A stretch of DNA of 50,205 nucleotides from a virus (taxonomy: Duplodnaviria; Caudoviricetes). Made by a program: the position numbers and the translations under genes. The stretch is from the IMG/VR virus record IMGVR_UViG_3300005805_000125, positions 1 through 50,205 of that record; one strand, written 5' to 3'. The number at the start of each line of letters is the position of its first letter. The stretch's first letter is position 1. This document shows, piece after piece, positions 1 to 50,205 of this stretch. A model generated the notes under the pieces. It saw only the letters and a program-made list of their open reading frames with translations, was not told the origin of the DNA and did not search any database.

Positions 1-411
1 TTTAGTTTCCAATTTAAAACTTTTTTTAGCCATCCAAATATCAGCAGGATTCCATTTGTCATCTCCTGTAAGTCCACTACCAACCTTCATTCTACGCCAC
101 TCATTATATATGGAATCTACAAATTTTCCGCCTCTATAAAATTTATATCTATTTCCCACTTTTGCTTCAGGAATATCTACAAATATTTGATTTGCGGTTT
201 TAATAATACTTATAATCCAATTAGCATCTAATCCATTTAAACATTTTTCTAATGTTCTATCACATTCGGCATCCTTAATAGTCTTAGAAGTTACTTGAGA
301 TATATCAGTAAGGTCTTTGCCAATAAATTGCCTTGTTGCACAAGCATATGCTTGAAGGCTTTCAGCTAATGCTGTTATTTCTGCTCCGGCTCCTGATATT
401 CCTTCTGCCAT
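1..411 (-). CDS. Partial hypothetical protein with DKWNPADIW motif, possibly nuclease-like; runs off the window edge
   Basis: Not in the ORF track. Read manually from ATG at 411: MAEGISGAGAEITALAESLQAYAC...GDDKWNPADIWMAKK, open to position 1. AGGAG RBS upstream. Confidence 0.75.
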   Translation of the reverse strand, partial: MAEGISGAGAEITALAESLQAYACATRQFIGKDLTDISQVTSKTIKDAECDRTLEKCLNGLDANWIISIIKTANQIFVDIPEAKVGNRYKFYRGGKFVDSIYNEWRRMKVGSGLTGDDKWNPADIWMAKKSFKLETK

Positions 412-413
412 TT

Positions 414-443
414 AATACTCCTATTAATTTTGGAGTATTTATC
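414..443 (-). promoter_or_regulatory. T4-type late promoter variant (GATAAATA) overlapping an RBS-sequestering hairpin
   Basis: Minus strand GATAAATACTCC-AAAATTAATA-GGAGTATT-AAATG; perfect 8-bp inverted repeat AATACTCC/GGAGTATT at 414-421 and 432-439. Confidence 0.6.
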
Positions 444-452
444 CTATCACAA

Positions 453-1568
453 TTACCGAATTATGTCAATATCTTTACCACTAGTCCAAACCTCTATTTC
501 TGTTCTCACTCGGTTTTCATTCTTGAGTGATATAAATCTGTTGCTTGCTTTGTTCTTCCACCAGTCTGTAATGTTAGCCAAATAGTGTTTATCATAGTTA
601 TCATTCTTAACAATCTTATCTGTCTTTCCAAGAACAATATCTTTGAAATTAGCAATACCATAATCAGAGACATAGTACCGTTTCTGTTCAGTCAAGGCCT
701 TGGCCTTTGTAATGGTTGCCATGAACCTATCATAATCTTCTTTATGTGGTTTCAAGGCGGCTTTGGTCATTGCAACAATTGTACTTGATATCTTTAACTT
801 ACGACTTGATGCATCTTCAGGAACAAATGAACCGCCATTGATTTTCTCAACATAGTCTTTCAAATCATCGTATGGTTTACCATGCATCATTGGTAAGAAA
901 TCAGATTCGGTCACACCTTTAAATCTTAGGTATGGTTTCATACCATCATACTGTGAAATAGCCTTTGATGTGCCATACAAACTGGTTGTTTCAAACAAGC
1001 ACATATTCATGCCATACTTAGCATTAATCATTTCACGGACTTCATGTGAACAACAGATTGCCGCCAACAGTTTACCACCAAGGTAATTATACCCAAATGG
1101 TTGTGCAGGTACAATAACAAAACCCATGGCAGATGCGTTATTAAACGATTTGGTCGTTGCCGTTTCGTTTGTAATCACACAGCCTAGTAACTCATTACGA
1201 GGCTTCATCATAATCGTTGGAGACCCTATCCGTATGAACCCGACCCACTTATTAGTCTTTTTCTCAAGCACAGCCAACTTGATGTTTCTGCCGGGACTTG
1301 ATAAATTATTATGGGAAGAAATGATATCTAGGTATAGTTGCCAACGGTCAGAAGGCAACTTAACTATTTCAAATTCCATATCTTCAGGTGCCATTATGAA
1401 GTCAGAAAACAATTCATCTTCTGGTCCACATCCTGGCAATGAGAATGGCCTTTCAGCCAAAGAATTCATTTTCTGCTCACGCATATACTCATCAATGCGA
1501 TTAAAGTTGCCAAAATAATCTTCAAATACTTGGGCAACATATAATGCTTGTTCTCTATTTAAATTCAT
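453..1568 (-). CDS. DUF4338/DruA-like protein, putative GNAT-like fold (paralog 1)
   Basis: Motifs PGRNIKL, IVPAQPFGYNYLGGKLLA and ETTSLYG...SQYD; clear paralogy with 19897..21219. Confidence 0.6.
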   Translation of the reverse strand: MNLNREQALYVAQVFEDYFGNFNRIDEYMREQKMNSLAERPFSLPGCGPEDELFSDFIMAPEDMEFEIVKLPSDRWQLYLDIISSHNNLSSPGRNIKLAVLEKKTNKWVGFIRIGSPTIMMKPRNELLGCVITNETATTKSFNNASAMGFVIVPAQPFGYNYLGGKLLAAICCSHEVREMINAKYGMNMCLFETTSLYGTSKAISQYDGMKPYLRFKGVTESDFLPMMHGKPYDDLKDYVEKINGGSFVPEDASSRKLKISSTIVAMTKAALKPHKEDYDRFMATITKAKALTEQKRYYVSDYGIANFKDIVLGKTDKIVKNDNYDKHYLANITDWWKNKASNRFISLKNENRVRTEIEVWTSGKDIDIIR

Positions 1569-2164
1569 AAGGATATTTTATCTTCATATTTGTAACACTT
1601 CTTTAAGAACCTATTATACACTACCGGATCATTTTTTGCAAACAATTCTTGGTACTTTTCCATAGAGGCAGAATATCCAATGAGGCGCATTTCAATTACT
1701 GCCTCTTGAGCATAGGCATCAATTTCATCAGCATCACCATAATATTCCATATCATATTTCAAATCCAAATCAGCAACTGAAGATTTGTAGCGTCTAACAT
1801 TAGCCTTACCTTTTTTCCTGAATTGATATCGGTGTCGTTTCTCATGTACATATGTCTTAAACATTTCGTCAATGATAAATTGTGCTGCTAATGGATTAAT
1901 AATAAACATTTTGTCTTTATCATTTTCATTAAACACAATATACAATTCAATGTCACTTTCACCAAATTGTTTTATGGGGTTAAAAAAACCTCCAATAGTA
2001 TATCCACTTAATGCAACATTACTACTATCAATAATTTTATTAACCTGTACATTATGTTCACTCATCATTCTACGAGCCCAATACATTATTTGTCTCACAG
2101 TTTTTTCACCAACAATTTTTGGAGAAAACGAATGCATTTTTTTGTAGAGGGCTTTATACTTCAT
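1565..2164 (-). CDS. Hypothetical protein, putative zincin metallopeptidase
   Basis: HEKRH (HExxH) with downstream EIDAYAQE; 4-nt overlaps with both neighbours. Confidence 0.55.
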   Translation of the reverse strand: MKYKALYKKMHSFSPKIVGEKTVRQIMYWARRMMSEHNVQVNKIIDSSNVALSGYTIGGFFNPIKQFGESDIELYIVFNENDKDKMFIINPLAAQFIIDEMFKTYVHEKRHRYQFRKKGKANVRRYKSSVADLDLKYDMEYYGDADEIDAYAQEAVIEMRLIGYSASMEKYQELFAKNDPVVYNRFLKKCYKYEDKISL

Positions 2165-3567
2165 GTTTTAACACCCTCAAATTTAGAATTAAATCTTCGC
2201 TCTCTATTGCCAAAGGTGTTCAGTGGTTTATCATCATCAGGCACACCAGTGTCTATGATACCAGCCTGAGCAGATGGTTCTGCATCATATAACCGCATCT
2301 TGGACCTATCAACACCAACAACAAATCGTTTATATAAATTTGGATCACCATAACGATTTTTCAATTGCTTAACCATAATCTGGTTCAATTGCTCAAGTTC
2401 CTCTGTACTAATCAAAGCAAACATAAAGTCAGCGGTTGCAGGCAAACCAAATGACTCAGAAGTATCTTCCAGGCCAACATCGGTGTTACTGAAACCACTA
2501 CGGGTTGTTTGAGTAGCACTAACAACTGGAACACCAAACTCAACAGCCAAACCTCTTAATTCTTCAGCAATAGATTTAATATAAGAATATGAGTTTACTG
2601 TAGCACCCATCTTAATTCTACTTGAACAACAGATGTTTAGGTAATCAATAAAGATAATATCTGGAACAAAGTTTTTCTTCAACTTCAATTCATTCAACAA
2701 AGAACGGAAGTGTCCTGCATGAGCAGATGCTGTTGGATACTCCTTGATAATTAGTTTGCCTTGTGTCTTATCTTTTAGAACATCAAACTTACGCAGGTAA
2801 TCTTCACGGGTCAATGTCTGCAATTCATTCAGGTCAACATTCAATAAGTTTGCATCAATACGTTCAGCAATCTTTTCTTCTGCCATTTCCATTGTGATAT
2901 ACAAAACATTCTTACCTTGACTTAAAGCCGCAGCAGAACAATGGCACATGAACAAAGATTTACCAACACCAGTTCCAGCCAATGCGATATTCAAGGTCTT
3001 GACTGGGAAACCACCCTTTGTAATCTTATTGAACAGGTCAAGATCAAAACGAATGCGAGACTCAACACGATGATAGAAATCATACCGTGAATCAGAATCA
3101 TTCATGTAATCATGGCCAACGGAACTATCAAATGATACGCCAAGTGCATCACTCAATAGTTTTGGAATTTCACCTTTGGATTTGTTATGTGTTTTGTCAT
3201 CAAGGATTGAAACAGATTCCATGATGGCATTGTAAATGGCTTTATCTTGACAAAACTTTTCTGTTTGCTCGGTCAGCCATTGTTGTTCACTTGGGTCTTT
3301 GTCATCATGTATTTGATTCAAAAGATTAACCGCATTACGAACTTCTGGTTCAGTAAGCGATTTACTTTCGGTGAAATTAATTACTAGAGCTTCGTGTGTT
3401 GGTAGTGTTTTATATTTATTTGTGAAATCAGATATTTCTTTAAATACATTTCTTTCTGTTTGATCTGAAAAATAGTCTTGCCTAATGAATGGTACAACCT
3501 TGCGAGCATATTCTTCATTGTAGATCAAATTCTTCAGGATCGTGGTTTCTAATCTTTTCATTATCAT
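2161..3567 (-). CDS. gp41: Replicative DNA helicase (DnaB-like, T4 gp41)
   Basis: Walker A LAGTGVGKS, IFIDYLN, SATQTTRSG, ESFGLPATAD, KQLKNRYGD. Confidence 0.96.
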   Translation of the reverse strand: MIMKRLETTILKNLIYNEEYARKVVPFIRQDYFSDQTERNVFKEISDFTNKYKTLPTHEALVINFTESKSLTEPEVRNAVNLLNQIHDDKDPSEQQWLTEQTEKFCQDKAIYNAIMESVSILDDKTHNKSKGEIPKLLSDALGVSFDSSVGHDYMNDSDSRYDFYHRVESRIRFDLDLFNKITKGGFPVKTLNIALAGTGVGKSLFMCHCSAAALSQGKNVLYITMEMAEEKIAERIDANLLNVDLNELQTLTREDYLRKFDVLKDKTQGKLIIKEYPTASAHAGHFRSLLNELKLKKNFVPDIIFIDYLNICCSSRIKMGATVNSYSYIKSIAEELRGLAVEFGVPVVSATQTTRSGFSNTDVGLEDTSESFGLPATADFMFALISTEELEQLNQIMVKQLKNRYGDPNLYKRFVVGVDRSKMRLYDAEPSAQAGIIDTGVPDDDKPLNTFGNRERRFNSKFEGVKT

Positions 3568-3826
3568 GCTTTAATAAAATTTCAGTAAGTATGTCACCCA
3601 TCATTGTACTAAATTCTTCATCTTTTTGCAATAGGTCTATGTCGTGTTTACCTGAATTTACAATAGTATAACCGAATTGTAAAGTAGCTAAAGCACCTTG
3701 TTCCTTAACTCTAACCTTTCCATAATGGTATACTACACCGGCATAATTACCTTTTAAAATCATTATGCCGGTTAATTCTGAATCAGTAAAATCAATGAAT
3801 TTATAATCTTTACCTTCTTTAGGCAT
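3515..3826 (-). CDS. Hypothetical protein in the gp40 syntenic slot
   Basis: Lies between uvsX and gp41; likely start MPKEGKDY at 3826, overlapping the uvsX stop. Function inferred from position only. Confidence 0.5.
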   Translation of the reverse strand: MPKEGKDYKFIDFTDSELTGIMILKGNYAGVVYHYGKVRVKEQGALATLQFGYTIVNSGKHDIDLLQKDEEFSTMMGDILTEILLKHDNEKIRNHDPEEFDLQ

Positions 3827-4889
3827 CTTCTTCTTCCAAAAGCAAAGTTGGACTATTTTCTCCCATAATGTTGCCATATGCAATTCCATATTTTTTGATT
3901 ACAAATTCTGAGAAGCTTGGATCATTTAAAATTGAATCCCAAAATTCTTTAGTGTCTGTTTCTTTTTCACGATACTTTTTATCCTCTACTTCGCCAGTAT
4001 CTTGTTTGACCTTGGAAAACCATCCGTTTGAAGGCTTGATGATATGTCCGGACTCAATAGCAATATTAAGTAAGCCTGACCAACGGCTAATGCCGCCATT
4101 AAAAGACACTGTAATAGGAATTTTAGATTTTTCTTTAACATACCTTGATTTCTCTACATTTATGATAAAGTCATAACCTTGGATTTCTTTGGTTTTATCA
4201 TCTTTATCTTGTTGTCGCCCAATAATATATATGTTATCAGCGGAATAATAACTTCCTGTGCCGCCACCAACGATATCTTTTGGAAACATACCAATTTCTT
4301 TATAGGTGTGATTGACAACAACCATAGAAATGTCTTTGATATTCAAGTGTGGCGTTACCATGCGGAATAAAGACTTGACTTGTTTCGCACGGCTCATATC
4401 TGCAACAGATTTACCCTCAAGTGCATCTTCCACTTCTTTCTTTGATGCCAAATTACCAATAGAATCTAGAATAATAAACAACTTATCACCACGGTTAATT
4501 TCTTTTAACTGTTGCATAATATCAAATTTTAATTGTTCAATATCTGTTAGTGGTGTGTGTAAAACACGATTCATATCAATTTGAAATGTTTCAAAGTATT
4601 TGATTGGTGTACCAAACTCTGAATCATAAAACAAAAGAATAGCTTCAGGGTATTTGTCCATGTAAGCTTTTGCCATCAGCAAACTAAAAGCCGTTTTGAA
4701 ATGCTTTGACGGCCCAGCCCACATTGTCAATCCTGGAATTATACCACCATCCAACTTTCCAGATAATGCCACATTAATCATCGGCACATCTGTCGGCACC
4801 ATATCTTTTTCGGTAAAAAATTTAGATTTGGATAAAATTGCACTATCTTTAATTGTAGAATTCTTTTTAATTTTTTCAAGTAGACTCAT
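3819..4889 (-). CDS. uvsX: RecA-like recombinase UvsX
   Basis: AGPSKHFKT Walker A, LFYDSEFG, LDSIGNLASKKE, VVVNHTY, GGGTGSYYSAD. Confidence 0.96.
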   Translation of the reverse strand: MSLLEKIKKNSTIKDSAILSKSKFFTEKDMVPTDVPMINVALSGKLDGGIIPGLTMWAGPSKHFKTAFSLLMAKAYMDKYPEAILLFYDSEFGTPIKYFETFQIDMNRVLHTPLTDIEQLKFDIMQQLKEINRGDKLFIILDSIGNLASKKEVEDALEGKSVADMSRAKQVKSLFRMVTPHLNIKDISMVVVNHTYKEIGMFPKDIVGGGTGSYYSADNIYIIGRQQDKDDKTKEIQGYDFIINVEKSRYVKEKSKIPITVSFNGGISRWSGLLNIAIESGHIIKPSNGWFSKVKQDTGEVEDKKYREKETDTKEFWDSILNDPSFSEFVIKKYGIAYGNIMGENSPTLLLEEEDA

Positions 4890-4929
4890 AATTTCACCTT
4901 ATGTAACTTCGTGTATAATAATATGTATA

Positions 4930-5493
4930 TCAGCTTCGTGCATTATATTGGGTATTCTTTTTGTGTGGCACATCAAAAACAAATGTTATGCGGGTACAGT
5001 TCCCAACATTAACTGTACCGTGCATTTTTTTATTGTCAAACCATAACAATGTTCCTGGTTCAACAATGGCTACATCATCTCCACAATGATATTCATATGT
5101 ACCTTGTATAGATAAATGAAATCTATCTTTAGTTGAATAATATTTACCAACATCAATGTGATCTCCCACAACACCACCAATTGGCAAAGACAAATAGCCA
5201 CATCTCCTAAAATCTTTGAAATTTCTTTTTAAAAAATGAATCATAGATGTATGCTTGTAGAATGCTGGTGTTGGAATACAAATTTCTGTATCACCAACAA
5301 ATTCATCCACATGTGTCACGCCTCCAACAACTAGTTGCAAAACATCAACATCTATTTCTTGGTACCCACGATTCAATAATGACTCAACATCATCCATCTT
5401 ATTTTGGTTTCCCCAATCTTCCGGATACTGCTGCAGCTGACTCAACATTTTTGAAACATTGATACCTGTCTTGATGATTTTTATATCTTTCAA
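4930..5493 (-). CDS. 2OG-Fe(II) dioxygenase, aspartyl/asparaginyl beta-hydroxylase-like
   Basis: HxD (DHID), RFHL, distal His in WFDNKKMHGTVN, and RITFVFD (2OG-binding Arg). Confidence 0.75.
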   Translation of the reverse strand: MKDIKIIKTGINVSKMLSQLQQYPEDWGNQNKMDDVESLLNRGYQEIDVDVLQLVVGGVTHVDEFVGDTEICIPTPAFYKHTSMIHFLKRNFKDFRRCGYLSLPIGGVVGDHIDVGKYYSTKDRFHLSIQGTYEYHCGDDVAIVEPGTLLWFDNKKMHGTVNVGNCTRITFVFDVPHKKNTQYNARS

Positions 5494-8021
5494 CTGAAAA
5501 AATCCTCTAATGATGTTTTCTTATCGGTAGTCCAACCAACACAATCTAAAATCACTTTGATTGGATCAATGAATGCTTTTTCAAACTGAAGATCATAATC
5601 AATGTAATCATGTAAACCAAATTCTCTTGGTAATCTAACAGGATATGAAATCACATTATCTTTAAAAGTATTTGGCTGTTTAAGATATGTAAACTTCAGC
5701 TTCTCACCCTCTTGGACATATGGGTATTGTTTATCTAAATTTAGTTTTTTCAAATGGTGATTGTATAATATGGCACCACGAACATGAATTGGTGTGCCTT
5801 TCTTGTACATAAGAACACTATCAGAATATTCCTTTAGGCCATTACATCCACGTGGAAAAGAAACTTCTTCTGGCGGCAATTCTTTAAATTCTTTTTTGAA
5901 ATCAGCAATAAACTTATGAATATCATTTTCAGTACCATTAACAACAATACTAATAACTTTTTTCATTTTGTCTCGGATAACCGATGGTGTTGATGACTTA
6001 ACCATTTCCATGCCCATGACTTTAAGATAAGGCTCATTGTATTGCACACCTTCATTATTGTATACATTAAGAATATACCGTTTCTTGGCAGTCCAAATTC
6101 CTTTATCTGATAGACCCTCACGTTTCATTTGCATCTTTTGATCATAGGCGTGTAGATATTCAGCTAATTCTTCATAAGATTTGTCTATGAATGGTTGAAT
6201 CTTTTCTTCACAAATTTTATCCATGAGAGAGATTACTTTCTGTTTATCTGAAGTATCTTTAACAAACTTATCAATCAGTTCACCCATACGGAGATAGATT
6301 GAATCTGTATCAGAAGCAATTACATAATCAGCATCTGTATTCAATAGCTTATTCATGTATTGATTAATCTTTGCTTCAATCCAACGAATAGCCAATTGAC
6401 CTGATGTTGTTACTGCAAGTGCTAATCGTAAATCATAAAAGCGGAAGTATTGTGAGCCAAGAGCACCATAGGCAGAGTTTAAGGAAACCTTCTTCGCAAG
6501 TTGTAGGTTATTGTAACGAGCAATTCTCTTTTCAATTTCATATTTGTGGTTATCATCTTTCTCATTTTCATAATCTTGTTGAGCCTTCAGCATTAACTTC
6601 TTAAACTTTTTACGATCCTCATACATTTCTTCCATCATTCTTGGTAAGAAACCTTGAATATCGGTGCGAAAGAATTGTCCGTTTGGTGTTAAAGTAACAT
6701 CTTTAAGATTACTAGTATCAATTTGTTTATCTAATAATTTATCAACAGAAATGCCATTCCTAATTACTTGATGCATATCAGATGTATAATTTTCTGGACT
6801 AATTAAAGTTTCTGGTGAAATATTAAATTCCATCATTAAATGTGGATACAGAGAATTTAAGTCAAAACTGGCCACCCAATTATGCATACCAATTTGTGGG
6901 TCTTTAACATATGCACCTTCAAATGCTGATGTTTTATTTTGTTTAACTTTAGGTGGAACAATAATGCCTTTTTCCAAAAGGTAAGAATAAGTCATTGCAT
7001 CCCACATACGAGTTTGTGCAAAGATATCTTCGTAATTTGTTTTTGTATCGTAGGCCAAAGTTAAACCAAGTTCAATCAACTTTAACTTATCTTCCAAGCG
7101 AATAATAAGATCAACGTCTTTGATGTTATACTCAATAAACTTTTGGTAGTTCTCACGATACAGTGCATGAAGGTTATCATACTCATCATATGAAAGTTTA
7201 CTATCACCAAGTTCCACATTAGCGATATTGTCCAGCTTATAAGAATCTTGTGACTTGCCTCCCGGTGCATACCAACGATATAGTTCAATATAATCTAGTG
7301 ATGATACACCAACCATTTCATATGCAATCAGCTCACGGTTATTGGAAACGACCTTACGCTCACTAATCATACCCCATGGTGAAAGTTTCTTTGTTTCATC
7401 TTCACCTAGAATACGGCGAAAACGATTAATCAAATAAGGAATATCAAAGAACTTGGTATTCCAGCCAGTCAGCACATCAGGACAATTTTCTTGCCAGTAT
7501 TGTAGAAATGATTTACACAAGGCGTATTCATCAGTACACTTAATGTATTTCTCTGAGCCCTTCGTTTCATAATCACCACAACCAAACACAACTGTTTCAC
7601 CTTTTAGGAAGGTTACACAGATTGCGGTGATTGGTTCGTTAGCAAGGTATGGGTCAGGAAATCCATTTTCTGAACCGACCTCAATATCTGTGATTGCAAT
7701 GGAGATATCATCAATATTCCAATCAATCATCTTTGGATGTTCATCAGCAATAAATGCATACTGATATCCCGTGTTGCCATAGATTTTGAAATTAGATACT
7801 TCATCATATCTCTTAACAAAATCACGAGCATCACGGATGGATTCAAACTTCATTGGTTCAAGGTATTCACCATTGAGAGTTTTGAATTTCGTTTCTTTCT
7901 TCGCTGGTAGAAATAGCGTGGGCGTATAGCCAATCTTCATCTTGACTCTACGCCCATCTTTCACACCACGGTATAGAATATTGTTGCCTACAACAGCAAC
8001 ATTTGTATAGTATCTAGTCAT
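5490..8021 (-). CDS. gp43: Family B DNA polymerase (T4 gp43)
   Basis: Exonuclease DIEV and GWNTKFFDIPY; polymerase SFDLNSLYP, KVSLNSAYG, SDTDS, KKRY. Confidence 0.98.
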   Translation of the reverse strand: MTRYYTNVAVVGNNILYRGVKDGRRVKMKIGYTPTLFLPAKKETKFKTLNGEYLEPMKFESIRDARDFVKRYDEVSNFKIYGNTGYQYAFIADEHPKMIDWNIDDISIAITDIEVGSENGFPDPYLANEPITAICVTFLKGETVVFGCGDYETKGSEKYIKCTDEYALCKSFLQYWQENCPDVLTGWNTKFFDIPYLINRFRRILGEDETKKLSPWGMISERKVVSNNRELIAYEMVGVSSLDYIELYRWYAPGGKSQDSYKLDNIANVELGDSKLSYDEYDNLHALYRENYQKFIEYNIKDVDLIIRLEDKLKLIELGLTLAYDTKTNYEDIFAQTRMWDAMTYSYLLEKGIIVPPKVKQNKTSAFEGAYVKDPQIGMHNWVASFDLNSLYPHLMMEFNISPETLISPENYTSDMHQVIRNGISVDKLLDKQIDTSNLKDVTLTPNGQFFRTDIQGFLPRMMEEMYEDRKKFKKLMLKAQQDYENEKDDNHKYEIEKRIARYNNLQLAKKVSLNSAYGALGSQYFRFYDLRLALAVTTSGQLAIRWIEAKINQYMNKLLNTDADYVIASDTDSIYLRMGELIDKFVKDTSDKQKVISLMDKICEEKIQPFIDKSYEELAEYLHAYDQKMQMKREGLSDKGIWTAKKRYILNVYNNEGVQYNEPYLKVMGMEMVKSSTPSVIRDKMKKVISIVVNGTENDIHKFIADFKKEFKELPPEEVSFPRGCNGLKEYSDSVLMYKKGTPIHVRGAILYNHHLKKLNLDKQYPYVQEGEKLKFTYLKQPNTFKDNVISYPVRLPREFGLHDYIDYDLQFEKAFIDPIKVILDCVGWTTDKKTSLEDFFS

Positions 8022-8032
8022 TCATCATTATA

Positions 8033-8344
8033 TCAGAATTTTGTGCCGGCACGGGCAATTTGAATACCACTTCCAAAAATTGTATTGTATTGATTTTCTA
8101 ATTCAATAACGGGTGTATTGATGCTTAAAATATCACAATGATTAATTTTTATTCCTGACCTAAATTCTTGAGAATACTCCAAATACGGAGAAAATGCAAT
8201 TGATCCAGGATCATCTGCAGCTCTAGGAGGAACAGAAACAACTTGAACAGGTTGTTTAATCATCACAAAAGTATCTTTAGAAGATTCAGTTAAATCTCCT
8301 AACAGAGTGTGATTTGTTTTAAAAGTTAAAAGTTTAATTGCCAT
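8033..8344 (-). CDS. Conserved T4-like hypothetical protein, possibly Sm-like; resembles 32319..32729
   Basis: MAIKLLTFKTNHTLLG...KQP...SPY pattern; position immediately upstream of gp43. Confidence 0.6.
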   Translation of the reverse strand: MAIKLLTFKTNHTLLGDLTESSKDTFVMIKQPVQVVSVPPRAADDPGSIAFSPYLEYSQEFRSGIKINHCDILSINTPVIELENQYNTIFGSGIQIARAGTKF

Positions 8345-8571
8345 TATGCAGCCACCTCATAAGAAGCATCATAAACAGCTAGCGTAACCCATCGTTTTGG
8401 GAACAACATTTCACGACCACGAAAGTCGTTCATATCTAAGGTTGGGTCTTGTATCAAACCAACCAATTCAACCTTGTTGTCAAATTCACGGAGAAACAAA
8501 TCATACTTGTCTGCCCGTGTTAATTTATTGTCAATAGCCATTTTTTTTGCGAGTTCACGGATGTTCATCAT
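8344..8571 (-). CDS. Hypothetical protein
   Basis: 75-aa ORF with AGGTGA RBS, first gene after the promoter at 8598-8626. Confidence 0.65.
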   Translation of the reverse strand: MMNIRELAKKMAIDNKLTRADKYDLFLREFDNKVELVGLIQDPTLDMNDFRGREMLFPKRWVTLAVYDASYEVAA

Positions 8572-8597
8572 TCACCTTTTGTTAACATAGAAAAATC

Positions 8598-8626
8598 ATT
8601 ATAACATAACCAATGTTATTGTGCAA
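8598..8626 (-). promoter_or_regulatory. Sigma70-type early promoter
   Basis: TTGCAC-17 nt-TATAAT with extended -10 TG. Confidence 0.7.
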
Positions 8627-8644
8627 GGATTATGTTAGTAAAAT

Positions 8645-8827
8645 TTACTTATTTTGTTGTTTTTGCCTGGTCAAATTTGTAATATAAAGTGAACCATCTT
8701 TCATTTTATAATCTAATTGATCACCTTCTTTCCAACCAAGTTCTTCCATTAATTCATCTGGTAATTCTACAATAGCATCACCATTATCACAAATTTCCAA
8801 AACTTTACTTTCATACTTTTTTGACAT
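8645..8827 (-). CDS. AbrB/MazE/SpoVT-type swapped-hairpin DNA-binding protein
   Basis: NGDAIVELPDELMEELGWKEGDQLDY...DGSLYI signature. Confidence 0.7.
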   Translation of the reverse strand: MSKKYESKVLEICDNGDAIVELPDELMEELGWKEGDQLDYKMKDGSLYITNLTRQKQQNK

Positions 8828-9296
8828 TGATATTACACTTCTCTAAGAAATCAATACCATCGGTTGAACGATAGGTATTGCGATAGTAAACGGAATTGAT
8901 TCCGGCCTGGTGAATAATCTTTGCACAGTCTAAACATGGTGCATGAGTTACAAACAATGCAGCACCTTCGCTTGAATTTGTACTACGAGCAATCTTTGCA
9001 ATTGCATTCGTCTCAGCATGAAGGACTTCCGGCCGTGTCTTTAGCCTGTAATAAGTGCCGTCGGGTTCTTGTAATGGAAAGTAAAGGTCTGCCCATTCGG
9101 AATGTTTATCATATCGGTCTGGGTATTCTTTGTACTCGCAATCGTTTTCCCATCCGGCCGGCATACCATTGTAACCAATACCAATGATAGTGTTGTCTTT
9201 TACTACAACACAACCAACTTGAAGGCGCTTAGCAGAGGACAACTGAGCATAAACCTCAGCTGCCTTCATATGTGCATCAATATATTTTTCTTTCAT
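8811..9296 (-). CDS. cd: dCMP deaminase
   Basis: GYNG, HAETNAI and PCLDC zinc-binding motifs. Confidence 0.92.
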   Translation of the reverse strand: MKEKYIDAHMKAAEVYAQLSSAKRLQVGCVVVKDNTIIGIGYNGMPAGWENDCEYKEYPDRYDKHSEWADLYFPLQEPDGTYYRLKTRPEVLHAETNAIAKIARSTNSSEGAALFVTHAPCLDCAKIIHQAGINSVYYRNTYRSTDGIDFLEKCNINVKKV

Positions 9297-10132
9297 ACTT
9301 CAAATGTTTTCAATTTAAAGTTATCAGCACGATCCTCATAACCAATATAACCACGTGGATTACAAACGACCCTAGTTTCACCCACAACATAATCAAATGT
9401 TTCGTGTGTGTGACCATGTGTCCACAATTTAATTTGTGGATGTGATTCAATGAAAAAGTCTAGTGAAGAACTATAGCCACCATTCATCAAAGTTTCGTTT
9501 TGATATTTCGGATGAGTAGATAATCTTGATGGTGCATGGTGACCAACAACAACAAACTTTTGGTCATTTTTGCCTTCAACAACATGACGAATATAATTAA
9601 CCATTTTCCTATGATCTTCTACAGTATCTTCAGGTGAAAACTTGGCTGCACGTTCATGGAATTGACCATTAGCATCACGAAATGAAACTTTCTTGTTGCT
9701 ATTTTTCACACAACGAAAATCATTCATCATACTACCAATAGCGTGCAGTGTCATTGGATCTTCACCGTTCATATCCGTCCACAAAGTTCCGCCAACAAAA
9801 GTGACACCTTCAAGTGTGACTTTCTCTTTATCTAAGATGTATAAGTTTTGGAGGTAATGGAGATTGTATTTCAAATCTCTAAGTGTATCTCTGAAGTCAC
9901 CATGATAATGTTCATGGTTGCCAGCTATGTAGATAACATGCTTAAATTCATCAGAGCAATTCTTAAAAAAATCGTGAATTGATTCTGATTTGCTCATGGG
10001 TGAGCCAAGCTCTAGTAAATCTTTAGCAACACAGATATCACCTGATAAAATCAGGACATCAGCATCATCCATATTTCTAAGGATTAAACCACCAAATTCA
10101 AGATGTAAATCGGAACAAACTGCAATTTTCAT
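9293..10132 (-). CDS. Calcineurin-like metallophosphoesterase
   Basis: SDLHLE, GDI, GNHE, HH, HGHTH and NPRGY motifs. Confidence 0.9.
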   Translation of the reverse strand: MKIAVCSDLHLEFGGLILRNMDDADVLILSGDICVAKDLLELGSPMSKSESIHDFFKNCSDEFKHVIYIAGNHEHYHGDFRDTLRDLKYNLHYLQNLYILDKEKVTLEGVTFVGGTLWTDMNGEDPMTLHAIGSMMNDFRCVKNSNKKVSFRDANGQFHERAAKFSPEDTVEDHRKMVNYIRHVVEGKNDQKFVVVGHHAPSRLSTHPKYQNETLMNGGYSSSLDFFIESHPQIKLWTHGHTHETFDYVVGETRVVCNPRGYIGYEDRADNFKLKTFEV

Positions 10133-10154
10133 AATATATCCTCACAATACTACC

Positions 10155-10182
10155 ATTATAACATAACCAAATCATATGTCAA
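10155..10182 (-). promoter_or_regulatory. Sigma70-type early promoter
   Basis: TTGACA-16 nt-TATAAT with extended -10 TG; GAGGA RBS follows. Confidence 0.75.
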
Positions 10183-10207
10183 GGTATAGTTTAATTATTG
10201 CCTATAG

Positions 10208-10375
10208 TTATTTTATGATATTAAATGCCACTCTATTGACTAAAAAGGTTCGTTGAGGATTATCTTCCGAATAAACCCTAATAAAAGCCTTTTCTTCAAC
10301 TAATGTAACATCATCTATATTTTTACAATATACCACATCTCCGGTATAAATGTTTTTTAGTTTCGTAGGTTTCAT
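10208..10375 (-). CDS. Small hypothetical protein (55 aa), absent from the ORF track
   Basis: MKPTKLKNIYTGDVVYCKNIDDVTLVEEKAFIRVYSEDNPQRTFLVNRVAFNIIK*; fills the gap directly downstream of regA; GGA upstream. Confidence 0.6.
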   Translation of the reverse strand: MKPTKLKNIYTGDVVYCKNIDDVTLVEEKAFIRVYSEDNPQRTFLVNRVAFNIIK

Positions 10376-10389
10376 AATAAAAATCCATA

Positions 10390-10797
10390 TTAATATGCTT
10401 GTTCTGATTTTTTACCAATGTTGTATTTGGTAACCAGTTCCCACTCATTTTTTTCTTTGAATGAAATAATCTTAATTTGATGTAACGGTGCAATATTATC
10501 AATCATAATTTGTGGGTTTAAAATAGTTACCAAACCCCATTCTTCTAACAATTTAGCTATAGCATTCCGCCTTTGTATATCATTCTCAGATATGTTTGAT
10601 GGTTTACCATCTAATGCAAACAACTCCTTAAAATGAACAATGTAATATTGTCCCTGTTTATGGAGAATGTGGCACGATTGGTACAACACCTTTTCTTTCC
10701 GTGAAGATACACCGATTCTGGTCAATGTCTCACGAACCTTCAAAAAATCATCCTGCTCATTGAGTGTTACCTCAACAAACTTTTTTAAATCTACCAT
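10390..10797 (-). CDS. regA: Translational repressor RegA
   Basis: DDFLKVRETLTRIGV, LYQSCHILHKQGQYYIVHFKELFALDG. Confidence 0.96.
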   Translation of the reverse strand: MVDLKKFVEVTLNEQDDFLKVRETLTRIGVSSRKEKVLYQSCHILHKQGQYYIVHFKELFALDGKPSNISENDIQRRNAIAKLLEEWGLVTILNPQIMIDNIAPLHQIKIISFKEKNEWELVTKYNIGKKSEQAY

Positions 10798-10802
10798 GAT
10801 GC

Positions 10803-11177
10803 TTATCCACCTGTATCGGTTTTTTCTTTTAATAGTTGGATTTGTTCATCACTTAGTAGGCGTAAAGCTTCACGAGCTTTGGAATCTGACAGGCCATAGG
10901 CCAGTTTGACACATGCTATATCTTCACTTTTTTCAGATTTAACCCACTTTGCGAAAGGTCTTTTTCTAGACCTTACGGTATTTATCAAAAAATCATTTTG
11001 AAGTTTTTTGTCTAGGAAATGCCTGCGGTTCATCTCATTTGCATACATTATACAGTCGGAATGATAAGATAACGACCGATTAACAAGAAAAGGTATATAG
11101 TCTTTTTCTGTTAAATCATCAACAATCATTTGCTTCTTGTTCTGAAGAATGGCATTTACATAATCAAAAGGGCTCAT
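10803..11177 (-). CDS. gp62: Clamp loader small subunit (T4 gp62)
   Basis: MSPFDYVNAI...YIPFLVNRSLS...ANEMN; upstream of regA. Start reassigned to the ATG at 11177. Confidence 0.88.
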   Translation of the reverse strand: MSPFDYVNAILQNKKQMIVDDLTEKDYIPFLVNRSLSYHSDCIMYANEMNRRHFLDKKLQNDFLINTVRSRKRPFAKWVKSEKSEDIACVKLAYGLSDSKAREALRLLSDEQIQLLKEKTDTGG

Positions 11178-11178
11178 A

Positions 11179-11748
11179 TTACACCATAAAATTTGATAAA
11201 TTAGTTTCACTTGATACCGTTAAAGATGCATATTCTTTTGCATAAGTATCAAACCTTTTTTTAGTATTTTCAACAAATTCAATATATTTAAATTGAAACT
11301 CTTGCAACCAAAGCTGCCTATCTAATTTTACTCTTGTTCTAATTACTTTATTTTTGTTATCGGTTTTCATATGCAAAAAACCTTTGCCTTGATTCAAAAT
11401 GTTATATTCTATTTCTTCAATAAAATGCTCACGAACATCTGTTAATATTAAATGGCCCCTATTGTTATTATAGTTAACAAGAATTATTTTTAGTTGATTA
11501 TCAGGATTACATAACCATGGAGCAATAGCTACTGTGCAGATTCTTCCACCTAAATTACCATCTACACTAGTTTTTATATTGTAACCAAATTTTTCATTGA
11601 CCCAAACATCAGCAAATTTTTGCCTTTTGCTCTTTGGTTTATAGTTAAAATGGTTTTGAAATTGAGATTCTATGAACGATTCAGCACCGGCACCTTCATT
11701 TATTTGGTATTCATTTTTAAGACCAAACTTTTCTGGTGTTATTACCAC
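11179..11748 (-). CDS. Hypothetical protein, possible PD-(D/E)XK restriction-like endonuclease
   Basis: E...FADVWV...GYNIKT spacing resembles the PD-(D/E/N)xK core; very AT-rich; GTG start overlaps the upstream stop. Confidence 0.4.
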   Translation of the reverse strand: MVITPEKFGLKNEYQINEGAGAESFIESQFQNHFNYKPKSKRQKFADVWVNEKFGYNIKTSVDGNLGGRICTVAIAPWLCNPDNQLKIILVNYNNNRGHLILTDVREHFIEEIEYNILNQGKGFLHMKTDNKNKVIRTRVKLDRQLWLQEFQFKYIEFVENTKKRFDTYAKEYASLTVSSETNLSNFMV

Positions 11749-12029
11749 AACATTCTCACTAAACCAACGGTATCAATCGTTGTTAACAGGATATAGTTAG
11801 CCAACATGCCAAATGATTTCCTGCTAAAAGAAGCCCAAGCATACAAAGAACAACCAAATATCCAAATAGGATAAAGGTGAAGTAACGGAGGATTTGGAAC
11901 AGTGAGGGCCATTGTGATTGAGCATCCGATAGATATAGCCCAAGCCAAAAGCTCAATAATAAACCTAAAACGATAAGAATTAAAATCATTTTTAATCCAT
12001 GCAAATATATTGAAAATTATGGTGTTCAT
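11742..12029 (-). CDS. Small integral membrane protein (about 3 TM helices)
   Basis: Three hydrophobic segments: IIELLAWAISIGCSITMAL, LYPIWIFGCSLYAWASF, GMLANYILLTTIDTVGLV. Confidence 0.7.
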   Translation of the reverse strand: MNTIIFNIFAWIKNDFNSYRFRFIIELLAWAISIGCSITMALTVPNPPLLHLYPIWIFGCSLYAWASFSRKSFGMLANYILLTTIDTVGLVRMLW

Positions 12030-12958
12030 TTAAATTCACACCCAACCATGATTTCCGTAAGACAAGCCACAGTATTTATCTCAGTATCAGCTACAAATGC
12101 CTGTTTATACTGATAATCAGCCAAAATAATTACCGCTTGTGGAATACTTTGTGGCTTTAAAACATCATATAGGTTATCATAGATTTTACGGAAGAATGTT
12201 GTTGCATCAATATCATTACTTGCAACCCATTTACGAATAGCACCAAAGTCTTTATCTTTGATGTATTTGATAATATCACCTAGTGATACTTCCACTATAT
12301 GTGAAAGGATGCCACTATCAATTTTACCGAACTGTGAATACCGTTGTAACTCATTAATGATACGGCGAAAGTCTGGAAAGTGTTTCTTAATTAACTCAAC
12401 AATAACCTTATCATCATATTCAATTTCTTCACTCTGTAAAATAGACTGAATTCTTTTAAAGAATTGGCCAGCCATCTGCGTTTTTTCGGCATTCTTTAAA
12501 TTGAATTCAACGACAGCACAACGACTGTGTAATGGGTCAATTAATTTGTTTTTGTAATTACAGGTGAAGATAAAGGAACAGTTTGAAGCGAATTCTTCAA
12601 TTGCATTACGAAAAGCTGCTTGAGCATTTGGTGATAGATAGTCAGCTTCATCAATAATAATGACTTTGCGACCACCCGATAAAGACATAGACGATGCATA
12701 ATTGGTGATTTTGTATCTAACAACATCAACGCCATTTTCATCTGACCCGTTGATGATCATATAATCACAACGAATCTCCTCACACATGGCTTTAGCAACT
12801 GTAGTTTTACCTACGCCTGCACCGCCAGATAGAAGAAGATTGGGAATGTTGTTTTGATTAACATATTCCTGAAATGGTGTTTTTAACCGATCAGGAAGAA
12901 TACACTCAGCAATAGTTTTAGGACGGTATTTCTCCGTAAATAAAAGATGTTCTAACAT
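12026..12958 (-). CDS. gp44: Clamp loader large subunit (T4 gp44, RFC-like AAA+)
   Basis: EKYRP, GGAGVGKTT, IIDEAD, SRC and FPDFRR motifs. Confidence 0.96.
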   Translation of the reverse strand: MLEHLLFTEKYRPKTIAECILPDRLKTPFQEYVNQNNIPNLLLSGGAGVGKTTVAKAMCEEIRCDYMIINGSDENGVDVVRYKITNYASSMSLSGGRKVIIIDEADYLSPNAQAAFRNAIEEFASNCSFIFTCNYKNKLIDPLHSRCAVVEFNLKNAEKTQMAGQFFKRIQSILQSEEIEYDDKVIVELIKKHFPDFRRIINELQRYSQFGKIDSGILSHIVEVSLGDIIKYIKDKDFGAIRKWVASNDIDATTFFRKIYDNLYDVLKPQSIPQAVIILADYQYKQAFVADTEINTVACLTEIMVGCEFK

Positions 12959-12996
12959 TCACAAGCCTCATAATATAAAATAATAATTTAATCACT

Positions 12997-13188
12997 TCAA
13001 CTTAACCGAGCAACAACTTCAAGATAAGGTTCTTCTACAGTCCAAGTATTGTTGCCAATGCCATAGATTGCGGTCACCTTATCACCTTCTTCGTTTTCAA
13101 TTACAAAAACACTAATGACATGATCAGGGTTAATTGCGATTGAATCAGAGGCATTACCTTTAAAGCTGTTTGTAAAATAAACTAACAT
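12997..13188 (-). CDS. Small hypothetical protein, FlbD-like pattern
   Basis: Likely start MLVYFTN at 13188, just after the gp45 stop; IAINPDHVISV...TVEEPYLEVVARL. Confidence 0.5.
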   Translation of the reverse strand: MLVYFTNSFKGNASDSIAINPDHVISVFVIENEEGDKVTAIYGIGNNTWTVEEPYLEVVARLS

Positions 13189-13189
13189 A

Positions 13190-13885
13190 TTAAGCCTTAG
13201 TGAAAGTAGAACCAGCTTCTGTTGAAATGAAATATTGTAACTGAACTGTTTTGTGTTTAAAGTTAGAAATTCCCTTTGAAGAAATTTGTACATCATACCC
13301 GCCGTTCAACAACTTGGTGAGATTTTCTGTTTTAAAAACAAAACGAAACTTATCACCATTACCATCAGCGACTTCAAGAGCATCTGTGTGAGCAGAATCA
13401 TCTGTTGTATCAAATGCAGACACAACAATTTTGGTGCCATCAGATTCAACCGAAATTTGTGGTGAACCAAGAACGCCAGCAGATTTTAGAATCCATTGAA
13501 AATCTTCTTCACTGAAGGAAAAAGAAACTTCTGGATCAGGCATCACCAATTCTTTTTCAGGCGGTGTGTTAATCGTGTTAGCGGCTGCAAAACGGTATTT
13601 GATTTTACTACGACCTTTGTTACCAACAATCACGAGCTCTTTTGAATCAAATTCAAGTGTTGGAGAATCCTTATGCAAAGAAAGTGCAGAAAGAAAGGTG
13701 TTTAAATTGTAAATACCAAACTCAGTTGGAATATCTTCATTGATTGTTACTTGAGCAAGAATGTTCTTGCCTGATGAAATAGTCTTTAAAACTTTACCTT
13801 TTTTAAAGAGCAGCCCATCATTAATTGCACCAAAGTTTTTTAGAACATTGATTGTATCGGTTGATAACTTCATAATATACTCCAC
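13190..13885 (-). CDS. gp45: Sliding clamp (T4 gp45)
   Basis: MKLSTDTINVLKNFGAIN...FGIYNLNTFL...YDVQISSKGIS; gp45-44-62 synteny. Confidence 0.93.
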   Translation of the reverse strand: MEYIMKLSTDTINVLKNFGAINDGLLFKKGKVLKTISSGKNILAQVTINEDIPTEFGIYNLNTFLSALSLHKDSPTLEFDSKELVIVGNKGRSKIKYRFAAANTINTPPEKELVMPDPEVSFSFSEEDFQWILKSAGVLGSPQISVESDGTKIVVSAFDTTDDSAHTDALEVADGNGDKFRFVFKTENLTKLLNGGYDVQISSKGISNFKHKTVQLQYFISTEAGSTFTKA

Positions 13886-13902
13886 ATTAAAATAATAATA
13901 TC

Positions 13903-13931
13903 ATTATACTACATCATTTTATAAATTGCAA
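13903..13931 (-). promoter_or_regulatory. Sigma70-type early promoter for gp45
   Basis: TTGCAA-17 nt-TATAAT, then GGAG RBS. Confidence 0.65.
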
Positions 13932-14522
13932 TACTCTCTCTACTTCTTTACCTAAATCTTGAATACTGCCATTGTTGGCAATCGTATAATTGAATTCACA
14001 ACCAACCCAATCCCATTCTGATTTATGAATATGTTCAAATTGCATGAACTTGGTTCTTTCAGTTTCCGATTGTATTTTTTCAAGCTTGACATACCAATTT
14101 GGATCTTCACCCCTTTTAACACGAATAACTATGCCACCATTGTCTTGGATGTATTGTATCTCATTTTTGAATCGGACATCGGTAACAACAACATCTTTAC
14201 CTTTTGCACGATTCAACAATGAAATGACCCAAACATCTTTATGAAATACATCACGGCCAGCTTCTGTGCCCATTAATTGGAGAGCTTCACGAGGAGTAAA
14301 TTGGCGACCAAATTTTTCACTCCAGTAATTATCAGGTTCTTCACGCCATTTTCTAGAAACTTCGGTGTCACCTTCAAGCAGTTCTCTAGGCCATCCAAAC
14401 ATAACAGAACAAGCATCTTTAAGTGGTTTGGCGAAACTGTCTTTGATAAATCCTTTTTGTTCAAGGATATCACCGACAGTTCCCTTGCCTGATCCAATAA
14501 AACCAACCAAACCGATTATCAT
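13914..14522 (-). CDS. Deoxynucleoside monophosphate kinase (T4 gp1-like)
   Basis: GFIGSGKGT P-loop, SFAKPLKD, TPREALQLMGTE, TDVRFKNE, HKSE. Confidence 0.88.
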   Translation of the reverse strand: MIIGLVGFIGSGKGTVGDILEQKGFIKDSFAKPLKDACSVMFGWPRELLEGDTEVSRKWREEPDNYWSEKFGRQFTPREALQLMGTEAGRDVFHKDVWVISLLNRAKGKDVVVTDVRFKNEIQYIQDNGGIVIRVKRGEDPNWYVKLEKIQSETERTKFMQFEHIHKSEWDWVGCEFNYTIANNGSIQDLGKEVERVLQFIK

Positions 14523-15334
14523 AACTTGCCAGTATACTGAGCAACAGCAGGCATGTTACCACTAAATGCATATGAACCAATGTGCTGTAGTTTCATCCAT
14601 GGACATAAATGAATTTTGCCACCCATCTTGCGCCACATTTGACAGAACATATAATCTTCTGACAAGTATCGTTCACTACCACCACCCGTAATTGATTCTT
14701 TACTATCAATCACAGTATCAAAGTATGCGTGAATATACCTTGAACCATCAAAATTGGCTTGGCCAACATGATCTGGTTTGTAACGAATGTTTGGATATTC
14801 TGCTGCCATTTTCTCAAACACATTTCGTTTGATCAACATATGGCCTGTGCCAATCTCCATAACCTCTAGAGGTTCTGACACCTGAAATGATTGTGTTCCT
14901 TTTACCACATTGAACACATACTCACCTACCAATTCTTGAAGAGCACCAGGATCCATATCAGGATGGTTACGGGCTGCATGTGCAACATTACCCCAATTAA
15001 TTGATTTCTTAGGATATGGTCCGCCAATAATATCTTTATCTAACGCCAATAGTGCTAGAATATCTTTTGGCGAAAAATGAATATCAGAATCAATAAACAT
15101 CATATGGGTGTAATCTGTGCGAAGAAACTCATCAACAAGATAATTTCTTGCTCGTGTGATAAGGGATTCGTTAAAAAGGAATGAAAACTTCACTTCAATT
15201 CCGTACTGTGCCATGGTCATTTGCAAATCAAGGCACGATTTCATATACAATCCAAAAGCCATACCACCATACATCGGTGTGGCAATGAAAAGTTTATGTT
15301 TTTTCAATTCATCAATATTTACTTGAATTTCCAT
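14519..15334 (-). CDS. GT-A fold glycosyltransferase-like protein
   Basis: FIATPMYGG, ESLITRARN, DxD in FIDSDI, GTGHMLIKR, LSEDYMFC, HIG. Confidence 0.7.
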   Translation of the reverse strand: MEIQVNIDELKKHKLFIATPMYGGMAFGLYMKSCLDLQMTMAQYGIEVKFSFLFNESLITRARNYLVDEFLRTDYTHMMFIDSDIHFSPKDILALLALDKDIIGGPYPKKSINWGNVAHAARNHPDMDPGALQELVGEYVFNVVKGTQSFQVSEPLEVMEIGTGHMLIKRNVFEKMAAEYPNIRYKPDHVGQANFDGSRYIHAYFDTVIDSKESITGGGSERYLSEDYMFCQMWRKMGGKIHLCPWMKLQHIGSYAFSGNMPAVAQYTGKL

Positions 15335-15350
15335 AGTGTATCCATAAAAT

Positions 15351-15386
15351 AAAAAAAAGGAGAGATACTAATATATATCTCTCCTT
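15351..15386 (-). terminator. Rho-independent terminator
   Basis: AAGGAGAGATA/TATCTCTCCTT 11-bp stem followed by a T-run on the minus strand. Confidence 0.75.
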
Positions 15387-15407
15387 GCTCAACAAAACGC
15401 CGTTAAA

Positions 15408-15680
15408 TTAGGCGAATGTTGGCTCACCGGCTTGGCGAAGTGCCATGATACCAGCAGCAACGATGCGCTTGGTTGGTGTACCAAGACGATAGAAAGAAAC
15501 TTTCTCACCTTTGGCATTGATGCGGCTGTTCAGGTAAATTGCATGACCTTCTTTACGCAATTCGTTGACAGTAGCACTTGGGTTTTGTACACCAAACTTA
15601 GCAGCCATTTGATTAGCTGTAAGTGTGTTGTATGTGCTGTCATTTGACAGGTAAGAAAGAACTTTTGATTTTGCAGACAT
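15408..15680 (-). CDS. Winged-helix DNA-binding protein
   Basis: TLTANQMAAKFGVQNPSATVNELRKEGHAI...YRL wHTH pattern; has its own promoter and terminator. Confidence 0.7.
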   Translation of the reverse strand: MSAKSKVLSYLSNDSTYNTLTANQMAAKFGVQNPSATVNELRKEGHAIYLNSRINAKGEKVSFYRLGTPTKRIVAAGIMALRQAGEPTFA

Positions 15681-15758
15681 TGTAAAACTCCATAATTAAA
15701 ATGAATCACTTTTGAAAAAGTTATCTGAAGCGTGATTCAAACCTCAAGATTAGATACT

Positions 15759-15811
15759 AGTGTAACAGATACTTGTGAATAAGTCAAGCGTTTTACGGCA
15801 GACTTATTCAC
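15759..15811 (-). promoter_or_regulatory. Sigma70 promoter overlapped by an 11-bp perfect inverted repeat
   Basis: TTGACT-17 nt-TACACT; GTGAATAAGTC (15775-15785) and GACTTATTCAC (15801-15811). Confidence 0.65.
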
Positions 15812-15818
15812 TATTGCC

Positions 15819-17018
15819 TTAGAACGGAATTTCTTCCGCTACTTTAACTTCTTCGGCAACCGCCGTTTGTGCCAAAATGGACTCGGTATTTGCACCAGCA
15901 TCAACTTTGGTATACAAATCAAGAAACGACATCTTAGTATCATCATCAAAACGATTCAGGCACAACTCAATGGCTTTCATCCGATTACCGAACACACCAT
16001 AAGTTTTTGAAATATGCACCAAGCGGCGAGTAGAAATCACTTCATCAACTCCGCCTTCTACGAATGTTTTGCGAATCACATCTGCCCAAGTAACAAGTTT
16101 CTCGGCAAATTCATCATCAGCTTTACCAAATGATGTTAATTCTTTCTTGATAATCTTACGCTCAACGGCAACTGGAGGCCAGTCTTGTTCGTAAGTATTA
16201 AGAAATCTTTCAAGGAAGGCTTCGTTAAGAACATTGGTGAACATATAACGACCATCTTCTGAACCTTTACCTTTGGTATTTGCAGTAGCAACAATGGTAA
16301 AACCTTCAGCAGGAACCACATTTTCATTTTTCTTTTTCAACAAGAATGGTTTGCCTTCAAGAACACGCTGCAAGCAAGAAAGGTTCTGAGCACCGTAATC
16401 AATTTCATCAATGCACAATACAGCACCTTGACGAGCAGCAACCGTAACCGGGCCGTCACGCCATTCCATCTGACCGTTAATCAGAACATAGTTACCGAGC
16501 AAATCACTTTCATCGGTCTCAGGTGTCATTGAAACGCAAATAAACTTGCGGCCAACTTTGGCACAAGCTTGCTCAACTGACATTGTTTTACCATTACCTG
16601 AATGACCAGTAATGAAAACTGGATAAAATTGCTTTGATGAAACGATTTTCAACAAATCATCATAGTTACCAAATGGCACATAATTTTTGTAGGCCTTGGG
16701 AACCAGATTTTCTGTTTCAAGGTCAGTAATCACACTAGCAATACGGTTACCGCCGTTTTGTACGGTTTTATTATCTGGCATTTTAATGACCTGTGCTGTC
16801 ATGTCAATTGTAGCTGTGATAGGAACAGCTTTTGAATTAGGTACTCGGTACAAACCACGGCCAACTCGGTTTGATTCATCTTTGGTGAACCACGGCACTC
16901 CGTAGATACCAATTGTTGAACAAATTTCTTTAATCTCAGATTTCGTTACTGTATCTTTACCGAGGTTTGTAAGCAAAGCAAAAAACTTTTCACGAACTTC
17001 AACTTTGGTGGTACGCAT
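15819..17018 (-). CDS. cobS: CobS/MoxR-like AAA+ ATPase
   Basis: GHSGNGKT, DESDLLG, LCIDEID, ATANTKGKGS, NEAFLERF, ISTRRL. Confidence 0.88.
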   Translation of the reverse strand: MRTTKVEVREKFFALLTNLGKDTVTKSEIKEICSTIGIYGVPWFTKDESNRVGRGLYRVPNSKAVPITATIDMTAQVIKMPDNKTVQNGGNRIASVITDLETENLVPKAYKNYVPFGNYDDLLKIVSSKQFYPVFITGHSGNGKTMSVEQACAKVGRKFICVSMTPETDESDLLGNYVLINGQMEWRDGPVTVAARQGAVLCIDEIDYGAQNLSCLQRVLEGKPFLLKKKNENVVPAEGFTIVATANTKGKGSEDGRYMFTNVLNEAFLERFLNTYEQDWPPVAVERKIIKKELTSFGKADDEFAEKLVTWADVIRKTFVEGGVDEVISTRRLVHISKTYGVFGNRMKAIELCLNRFDDDTKMSFLDLYTKVDAGANTESILAQTAVAEEVKVAEEIPF

Positions 17019-17047
17019 TTAAAACTCCAAATTTCACTAGAACTTCC

Positions 17048-17099
17048 ATTATATAATAAAAAACAACATATGTCAAGGCTATGTTGTAAAAATACAACA
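17048..17099 (-). promoter_or_regulatory. Consensus sigma70 promoter with upstream palindrome
   Basis: TTGACA-17 nt-TATAAT (17076 to 17048); TGTTGTATTTTTACAACA palindrome at 17082-17099. Confidence 0.8.
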
Positions 17100-17100
17100 G

Positions 17101-19425
17101 TTAGGCAGCAATGCCATCAATGAACCGGTTAACCATCACTCGGTTAATTTGTTTCTTTTTGTTCATTTTCATAAACGCATTTTTTAACTTGTTTGCTGTA
17201 ACAGCACCAGTAACCGTCAATTCATCATCTTCAATATTCATTTCTGAACCACCGGGCATCATAAAGAATGCATCATAGCCGGGATTGAAAGATTCAAGGA
17301 ATTTTTCACTTTTCAGTTTCTTACTTAAAGTCTGAACAAATTCAGAACGGTAATATCGCCAATGTGTGTGTTGAAAATCTTCGGTACAAATCTGTTTAAT
17401 AGTACGACCTTTTTTATCGTAATATTTGTTTGCAATAGATTCTGATAATTTACGGCCAGTTTCAGTAACAAAGAAACCAAAAATCTTAGCACCAGTCACA
17501 GCACGGAACCAATCAAAAATTGCAACACGCAAACTATCATCAATATTGTAATGACTTTCATTGTAATGAAAATCAAGTTTTATTTGCAATTTGGAATTAC
17601 GGTCTTTAATGTAAATATTCTCAATACGAGCTTGAAACCGTTTTGCTTCAAATGGTGAACGGTCTGGATCTGTTTTCGGCACTTCACGAGATTTAACAAC
17701 AAAATCGGTAGTATCAGCATCACCATCATGTACAATTACCAAATTAACCAAATCAAGGTTGTTCACTTTACGGAATTGCTTTGTGATTGGTTCAAGAGCA
17801 ACCATAGCCTGAACTAAAGGAGTATTACCAAGTGTTTCAGTCAAAGGATGATTTCGGCGACCAATTGCATATGAAGTCTTTAAAGCAATCATGTTACGGA
17901 TGCAAGCATTAAACTCAGCACCACTCATTTTAGAATTCAAGTATTCTCGCAGGAAAACTGGTTGCAAGAACAAATCACCTTCTTCATAAGCAAAACCAGA
18001 TTGTGGTGCTTGGTCTTTGAAATCAAACTTACGAGCCGTTTGAGAATCACCGAAACCATACACAACAAATGGAATATTCACTTTGCGACAGAACATGGTG
18101 AGAACCAAAATCTGTTCAATAGAAGCATCCATATTGTTTCGCATGGAACCAGAACAATCAAGCAACAGAACCAAGCCATGTGATTTGCCTTTTGGCACTC
18201 GCATTAGTTTTTTGAAAATGTTATCTTCAACTTTATACTTGTAAAGTTTACCAATATCAATATCACCTGTGTTGGACACTTTGGCTTTTGCATATGAGCG
18301 AGCAGCTTTCTTCATTTCAAATTCTTTTGCAAGCAGACCAATGTACCGGTCATTTTTCAATTTGAATTCTTTTACTTTTGTGTTGTAATGAGCAACATCT
18401 GATGGCTCATTCTTGAAATAGAAATCATATAAATGCTGATGCACAACTTTAGCTGGTGTAACAATTTTTTCCAAATCTACTTGTGGAATTTTAGTGTAAA
18501 CAAACGGCCGGCATTTTTCATCAACAAGTTCTACTTCTTTGTTACGAAACGCTTCATCTGTGGTGCAAACAGGTTCAAAATTATCATCAACATTTGGCTT
18601 TGAATCTTTGACACGGTTTAAATTGGCACCTTGTTGGTCACCAGATTCACCTTCACCGTTTTCACCGTCACCATCACCATCTTCATCCGATTCTTCATCC
18701 AATTCTTCATCAGAATCACCAGATTTATCAGAACCTTCAGCATCACCATCTTCATCAGAGGGTGAAGTATCGTCAAAATCGTAATCTGAAGGATCCGAAT
18801 CGTTATCATCAAATTCAAATTCGCCGTTTGGATCAGGCAAGAAAAATTGTTGCTGTGTTTCAAATTGCTCATCTTTTGAATAACCGAAAACAACTTCAGT
18901 AACACGGAGAACATCGTCCCATGTTTCACAATTTTCTACATCATTCACCATTTTCACTTCTTCATCGGTGAAATTAATATACAATGTACCACCAGATTTG
19001 GTGTAAATGTTTAAACGGTCAATGAATGATAATTTGTTAACATCACGGGTTTTAATACCGAAAAAGTCACGGTCTAAAAGGCTTTGGTAACCACGAATGA
19101 AAGACTGGCGAATGCCAGGATATTTGCGTTTGATTTTCTTTTCAATACGGGCATCTTCTACAACATTCAAGAAGCCTTTGAAATTACGACCACGACCTGA
19201 GATAGCATCATGCCATCCTTCAGCCGGTGTATATCGTGCATGACCAACTTCATGGCCTAGCAACAGGTCATACAAATCGCCTGACATATCATTCCAGATG
19301 GGGCAATATAAAATACGGTTTATAGGATCAAACCTAGCCGTTGAGATTTTATCATGCACAATGGTTAGGTTTTCGGTGGCAAGTAATTTTGCCAACTGAG
19401 ATTTTGTTTCAACAGTAAATGTCAT
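17101..19425 (-). CDS. CobT-like protein: N-terminal HExxH domain, acidic linker, vWA domain
   Basis: HEVGH and NVVEDARIE; D/E-rich linker; MIDAS LLDCSGSM, GNTPL, HDGD; adjacent to the CobS-like ATPase. Confidence 0.82.
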   Translation of the reverse strand: MTFTVETKSQLAKLLATENLTIVHDKISTARFDPINRILYCPIWNDMSGDLYDLLLGHEVGHARYTPAEGWHDAISGRGRNFKGFLNVVEDARIEKKIKRKYPGIRQSFIRGYQSLLDRDFFGIKTRDVNKLSFIDRLNIYTKSGGTLYINFTDEEVKMVNDVENCETWDDVLRVTEVVFGYSKDEQFETQQQFFLPDPNGEFEFDDNDSDPSDYDFDDTSPSDEDGDAEGSDKSGDSDEELDEESDEDGDGDGENGEGESGDQQGANLNRVKDSKPNVDDNFEPVCTTDEAFRNKEVELVDEKCRPFVYTKIPQVDLEKIVTPAKVVHQHLYDFYFKNEPSDVAHYNTKVKEFKLKNDRYIGLLAKEFEMKKAARSYAKAKVSNTGDIDIGKLYKYKVEDNIFKKLMRVPKGKSHGLVLLLDCSGSMRNNMDASIEQILVLTMFCRKVNIPFVVYGFGDSQTARKFDFKDQAPQSGFAYEEGDLFLQPVFLREYLNSKMSGAEFNACIRNMIALKTSYAIGRRNHPLTETLGNTPLVQAMVALEPITKQFRKVNNLDLVNLVIVHDGDADTTDFVVKSREVPKTDPDRSPFEAKRFQARIENIYIKDRNSKLQIKLDFHYNESHYNIDDSLRVAIFDWFRAVTGAKIFGFFVTETGRKLSESIANKYYDKKGRTIKQICTEDFQHTHWRYYRSEFVQTLSKKLKSEKFLESFNPGYDAFFMMPGGSEMNIEDDELTVTGAVTANKLKNAFMKMNKKKQINRVMVNRFIDGIAA

Positions 19426-19453
19426 AGTACGCTTTTTCTCATTAGGAACAACC

Positions 19454-19482
19454 AGTATAACACAATCCTACTTGAATTGCAA
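19454..19482 (-). promoter_or_regulatory. Sigma70-type early promoter
   Basis: TTGCAA-17 nt-TATACT with extended -10. Confidence 0.7.
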
Positions 19483-19674
19483 GCTTTTTATATAGTCGGT
19501 AAGCTGTTGATTTAATTGAGGATTCTTACAGACTTCACTAAGGATATCTTTAATACCATGAGTTTGGAAGGCTTCTTGAACATCATGGACACAAGAAAAA
19601 TAGTGCATTTCCTGTTGTTCCAGCAATGTATGGGAATAATCTTCTGTGGGGGCGAATTGAAGTGTATCATTCAT
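19468..19674 (-). CDS. Hypothetical protein
   Basis: 68-aa ORF with strong AGGAGA RBS and its own promoter. Confidence 0.7.
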   Translation of the reverse strand: MNDTLQFAPTEDYSHTLLEQQEMHYFSCVHDVQEAFQTHGIKDILSEVCKNPQLNQQLTDYIKSLQFK

Positions 19675-19697
19675 GTATATCTCCTATCAATGCAACC

Positions 19698-19758
19698 AGT
19701 ATAACACAACTGGCCTATATGTCAAGGCAATAAAAAAGACTGTCGTTTTTATGCGACA
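19698..19758 (-). promoter_or_regulatory. Sigma70 promoter with upstream palindrome
   Basis: TTGACA-16 nt-TATACT; TGTCGCATAAAAACGACA at 19741-19758, followed by a T-run, so it could also terminate the upstream RNA. Confidence 0.7.
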
Positions 19759-19771
19759 GCCTTAGGGAAAG

Positions 19772-19837
19772 TGGAGCGGGGTTAGGGAATTAAACCATCT
19801 ATTTTTCTTGGGAGAAAAACTGTCTCAGACACCCCGC
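19772..19837 (-). ncRNA. Aberrant 66-nt tRNA-Gly-like RNA
   Basis: GCGGGGT GTCTGAGAC AG TTTTTC TCCCAA GAAAAA TAGATGG TTTAATT CCCTA ACCCCGC T CCA: perfect 7-bp acceptor stem, U73, encoded CCA, anticodon-like hairpin containing CCC/TCC, minimal D arm. Confidence 0.75.
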
Positions 19838-19896
19838 ATTTTTTACTTCATATAATTATATATGCTCTTTATCATCAAAATTGTGGGCATATATTA

Positions 19897-21219
19897 TTAT
19901 CTGCCTACTTGTGAAAGGTACTTATCTTTGGTCTGTTGCCAATCCATAAAAATAAGATCGTCATAAAATAAAGACTCATAGGAAACAGTATTTTTTTTCA
20001 CTAGTTGTTTGATACGACCTTTAGCGTGTTTGTTCTTCCAAATGTCAACCAATGATTCGTAGCTAGTATCAAATGATTTCACTAAGGCATCTTCTTTGAT
20101 TTCACCACGGAGAAACTCATAGCTGTTGTTGTACAAAGGACTAAAGTAAATACCACGAGCATGGTCTGTACGAATGATATCTTTAGGCACACCAAGTTTA
20201 GTGTAAGTGAATGCTAGTGAACGATTCTTATGGTCCCGCTTATGTGGTTGACCAGAAGGTTTCTTTGCAACATACCATTCAAAATACTTACGAGTATGTT
20301 TAGCTTTCAACCACTCACGAATCAAGTAACGAGTATCTCTTCCGGGTTCAAACGACACAGAACCTGCTGTGAATCCCATCTTCTGCCAATGGTCAAGGTT
20401 ATCATATTGTGATAAACCATTCAACTTGGTTTTACCATACAATGATGTTGTTGTTACACCAATCAAAGTATCACCGTATTGTTTCTTCCATAAATTCTGC
20501 ACTTCATCAGATAGGCACAACAAGGCTAGTAGTTTACCACCAACATAATTGTAACCTAATGGTTGGAATGGAACAATAGTAGAACCAATCGCAGTATGGT
20601 TAATCATACCACCTTGAGTTTTCAATTCTCTTGGCCAACCAATAACCTCATCACGAGGAGTTAAATCAAGAAAGTCGGATGAAATACAAATAACTCCAAG
20701 ATACTTACCTGACTTATCATCTTTAACAAAGAAATTAAGATTACGGCCGATATTGGAATTATTCTTCATTGTTGAAATGAAATTACGAGCTGTGTTCCAT
20801 TTCTCAGGCAACTCTTTACTTCGTTTCATGTCAACTTGGATGTCAGAGCCATCAACACCTTTGGCGGACATTACACCAGAATCATCTGTATATTCCAAAA
20901 CAGGCTGAAGATTTAGATAGTCATCATGTGATGTTGGAACCCAAATGTTGTTCTTCACAGAATCAACTATGATTTGCTGCTTTGGGTCAAGAAGTTGGAC
21001 TTCTTCTCCAAATAAAGTTTGATTCACAACAGTCGGATATTTTTCATGTACTTCACACCACTTCTGGTACAAAGTATATTCTTTTACATCCATTTGTGAA
21101 ACATAAGCTAAATCACTAATAGTTTTTTCTTTCAATTCACCATCATCTATATCCATGAATGAAGAGGCAGGATTCTCATCTTGCCACTTAATCCATTGGG
21201 TTTCAATATCATCAATCAT
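19897..21219 (-). CDS. DUF4338/DruA-like protein, putative GNAT-like fold (paralog 2)
   Basis: IGRNLNF, GSTIVPFQPLGYNYVGGKLLALL, VTTTSLYG...SQYD, GFTAG, HARGIY. Confidence 0.65.
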   Translation of the reverse strand: MIDDIETQWIKWQDENPASSFMDIDDGELKEKTISDLAYVSQMDVKEYTLYQKWCEVHEKYPTVVNQTLFGEEVQLLDPKQQIIVDSVKNNIWVPTSHDDYLNLQPVLEYTDDSGVMSAKGVDGSDIQVDMKRSKELPEKWNTARNFISTMKNNSNIGRNLNFFVKDDKSGKYLGVICISSDFLDLTPRDEVIGWPRELKTQGGMINHTAIGSTIVPFQPLGYNYVGGKLLALLCLSDEVQNLWKKQYGDTLIGVTTTSLYGKTKLNGLSQYDNLDHWQKMGFTAGSVSFEPGRDTRYLIREWLKAKHTRKYFEWYVAKKPSGQPHKRDHKNRSLAFTYTKLGVPKDIIRTDHARGIYFSPLYNNSYEFLRGEIKEDALVKSFDTSYESLVDIWKNKHAKGRIKQLVKKNTVSYESLFYDDLIFMDWQQTKDKYLSQVGR

Positions 21220-21788
21220 CTAGATAGTCTTTTAATTTTCTTAATAAGTTTTTGTTGTTTCTGTTTGGCCAATTGTAACATAACTGGACCTGCATAAGAG
21301 GTAAACTTAATACCATTCATGTGATCTAGTTCGTGTTGGTAACAACGAGCAGTCAACCCTTCCATCTTAACATTGTGTATTTTGCCATTTTCATCATAGT
21401 ATTCAGCTATGATCCAATCCGACCTTTTTACTTTAAGTGACATACCAGGAAAAGATAAACAACCTTCAGCATCTTTTATCATTTCTTCCGATTGTTCTAC
21501 AATTTTAGGGTTAATACAAACTAGCTGAAAGTGTTCTGTGCCAATAACAAAAACTCTTTCAAATAATCCACATTGATTTGCTGATAGTCCCATTCCGTTG
21601 TGAAGCTTCATGGTCATCTTTAATCTTTTTACTGTTTTAATGATATTAGGATTTGGTAAATTTCTAATATCATATTCAGGAATCATTCTTGATAGCATAG
21701 GATGATTATCATCATATAAAGTAAGAGGCATTATTTCTTCTTCTTTTACAATATCTTCTTCAGTGTTAAATGTTAGAACTGTTGACAT
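21216..21788 (-). CDS. def: Peptide deformylase
   Basis: GLSANQ, EGCLS and QHELDH, the three PDF motifs; likely start MSTVLT at 21788. Confidence 0.95.
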   Translation of the reverse strand: MSTVLTFNTEEDIVKEEEIMPLTLYDDNHPMLSRMIPEYDIRNLPNPNIIKTVKRLKMTMKLHNGMGLSANQCGLFERVFVIGTEHFQLVCINPKIVEQSEEMIKDAEGCLSFPGMSLKVKRSDWIIAEYYDENGKIHNVKMEGLTARCYQHELDHMNGIKFTSYAGPVMLQLAKQKQQKLIKKIKRLSR

Positions 21789-21790
21789 TT

Positions 21791-21985
21791 TTACACCCCT
21801 ACCCAATCTTCAGCTGAATCTTGTGCATCTTCCAAATCATCAAAGAATTTAGCTTCATTAAAATCATCTTCTGCTCGGTAAAATAAAACCATATAACGAT
21901 CCCTGTCTTTTTCCGTTTTGTATACTTGTGATGTTTTATTAGCAAAACCATCAAAATATTCACTCAATTTTACAAACTCATTCAT
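21791..21985 (-). CDS. Hypothetical protein
   Basis: 64-aa ORF translationally coupled to the gp46 stop. Confidence 0.65.
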   Translation of the reverse strand: MNEFVKLSEYFDGFANKTSQVYKTEKDRDRYMVLFYRAEDDFNEAKFFDDLEDAQDSAEDWVGV

Positions 21986-23694
21986 CTCATTATCCTTGAA
22001 AAATTATTAGCTTTCTCAAAACGAATTACTGACCTAAACTTATCTTGCAGTATATCGCCTTTATGACTAATAACAAACACATTAGTACCTTCCAACATAT
22101 GTAAAATATTCATTAGATACTCGGTACCATTTGCATCTAATGACGAATCAAACACTTCATCTAAAATCAAAAGATTGGTGTTTGCAGAATTCTTCAGTTT
22201 AGCTACTGCACGCCAACTAAACAACAATGCCAAATCAATCTTCTGTTTCTCACCTTCACTAAAACTGGCATAGGTAAATTCATCACGATGCCTAGATTTA
22301 ATTGTTTCTTTAAACGATTCATCAAGGTTAAAATTAACAAAGAAATCAAATGATGCTAGATACTTGTTTACCAGTTTGTTGATGATTGGCAGGTACTGTT
22401 TGATAATCTTGGTTTTAATACCAGTATCATTTAATAATCCTGCGGCTATATCGTAGTAAACCTTTTCATCAATCAGCTCTTTTAATTCTGTTTTAAGTGT
22501 ATTAAGATTATCTTCCAATACTTTCAATTCACCAGATGAATCTTCCGTGTTAGCTTTGGAAGATTTCAATTCATCAATCTGTTTTTCAATCTTCTTAATA
22601 TACTTATTAGTCTCTGTAATGGAAGTATTGTTTGTTGCAATTTTAATTTGAAGTGCTTGTATTTTCTTTTGTACTTCAGAGATAACATTAAGTTTAGCTT
22701 GTTCTTCTAGAAGTTTTTCTTCTAGTTTACTTAGACCATGGGTACACTCACCAACCTTTAAGGAAAGTGAATGTAATTCCTCTTCCTTAAACCCCAAGGC
22801 AATGGCCTGCCGACACGTTGGACAATTATCATTGCCTTGAAAGAAATTGATATCTCTTTGAAATTTGGATAAGTTGCTTTCAATCTGAGATTCAAGTTTC
22901 GTAAGCTTCTTGACTTTAGATTCTGTCTCAGTTTTAGATGCAATCGCCAATTGGTGCCGCTCGACTTCGGTCGTATAGGACTCAATCTCTCCTGATAGGG
23001 TGGATATAACAATATTACTGCTGTTGATATCGTTGCCGTATTCAGCAATCTTATCATCATTGTTTTGTTTGAGTTCATCAATATGTTTCTTCTGTAGTTC
23101 GTATTTCTGTTCACTCAATTGAATTTCATATTTCTTAGAGGAGGTTAAGTCTTTATTGTTCTGAACCTTATCTTTTAAAACAGAATTCATTGCTGAAAAG
23201 ATTTGAATGTCCAATAAATCTTCAATAATTTCTCTACGATCACCAGGCTTTAATTGCATGAATGGTGTGAATGATGCTGAACCAAGAATAACAATCTGTG
23301 TGAACGACTTATAGTTTAACTTCAAAATAAACTTTTCAAGGTATTCTTGGTAATCACGGACTGCGGCTTCTTGATTAATCATTACACCATCACACCAGAT
23401 TTCAAACACATTTGGTTTGATACCACGAACAATCTTATATGATTTATTACCTGTATCAAACTCAACTTCAACGATACAATCTTTACCATTAATGCTGTTC
23501 AACAATTGTGGTTTGTTCACCGAACGGAATGGTTTACCAAACAAGGCAAAACACAACGCATCAAGCATCGTAGATTTACCTGCACCATTTGAACCGATGA
23601 TTAATGTGTTTGGAGACTTATCAAATTGTAATTCGGTGAAATAGTTACCGGTACTTAAAAAGTTTTTATATTTAATCTTACGAAATATAATCAT
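21982..23694 (-). CDS. gp46: Recombination endonuclease ATPase subunit (T4 gp46, Rad50/SbcC-like)
   Basis: GSNGAGKST, CPTC zinc hook, FSEGEK signature, LDEVFD, ISH. Confidence 0.96.
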   Translation of the reverse strand: MIIFRKIKYKNFLSTGNYFTELQFDKSPNTLIIGSNGAGKSTMLDALCFALFGKPFRSVNKPQLLNSINGKDCIVEVEFDTGNKSYKIVRGIKPNVFEIWCDGVMINQEAAVRDYQEYLEKFILKLNYKSFTQIVILGSASFTPFMQLKPGDRREIIEDLLDIQIFSAMNSVLKDKVQNNKDLTSSKKYEIQLSEQKYELQKKHIDELKQNNDDKIAEYGNDINSSNIVISTLSGEIESYTTEVERHQLAIASKTETESKVKKLTKLESQIESNLSKFQRDINFFQGNDNCPTCRQAIALGFKEEELHSLSLKVGECTHGLSKLEEKLLEEQAKLNVISEVQKKIQALQIKIATNNTSITETNKYIKKIEKQIDELKSSKANTEDSSGELKVLEDNLNTLKTELKELIDEKVYYDIAAGLLNDTGIKTKIIKQYLPIINKLVNKYLASFDFFVNFNLDESFKETIKSRHRDEFTYASFSEGEKQKIDLALLFSWRAVAKLKNSANTNLLILDEVFDSSLDANGTEYLMNILHMLEGTNVFVISHKGDILQDKFRSVIRFEKANNFSRIMR

Positions 23695-24758
23695 TCTGTT
23701 TCAGTATTCAAAGCTTCAATATAAAGTTCTTTCATTAATGATTTCAATTTAATGTTGCTCGCATTTATTGATATATTATCAATATGTTTGTTTAAAATTG
23801 TAATGGTATCTTCAGCTTGATTTATTAAATCTTGATCATTCTCAATAATAGTTTCTGTAAAATCTTCAACAATAGCTAAATTACTAACGCCACATTTATA
23901 AAGATTATCAATCACACTATCAAATAGATACGGGTTTTGTTTATTTAAAACCACAACCTTAACATAGGAATCTTTGTATGTTGAGTAATCATGTTTTTTC
24001 CAAAATTCAAAATCGGTGTTAGAATCATCATAGGTAATCTTATGAAATATTCTATTCGGATTTAATACAAACTCCAATTCCCTTGTTTGTGTGTCAAAAA
24101 TATGAAATCCTCTTTCATCATTATAATCTGCCCATGTCATTTCACCTGGCGTTCCTACATAAGTAATTTGCCCATCAGTTGATTTGTGATGAAAATGGCC
24201 ACTCAATACAACATCATATCTCTTTAATATGTTTTTGTCAAGCCCTTCGTGACAAACATTACCACGATCCATTTCAAAACCAGCTATCTCAAAATGCCCA
24301 AAACAAATTTGTGACTTAGAATTTTTAATGAATTCAATTATTCCTTCTTCATTATCGGAACATATCCAAGGGATAACATCAACGTCAACACCATCAAATA
24401 CCATTTTAATTGGCTCATCAATCACGGTAATGTTATCATAATCATTTAATAACATCTGAGAAGAATTGACACTCAATATATTTTTAAAATAGATATCATG
24501 GTTACCAATGATAGTATAGAATTGTATGTTATGTTTTTTTAGTTTATCAAAAAAATATTCTCTAGCTAGATAGAGTGTGTTAAAATTAATAAACTTCCTA
24601 CGATCAAACAGATCACCCATCTGAAGCACGGTCGTTATATTATTTTCAATTAGATATGGAAAAAATGTTTCTTCATAAAATTTCTTATAATGATTGTGAA
24701 ATTCTAATGAGTCTCCACGCATTCCAAAATGTGTGTCACCTAAGATACAAATTTTCAT
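23691..24758 (-). CDS. gp47: Recombination endonuclease nuclease subunit (T4 gp47, Mre11/SbcD-like)
   Basis: GDTHFG, GDLFDRR, GNHD, GHFE, SGHFH. Confidence 0.95.
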   Translation of the reverse strand: MKICILGDTHFGMRGDSLEFHNHYKKFYEETFFPYLIENNITTVLQMGDLFDRRKFINFNTLYLAREYFFDKLKKHNIQFYTIIGNHDIYFKNILSVNSSQMLLNDYDNITVIDEPIKMVFDGVDVDVIPWICSDNEEGIIEFIKNSKSQICFGHFEIAGFEMDRGNVCHEGLDKNILKRYDVVLSGHFHHKSTDGQITYVGTPGEMTWADYNDERGFHIFDTQTRELEFVLNPNRIFHKITYDDSNTDFEFWKKHDYSTYKDSYVKVVVLNKQNPYLFDSVIDNLYKCGVSNLAIVEDFTETIIENDQDLINQAEDTITILNKHIDNISINASNIKLKSLMKELYIEALNTETE

Positions 24759-25306
24759 TTTTCATCATCTTCATCAATTTCTTCTTCAACAAAAAGTTCA
24801 AGGCCTTTTGCCTTAACTTTCTTTTTTGCATCTTTTGTTTTTTCATATGTTTCAATAAACTCAGCAATGTTATCATACATTTGAAATTGTTGCATTTTGC
24901 CATGTTCATCTTCATACATCTCACCTTCATTCAACAATCCAAATTGCTGTGTGGCTTTATACTTAACATATAATTGTTTCTTTTCTTTTTGAATTCTACG
25001 CAAAAAAGCAAAGTAAATAATTTGAGTAAAGTATGCAAACGGGTTCTTTGATTTATCAGGATCAAAATTTCTAAAGTATTGAATACAATTTTCAATACCA
25101 TCACAAATCATTTCATCACGGAATGAATAAGATACAAAGTTTGGTTTACGAGATAAGTGTTCTGCAATTTTCAGAAAACATTCACCAACATAATTAGGGA
25201 TAGGAGGATCTTCTTTATTAAGTTCTTTGGCCTTTGCACACCTATCGTGATAGTCAACTAGTGCAACAAGAAAATCTCCGTTGTTAATGTAATGTTTTTT
25301 ACTCAT
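24755..25306 (-). CDS. gp55: Late transcription sigma factor (T4 gp55)
   Basis: HYINN, KIAEHLSRKPNF, NPFAYFTQIIYFAFLRRIQKEKKQ. Confidence 0.96.
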   Translation of the reverse strand: MSKKHYINNGDFLVALVDYHDRCAKAKELNKEDPPIPNYVGECFLKIAEHLSRKPNFVSYSFRDEMICDGIENCIQYFRNFDPDKSKNPFAYFTQIIYFAFLRRIQKEKKQLYVKYKATQQFGLLNEGEMYEDEHGKMQQFQMYDNIAEFIETYEKTKDAKKKVKAKGLELFVEEEIDEDDEK

Positions 25307-26229
25307 ACATTACCATATTTCGTATTCTTAATCATACGATATCCTTTAACCAGTTCTGATATACCAAAATTTAAATTGTGTTTAGTTTTAAAACCGGTGT
25401 TTTCAATTTTTTGATTAGACACAATGTAATTTCTTTGATCTGGATCTTTACCAATTTCAGCTTCAATAAATGTAAATGTTGGAACATATTGTTTAATTGC
25501 TTCACAGAGTTCCCATTTAGACACATTAGCTTCAGACAAACCAACATTATAAATGTTGCCTTTCATATCACTAAAATTGTTTATAGCATGGCCAAAAGCA
25601 TTAACAACATCACGCACATGAACATAGTTGCGTTTGAAATGGCTTTCAAATAAAATAACAAAACCATCTTTAACAGCACGATGAACAAAATCATTAACAA
25701 GTAAATCAATACGCATACGAGGTGACATACCAAAAACAGTTGCTAATCTATAACTAATCGCATTTGAATGTTCCATCAATTCTTTTTCAATGATTACTTT
25801 ATCAATAGCATATTTTGAAATTGGATTCAATGGTGATTCTTCTGTGCAAAACTCACCGGTTCCGTATGCGCTATTAGTCGTAGGCATAATAACAATTTGA
25901 TCCTTATCTAACTTCTTCAACATTGTCTGGATAGCTTGTACATTAGTTGTATCAGCTCCAACCGGATCTTGTTTGCAAATTGGTGCACCAACTAATGCCG
26001 CAAGAGGTATAATAATATCAGCATCTTTCAACAGAAAGTTAATATCAGATTCAACTCGCACATCGCCTTTGTAAACATTGAATTTTGGGTTACCGCATAA
26101 ATGATTTAAGCTGGTTTGATCATACATAAAATTATCAAGCACTGTAACATTATGATTAGAATTCAATAACTCAGGTACAAGCATTGATCCAATATAACCT
26201 GCACCTCCTGTAACTAATATATTAGCCAT
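25303..26229 (-). CDS. NAD-dependent nucleotide-sugar epimerase/dehydratase/reductase (extended SDR)
   Basis: TGGAGYIG, LAALVG, YAIDK (YxxxK), RNYVHVRD. Confidence 0.9.
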   Translation of the reverse strand: MANILVTGGAGYIGSMLVPELLNSNHNVTVLDNFMYDQTSLNHLCGNPKFNVYKGDVRVESDINFLLKDADIIIPLAALVGAPICKQDPVGADTTNVQAIQTMLKKLDKDQIVIMPTTNSAYGTGEFCTEESPLNPISKYAIDKVIIEKELMEHSNAISYRLATVFGMSPRMRIDLLVNDFVHRAVKDGFVILFESHFKRNYVHVRDVVNAFGHAINNFSDMKGNIYNVGLSEANVSKWELCEAIKQYVPTFTFIEAEIGKDPDQRNYIVSNQKIENTGFKTKHNLNFGISELVKGYRMIKNTKYGNV

Positions 26230-26230
26230 T

Positions 26231-27400
26231 TTATACCTTATTTAAAATATTTGTTATTGAATCAATCTCATCAAATGTCATTGAAGGAAAATTACCAATA
26301 TAGAACCCATAAAAATGAACATGTTCAGTATTTGGATAATTCAAATAATGTCCATCAGGAACAATACCTTTAAGATATGGCTGGCGCAACTGATTGCCTC
26401 CTCCTGCACTACCTCTTCGGTATTCTATACCATATGTTTGCATTGTATTCATCAATCTTGTAACATACTCAGGATCTTTTTTCAATAACAATAAATTAAA
26501 AGCGTAATTACTAGACCCAATTAATTTAAAGTCAGTTGCAAATCTATTCATATCTAATTTTCTTAGAAATCTAAAATGGTTTTCATTACGCATTTTAACA
26601 TTTTCATCTAACTTTGTCAACTGTTTTCTACCAAGTATGCCGCCCAACTCTGTGTTACGCATGTTGTAGGCTGCATGAGCAAAGATAAAATCTGGATTTA
26701 ATTCTGGATTCTCTTTAACATATTTTGATTTTCTACTTGGATTATTAATCTCACGAACCATGCCATGTGATCTAAGCATACGGAGTGTTTCATACACTTC
26801 AGGGTCATTTGTGCATACCATGCCACCTTCAATTGTTGTCATATGATGTGCATAATAAAAAGAAAAGTTAGACATTAATCCAATGCTACCTAACAATCTG
26901 TTACCATGGCTTGCACCATGAGATTCACAAACATCTTCAATTAAAGGGATATTTTGATCAGCTAATTCGTAAATAAGTTTATCTGTTAATGCATTGAAGC
27001 CTTGAATATGACTTAGAAATACAGCTCTTGTTTTTGGTGTGATAGCATCCAATATTTTTTGATTATTCATACCCAATGTATCTAAATCAATGTCCACAAA
27101 AACAGGAGTAAAACCACATTGAATAACTGATGCGATATCAGAAACCCATGTTAGAGGAGGAACAATAACTTCTCCACCTTCCGGATGTTTAATTTTCAAA
27201 ACCGTCATAGACAAAAGATTAGCAGAGGCTCCTGAATTAACAAAAACAGAATAGTGAACACCCAACCATTTTGACCATTCATCTTCAAATTTCTTACAAT
27301 TTGGTCCATTGGTTAAAATTGGATCATCTTGTTTTAGATGTTCAATCATTGCATCTAAATCTGATCTACTAATATTATTACGCATTAAAGGGTATTTCAT
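26231..27400 (-). CDS. DegT/DnrJ-family PLP enzyme, ColD/RfbH(E1)-like 3-dehydratase
   Basis: VNSGASANL, EDVCESHGA, and SFYYAHHMTTIEGG with His at the usual Schiff-base Lys position. Confidence 0.82.
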   Translation of the reverse strand: MKYPLMRNNISRSDLDAMIEHLKQDDPILTNGPNCKKFEDEWSKWLGVHYSVFVNSGASANLLSMTVLKIKHPEGGEVIVPPLTWVSDIASVIQCGFTPVFVDIDLDTLGMNNQKILDAITPKTRAVFLSHIQGFNALTDKLIYELADQNIPLIEDVCESHGASHGNRLLGSIGLMSNFSFYYAHHMTTIEGGMVCTNDPEVYETLRMLRSHGMVREINNPSRKSKYVKENPELNPDFIFAHAAYNMRNTELGGILGRKQLTKLDENVKMRNENHFRFLRKLDMNRFATDFKLIGSSNYAFNLLLLKKDPEYVTRLMNTMQTYGIEYRRGSAGGGNQLRQPYLKGIVPDGHYLNYPNTEHVHFYGFYIGNFPSMTFDEIDSITNILNKV

Positions 27401-27407
27401 TATAACC

Positions 27408-28397
27408 TCACGATTTTAAAACAAGTTGAGTTCCATCTACATCAAACTTAAATGGTATCCAAACTTTAATTGAATTCATTTTTTGTTTAAACATTTTTTG
27501 TTTCTCAGGAGGAACTAAAAACAAAAAGAAACCTCCACCTCCAGCTCCCATCAGTTTACCACCTAGTGACCCACATCTAATTGAATTGTGATATATGTTA
27601 TCAATCCAAGATTCTGTTACACCATCAGCCAATTCTCTTTTTAACGACCAACTGTCATGTAATAAATCACCTATTGTTTTCATGTCAGATTCTTTTATTA
27701 GACAATCAATTGCTTTATTACTAAGTTCACTAATGTTATCAAGAAAATTATTTGTACTACCTTTTTTAATATTTTCTACTTGTTTTTTGGAAACACTTTC
27801 TGAAATTCTACTGACACCAGAGAATCCTATCATAACATAATTTTCAAGCTCTTTACGGTAATCATACGATAAAGGTAAAGCACTAGATTGCCAAGACACA
27901 CCTGGACCCATTTCAATTAAACGAATACCTCCATGAGCAGCCATAATTTGATCTTGTATTCCAACATTTTCACCTATTATGTTTTGCTCAACGAAAATGG
28001 CTTCTCTTGATAATCTTTCACGGCTAATTTCTTCGCCTTTTAATACATGTAATGCATGTAACAATCCAACCGTAAAAGATGAGCTTGAACCTATACCAGA
28101 TCTAGCTGGTAAATCTCCATCATATGCAATAGAAATGCCGTTTGGTATATTCATATATTTCAAACAAGCTTTTACTGATGGGTGATTAATTTCTGAAAAT
28201 GTATTAACACTTTCAATTTTAGAATACACAACTTGATTTTTATGTTCAAAGAAGGGTGGCAATACTTTAACGGTAAAATAACAATAGTTAGCTATAGCAG
28301 CTGAAACTACCCGGCTAGGTTTATTTTCAAACCATGCTGGATAGTCTGTACCGCCACCAAACAATGATATTCTATATGGCGTTTTGGTTATAATCAT
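27408..28397 (-). CDS. GHMP-family sugar kinase, HddA (heptose-7-phosphate kinase)-like
   Basis: TPYRISLFGGGTD, DLPARSGIGSSSS, GIQDQ, GGKLMGAGGGGF. Confidence 0.88.
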   Translation of the reverse strand: MIITKTPYRISLFGGGTDYPAWFENKPSRVVSAAIANYCYFTVKVLPPFFEHKNQVVYSKIESVNTFSEINHPSVKACLKYMNIPNGISIAYDGDLPARSGIGSSSSFTVGLLHALHVLKGEEISRERLSREAIFVEQNIIGENVGIQDQIMAAHGGIRLIEMGPGVSWQSSALPLSYDYRKELENYVMIGFSGVSRISESVSKKQVENIKKGSTNNFLDNISELSNKAIDCLIKESDMKTIGDLLHDSWSLKRELADGVTESWIDNIYHNSIRCGSLGGKLMGAGGGGFFLFLVPPEKQKMFKQKMNSIKVWIPFKFDVDGTQLVLKS

Positions 28398-28402
28398 AAA
28401 AA

Positions 28403-30238
28403 TTATTCACTAGTTAATACCGGATTAACCACATCTGGCATCGCTGGTGTTTCCCATCCTTCAATTGGTTCAATGTACATATTAGATTTAAATTCTGCTC
28501 TATCAATATATGGGTACATATCTTCAATTGGTGTGCTCCAACCAAAAATTCTAGGTTCATATGTGTGATATTCATCAATATCCAAATCACACACAACTGA
28601 TTCGTCAGACTCTAAAATTTCAGAAATTGTTTTCTCAACATCACCTGGATTTTTTAACGATACAGTTTTAATCCCGTATGCATTACAGATATCAATAAAA
28701 TTTGGTGGTGAATATCCTTTTGGCCCACAAGCTTCTGCTCGGCCTTGGAAGTTTGTTTCTTGATATGCTTTTGTAATGCCGTAAATATGATTATTCATAA
28801 TGAAAGTTTTAATTTTACAACCATAATTTTTGATTGTTTGTAACTCTTGAAGGTTCATATTAAAACCGCCGTCACCAATAATACAAACAATAGTTTTTTC
28901 AGGAGCTGCAAACCAAGCACCAATTGCCGCAGCAAAAGAAAATCCCATTGGAGAGTTACCATTATTTGTAATGAAGTGTTGTCCCAATTTGGTTTCAAAT
29001 GCCTGTGATGCAATGACAATGTTACCACCACAATCAGCAACAATTACACCATCATTTTTAATTTGTTCAGCAAGCTGCCGCATGAACCGGTAAGGGTGAA
29101 TTACTGTTGTTGATGATCCAAAATTTGGCTTTACTGGATCATATTTAACTTTCCATTCTTGAGCCTCTTTCAACCAATCATTGTGTTGAGGTTTGTATCC
29201 TGTTTCAATAATTAATTCTTTAAGTATTGATAGAAACAACTTGGCATCAGATTTAATATTTACATCAAAAGGAACTTGTTGCAATTGAGGCTGTAATTGT
29301 GCTTCATCAATATCAACCATAATTTTTTTGGCATTTCTAGCAAAAGAAGATACATTACCTCCTGTAATACGGCCTGAAATTCTTGATGCCACAGAAATTA
29401 ACAGATCACTATTTTGAATAGCAAAGTTTCTTCCTGCACCACCATATGTACCAACACGACCACAATATGTTTCTAGGTCACTAGTAACAATATCTAATGC
29501 ATTCCATGTTGGAAATGTAGGCACTTGCAACAATTTAGAAACTTCTTGTAGTAAAGGAATAGCTTGTGCATTTTTTACTCCACCACCAACTAAAATAACT
29601 GGTCTAGTTGATTTCTTTAAATCTGCCAATAATTCTAAAACTAAAGATTTGATTCTTTTTTCATCGTACTCAGTAGTGTGAATGCCTACATCAAACCCAA
29701 TTTGTTTTTCTGGATCAATTAATTTCTTTTGTAAATCAAGAGGCACATCAAGAAGAACAGGACCTGGTCTTCCAGATTTAGCTAGATGAATTGCTTTTTC
29801 AATTTCATACTTAACTGTATTAGGATCAACAAGCATCTTAGCATATTTTGTAATTGGTTTAACAATTGAAACAATATCCGTTTCTTGAAAACCAATCTGA
29901 CGCAATGATTCATCAGGCCTCAAAAACTTACTGTTGATTTGACCTGTAATGAAAATTGCAGGAACAGAATCATAGAAACAGTTACCAATTGGTGTAACAA
30001 AGTTCATACCGCCAGGACCACTTGTTGCAATAGAGACACCAATCTTACCTGATGTTTTTGCATAAGCTTCAGCTGCAAAACCACCAGCCTGCTCGTGCAT
30101 TACAGCAACATAAGAAGTTTTTTCTGTTCGGGTGAAAGCATCAATAAGATCACCGTTTGCAGCACCATAGACAACAAACATCTTATCAATGCCTTCATCG
30201 GCCAATTTATTAATTATATAATCTGCAATTTTTATCAT
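28403..30238 (-). CDS. ThDP-dependent acetolactate-synthase-like enzyme (YerE-like by context)
   Basis: HEQAGGFAA, TSGPG, GRPGPV, and the GDGG-x(n)-NN ThDP-binding motif. Confidence 0.88.
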   Translation of the reverse strand: MIKIADYIINKLADEGIDKMFVVYGAANGDLIDAFTRTEKTSYVAVMHEQAGGFAAEAYAKTSGKIGVSIATSGPGGMNFVTPIGNCFYDSVPAIFITGQINSKFLRPDESLRQIGFQETDIVSIVKPITKYAKMLVDPNTVKYEIEKAIHLAKSGRPGPVLLDVPLDLQKKLIDPEKQIGFDVGIHTTEYDEKRIKSLVLELLADLKKSTRPVILVGGGVKNAQAIPLLQEVSKLLQVPTFPTWNALDIVTSDLETYCGRVGTYGGAGRNFAIQNSDLLISVASRISGRITGGNVSSFARNAKKIMVDIDEAQLQPQLQQVPFDVNIKSDAKLFLSILKELIIETGYKPQHNDWLKEAQEWKVKYDPVKPNFGSSTTVIHPYRFMRQLAEQIKNDGVIVADCGGNIVIASQAFETKLGQHFITNNGNSPMGFSFAAAIGAWFAAPEKTIVCIIGDGGFNMNLQELQTIKNYGCKIKTFIMNNHIYGITKAYQETNFQGRAEACGPKGYSPPNFIDICNAYGIKTVSLKNPGDVEKTISEILESDESVVCDLDIDEYHTYEPRIFGWSTPIEDMYPYIDRAEFKSNMYIEPIEGWETPAMPDVVNPVLTSE

Positions 30239-31752
30239 TCTGTCTCCAATAATTTTCTTTTGAGTTTAATCTTTCGGGTTTCATTTAATTCGTTAACGGC
30301 TTTATCACCAAATTTTGTTTTAACCATGTTTAGATAATTTTCATTTGAATGATAAATGTCCCATGCATAATCCCTAAAGGATAAAATTTGTGCGGCTGTT
30401 AAGTTCTCACTTGCCAAATTCAGAGTATCATATGAATGTTGACTATATCCTGAATATGTTTTTGGTAAATCTATGTTAAATAATCTAGCTTGATTGTGTA
30501 AAGGACTACCAGGATATGCCATGGCAGAATACATATTAGTCATTTCCGTTGGATTTTCTAATGCAAAATCAAGTGTTGCTTGCATTGATTCTTGTGTGTC
30601 AAATGGCAAACCAAATATGTAATTACCTGCAATGTTGATACCAGCTTCACGAATAACTTTAAATAAATCTAAAATTCTAACCTCTTGAAATCCTTCTTTA
30701 TGAATTTCTTTTCGTAGGTCATTGTTTGGGTTTTCAATACCTAAACCCAACCAATTTACTCCGGCCTTTGCAAGTTTATCTAGATACTTTGGTTTACAGG
30801 TATCAACTCTTGAATATGCCCAAATGTTAAAATCATATCCTCTTTCAATAATCAGATCACAAATAGCCTCAAAGTGTCTTGGATTTAACACAAATAGTTC
30901 ATCAGCAATCTTTACATTCTTAACGCCCTGTTCAGCAATGTAATCAAACTGTTTAATAATAAATTCAGGAGACCACCAACGGAAAATATTACTATCTTCT
31001 GATGAGACATTTGAACCTTGTTTTGTTCTATTGATAATGTTAATCATACAAAATGAACATTTGTACGGACATCCAAGGCTGGTATAAAGTGCAGCAAATG
31101 GTTGTTTTTCAGTATCGTTTGTCCAAGAATGCCACCCAGCTGTTCTGTATCTAGAAAGTGGTGGTAATAAATCCCATGCCATTCCAGGCAATTCAACCTC
31201 AAGAGAACTTCTTGGAACAATTTCAGAAGGTGGATTTAAACAAATTTGATTATCGCTTGTTCTAAAAACCAACCCATCAATTTTCTTTAAGTTGTGTTCG
31301 TCAAATGAGGATAGTTTTAACAAATTTTGAATTGTATATACGCCTTCATTTTGACAAACGGCATCAATGAAACTTTCTTTTTCAAGTGTTTCAACTGGCA
31401 ATGCAGCAACATGCCCGCCAACAAACAATACAAAACTATTCGGTTCAAGGTTTTTTAATTCTCTTGCCGTTGCAGTAGCACCTTCCATGTTTTGAGAAGA
31501 TGCAGATGGTTGTTGGCCATATACAACAAAACAAACAACCTTAGCTTTGTATTCAGTAATTCTTTTAGCAGCTGAAAGATAATCTAAACCTTCAACCTCT
31601 GCATCAAGAATTTCTGGCCTGAATCCTTTACTTCGCACACTATTGGCCAACATTGCTGCCCATATAGGTGGTTCAATTGCTGCATTGTTTTTCGCAAGGC
31701 CTTGGTATATGACCTCAGATGCATTTGGATGCACAAAAAGAATGTCAATCAT
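30235..31752 (-). CDS. Cobalamin-binding radical SAM protein (class B methyltransferase-like)
   Basis: N-terminal B12-binding-like domain (VGGH), CPYKCSFC (CxxxCxxC), GIE, YIFGLP, YPGS. Confidence 0.88.
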   Translation of the reverse strand: MIDILFVHPNASEVIYQGLAKNNAAIEPPIWAAMLANSVRSKGFRPEILDAEVEGLDYLSAAKRITEYKAKVVCFVVYGQQPSASSQNMEGATATARELKNLEPNSFVLFVGGHVAALPVETLEKESFIDAVCQNEGVYTIQNLLKLSSFDEHNLKKIDGLVFRTSDNQICLNPPSEIVPRSSLEVELPGMAWDLLPPLSRYRTAGWHSWTNDTEKQPFAALYTSLGCPYKCSFCMINIINRTKQGSNVSSEDSNIFRWWSPEFIIKQFDYIAEQGVKNVKIADELFVLNPRHFEAICDLIIERGYDFNIWAYSRVDTCKPKYLDKLAKAGVNWLGLGIENPNNDLRKEIHKEGFQEVRILDLFKVIREAGINIAGNYIFGLPFDTQESMQATLDFALENPTEMTNMYSAMAYPGSPLHNQARLFNIDLPKTYSGYSQHSYDTLNLASENLTAAQILSFRDYAWDIYHSNENYLNMVKTKFGDKAVNELNETRKIKLKRKLLETE

Positions 31753-31781
31753 AAAATTCCTATTATATAAGTCAGTTCAAC

Positions 31782-31810
31782 ATAATACACTATCACACGG
31801 TATTTGTCAA
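31782..31810 (-). promoter_or_regulatory. Sigma70 promoter heading the sugar cassette and gp55-47-46
   Basis: TTGACA-17 nt-TATTAT; AGGA RBS before the radical SAM start. Confidence 0.72.
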
Positions 31811-31813
31811 GCT

Positions 31814-32203
31814 TTATTTGGTAATATTTAATTCACTTGTTACTTTGTCTAATAATACTAAAACTCTTGTCTTATAACCAAAACCCAACATACCCGATTT
31901 CTCACCATGTTCATATGGTGGTACTTTACCAATACTTGTGTATTGTTCCGATGTTAAGTCAATGATGTTGCCGTTTCTGTCAACTATCCACCAGTGATAG
32001 ATTTCTCCATCAAATCCTCGGTGCATGTGCATTGCCTTGGGGCCAAAGAGTTTGTACAAACAACCTGATGCTGTGTGGCAATGACCAAAGGTTGGATTGC
32101 GAGAATTTCGTTCTCGCCATTTCTTGGCAATCAAATCTGGTGTCAAGTTCTTTCGTATGAGCTTTGAGACCAAATCTAGGTTTTCATCGTTATATTCTAA
32201 CAT
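31814..32203 (-). CDS. Hypothetical protein, putative Cys-His-Asp (transglutaminase/YunG-like) fold
   Basis: GHCHTAS...YHWWIVD...IIDLTSEQY. Confidence 0.55.
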   Translation of the reverse strand: MLEYNDENLDLVSKLIRKNLTPDLIAKKWRERNSRNPTFGHCHTASGCLYKLFGPKAMHMHRGFDGEIYHWWIVDRNGNIIDLTSEQYTSIGKVPPYEHGEKSGMLGFGYKTRVLVLLDKVTSELNITK

Positions 32204-32209
32204 AGTATT

Positions 32210-32237
32210 ATTATATCACCTTTCCTCAATAAAGCAA
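32210..32237 (-). promoter_or_regulatory. Sigma70 promoter, probably giving a leaderless mRNA
   Basis: TTGCTT-16 nt-TATAAT with TG extension; ATG 6 nt after the -10 box; no SD sequence. Confidence 0.6.
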
Positions 32238-32318
32238 GCTTATTAGGAATACTTTAGCATCATTACCGTAAACACCACTTGACATGTGATATCATAGCGG
32301 TGTTGATGTTTGAATATA

Positions 32319-32729
32319 TTAATGTAGGTATTTCCTAAAGGATTGGATGGTTGAAAGTTCTTCTAAGGCTTCTTCAATGTCCTCTTCATCTTCTTCTCCA
32401 TCTCCTTCAAAGTTTTCTACATCATCGTCATATGATAGAAGCATGTCTTGGGTTACATCATTTACGGTATTATTATAGTGCCCTATAATCTTTTCTCTAG
32501 GTTGGAATACCGATAATATGTCTTGAACAAATAACTTGGCAGAAACATTGTCTATCAATTCTAGTGGTAACCAAGGACACATTAACATGACAGCTTTACC
32601 GGTTGGTAATCGTTTAAACATCAATGACATAGGGTTAGTTAACAATACTGTACCTTCACCTTCATCTTCTTGATAATTAGCAATGATATCTTCACCATTT
32701 TGTAATCTAACTATTTTAATGTTATCCAT
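32319..32729 (-). CDS. Conserved T4-like hypothetical protein downstream of uvsW (Sm-like, acidic tail)
   Basis: IKIVRLQNGEDIIA...NPM...PWL; overlaps the uvsW stop. Confidence 0.75.
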   Translation of the reverse strand: MDNIKIVRLQNGEDIIANYQEDEGEGTVLLTNPMSLMFKRLPTGKAVMLMCPWLPLELIDNVSAKLFVQDILSVFQPREKIIGHYNNTVNDVTQDMLLSYDDDVENFEGDGEEDEEDIEEALEELSTIQSFRKYLH

Positions 32730-34185
32730 TTTTAATCTCTATGTTATATAGCTTGTAGCTAAATTTTTCATCATCATATAATTTCAATCTTTCAATAAGA
32801 TGTTTTAATGTATAATTTGTGTGTTTACCAATTCTAAAGTCATCAGATATATCAAACAAAACTGCTTCTTCTTTATCATCACCTAATCTTAATCCTCGGC
32901 CTATTGATTGAAGATTACGAATTTTAGATTTAGATGGGCTTGCAAATATAATATTATGTAGGTTACGAATATTTATCCCTGTAGAAAAAGTACCGTATGA
33001 AGCCACAATAATAGCATCTTTTTCCTTTTCAGTAATTGCACGAACTGATTCCCGAACCTCAACTTCAGTACCACCAAAAACAAAAAACACATGCCTATTT
33101 TTTGCGTGTTCTTTAATGAGGGCATGTAAATCTTTACCATGTTTTTCTACAAGTTGAAACAATACCAATGTATTACCTTTAAGTGATAATACCAAGTTTT
33201 TAATAAAATCATTTCTTGGTTTGCTCTTAACTATATATTCTATCTCAGAATTATAGTCCCAATCTTTAGATTGTTTACAAACAGTTTCATCATACTTTAA
33301 CACTAAGCATTTAATTTTAAATGATGCAAGCTGTTTTTTATCCATTAATTCTGAAGTAGATGTTGCTTGATACACAGGCCCAAATAACCCTTCTAGTACA
33401 AGGCGATGAGTTTGACTTCCATCTAAAGTACCAGTGCAACCTATACGATATTTGGTATTAGTTGTACCAGTCATAATGGTTGTTAATGATTTAGCTTTAA
33501 ATTGATGTGCTTCATCACCAAGAACAAAATCATACTGTTCAAAGTATTCTGGTGGATTTTTATATATGGATTGCCAAGTTGTAATTGTCAGAAATTTGTC
33601 AGTAACTTTATCTTTACCAGCGTACTGTCTATGACAATGTTGTTCTGAATCATAACCGTAAGACTTAAAATCCGTATACATTTGTTCAACCAAAGATGTG
33701 GTTGGAACAATTAACAATCCTTTTTTTTGTGTTTGCTGAATATACCTTAATATCAAATATAATATTAAAGATTTACCTGAAGCTGTTGGTGATAAAAGTA
33801 AAATTCTTTTATTACGAATTGCATGAACAAAAGATTTTAATTGATAATCACGAGGTTCAAATGGCAAACCAAGTGTCTGCATAAAGTCGTTGGCTTCTTT
33901 TAAAGAGTAATTGTCTGTGACTGTTATCTCAGAGTCAATCTCAATTTTGTAATCTCTATCTTTACAAAACTTTTCAATATAAGGAACCAATCCATGGTAA
34001 ATTTCCATGGTTCTTAAATCAAGTAATCTTATTTTTCCATCCCAATATCTTGCTTTAAATGCAGGAGTATATTGATAACCTGGAACAAAAAAGCAAAAGT
34101 AATCAGAAAGTTCTTGTGCTACATTTCTTTCTGATATTACTTTGATAAAGGCTTCGTTAACCTTTTCTAATCTAATATCAATCAT
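32722..34185 (-). CDS. uvsW: SF2 DNA helicase UvsW
   Basis: PRDYQ, SPTASGKS, GDEAH, TGT, QSIGRGLR; likely start MIDIRL at 34185. Confidence 0.96.
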   Translation of the reverse strand: MIDIRLEKVNEAFIKVISERNVAQELSDYFCFFVPGYQYTPAFKARYWDGKIRLLDLRTMEIYHGLVPYIEKFCKDRDYKIEIDSEITVTDNYSLKEANDFMQTLGLPFEPRDYQLKSFVHAIRNKRILLLSPTASGKSLILYLILRYIQQTQKKGLLIVPTTSLVEQMYTDFKSYGYDSEQHCHRQYAGKDKVTDKFLTITTWQSIYKNPPEYFEQYDFVLGDEAHQFKAKSLTTIMTGTTNTKYRIGCTGTLDGSQTHRLVLEGLFGPVYQATSTSELMDKKQLASFKIKCLVLKYDETVCKQSKDWDYNSEIEYIVKSKPRNDFIKNLVLSLKGNTLVLFQLVEKHGKDLHALIKEHAKNRHVFFVFGGTEVEVRESVRAITEKEKDAIIVASYGTFSTGINIRNLHNIIFASPSKSKIRNLQSIGRGLRLGDDKEEAVLFDISDDFRIGKHTNYTLKHLIERLKLYDDEKFSYKLYNIEIKNG

Positions 34186-34619
34186 CAAACGCCTTGAATA
34201 AACCTTTCCCATTGGATAAAATCCCTCAACTGGAAAGTCCTACTATTTAATTCTTTAAGAATACTTTGACATATTTCAACGACTTCTTCGTATATAATTT
34301 TATTAGCCAAAGCCTTATTCAAATCCTCATCACTATCAAAATAGGTATTGATCTCTGATTTCAGTACAAACGGAAAAGGTTCCCAACCATAGTGTTTCAA
34401 TTGATCATCATCTAACTTACCAGTGTAATATTCCCATTTAATTTTTTTGATTTTATTGTATTTGAAATCGGCTTCTTTTGCCAATAGACGATGTTTAGAA
34501 AGTATAGTTAAATACTTACTGTGTAATTGCGGTATGTTTATTAGTTCTTTGCCTGGCTCTGTTCTGTCAATAACAGAATCTTTAGCCCACATATTTAATA
34601 ATTCATCAGTTTTATTCAT
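34185..34619 (-). CDS. uvsY: Recombination mediator UvsY
   Basis: WAKDSVID, IPQLHSKY, WEYYTGK, IQWERFIQG; gp3-uvsY-uvsW synteny. Confidence 0.9.
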   Translation of the reverse strand: MNKTDELLNMWAKDSVIDRTEPGKELINIPQLHSKYLTILSKHRLLAKEADFKYNKIKKIKWEYYTGKLDDDQLKHYGWEPFPFVLKSEINTYFDSDEDLNKALANKIIYEEVVEICQSILKELNSRTFQLRDFIQWERFIQGV

Positions 34620-34638
34620 TATAAAGCCTCCTAATAGG

Positions 34639-34667
34639 AGTGTACACTATTTAAAACAGTTTGTCAA
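34639..34667 (-). promoter_or_regulatory. Sigma70 promoter for uvsY-uvsW
   Basis: TTGACA-17 nt-TACACT, then AGGAGG RBS. Confidence 0.7.
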
Positions 34668-35190
34668 CATCAAAATAGGCATATCTGAATGTAGCATCGG
34701 CAGTAATGATACTGTCCGGTCCATCAGCGGTTGATACTACGAAAGTGGAAAGTGATGTGGGAAAAACATCATAAAATTTAAATTTATATATTGGATTATT
34801 AGCTGAAGATAGTATAGATAATGATGCATCTGAAAACTGAGGAGACAAATCTCCACGAGAATTAGCTACCTTGTTTAATTGAGGCAATCTTCTATATTCA
34901 TCAAAGCTTTCAGGGAAAGTCATTGCACGAATCCAATCATGTATTTCTAACCAAGCTTTTAATTCTTCATCAACAAGAAAGGTAACATTCAATACATCAT
35001 AAATTGCTTTTTCACCTGGTGAATACAAATCAACAAATGGTGTAGAGCGTTGAATTTCAGATAAAGAAATGCCTGGAACACTAACCGATTGGACAAAATA
35101 TTGGACATTCGGTGTTCTTCCAAAGTTTAACTGAAACTTATTTGGATGAAGAAAATTAGGATTAGTTGGATTTGAGTATACTGTTGTCAT
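34651..35190 (-). CDS. gp3: Tail tube terminator/completion protein (T4 gp3)
   Basis: NFLHPNKF, PGISL, FLVDEEL...WI, FYDVFPTSLS; follows gp23. Confidence 0.85.
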   Translation of the reverse strand: MTTVYSNPTNPNFLHPNKFQLNFGRTPNVQYFVQSVSVPGISLSEIQRSTPFVDLYSPGEKAIYDVLNVTFLVDEELKAWLEIHDWIRAMTFPESFDEYRRLPQLNKVANSRGDLSPQFSDASLSILSSANNPIYKFKFYDVFPTSLSTFVVSTADGPDSIITADATFRYAYFDVDKLF

Positions 35191-35195
35191 GTATA

Positions 35196-35203
35196 TATTT
35201 ATA
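35196..35203 (-). promoter_or_regulatory. T4 late promoter TATAAATA
   Basis: Exact consensus 5 nt before the gp3 ATG. Confidence 0.8.
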
Positions 35204-35205
35204 AG

Positions 35206-35237
35206 AAAAAAAAGAGGGACATTTCTGTCCCTCTTTT
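35206..35237 (-). terminator. Rho-independent terminator after the major capsid gene
   Basis: AGAGGGACA-GAAA-TGTCCCTCT followed by a long T-run; a second hairpin TTAGTCCT/AGGACTAA lies at 35241-35272. Confidence 0.9.
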
Positions 35238-35277
35238 AAATTAGTCCTTTTTAATAATTATTATAGGACTAAACAAC

Positions 35278-36618
35278 TTACATCAAGTTGTTGATACGGA
35301 ATGCACGGTAGTAGTTGTTTGACTGTGCGGTCAAAGCGCCAAGACCTTGCGTTGTACCTTCTGCAAATGGGTTAGCAACCAGACCGTAACGAGTCTTGAA
35401 GCCAATCTTTGGTTGGAAAGTACCTGTATCAACTGCACGAACCATCTGAAGAGGAACGTATGGGCAGTAGAACAGACCAGCATCATATGCATTGGTGCCT
35501 TTGTAACCAACAACTGCAAACTCAGCAGTTGACGATGTAGCAAAGTACGGATCAATATAAACCTTGATACGACCAAACATTGTACCAGCAAATGTGTTAC
35601 CAGTGTCATCAACCGTCAGGTTAACTTGTGATTGCAATGCTGAGTTATAGTCAAGAATGCCAGCCATTGAAAGAGCAGATGCCACATCAGAAGATACGAT
35701 GAGGACATTACCTTTTCCACGACGAGTTGTCTTGGCGATAGTGTTAGCTTCACGCTCAAACTGGAATGCCAAACCTTTAATTTTCTCAACCATCCAACGA
35801 CCGTTTGAATCGGTGTCAAGGTCAAATGCACCAGCAGTAGTAGTACCAACTTGTGCGCCCAACTTAGCTGTTTGATAAATTGTACGAACAACTTCACGGT
35901 TGATTTCAGCAAGAATTTCTGTTGACAAGATATTTGCCAATTCTGTTTCTGCATCCAGACCATGAACTGCTTTCAAGTCTTGTGCCAATTCAAGTGAGTA
36001 TTCTGCCTTCAAAGCACGAGTCTTTGCAGTAACAGTAACCTTCTCAATCGTGAACGCCATTTCTTGGAATGTGTTACCAGTAGCGCCGTCGCCAAGAGCT
36101 TCGGCCGAACCTGTTGTCATAGCGCCGATTGGAGCAGCGTTACCTGTAAACATTGCGGTTGGCAAACTACCGCCAGCAGCAAGAGCTACTTGAGCGCCAC
36201 CACCGTTAGCACCAGCAAAACCGGTATTGGCTTCGTTAAAGAATGCTTCTGTACCGCCTTGACCAGCATACTTAGTACGCATTGCGAAAATCAAACCTGT
36301 AGGACCTGTCATTGGCTGAACGCCGCAGATATCATAAGCGATTAGATTAGGCAACGAACGGCGAACCAAGCTGATTAGGATTGGATCAAAACCGGCAACA
36401 GGACCTGCAGCAGCTGCGCCGCCACTAAAACCGCCTGTACCAGCGAAGTTGGTTGGTGAACCAGCTTCTTGCAACATGCCAGACTTTTGCATTTCTTGAG
36501 CTTGATTCTCAAGAACAACAGCTGTTACAGCACGCTTGTATGGGTCAGAAATTTTTGACATTTCTGGATGATCCAGAACGCCAGCCCATTTTGTTTGTAG
36601 TTCTTCTGAAAGATACAT
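35278..36618 (-). CDS. gp23: Major capsid protein (T4 gp23)
   Basis: DPILISLVRR, GVQPMTGPTGLIFAMR, KTRALKAEYS, YCPYVPLQM, FQPKIGFKTRYG. Confidence 0.98.
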   Translation of the reverse strand: MYLSEELQTKWAGVLDHPEMSKISDPYKRAVTAVVLENQAQEMQKSGMLQEAGSPTNFAGTGGFSGGAAAAGPVAGFDPILISLVRRSLPNLIAYDICGVQPMTGPTGLIFAMRTKYAGQGGTEAFFNEANTGFAGANGGGAQVALAAGGSLPTAMFTGNAAPIGAMTTGSAEALGDGATGNTFQEMAFTIEKVTVTAKTRALKAEYSLELAQDLKAVHGLDAETELANILSTEILAEINREVVRTIYQTAKLGAQVGTTTAGAFDLDTDSNGRWMVEKIKGLAFQFEREANTIAKTTRRGKGNVLIVSSDVASALSMAGILDYNSALQSQVNLTVDDTGNTFAGTMFGRIKVYIDPYFATSSTAEFAVVGYKGTNAYDAGLFYCPYVPLQMVRAVDTGTFQPKIGFKTRYGLVANPFAEGTTQGLGALTAQSNNYYRAFRINNLM

Positions 36619-36636
36619 TGTTAATACTCCTTAGAA

Positions 36637-37692
36637 TTAAATTTTATTAGTTTTAGAAATAGCATTCATTACGGCGGCTACATATGGATCAGCAGAGACC
36701 TGCTTTTTTTCCGAGCCGTCAGTTACTTCTTCGTGAAGTTGATTCACACTGGCTTTTTTAACACCAGATGGAAAATAGTTCTCACGGATTGTTTCAAGTT
36801 TTTCTTTGTATTCATCTTCTGAGGTAAATACAACACTCTCTGCGAGTGATTTAATTTTTTCAACTTGAGTTTCGGTAAGACCACTACACACTTCACGGGT
36901 CAATTCTGTTTTATATGATTCAACCAATGCTTTGTTCAATTGAACTCCACGATCAATTTCTTCATTGAGTTGACTTTCAAGTTCTTCAACTTTGGTTGCC
37001 AATTCCTCAATAACATCAACTTTTTCAGCTGGCACATCAATGTAATGATCTGCGAACAAATTGCGTAAACCTGCAATAAATTCTTCAGTCATTTCAGAAC
37101 GCAGACCAGATTCAATAGCGATTTGATTTTCTTCCATCCATTGCTCAACAATGTATGATAGGTAATCGTCAACTTTTTCTGTTAGGTCTTGTTTGATTGA
37201 TTCAACAGCTTCTTCAAGCATACCTGCGTAACGAGATTCAGTTTCTTCTTCAATTTGAGAAACACGATCTAGAACACGAGCTTCAAAAATTGTGGCAACT
37301 TTGCCTTTAAATTCTTCTGAAATGGTAGAATCGTCAGCAAAGAGAGCGTCAACATCCTCTTTCATCTGTTCTTTCATTTTCATTTTCTTCATCATTGCTT
37401 TATCTTCAGACTCATCATCATGCATTTTTTCAGCAATGATTTCTTCTTCAGATTCAGTTTCTTCCATTTTAGCGGAAGCAGCTGAAGGCTTTGTTGTTGG
37501 CGCAGCGGCAGATTTAGCAGCTTTTGTTGCGTGTATTTTGTTGCTATCATCGTCTGGCTTAGAATTTTGTGGTGTTGGGCCACCCAACTCTACAACTTCG
37601 CCATCTAATTTTTGCATTGGATCGGCACCGGCTTTACTCTTGCTTCCTGCAAGAATTTCTGCGGCTGCCTCAAAAAGTTTATTTGATGCCAT
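36637..37692 (-). CDS. gp22: Prohead core scaffold protein (T4 gp22)
   Basis: Acidic coiled coil, EEFKGKVATIFEA, VDDYLSYIVEQW; between gp21 and gp23. Confidence 0.92.
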   Translation of the reverse strand: MASNKLFEAAAEILAGSKSKAGADPMQKLDGEVVELGGPTPQNSKPDDDSNKIHATKAAKSAAAPTTKPSAASAKMEETESEEEIIAEKMHDDESEDKAMMKKMKMKEQMKEDVDALFADDSTISEEFKGKVATIFEARVLDRVSQIEEETESRYAGMLEEAVESIKQDLTEKVDDYLSYIVEQWMEENQIAIESGLRSEMTEEFIAGLRNLFADHYIDVPAEKVDVIEELATKVEELESQLNEEIDRGVQLNKALVESYKTELTREVCSGLTETQVEKIKSLAESVVFTSEDEYKEKLETIRENYFPSGVKKASVNQLHEEVTDGSEKKQVSADPYVAAVMNAISKTNKI

Positions 37693-37714
37693 TAGGAATC
37701 TCCTTATGATTTTC

Positions 37715-37722
37715 TATTTATA
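37715..37722 (-). promoter_or_regulatory. T4 late promoter TATAAATA
   Basis: Exact consensus upstream of gp22 with AAGGAG RBS. Confidence 0.82.
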
Positions 37723-37725
37723 AAA

Positions 37726-38376
37726 TTAAAGTTTTCGTAGGTAATTTTCAAACAGGTTTAATGCAACCCGTTCTATGTCTTTGCGAGATGCTTTTTGTAT
37801 TTGTTTTTTTGCATTGTCAAAATCAACTTCCACAAAACGACCTTCAACAAAAAGCCACTCTTTATTCTCCATAATTCCATTAACAAAAGCACCTGGTGCC
37901 GAAGGATCGGCAACAATATCAGCTGCTGTTGCTAAACGAAAATCATCTTGAACTAAATTATAACCCTCTTTGGTTTGTACAAGAGAACCCATACCTCTTG
38001 ATGATACACCAACATTTACACCAGAATCAATAAAGTTTTTGACTATGTTTCCGTAAGGAGTTTCAAGAATCAAAGCTTTACCAACAAAACACTCACCATT
38101 ATCTTCAAGTGACATGATTTTATGTGACACTCTTTCAAGATTGATAGATGGTGTATCAGGATGTCCTAACTCACCTAGAGCACGATTTGTTTTAATATAT
38201 TCTTCAGTATAGCGATTAACTTCTTTACTTAAAGTATCTTTGCCATACATTCTATTATTTTTATTTGGCTTGTCATAAACAAGAAATGGACCTGTAACAT
38301 ACAGATTTTTTTTGCCTGACTCGGAGGCTTCAGTAATATATTGAACTTGCTCAATGGTTTCCGTAATTAGTTTCAT
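37726..38376 (-). CDS. gp21: Prohead protease (T4 gp21)
   Basis: NKNNRMY, ALGELGHP, GVSSRGMGS, DIVADPSAP. Confidence 0.96.
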   Translation of the reverse strand: MKLITETIEQVQYITEASESGKKNLYVTGPFLVYDKPNKNNRMYGKDTLSKEVNRYTEEYIKTNRALGELGHPDTPSINLERVSHKIMSLEDNGECFVGKALILETPYGNIVKNFIDSGVNVGVSSRGMGSLVQTKEGYNLVQDDFRLATAADIVADPSAPGAFVNGIMENKEWLFVEGRFVEVDFDNAKKQIQKASRKDIERVALNLFENYLRKL

Positions 38377-38741
38377 AGTGTTTCGCCTGTGTAAGGATCT
38401 ACATTATAGGTTGCTGTTTTTGAAACTTCCATAACAATAGAACCACCAGTCGTTATTGTGATAACGATGTTTGCTGTGTCATTGTTTGCCGCAGAATAAC
38501 CATAACTTTGAAAATCCATTTCACCAGAATTATGTAAAGCTAAAATGGTGTTACCATTACGGACAACAGAAATATTTCCGTTAGTTGACCATGTAACTTT
38601 TCTAATACTTGCAGCTGTAACCGTTTCTGTGTTTGGTTTAGCTCGCAAATTATTAAGTGTAATAGTAGCAGTGCCAGGATCAGCAACACGAATGATTGAT
38701 GAACCTTTTACTGAGTTTATAACTTCTGAATTAAAAGCCAT
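38373..38741 (-). CDS. Hypothetical beta-rich virion-associated protein
   Basis: T/N/S-rich 122-aa ORF inside the head operon, coupled to gp21. Confidence 0.65.
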   Translation of the reverse strand: MAFNSEVINSVKGSSIIRVADPGTATITLNNLRAKPNTETVTAASIRKVTWSTNGNISVVRNGNTILALHNSGEMDFQSYGYSAANNDTANIVITITTGGSIVMEVSKTATYNVDPYTGETL

Positions 38742-38742
38742 T

Positions 38743-39183
38743 TTACTTTATCCCCATGGATGCTCGGCGTCTTAAAGACATTTTTCTTTTGAGTAATGTT
38801 CTACGCAATTTAGATTTACCTTTTGTCTTCCAATACCTTTTTAATTTTCTAGACTTCTGTATTCTTTGAATTGCAGGTATACGAACAACTCTATTACCTG
38901 AAATTCTAAATCCTTTTATAGCCGACTTTCGTACATTCTTTTGAACAATTATACGGCCTTTTTTATTTCTACGAATTCTTCTACGAATCTTTTTAATTCT
39001 ACCAATTTTTATTACATTGGGAGAAGCTTCTTCAATTGGTTCATCAGACTCTATGTATATATTACTACCAATAAACTGTTTTTCTTCTTCTAATTTTTCT
39101 TCAAAATGTTCATCAAGACGATTAAAAATTAACTGTTTAGCTTCAGTTAACCTGTTCGCAACAATTAATTCAACAAGATTCAT
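38743..39183 (-). CDS. Prohead core protein, gp68-like
   Basis: Acidic N-terminus, very basic C-terminus ending KRKMSLRRRASMG; position before gp21. Confidence 0.65.
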   Translation of the reverse strand: MNLVELIVANRLTEAKQLIFNRLDEHFEEKLEEEKQFIGSNIYIESDEPIEEASPNVIKIGRIKKIRRRIRRNKKGRIIVQKNVRKSAIKGFRISGNRVVRIPAIQRIQKSRKLKRYWKTKGKSKLRRTLLKRKMSLRRRASMGIK

Positions 39184-39977
39184 TTTTCTATCTTTGAGGC
39201 AAATTCAATAGCTTTATCTAATTCTTTTGATGAACTTTCAACCATAGCAATAAACTTAATTTTATTCTGTTCACTTAATTCTTCATATACATCCATCAAC
39301 ATAGTTATAGTTTCAGCATTAACTTCACTAATAGTGCCATCATTATGCTCTATTTTTGTTGTTAATTCTTCAGCTTGAATTGGTGCTCTAACTAATGATT
39401 CTGAACTATATGGTACGGAAAAATAACGGTTTAATCTTTCGTTATAATACAAAGCAACTCTTGTGCCTTCTGGATACATACGAATAGCTTTACGGCGAAG
39501 GACTAAAACAAATGGTAAGGCTTGCGAATCAATGTTTTCTTTATAAACTTTTTTTGTTCTATCTTGATCTTGTTCTGCATCATCACCAACTTCTGGTGCT
39601 TTAACATCAACTTGTGGTGGTGTATCACCAACTTTAATTCTATGCGCTCTAACTTTTTGTCCGGCAGAACCTAGCTTGTAATCGGAGGTATCAACAATAC
39701 TTTCTTCTAATTCTTCTCTAACTGCTCGGCGTGCTTGAGTATAAATCTGTTTATTATTGGTAATTAAATCTACCATCTTAGTAAACAAGTTCTGAATAAT
39801 CATTCTATCAGCATTAGTGAATTGTGGGCGTTCTTCACCCATTTTATCCAATATCTTATGCATACGCTGAATCTGTGCTTTATTGGCAAGACCAGCACGA
39901 ACAAGAGCATCAAACTTGGTGTAGTCTGATTTTTCTTCTTCCGTTAGAATGGTTTTAAAGTCTAGTAACGATTTCAT
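39180..39977 (-). CDS. Hypothetical head-region protein
   Basis: 265-aa ORF coupled by 4-nt overlaps within the prohead cluster. Confidence 0.7.
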   Translation of the reverse strand: MKSLLDFKTILTEEEKSDYTKFDALVRAGLANKAQIQRMHKILDKMGEERPQFTNADRMIIQNLFTKMVDLITNNKQIYTQARRAVREELEESIVDTSDYKLGSAGQKVRAHRIKVGDTPPQVDVKAPEVGDDAEQDQDRTKKVYKENIDSQALPFVLVLRRKAIRMYPEGTRVALYYNERLNRYFSVPYSSESLVRAPIQAEELTTKIEHNDGTISEVNAETITMLMDVYEELSEQNKIKFIAMVESSSKELDKAIEFASKIEK

Positions 39978-40165
39978 TCTGCTTCTGTTTGTTCTTCTTG
40001 TTCTTGTGTAGAGGCAACTTGGCCACCAAATAGTGTTGATGCCAATTCTTGTTTACGAGTATCAAGTGCTTCAAATGCACGAGCAGATAACAAGTTTGAT
40101 AATGTTTCTTTGGCATCAGCTGCCTGTCCTGCAGCTAATTGATCAATAAAAGTTGATGTTATCAT
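39974..40165 (-). CDS. Small prohead core protein, gp67-like
   Basis: Short acidic helical ORF right after portal; GGAGA RBS supports a start at 40165. Confidence 0.6.
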   Translation of the reverse strand: MITSTFIDQLAAGQAADAKETLSNLLSARAFEALDTRKQELASTLFGGQVASTQEQEEQTEAE

Positions 40166-40183
40166 AGTTTTCTCCATTATACC

Positions 40184-41827
40184 TTATTTAGTCTTATTGA
40201 AAGCATATTTATTTACCGCATCATCAAGCTGCGGTGTTAGTGATTCTGTTCCATTATTTTCAACAGTATTATCTATTGTTACTGGTGCAGCACCACCTTG
40301 TTCTTGACCTGGTTGTCCTAAAACAGGACCAGCAAGTTCACCTTCTTCTTCAATTTCTTTTTGCATTTCTTCAATTTCTTCTTCAGTCATGTGAAGAATA
40401 TTCTTTTTAACCCATGCCGACGAATAATAACGGCCTACATACGGATCAATTTGATTAGCTGTTGAAATACGCTCACGCATAATTTCTGCATCACGCATTT
40501 CGGTAAAGTTATTGTCTTTCTTAAAGTCATAAGAAATGGATTCTTTAAATTCTTCCCATTCTTCAACAGTACAAATACCTTTTAAAGACAATTGAATACG
40601 AAGAGCATCATCAAAAAGACGAGAAAATTTATTACGGAGTCTAGCAATAAATTTACTAAATTTAACTTCATCACGGGTAACTTCTGTGACTCTACCAATA
40701 CCCATAATGCCACCACCTTGAGGATCAAGACGAGAGATAGGCACATTTAATGCATTCAATAGTTTCTTGTGAAAATATAAAACATCTTCCATCTGGCCTA
40801 AGTTTTGTCCAGCTGGTAATGTAGTAATCTCAGTGCCTTTACCACCTTCACGACGAGGCAACCAAAAATCTTCTAGCATTGAAAGATGTTTACGCTCATC
40901 ACGAATCTCACCAGTGTTAGCATCATAAACCAACTTGTTACGATACTGAGTCATAATAGAGCGCATATATTGTTCAGCTTTACCTTTTGGTAAGTTACCT
41001 ACATCAATATAAAATATACGGCGTTCTGGTGCTCTTGATAAACGGTAAATAACAACCGCATCTTCAATCATTCTTAACTGATTGAGTGGCTTAATTGCTT
41101 TGTGTAGATAAGAGATAACAAAGGTGTTCTTTGCATCCATTAAACCAGAGTTAACATTTAATATTGACTCCGGTGCAATTCTTAAACCTTGGTTTACACC
41201 TGATGTGTATGTTTGTGTTGTTGTACCACGATCATTATAAACATAATATTCGGCTATAGATTTAATAATCTGAGCACCAGTTTTTGGATCTCTTTCTTTT
41301 TGAATCTCACGAACTTTACGAATCTTACGAGGATCAATATATCTTAATTCTTGCACACCATCTTTAGGATTTTTATCATTAACAATTACTTGATAATAAA
41401 TTCTACCATCAATGTACCAACGCTTAAATAAATCATCAGCAAGATTTGAAAAATTTAACATTTTTTGAATGTTATTAAATTCTTCTATAATTTTTTTCTT
41501 AATTGATTCTGGTTGTTTTAGATTATCTAAATTAATATCTATAACTTTACCATCATCAGCGTGTGTAATTGCCTCATTAATAATTTCGTCAATAGCCATA
41601 TCACACTCAGGGTGATTTGACATTTCACGATAACGAGTAATCAATTCTAGTTCATTGCGAACAGAACCTTCTAAATCTACATAGGTTCCATAGTGCGAAT
41701 TTTGAGTGATGGTAACTGCACCATCATCAAGTGCCTCTGTTGGAAGCGTGAAAGAAGCTTGTTCAGGCTTTTCAACCTGAACAATATCTTTTTTACCTAG
41801 AGTAAAGCCAAATAATGTTACAGCCAC
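40184..41827 (-). CDS. gp20: Portal vertex protein (T4 gp20)
   Basis: WYIDGR, YRLSRAPERRIFYIDVGNLPK, EDFWLPRREGGKGTEITTLP; GTG start. Confidence 0.98.
   Translation of the reverse strand: MAVTLFGFTLGKKDIVQVEKPEQASFTLPTEALDDGAVTITQNSHYGTYVDLEGSVRNELELITRYREMSNHPECDMAIDEIINEAITHADDGKVIDINLDNLKQPESIKKKIIEEFNNIQKMLNFSNLADDLFKRWYIDGRIYYQVIVNDKNPKDGVQELRYIDPRKIRKVREIQKERDPKTGAQIIKSIAEYYVYNDRGTTTQTYTSGVNQGLRIAPESILNVNSGLMDAKNTFVISYLHKAIKPLNQLRMIEDAVVIYRLSRAPERRIFYIDVGNLPKGKAEQYMRSIMTQYRNKLVYDANTGEIRDERKHLSMLEDFWLPRREGGKGTEITTLPAGQNLGQMEDVLYFHKKLLNALNVPISRLDPQGGGIMGIGRVTEVTRDEVKFSKFIARLRNKFSRLFDDALRIQLSLKGICTVEEWEEFKESISYDFKKDNNFTEMRDAEIMRERISTANQIDPYVGRYYSSAWVKKNILHMTEEEIEEMQKEIEEEGELAGPVLGQPGQEQGGAAPVTIDNTVENNGTESLTPQLDDAVNKYAFNKTK
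40185..40192 (-). promoter_or_regulatory. Late promoter variant ACTAAATA
   Basis: Upstream of the gp67-like gene; the same variant occurs before gp18. Confidence 0.55.
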
Positions 41828-41885
41828 GGAATATACCTCATTCTATATCATTTTAAAAAGTAAAAAAGAAACAAATTTCTTTTTT

Positions 41886-42431
41886 TTACACAACACCATC
41901 TTCAACCGCTTCCCACCACTGGAAAGACAAACTTACGGTAAATTCTTCAATAGCATCATTTGAACCCCAATCAACATCAATTGGAGCTATGTCAGTTGGA
42001 AACACACCTAAAAAGTTATAGGTTTTTATTGCATCTCCATTTTTACCGTACTGGACAACTTGAGAATCAACTGTATAGCTTCCAGGTGTTTGTGCTAAAG
42101 GATTGCGAACATTCAGACTATGACTATTTATGCCGTTCATCCATCTTTCAAATGCATTACGGACGACAAAATCTTCATCATTGATAATTGTAATTGTCCA
42201 ATCTGTAAATGTTCTATTACCAGCAAATTTTAATTCACGACCAAAGTATTGAACTGGCACAACGCCTATGGTTGAACCAGGCAATTGTGCAGCTCTACAC
42301 ATAAAGGTCATCTTTTGCTGTGCGTTCGCTGGATTAGAAAATCCAGGAAAAGGCATCGTCACCTCAAATAAATTTGGGCGAGCGCCGTCTCCTGTCATCT
42401 GCGAACGGAATTGATTAATATTAAATGCCAT
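41886..42431 (-). CDS. gp19: Tail tube protein (T4 gp19)
   Basis: GARPNLFEV, GRELKFAGNRTF, WTITIINDEDF, IEEFTV. Confidence 0.95.
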   Translation of the reverse strand: MAFNINQFRSQMTGDGARPNLFEVTMPFPGFSNPANAQQKMTFMCRAAQLPGSTIGVVPVQYFGRELKFAGNRTFTDWTITIINDEDFVVRNAFERWMNGINSHSLNVRNPLAQTPGSYTVDSQVVQYGKNGDAIKTYNFLGVFPTDIAPIDVDWGSNDAIEEFTVSLSFQWWEAVEDGVV

Positions 42432-42456
42432 TTGTTTTCTCCTGTTCCTTTATGTA

Positions 42457-44358
42457 TTAGAATCGGCCAACGATTTCATCAAACGAAACGCCGGTACGAA
42501 CCGCAACAAAATTCAACTGAATGAAGTTAACTGATCGAGCTGGCTTAATATAGATATCACCAACAAACTCATTGCGATCAATAATTTCACCAGTATTATT
42601 AGTTGTATCGCAAACAACACGATAGTCGGTAATACCACGGCGACCTTGAACATCACGCAAATAAGGTTCTACTAAGTTAACAAATTGAGCTCTTGTAAAC
42701 TGGTCGTTAAATTCAAACATCGTTGAACGAGCAGCACGAGCGATAGTTTTCTCTAATACAATAAACAGACGGCGAACATTGATACGATCAAATACTGATG
42801 GACGACTCAACAAAGTTTTATCGCCAAACAGAATTGTGCCTTCACCTTGGAAGGTAACGACAGGATTAATACCTTGAACATATAGGTTATCACGATCAGT
42901 CTTAGTTGGATTCCAAGCAAGTTTAATCAAATTCTTAATTACGCCACGATTTAAACCACCTGGTGAGAACCAAGGATCACGCTCAAGGTCTGTGCGAGCA
43001 CAAACACCAGCAATATCACCATTCAAAGGAACCCAACGGTAAACATCGTTGTATTTGTCATACTGATATTTATAGCCAGAATCAAGAACAGCATATGAAG
43101 AACTTGATAGTCCAGAACGGAAAGAAAGAATACTTGTAGTCTCATTACCAGCATTATTAACAACTGATGACTTTGTTGGTGACAAGAAAACCATACAATC
43201 TTTACGAGATTCAACAAGAGAAATTAGACCAGCTGCTATTGTTGCATTTCCTGGACCAGAAATTAATAGCGACAATTCAACAGAATCTTGAGCCGCAAAA
43301 AAATCATATGCTGTGTCAACTTCAGTATTACCAATTGTACCGTTTGCACCAGCTGACATTGAAGCTGAGAATGGAGAATTGATGTTTGTGAATGTTTTAG
43401 CAACAGAACTTGTTCCCCAATTTGATGCACCTGGTTGATGATTTAACCACCAAACATATTGTGATCTATTATTAATAACATTTTTATAATAATTTGATTC
43501 ACCTTCGTTAGTTATTGCATCTGAAGCTTTTGATACAAATGAGTATTTTTCAAGAACTGTATTTGCAACGCCAGAGAATATACCATCTTCATCAATAACA
43601 ATAACATGCAATTCATCGCCGCTACCATTATTGTCTGAAGTGTAATCAGATGTTCCTGGTGCAACGCCAAACTGGTCAGCATATTGCCATTTGCGTAAGA
43701 TTGCTGTACCTACAACAACTGCTCCTGGTGCCGTGGCTGTAATGATTGCAGTTGCGTTAACAGAAGCTACACGAACATATGATGAACCACCATCAACAGA
43801 AATCAAGTCACCAGCAACCAAATTGGCAGCTGCGTTTGCACTACCGTTAACATTAATTGTGGTGTCAGTAGCTCCAACAGCATTTGCTCTTAAAGAATCT
43901 GTAACTGTTAAGTTTGCTGAAAATGCTTGTGTGCTTGGGCAGATAGAAATTCTTAGTGAATTTCCACCATCACCAGCGTAGCGAGCACCAAATGGTCCCA
44001 GTGATGTGTTGGCCGATGATTCCCAGTTTGCAACATAGTCGCTTTCATTCTTAATCAAAGCACCAACGCCGTTTGCAGTGGCATTATATGTTGATGAAGT
44101 ATTTGCAGCACGAACAACTTTTAAATTATTTGTATAAGCTAGAAAGTTTGCAGCTGAGAACCAGTATTCATAATTTGTAGAGTCTGGCTTACCAAAACGA
44201 TCAACAAGGCGAACCTCGTCAGAAATGGTAATGACTTCACCAACTGGACCCCAGTTAAAATTTCCAGCGATGCCACCAATTGAAGTAGCAATAGAAGGGA
44301 TAACTGTAGTCAGGTCAATTTCTGATACATTTACCCCAGGTGATAGCTGAAATGCCAT
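42457..44358 (-). CDS. gp18: Tail sheath protein (T4 gp18)
   Basis: SPGVNVSEID, WFSPGG, GDKT, FDRINVRRLF, IYIKPARSVNFI. Confidence 0.97.
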   Translation of the reverse strand: MAFQLSPGVNVSEIDLTTVIPSIATSIGGIAGNFNWGPVGEVITISDEVRLVDRFGKPDSTNYEYWFSAANFLAYTNNLKVVRAANTSSTYNATANGVGALIKNESDYVANWESSANTSLGPFGARYAGDGGNSLRISICPSTQAFSANLTVTDSLRANAVGATDTTINVNGSANAAANLVAGDLISVDGGSSYVRVASVNATAIITATAPGAVVVGTAILRKWQYADQFGVAPGTSDYTSDNNGSGDELHVIVIDEDGIFSGVANTVLEKYSFVSKASDAITNEGESNYYKNVINNRSQYVWWLNHQPGASNWGTSSVAKTFTNINSPFSASMSAGANGTIGNTEVDTAYDFFAAQDSVELSLLISGPGNATIAAGLISLVESRKDCMVFLSPTKSSVVNNAGNETTSILSFRSGLSSSSYAVLDSGYKYQYDKYNDVYRWVPLNGDIAGVCARTDLERDPWFSPGGLNRGVIKNLIKLAWNPTKTDRDNLYVQGINPVVTFQGEGTILFGDKTLLSRPSVFDRINVRRLFIVLEKTIARAARSTMFEFNDQFTRAQFVNLVEPYLRDVQGRRGITDYRVVCDTTNNTGEIIDRNEFVGDIYIKPARSVNFIQLNFVAVRTGVSFDEIVGRF

Positions 44359-44399
44359 GGATTTCTCCTTAGTTTACGGGTCAATTATTCTTTATGTTC

Positions 44400-44407
44400 T
44401 ATTTAGT
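44400..44407 (-). promoter_or_regulatory. Late promoter variant ACTAAATA
   Basis: Intergenic position upstream of gp18 with AAGGAG RBS. Confidence 0.6.
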
Positions 44408-44410
44408 GTT

Positions 44411-46078
44411 TTAAAGATTTGATGATAGATAACCAGCTGGAATTTCTGGTTTCCAAACATCACCAGAATCTACAACAAATTGTTCTTCTAATCCATTTTG
44501 TATGAATCCAAAAGGAATAACATCTTCTTCAATTTGTTTAATTCTGGCTTGATACATGGATTCACGAATATTGATATTACTTAATTCTTTAAAATAAGGG
44601 TTTGTAGTTAACCAACTAAACAAAACCAATGGCATAACCAAGTCATCATGGTAACCATCATCAGCTGCATAACTATCTTTTACTTGGATAAAAGTTGATA
44701 TTTCAGATATGGTGTCTGCATCGGTAATTAAAAGTTTACTTTCTTCAAGTAAGGATTTAAAGGTAAAACATCCAATGCGTTTCACTCTCTTATCGGTTTG
44801 AACACCTAATTGAGTTTTACCTCCACCAAAACCACCAGAAACAACTTGCCCTTTTTTGGTATCTCTGTTTACAAAGATGATATTGTCATATTCCAATTCA
44901 TTGTGCATGATATGAGCCACCTGCTCACTTGAGTTAACCTCAATCAACACATAAGCGTTATTATAATCCCTTGCCATTTTATATATGACACTAGGGTATA
45001 GCATAGGTGCTATCTTATTATCTCTAAACTTTCCAACCAGCTTATAAGGTATATCAGTAATGTCTACAATGACAAAGGCTGAATAGTCGCCACCCACACC
45101 TTTAGCTGTATCGGCAACAATAACATAGGTGTGAGGCTTGGTAACTAGGTTTTCATCATCATCTCTTTGGCCATTAATTGGGTATTCATACAAGTCTAAA
45201 CCGTCTTTGGAATAGACTGTAGGACAAGTTGACATGTATTCAATAGTGTCTGAGTTAATAAGTGTTAAGGACGATCCTAAGAACTTACAGAGCACTTCCT
45301 GATTGTATTTCAGATCACCAAGCTGACGCTTTTGTTCAAGTGCCCACTTCTCATCTCTGCCTGGAATCTCCCAATATGGAATGTACATGGGCACAAAGTC
45401 GTTGTTTTTATTAACGGCATCATTCCAAAATTTCCAAAAATGATTATAACCCAATGGTGTTGATGTAATAAGAATCTTTGTTGTTTGACCAGCAGAGATA
45501 ACTGGATATACCGCAGTAAAGAATGCATCAGCCACAGTATTTGGAATAATTGCAGCTTCGTCAATATACAATAAGTTAACTGATTTACCACGAATACCAG
45601 CAGCAGTTGTTGCAGCAGTAAAAACAATAGACCCGTTTTCTAATTCAATGTCACCTTTGTTCCAAGTCTTAACACCTTGTTGCATCCACTTAGGCAAGTA
45701 TTCAAACATCAATTGATATCTCGCCATAATTTCACGAGCAGTTGTAGCCTTGTTTGCAAGAACGGCTACATTTTTGTTATCTTGAAACAAGGTATACCAA
45801 AGAATATAAGCCGCAGCAGATGTTGTTTTACCTTGCTGCCTACCTTCCATAAGGATAACTTTACGGTTATCGTGAATCAGTTTAATCTTTTTCTTTTGGC
45901 AATCGTAAAGCTTGAACGGTTGAATACCGTGGTCTAGTGTTACAATATAGCAATAATTATCAATAAAATAAATTGGATCTTCTACACACTTAGCTATTTC
46001 CAATACCTGTTCTTCGGTATAAGAAAAATCTACTCCCGTTCTTTTTAGTGAGAAGTTACCATTATATCCACTATTCAT
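44411..46078 (-). CDS. gp17: Terminase large subunit (T4 gp17)
   Basis: RQQGKT, LYIDEAA, ITSTPLG, nuclease ADTAKGVGGDYS, HDDLVM. Confidence 0.97.
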   Translation of the reverse strand: MNSGYNGNFSLKRTGVDFSYTEEQVLEIAKCVEDPIYFIDNYCYIVTLDHGIQPFKLYDCQKKKIKLIHDNRKVILMEGRQQGKTTSAAAYILWYTLFQDNKNVAVLANKATTAREIMARYQLMFEYLPKWMQQGVKTWNKGDIELENGSIVFTAATTAAGIRGKSVNLLYIDEAAIIPNTVADAFFTAVYPVISAGQTTKILITSTPLGYNHFWKFWNDAVNKNNDFVPMYIPYWEIPGRDEKWALEQKRQLGDLKYNQEVLCKFLGSSLTLINSDTIEYMSTCPTVYSKDGLDLYEYPINGQRDDDENLVTKPHTYVIVADTAKGVGGDYSAFVIVDITDIPYKLVGKFRDNKIAPMLYPSVIYKMARDYNNAYVLIEVNSSEQVAHIMHNELEYDNIIFVNRDTKKGQVVSGGFGGGKTQLGVQTDKRVKRIGCFTFKSLLEESKLLITDADTISEISTFIQVKDSYAADDGYHDDLVMPLVLFSWLTTNPYFKELSNINIRESMYQARIKQIEEDVIPFGFIQNGLEEQFVVDSGDVWKPEIPAGYLSSNL

Positions 46079-46515
46079 TATTTTATAATACTACGCATCA
46101 TCCATGCATTTTTTTGGTGAGCTCCTAAAAGCTCTTGTAAAAAATTAGATACTGCTGGTTCACCAGCTTGTTCAGCTGCAGCTATGCCTGCTCGTAAATG
46201 AATAATAAACCGATCATTATCTTGTTTGAGTTGTGATATCATCATTAATGCGGACGGAACAACATCAACAGCTTCTTCAATATCTGCCAATTCTAGAAAT
46301 CTTTGCATGGATCCTGGAGCATACGAATCTAGATAACGAATATGTTCTGCGATTAGATCAACTTGATCAAAAACTTGAGTATAAAAATTCTTTAGAAAAT
46401 CGTGATACTGAGGAAAATTTGAACTTTCAATATTCCAATGGTAGTTGTGGCTCTTCAAATACAAAGCAAAGTTTGTACCTAAAATAACTTTAAGTTGTTG
46501 AATGAGTTGTTCCAT
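46078..46515 (-). CDS. dps: Dps family ferritin-like protein
   Basis: YLKSHNYHWN, FPQYH, DLIAEHIR ferroxidase signature, HQKNAWMMRS. Confidence 0.9.
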   Translation of the reverse strand: MEQLIQQLKVILGTNFALYLKSHNYHWNIESSNFPQYHDFLKNFYTQVFDQVDLIAEHIRYLDSYAPGSMQRFLELADIEEAVDVVPSALMMISQLKQDNDRFIIHLRAGIAAAEQAGEPAVSNFLQELLGAHQKNAWMMRSIIK

Positions 46516-46517
46516 AA

Positions 46518-46919
46518 TTATTTGTTCTCTCTTATTTGTTTTAATAATTCTGCCGTTGATCCCACAAATACAGCTTTTTCCACATTTATGGACTGTTTAA
46601 TATCTTGTGGTTTTAACTCTTGTTTTTTCTTTTGTATGTCCAATAAATCTTTATTTAAATCTGAAAGTGTTTTAATGAAATTACCCAACACTTCATAGGC
46701 TCTTGGGTGCTCAGATTCTTGTGCTACTAGCATCAAGTTATCTATCGCTGTTTCACCTTTACCTAAAAGAGATTTAATATTTTTTCTAGCTAACGCAGAA
46801 TCAGCATCAACTTCATCAGACAAAACAACATCTGTTTTTTTTGGTAACTCTACTATTTCAGTATGTTTAATAGGTTCAACATCAAAAATTTCAGATAGAT
46901 TATTGTTTAATTTATTCAT
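46518..46919 (-). CDS. gp16: Terminase small subunit (T4 gp16)
   Basis: ESEHPRAYEV, VFVGSTAELLK; likely start MNKLN at 46919. Confidence 0.9.
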   Translation of the reverse strand: MNKLNNNLSEIFDVEPIKHTEIVELPKKTDVVLSDEVDADSALARKNIKSLLGKGETAIDNLMLVAQESEHPRAYEVLGNFIKTLSDLNKDLLDIQKKKQELKPQDIKQSINVEKAVFVGSTAELLKQIRENK

Positions 46920-47911
46920 AATGTATTTGGCCATTCAGTAAATAACTCATCAAATCCATAAGCACTATTTGCATTAGCTGTAATTGGATCAGGTGTTGTT
47001 ACGATCATAAAAGCTTTAACTGGATTTTTATCAAGTGTTGAAATTGTATATGAAGCATTTGAATACATGCCAACAATTTTATCATTTGCAGCAAGGTTTT
47101 TATTTAACGCACCAACAACCAATGTTCCAGATGCATTATTACTGAAGTATATAACTTCACCTTTTACACCTCTTGAAACAACCTCAATATCTTCGCCCGT
47201 AGTATATACTCCGGTTCCCGTTGCATAATTTACATAAACTTTTTGTGCATCAAGATTTCTAGCATCAGTATATATGTTTGTGTTAGCTTGGCGAATGACA
47301 CTACTTACTTTAACTGGAGGCCAAATATAAGCTTTAACTGTAAAAGTTAAATCCCACATGACCAATCTTGTTGTTGAAAAATCGCCTTCATAATCTGTTG
47401 ATGGAGAAACAGATGTTAAAATGATAGGCACATCATAGACCTGATCCATTTTATTAATAAAATCTATTGTAACAGTAAAATCTGGCGTAAAAAATGGTAA
47501 AATTTGTTCTAGTATTTGTGTCCCATCTTCTGTATTTCTAACATAAATTGATAAAGTGAAATCAAAATTATAAGGAATTGGTGCATACTGACTGTTAAAT
47601 TTTGTTGCATTGTTAGCTGCAAAATTCTGTAGAGTTGACATTTGTTTGCGGCTAGAATCATATTCCATACCAACCAAATCAAAACTCATTCTTGGAACAA
47701 TGGTTGCGATTGATTTTGTTAAATTTGGGTCAGAAGTAATTCGTGCAAGATATTTTTCTTTTGCACCATAAGAAAGTGGTACTTTTGTAACTTCTTTTGC
47801 CGTCTGACCATCTTTGGTGTAACGAACCAATTGTATATCATTAAACATGGTGCCAAATGCAACCACGATTTTACGGATTGTTCTATTATAAAAATGACTA
47901 TTGCCAAGCAT
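46916..47911 (-). CDS. gp15: Tail sheath stabilizer/completion protein (T4 gp15)
   Basis: FYNRTIRKIVVAFGTMFNDI, KVPLSYG, PRMSF, QILEQILPFFTP. Confidence 0.93.
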   Translation of the reverse strand: MLGNSHFYNRTIRKIVVAFGTMFNDIQLVRYTKDGQTAKEVTKVPLSYGAKEKYLARITSDPNLTKSIATIVPRMSFDLVGMEYDSSRKQMSTLQNFAANNATKFNSQYAPIPYNFDFTLSIYVRNTEDGTQILEQILPFFTPDFTVTIDFINKMDQVYDVPIILTSVSPSTDYEGDFSTTRLVMWDLTFTVKAYIWPPVKVSSVIRQANTNIYTDARNLDAQKVYVNYATGTGVYTTGEDIEVVSRGVKGEVIYFSNNASGTLVVGALNKNLAANDKIVGMYSNASYTISTLDKNPVKAFMIVTTPDPITANANSAYGFDELFTEWPNTL

Positions 47912-48798
47912 TAAGCTTCTCCAAAAGGATTATGCTCGGTAAAATCAAGTATAGAATCCGATTCTGTTTCAATACGATTATTATCTACAATATCCTCAAA
48001 TGCATTATCCATCGTTGCTGTATCAGAAACAGTATTAATGATCCAATTTGCATTACCAGTATTACCACGAACATTACCAGAATTAAATGTACCTATCACT
48101 CTTATAACATCAAGAGAAACACCTGTGTTATATGTATAAACTATTGCCTGTGCAGTAGCGTTGGCTAAACTTGATCCTTGATATACAATTTCATTTGCGA
48201 CAAAAGCACCTGTGCCTCCAGCATTTAATGAAATAGTATTTCTTGGATATAAATCAAATATTTGGTTATCAATTTCCGATATACCAGTTTGAATAACCTC
48301 ACTTGAAAACACAAACTGTTTAAGTTTTAATGCGTAAACATAAACATTACCACCACGACCACGGCCAAGTGTATAAAACATGGCTTGGTTATTTTCATGT
48401 TCTACAAAAGTTATTTCAAAGAAGTTACGAAACAATGGAATGTAAATCAAGTCTCCCTCAAGTGGTCTAAGCTGATTTACAGTAAAGCCAAATCTGCGGC
48501 GAGAAACGAGTAAGGTTACTTCATCTCGGATTTCAAGTCCAAATTTGGACATAAAATCACCTTCACCTTCCATGCCAGTAACATTTTCCAAATACATCTC
48601 TAGTGGATATGCAGTTGTATATGTTTTTAATGTATCTTCACCATACAACAGATCAACAGAATCTCTACTGGATCTTGGCATGTAATAAACATCCATGCCG
48701 TTTATTCCAAGAGATTCTATAACCAAGTCCTCAACAAGAAGTTGCTCGCTGGTAACTTGATTAGCTGGAAAATTCTGGAAATATAGGTTGGTTGCCAT
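47911..48798 (-). CDS. gp14: Neck protein (T4 gp14)
   Basis: EQLLVEDLVIES, YYMPR, SKFGLEIRDE, EGDLIYIP, DFTEHNPFG. Confidence 0.93.
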   Translation of the reverse strand: MATNLYFQNFPANQVTSEQLLVEDLVIESLGINGMDVYYMPRSSRDSVDLLYGEDTLKTYTTAYPLEMYLENVTGMEGEGDFMSKFGLEIRDEVTLLVSRRRFGFTVNQLRPLEGDLIYIPLFRNFFEITFVEHENNQAMFYTLGRGRGGNVYVYALKLKQFVFSSEVIQTGISEIDNQIFDLYPRNTISLNAGGTGAFVANEIVYQGSSLANATAQAIVYTYNTGVSLDVIRVIGTFNSGNVRGNTGNANWIINTVSDTATMDNAFEDIVDNNRIETESDSILDFTEHNPFGEA

Positions 48799-48803
48799 CA
48801 GTT

Positions 48804-49760
48804 TTAACCAAGCATAATTTCGTTCGGCAAAACATTTATGATTTGCATTTCTTCTTCTAACTTGGCAATTTCTTCCACAGCTTCATCATAAATTTCTTTA
48901 CCGTTTAATGTCACACCACCTGGCAATTGCACACCTGCAAACTTTTTAAGGTTATTACCCCATTGCATTTTGATTAATGCTGTAGAATATTTCTTTAAAA
49001 ATCTATCACCCCAAACATCAGAGTTGCCAGAAATTGTTCCAGTTACATTAGCTGCGGTATTAACCATTGGCCCACGAACTGTTAACGATGTTGGTGATAG
49101 TATTTTATCCACTTGGAAATTATCAACACCATTAAATGTAATAAAATCATTTTCTAAAAATTGTTGATCAAATGTTGTGCCAAAACCTAATACAGAATTA
49201 CTGCCTGATGTATATGACATTGTGCCTGAGAGAGTAACCACATCAGGATTTAATGATCTATAGCATTCTACAACCACATACTCACCTGGCTGAACATCTC
49301 TTGTCCAATCAATATCTAAAAAAACTTTATTTTGTTTACGATTAAATCTGAATTGTGGGGTGCCAGAGAACAATAACTCAAGCGTTCTTATATGTTGCAT
49401 GGTGATTTCATATGACACATAAGAAACAGATGTGAAGTCATACAAATCATGCAGGCGTAATTGATAACGCAAGTCAAACATATTGATTGATGCGTTAGAG
49501 TTATTAAATGGAAATACACCTGTCACAAATGTTACCGCATCTGGACAATAAATCCAGCGGCGATTAATATCTGCGACTGTCAATTGGTGCTTCATATACA
49601 TCTTCTCTGTACCATCAAAATGGTAGTCTTGAAAGTATGATAGAGCATCGTCTATACGGTCTTCCACTTGGTCATCATCCACATTAATTTCAATAACGGG
49701 GAAACCAAGTTTTCTTAGACAGTAAGTTTTGAATTGAGCACGAGTTGAAGGAGTAGCCAT
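48804..49760 (-). CDS. gp13: Neck protein (T4 gp13)
   Basis: YCLRKLGFPVIEINV, YHFDG, QWGNNLKKF, LPGGVTLNG. Confidence 0.93.
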   Translation of the reverse strand: MATPSTRAQFKTYCLRKLGFPVIEINVDDDQVEDRIDDALSYFQDYHFDGTEKMYMKHQLTVADINRRWIYCPDAVTFVTGVFPFNNSNASINMFDLRYQLRLHDLYDFTSVSYVSYEITMQHIRTLELLFSGTPQFRFNRKQNKVFLDIDWTRDVQPGEYVVVECYRSLNPDVVTLSGTMSYTSGSNSVLGFGTTFDQQFLENDFITFNGVDNFQVDKILSPTSLTVRGPMVNTAANVTGTISGNSDVWGDRFLKKYSTALIKMQWGNNLKKFAGVQLPGGVTLNGKEIYDEAVEEIAKLEEEMQIINVLPNEIMLG

Positions 49761-49763
49761 TTT

Positions 49764-50205
49764 TTATCCTAAGGCAATAGATAGTGCTAATATGTCAGCA
49801 ACAGTAGCGGCTGAGTTAGCAGCGATAAAAGCGCCATTAGCTGTGTTCAATGCAACCGTGATACTATTATTCTGAGTTGTATCGGTTGCTGTAGCAGCAT
49901 TAGCAGCTATGAAGGCACCGTTTGCATATACACCAGCTGAAGTAGCATTTACGGCCGCTGTATTAGCTGCAGCAAAAGCGCCGTTAGCGTAAGTACCAGC
50001 TGAAGTAGCATTTACGGCCGCTGTATTAGCTGCAGCAAAAGCACCGTTAGCATATACACCAGCACTAGTTGCTTTGTTATCAGCAGTATTAGCCGCAGCA
50101 AAGGCGCCGTTAGCATAGATTGCTGCTGAGTTGGCCACATGACTAGGAGTATTAGCAGCTGTAAATGCTGCTGTAATGGAGTTGTTCTGAGTTGTATCGG
50201 TTGCA
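49764..50205 (-). CDS. C-terminal part of an Ala/Asn-rich coiled-coil fibre/whisker-like protein (5' end outside the window)
   Basis: Frame stays open from 50204 (ATDTTQNNSITAAFTAANTPSHVAN...); repeats of YANGAFxAAN; ends DILALSIALG; lies upstream of gp13. Confidence 0.7.
   Translation of the reverse strand, partial: ATDTTQNNSITAAFTAANTPSHVANSAAIYANGAFAAANTADNKATSAGVYANGAFAAANTAAVNATSAGTYANGAFAAANTAAVNATSAGVYANGAFIAANAATATDTTQNNSITVALNTANGAFIAANSAATVADILALSIALG
49910..50125 (-). repeat. 63-bp (21-aa) coding tandem repeat
   Basis: accagctgaagtagcatttacggccgctgtattagctgcagcaaaagc starts identically at 49932 and 49995, with degenerate flanking copies. Confidence 0.85.

Follow-up and report, generated by a model that had tools for sequence, protein, structure and literature searches.

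We asked what is encoded by a 66-nt stretch of viral DNA that resembles a glycine tRNA only in part, and what such an RNA could do for the phage that carries it. The stretch lies in a 50,205-nt sequence (IMG/VR record IMGVR_UViG_3300005805_000125, positions 1 to 50,205), here called the window, which derives from a T4-like phage and encodes gp43, gp41, UvsX, the clamp and its loader, gp46/47, gp55, portal, capsid and sheath. An earlier note on this DNA had taken the stretch for a tRNA-Gly-like RNA that is selected to be chargeable and non-translating and is not a product of decay. As described in the following, it is a real, miniature tRNA-Gly-like RNA gene, and on balance we favour the reading that the RNA is charged by the host and acts as a non-translating glycyl donor for hypermodification of phage DNA.

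The miniature RNA gene

The gene occupies the minus strand, a point on which the earlier note was silent, from G1 at 19837 to the CCA end at 19772, with the following parts and flanking signals:

19855..19860, minus strand: TATAAT box resembling a −10 element, 17 nt before G1
19831..19837, minus strand: 5′ strand of the acceptor stem; G1, C2, G3 and G4 are invariant in 33/33 aligned members, partly by construction, as the search pattern demanded the same ends
19822..19830, minus strand: 3-bp mini hairpin GTC-TGA-GAC in place of the D arm; two-sided changes in all three pairs
19801..19820, minus strand: extended anticodon hairpin with a loop of 4–6 nt; all seven pairs covary
19783..19799, minus strand: T-like arm with loop TTTAATT; G53, A58 and C61 are kept, TTC is missing and the stem is weak in this copy
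19772..19782, minus strand: 3′ strand of the acceptor stem, U73 discriminator and encoded CCA, as read in the sequence
19736..19763, minus strand: hairpin plus T run resembling an intrinsic terminator, starting 8 nt after the CCA

The reverse complement of 19772–19837 contains the 7-bp GCGGGGT/ACCCCGC acceptor, U73 and encoded CCA that the earlier note had described, and also its D arm cut down to a mini hairpin, here placed with its TGA loop in a spacer of 11 nt between acceptor and anticodon stem. The proposed TTTTTC/GAAAAA stem around TCCCAA is present too, but its register is ambiguous in this copy, where a 7-nt CU-CCC-AA loop closed by a U.G pair can also be drawn; three relatives of the same subgroup (L156, L172 and L180) covary in the register first proposed, with an anticodon loop of 6 or 4 nt. 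C35 and C36 fall at 19811 and 19810, and C27 and C28 are invariant in the alignment. For the T arm, the loop TTTAATT without TTC was as stated, but the stem was weaker than claimed, with G53–C61 and G52–C62 paired, a U.C mismatch at 51–63 and an open stem in the centroid fold. The minimum free energy of the element was −19.3 kcal/mol (z −2.40), a value equalled in 4 of 200 shuffles.

ARAGORN called no gene in the whole window, a miss that had been anticipated, and Rfam gave no hit on the element at gathering thresholds and no tRNA at E≤10; Rfam 15 holds no entry for the miniature RNA. The end pattern was found once in the window and nowhere else in 1,163,424 bases of 80 syntenic loci, which argues that the element is not there by chance.

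The gene sits between that for a 440-aa protein (19897–21219) and a 68-aa ORF, which is followed by a CobT/CobS-like pair. The −35 region is poor in the window copy, many relatives have TTGAC or TTGAT boxes, and promoter prediction on the window did not call the TATAAT box of the element. One terminator-like hairpin was found, to be compared with a mean of 0.3 in shuffled sequence. In metatranscriptomes, a single 151-nt contig from one of four runs covered 19780–19923 and thereby most of the element, a kind of evidence that can show neither transcription nor ends. Elsewhere in the window, T4-type late promoter boxes (TATAAATA) occur on the minus strand at 43074, 37722 and 35203, two of them immediately in front of the genes for scaffold and tail tube.

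Conservation, covariation and loss of translational features

Using the upstream protein we gathered 80 viral loci, of which 73 could be evaluated after removal of three with a truncated gene and four with less than 150 nt of downstream sequence. An element of 63–69 nt with the same ends was found at most 200 nt downstream of the gene in 66 of these 73 loci, while seven had no RNA beside the gene; in the group L180–L192, G1 follows the stop codon of the upstream gene by only 2 nt. Alignment of the window copy with 32 of 33 distinct elements gave a column identity of 67%. After RNAalifold, a structure of four helices was chosen, on which 87.1% of the alignment cells could pair as compared with 64.1% after shuffling, and two-sided changes were seen in 17 of 22 pairs, a number reached by 13 of 500 shuffles. 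The covariation score was 0.495, against 0.137 for shuffled alignments and 0.11–0.17 for slid controls. Compensatory change was present in all four helices, as exemplified by the third pair of the mini hairpin, which in the alignment is UA in 10, CG in 9, AU in 4 and GC in 3. The conserved and covarying homologues for which the earlier note had suggested a search do exist. A covariance model (R2) built from the family scored the window copy, itself part of the training set, at 66.6 bits.

With this, it is hardly credible that the element is a decaying tRNA pseudogene or a remnant of an attachment site. The failure of ARAGORN and Rfam to recognize it and the imperfect T stem of the window copy would suit such an origin, which is contradicted by the compensatory change in every helix, by the roughly 430 stretches estimated for one subtype, and by the completeness of the gene, terminator included, in a T4-like phage.

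The figure of 430 comes from a second scan, in which only the ends and the T loop were constrained and the anticodon was left free, and which covered at least 120 loci. Among the matches listed, 92 of 100 distinct ones were structured. All 92 had an anticodon loop of 3–6 nt (5 nt in 80 of them), and a script found CC in the central loop of 89; in the other three, where the script had taken the mini hairpin instead, CC was seen by eye. Unstructured matches had CC in four of eight cases among those listed. In the 92 structured matches listed, position 34 was free, 33 was often G and 37 often C.

It was also clear that the T arm of the family had changed, as (G)TTC was kept by none of the 33 aligned members, in which G51–C63, a pair bound tightly by EF-Tu, occurred in four. 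The commonest start of the T loop is TGC in the family and TTT in the window copy. In the interior and at the ends, the only elements fixed were the GlyRS identity elements G1–C72, C2–G71 and C35/C36; the determinants of E. coli GlyRS are given as U73, G1–C72, C2–G71, C35 and C36 in PMC9976931. Retention of these elements, as claimed earlier, was thereby upheld, including C35/C36 in the search that had left the anticodon free. Measured against canonical tRNA-Gly, the RNA has G1–C72, C2–G71, U73, C35, C36 and CCA, whereas it lacks a D arm with a 3–4-bp stem and a G18G19 loop, a 7-nt anticodon loop with U33 and purine 37, the TTC of the T loop, and detection by ARAGORN or by Rfam RF00005. Judged by its alignment, the family has lost the decoding loop, the D loop and TTC while the GlyRS identity set has stayed, and its members are likely shrunken glycine tRNAs unable to work on the ribosome. 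The comparative data hence support the view of the earlier note that selection has favoured a chargeable but non-translating RNA, where charging and exclusion from EF-Tu are predicted properties.

The contrasting possibility, namely that the RNA is a minimal tRNA-Gly that does translate, like the D-armless tRNAs of mitochondria, and adds to glycine decoding, seems to us very improbable. It could draw on the 7-nt loop that the window copy permits, on the retained G53, A58 and C61, and on the TTC kept in 10 of 28 RNAs at the DAM-GNAT loci described below. It has to contend with the uniformly short anticodon loops among the matches listed, the frequent G33 and C37, the fact that GGG is the rarest glycine codon of the window (24 of 578 in 19 ORFs), and the canonical tRNA-Gly genes that adjoin the RNA in many phages.

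Some phages carry two dissimilar RNAs of the family, in tandem or close together (L195, L223, L343, L414, L432 and L433).

GNAT-fold genes beside the RNAs

The gene upstream of the RNA and a paralog of it elsewhere in the window are the following:

19897..21219, minus strand: 440-aa DUF4338/DruA-like GNAT-fold protein, the proposed partner, ending 59 nt before G1
453..1568, minus strand: 371-aa DruA-like paralog (PF14236, E 6e-11; phrog_19197)

The neighbour matched PF14236 with E 4e-20 and 72.5 bits, above the gathering cut-off of 27, as does DruA/DUF4338 of Druantia type I; as a difference from that system it is encoded by the phage, with its gene following gp46/47 in the replication module, and no other Druantia gene is annotated in the window as far as PHROGs go. 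DUF4338 has been called a GNAT before (PMC10853773). A first structural model of the neighbour (pLDDT 81) had Mu Mom as its top Foldseek row (E 0.024) and, with VIA, Mom tied with SpeG at Z 8.8. For a better AF2 model (pLDDT 94) the Foldseek rows listed were other GNATs, without Mom, and a wide VIA search placed Mu Mom first of 48,161 chains (Z 9.7, rmsd 4.1, 173 aligned residues), a lead over the next chain at 8.9 that is within the tie margin of 1 Z to ordinary GNATs; FemA scored 8.1. The sequence gave no PF25680 match, the hhalign probability against the profile of Mom, an enzyme having R111, S124, D149 and R151 as catalytic residues, was 0.2 with both shallow and deeper profiles, and a PDB sequence search returned chance rows only. 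Going by the models, the neighbour certainly has a GNAT fold and is plausibly Mom-like; by sequence, it is not a member of PF25680. That family was not found above its cut-off in any of 23 phage records, so that no classical Mom partner turned up in the RNA-bearing phages tested.

The paralog is possibly a second user of the RNA. Proteins of 370–380 aa similar to it recur in many related phages. Structural homologues of the neighbour are found in BFVD among giant viruses (A0A3G4ZXG3, A0A5K0UAJ3 and A0A3G4ZRA1, from Faunusvirus, Yasminevirus and Dasosvirus), and a cyanophage homologue (PQ898602.1:133706-134827) was labelled 'methylcarbamoylase mom' by its depositors; the only tRNA-Gly found in that cyanophage genome was canonical.

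Starting instead from the RNA, 74 loci with flanks were studied, six of 80 having been left out as chance. The DUF4338 gene adjoined the RNA in 13 of the 74, and most of the others were in or near phage tRNA clusters, often beside canonical tRNA-Gly; because it coexists with such genes, the miniature RNA is not a replacement for them. On 20 long contigs where the RNA lies away from the gene, 16 encoded a full ortholog and two a weaker homolog, with none on two partial contigs. One of the two with a weaker homolog, G004, is 91% complete and has the RNA; DruA matches in G050 and G051, which lay on other contigs, were left out of the support. As a control we used 22 long tRNA-Gly-bearing phage records from the first pattern scan. 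Among the 19 without a DUF4338 ortholog, none had a TTC-less Gly RNA, as judged from model matches of which 30 of 47 were inspected; the three with an ortholog had two family RNAs, a 70-nt TTC-less variant, and none (this record being 34% complete). At 83 more distant DUF4338 loci, the fetched DNA held a TTC-less Gly RNA in 26 cases, a canonical one only in two and none in 55, and 33 of these 55 had at least 3 kb of downstream DNA. As T4-like phages share ancestry, the co-occurrence seen among them is confounded; many of the loci nearly duplicate one another.

In two cultured pelagiphages, HTVC008M and Mosig, a DUF4338 ortholog is followed about 3.9 and 6.5 kb downstream, respectively, by a 74-nt TTC-less tRNA-Gly(ACC) that has the look of a full-length ancestor of the miniature RNAs. 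These genes are located at NC_020484.1:91140-91213 (HTVC008M) and MT647606.1:7779-7852 (Mosig); ARAGORN finds the former and misses the latter, and the HTVC008M copy is unannotated in the region shown. Two further variants were seen. A distinct 70-nt subtype (L232, L271 and L279) occurs in phages with a weak DUF4338 homolog or none seen, and a 72-nt tRNA-Gly(TCC) with a short, odd D arm and intact TTC (L002, L004, L068, L077, L107 and L114) occurs in large phages without a DUF4338 ortholog.

Links outside the DUF4338 family were sought at mom loci, 79 of which were gathered by a Mom alignment (41 distant homologs and 38 Mu-like). At the 3′ end of mom, seven of them had a TTC-less RNA of 70 nt whose mini hairpin is GTC/GAC and whose CC loop is short; all seven were among the distant homologs, and no short RNA was present at the Mu-like loci, including Mu itself. 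Four of the seven RNAs start 43–483 nt past the stop codon and three overlap the last part of the mom frame, in which they begin. At L712, L717, L736 and L738 the RNA starts immediately after the conserved C-terminal motif of mom, within the open reading frame and 84–108 nt before the first stop.

A further set consisted of 79 viral loci gathered with a PF22559 alignment query, PF22559 being a GNAT family fused to a DAM-like domain; a scan of the DAM-GNAT kind using a single protein as query had found nothing. A Gly-acceptor RNA of 64–72 nt with a short CC loop was present at 28 of the 79, always on the strand of the gene and within ~1.5 kb upstream of it in 18, these 28 being the RNAs that in 10 cases keep TTC. 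Canonical tRNA-Gly was found at two further loci, and three block-shuffles gave no RNA. Of 59 control loci gathered by terminase, the 53 without a GNAT had no such RNA, and one was in range among the six with a DAM-GNAT. Fisher's test of 28/79 against 0/53 gave p of about 1e-7, a value that overstates the case because the loci are related; as many are near-duplicates, the counts are of records, not of events.

In a scan of bacterial genomes, 15 of 120 matches were structured among those listed, the rest being mostly chance. At L475 the RNA ends 48 nt before a gene for the DAM-like plus GNAT fusion (PF22555 + PF22559). In three of five genomes tested the DAM-GNAT gene was on the same contig as the RNA; the RNAs of the other two were chromosomal, beside tRNA-Ala, and similar RNAs also occur in chromosomal settings without a phage or GNAT in the fetched DNA. 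Chromosomal tRNA-Gly-like genes of 68–70 nt, having an anticodon loop of 5 nt and TGC in the T loop, were seen at L506, L546, L550, L572, L541 and L557, with ctsR-clpC (L506) and tRNA-Ala (L541 and L557) as neighbours. ARAGORN calls three of this set tRNA-Trp; they are possibly non-proteogenic donors outside the staphylococci.

RNAs of the same build are, in summary, repeatedly linked to three GNAT families, true Mom homologs included. The R2 model matched 18 of 28 sources of these distant RNAs with 25–65 bits and canonical tRNA-Gly with 30–39 bits; as it cannot separate the two, a shared origin of the RNAs at mom and PF22559 loci with the DUF4338 family is unsupported, and the three groups may be convergent. 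No description of such RNAs linked to mom, DUF4338 or PF22559 was found in the literature searched, which covered few of the subscription papers and included PMC7824862 and PMC12458937.

The linkage bears on whether the RNA could act as decoy or sponge, drawing off host defences or toxins that read the acceptor of tRNA-Gly (TacT-like GNATs, FaRel2-like toxSAS) or a sink for GlyRS, with its proximity to GNAT genes incidental. TacT reads U73 and G71 (PMC9976931), FaRel2 picks tRNA-Gly by its acceptor stem (PMC11245113), and the fast divergence of the interior, together with tandem dissimilar copies (L195, L414 and L432), would suit an arms race. We regard such a role as improbable, for it leaves unexplained both why C35/C36 are kept with position 34 free and why the RNAs are linked to three GNAT families and were found at 0/53 GNAT-free control loci.

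A proposed glycyl donor for phage DNA

Both ingredients of a glycyl donor for DNA modification have precedents, in the donor tRNAs of staphylococci and in Mom. The staphylococcal non-proteogenic tRNA-Gly species NP1-3 are donors for FmhB, FemA and FemB, have T loops with TGC or TGT and weak T-stem pairs, and belong to a lineage called staphylococcus-only, all as stated in PMC7826273, where EF-Tu is also said to inhibit FmhB by sequestering ordinary Gly-tRNA. The phage RNAs share with NP1-3 the glycine identity set and the proposed use outside translation, where a GNAT-fold transferase would receive the glycyl group. To a degree they also share the T-arm features, with TGC or TGT in place of TTC (TGC is common in the family, and the window copy has TTT) and a weak 51–63 pair (G51–C63 in four of 33). 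They differ in being encoded by phages or prophages, in their length of 63–72 nt, in a D arm reduced to a 3-bp stub, an anticodon stem of 7–9 bp and a free position 34, and in their linkage, which is to GNATs of DNA modification and not to Fem ligases; NP tRNA-Gly is a full-length, Fem-used cloverleaf of staphylococci, whereas the RNA of the window has 66 nt and belongs to a T4-like phage. A scan of 57 window proteins found no Fem gene.

In dsDNA, Mom places glycine taken from Gly-tRNA-Gly on N6 of adenine, and each of the three E. coli tRNA-Gly isoacceptors can serve it (PMC13219725, accessible part, which makes no mention of phage-encoded donor tRNAs). Mu Mom (PF25680, PDB 8BV8) resembles the system studied here in the GNAT fold, as the top VIA match of the neighbour, and in the RNAs of the same build that accompany its distant homologs. 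In contrast, Mu uses host tRNA-Gly and encodes none, and the 440-aa DUF4338 neighbour is not detectably similar to Mom in sequence and has only a predicted activity. With Mu and 37 close mom loci lacking the RNA, and with all host isoacceptors being taken by Mom, the RNA can be at most accessory. The DAM-like plus GNAT fusion of temperate phages is likewise flanked by RNAs of the same build; it belongs to a separate GNAT family, absent from the window, and is presumably a DNA modifier.

That the RNA is a non-translating glycyl donor we consider quite probable. Its siting, again and again, beside Mom relatives and genes of acyltransferase fold makes it likely to be a private glycine carrier for a predicted DNA-modifying enzyme. 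As for a partner, which the earlier note did not name, Mom-like GNATs and DNA are better supported than the Fem transferases of cell walls. DNA as target of the glycyl transfer is favoured with less assurance. An acceptor other than DNA, with DUF4338 or its paralog glycylating a protein, glycan or lipid in the manner of Fem, MprF or L/F transferases, strikes us as unlikely. The evidence from the RNAs fits it equally well, the fold search cannot single out Mom among GNATs, similar RNAs exist in bacterial chromosomes beside ctsR or tRNA-Ala, and the window has a sugar-biosynthesis cluster; what speaks for DNA is that, of the two other linked families, Mom is proven to modify DNA and the second is fused to a domain resembling DNA adenine methylase, and that the DUF4338 gene is within the replication module behind gp46/47. 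The cluster, of sugar-nucleotide type, is at 25303-31752 on the minus strand, between gp55 and UvsW, and encodes an epimerase, an aminotransferase, a GHMP kinase, a TPP enzyme and a B12 radical SAM protein.

For the donor of glycine to phage DNA we infer a course that runs from expression, processing, glycylation and EF-Tu escape to use by DUF4338, a DNA target and protection from restriction. The RNA would be transcribed from its own promoter or together with the GNAT mRNA, trimmed by RNase P and charged with glycine by host GlyRS. Once charged it would slip past both EF-Tu and the ribosome; the GNAT-fold enzyme encoded next to it, DUF4338, would take the glycine and transfer it to replicated phage DNA, as Mu Mom does, whereupon the modified DNA would be protected from host restriction.

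We see about an even chance that the case is general, in that phages and prophages widely encode unannotated, miniature, ribosome-proof tRNA-Gly RNAs as co-substrates for tRNA-dependent DNA hypermodification, that the RNA flags DUF4338/DruA and the PF22559 fusions as new DNA modifiers using Gly-tRNA, and that a base derived from glycine, as yet undescribed, is present in abundant T4-like phages of freshwater and of SAR11. If so, a virus would be encoding a tRNA made for DNA chemistry and not for translation, kept out of competition with EF-Tu, and both DUF4338/DruA, with the Druantia subunit, and PF22559, GNAT families so far uncharacterised, would gain a testable function, with a modified base predicted in the cultured pelagiphages HTVC008M and Mosig. 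Standard annotation misses the miniature RNA, which would be a natural minimal substrate of GlyRS, predicted to be orthogonal to translation, and which adds an answer other than codon usage to the question of why phages carry tRNA genes.
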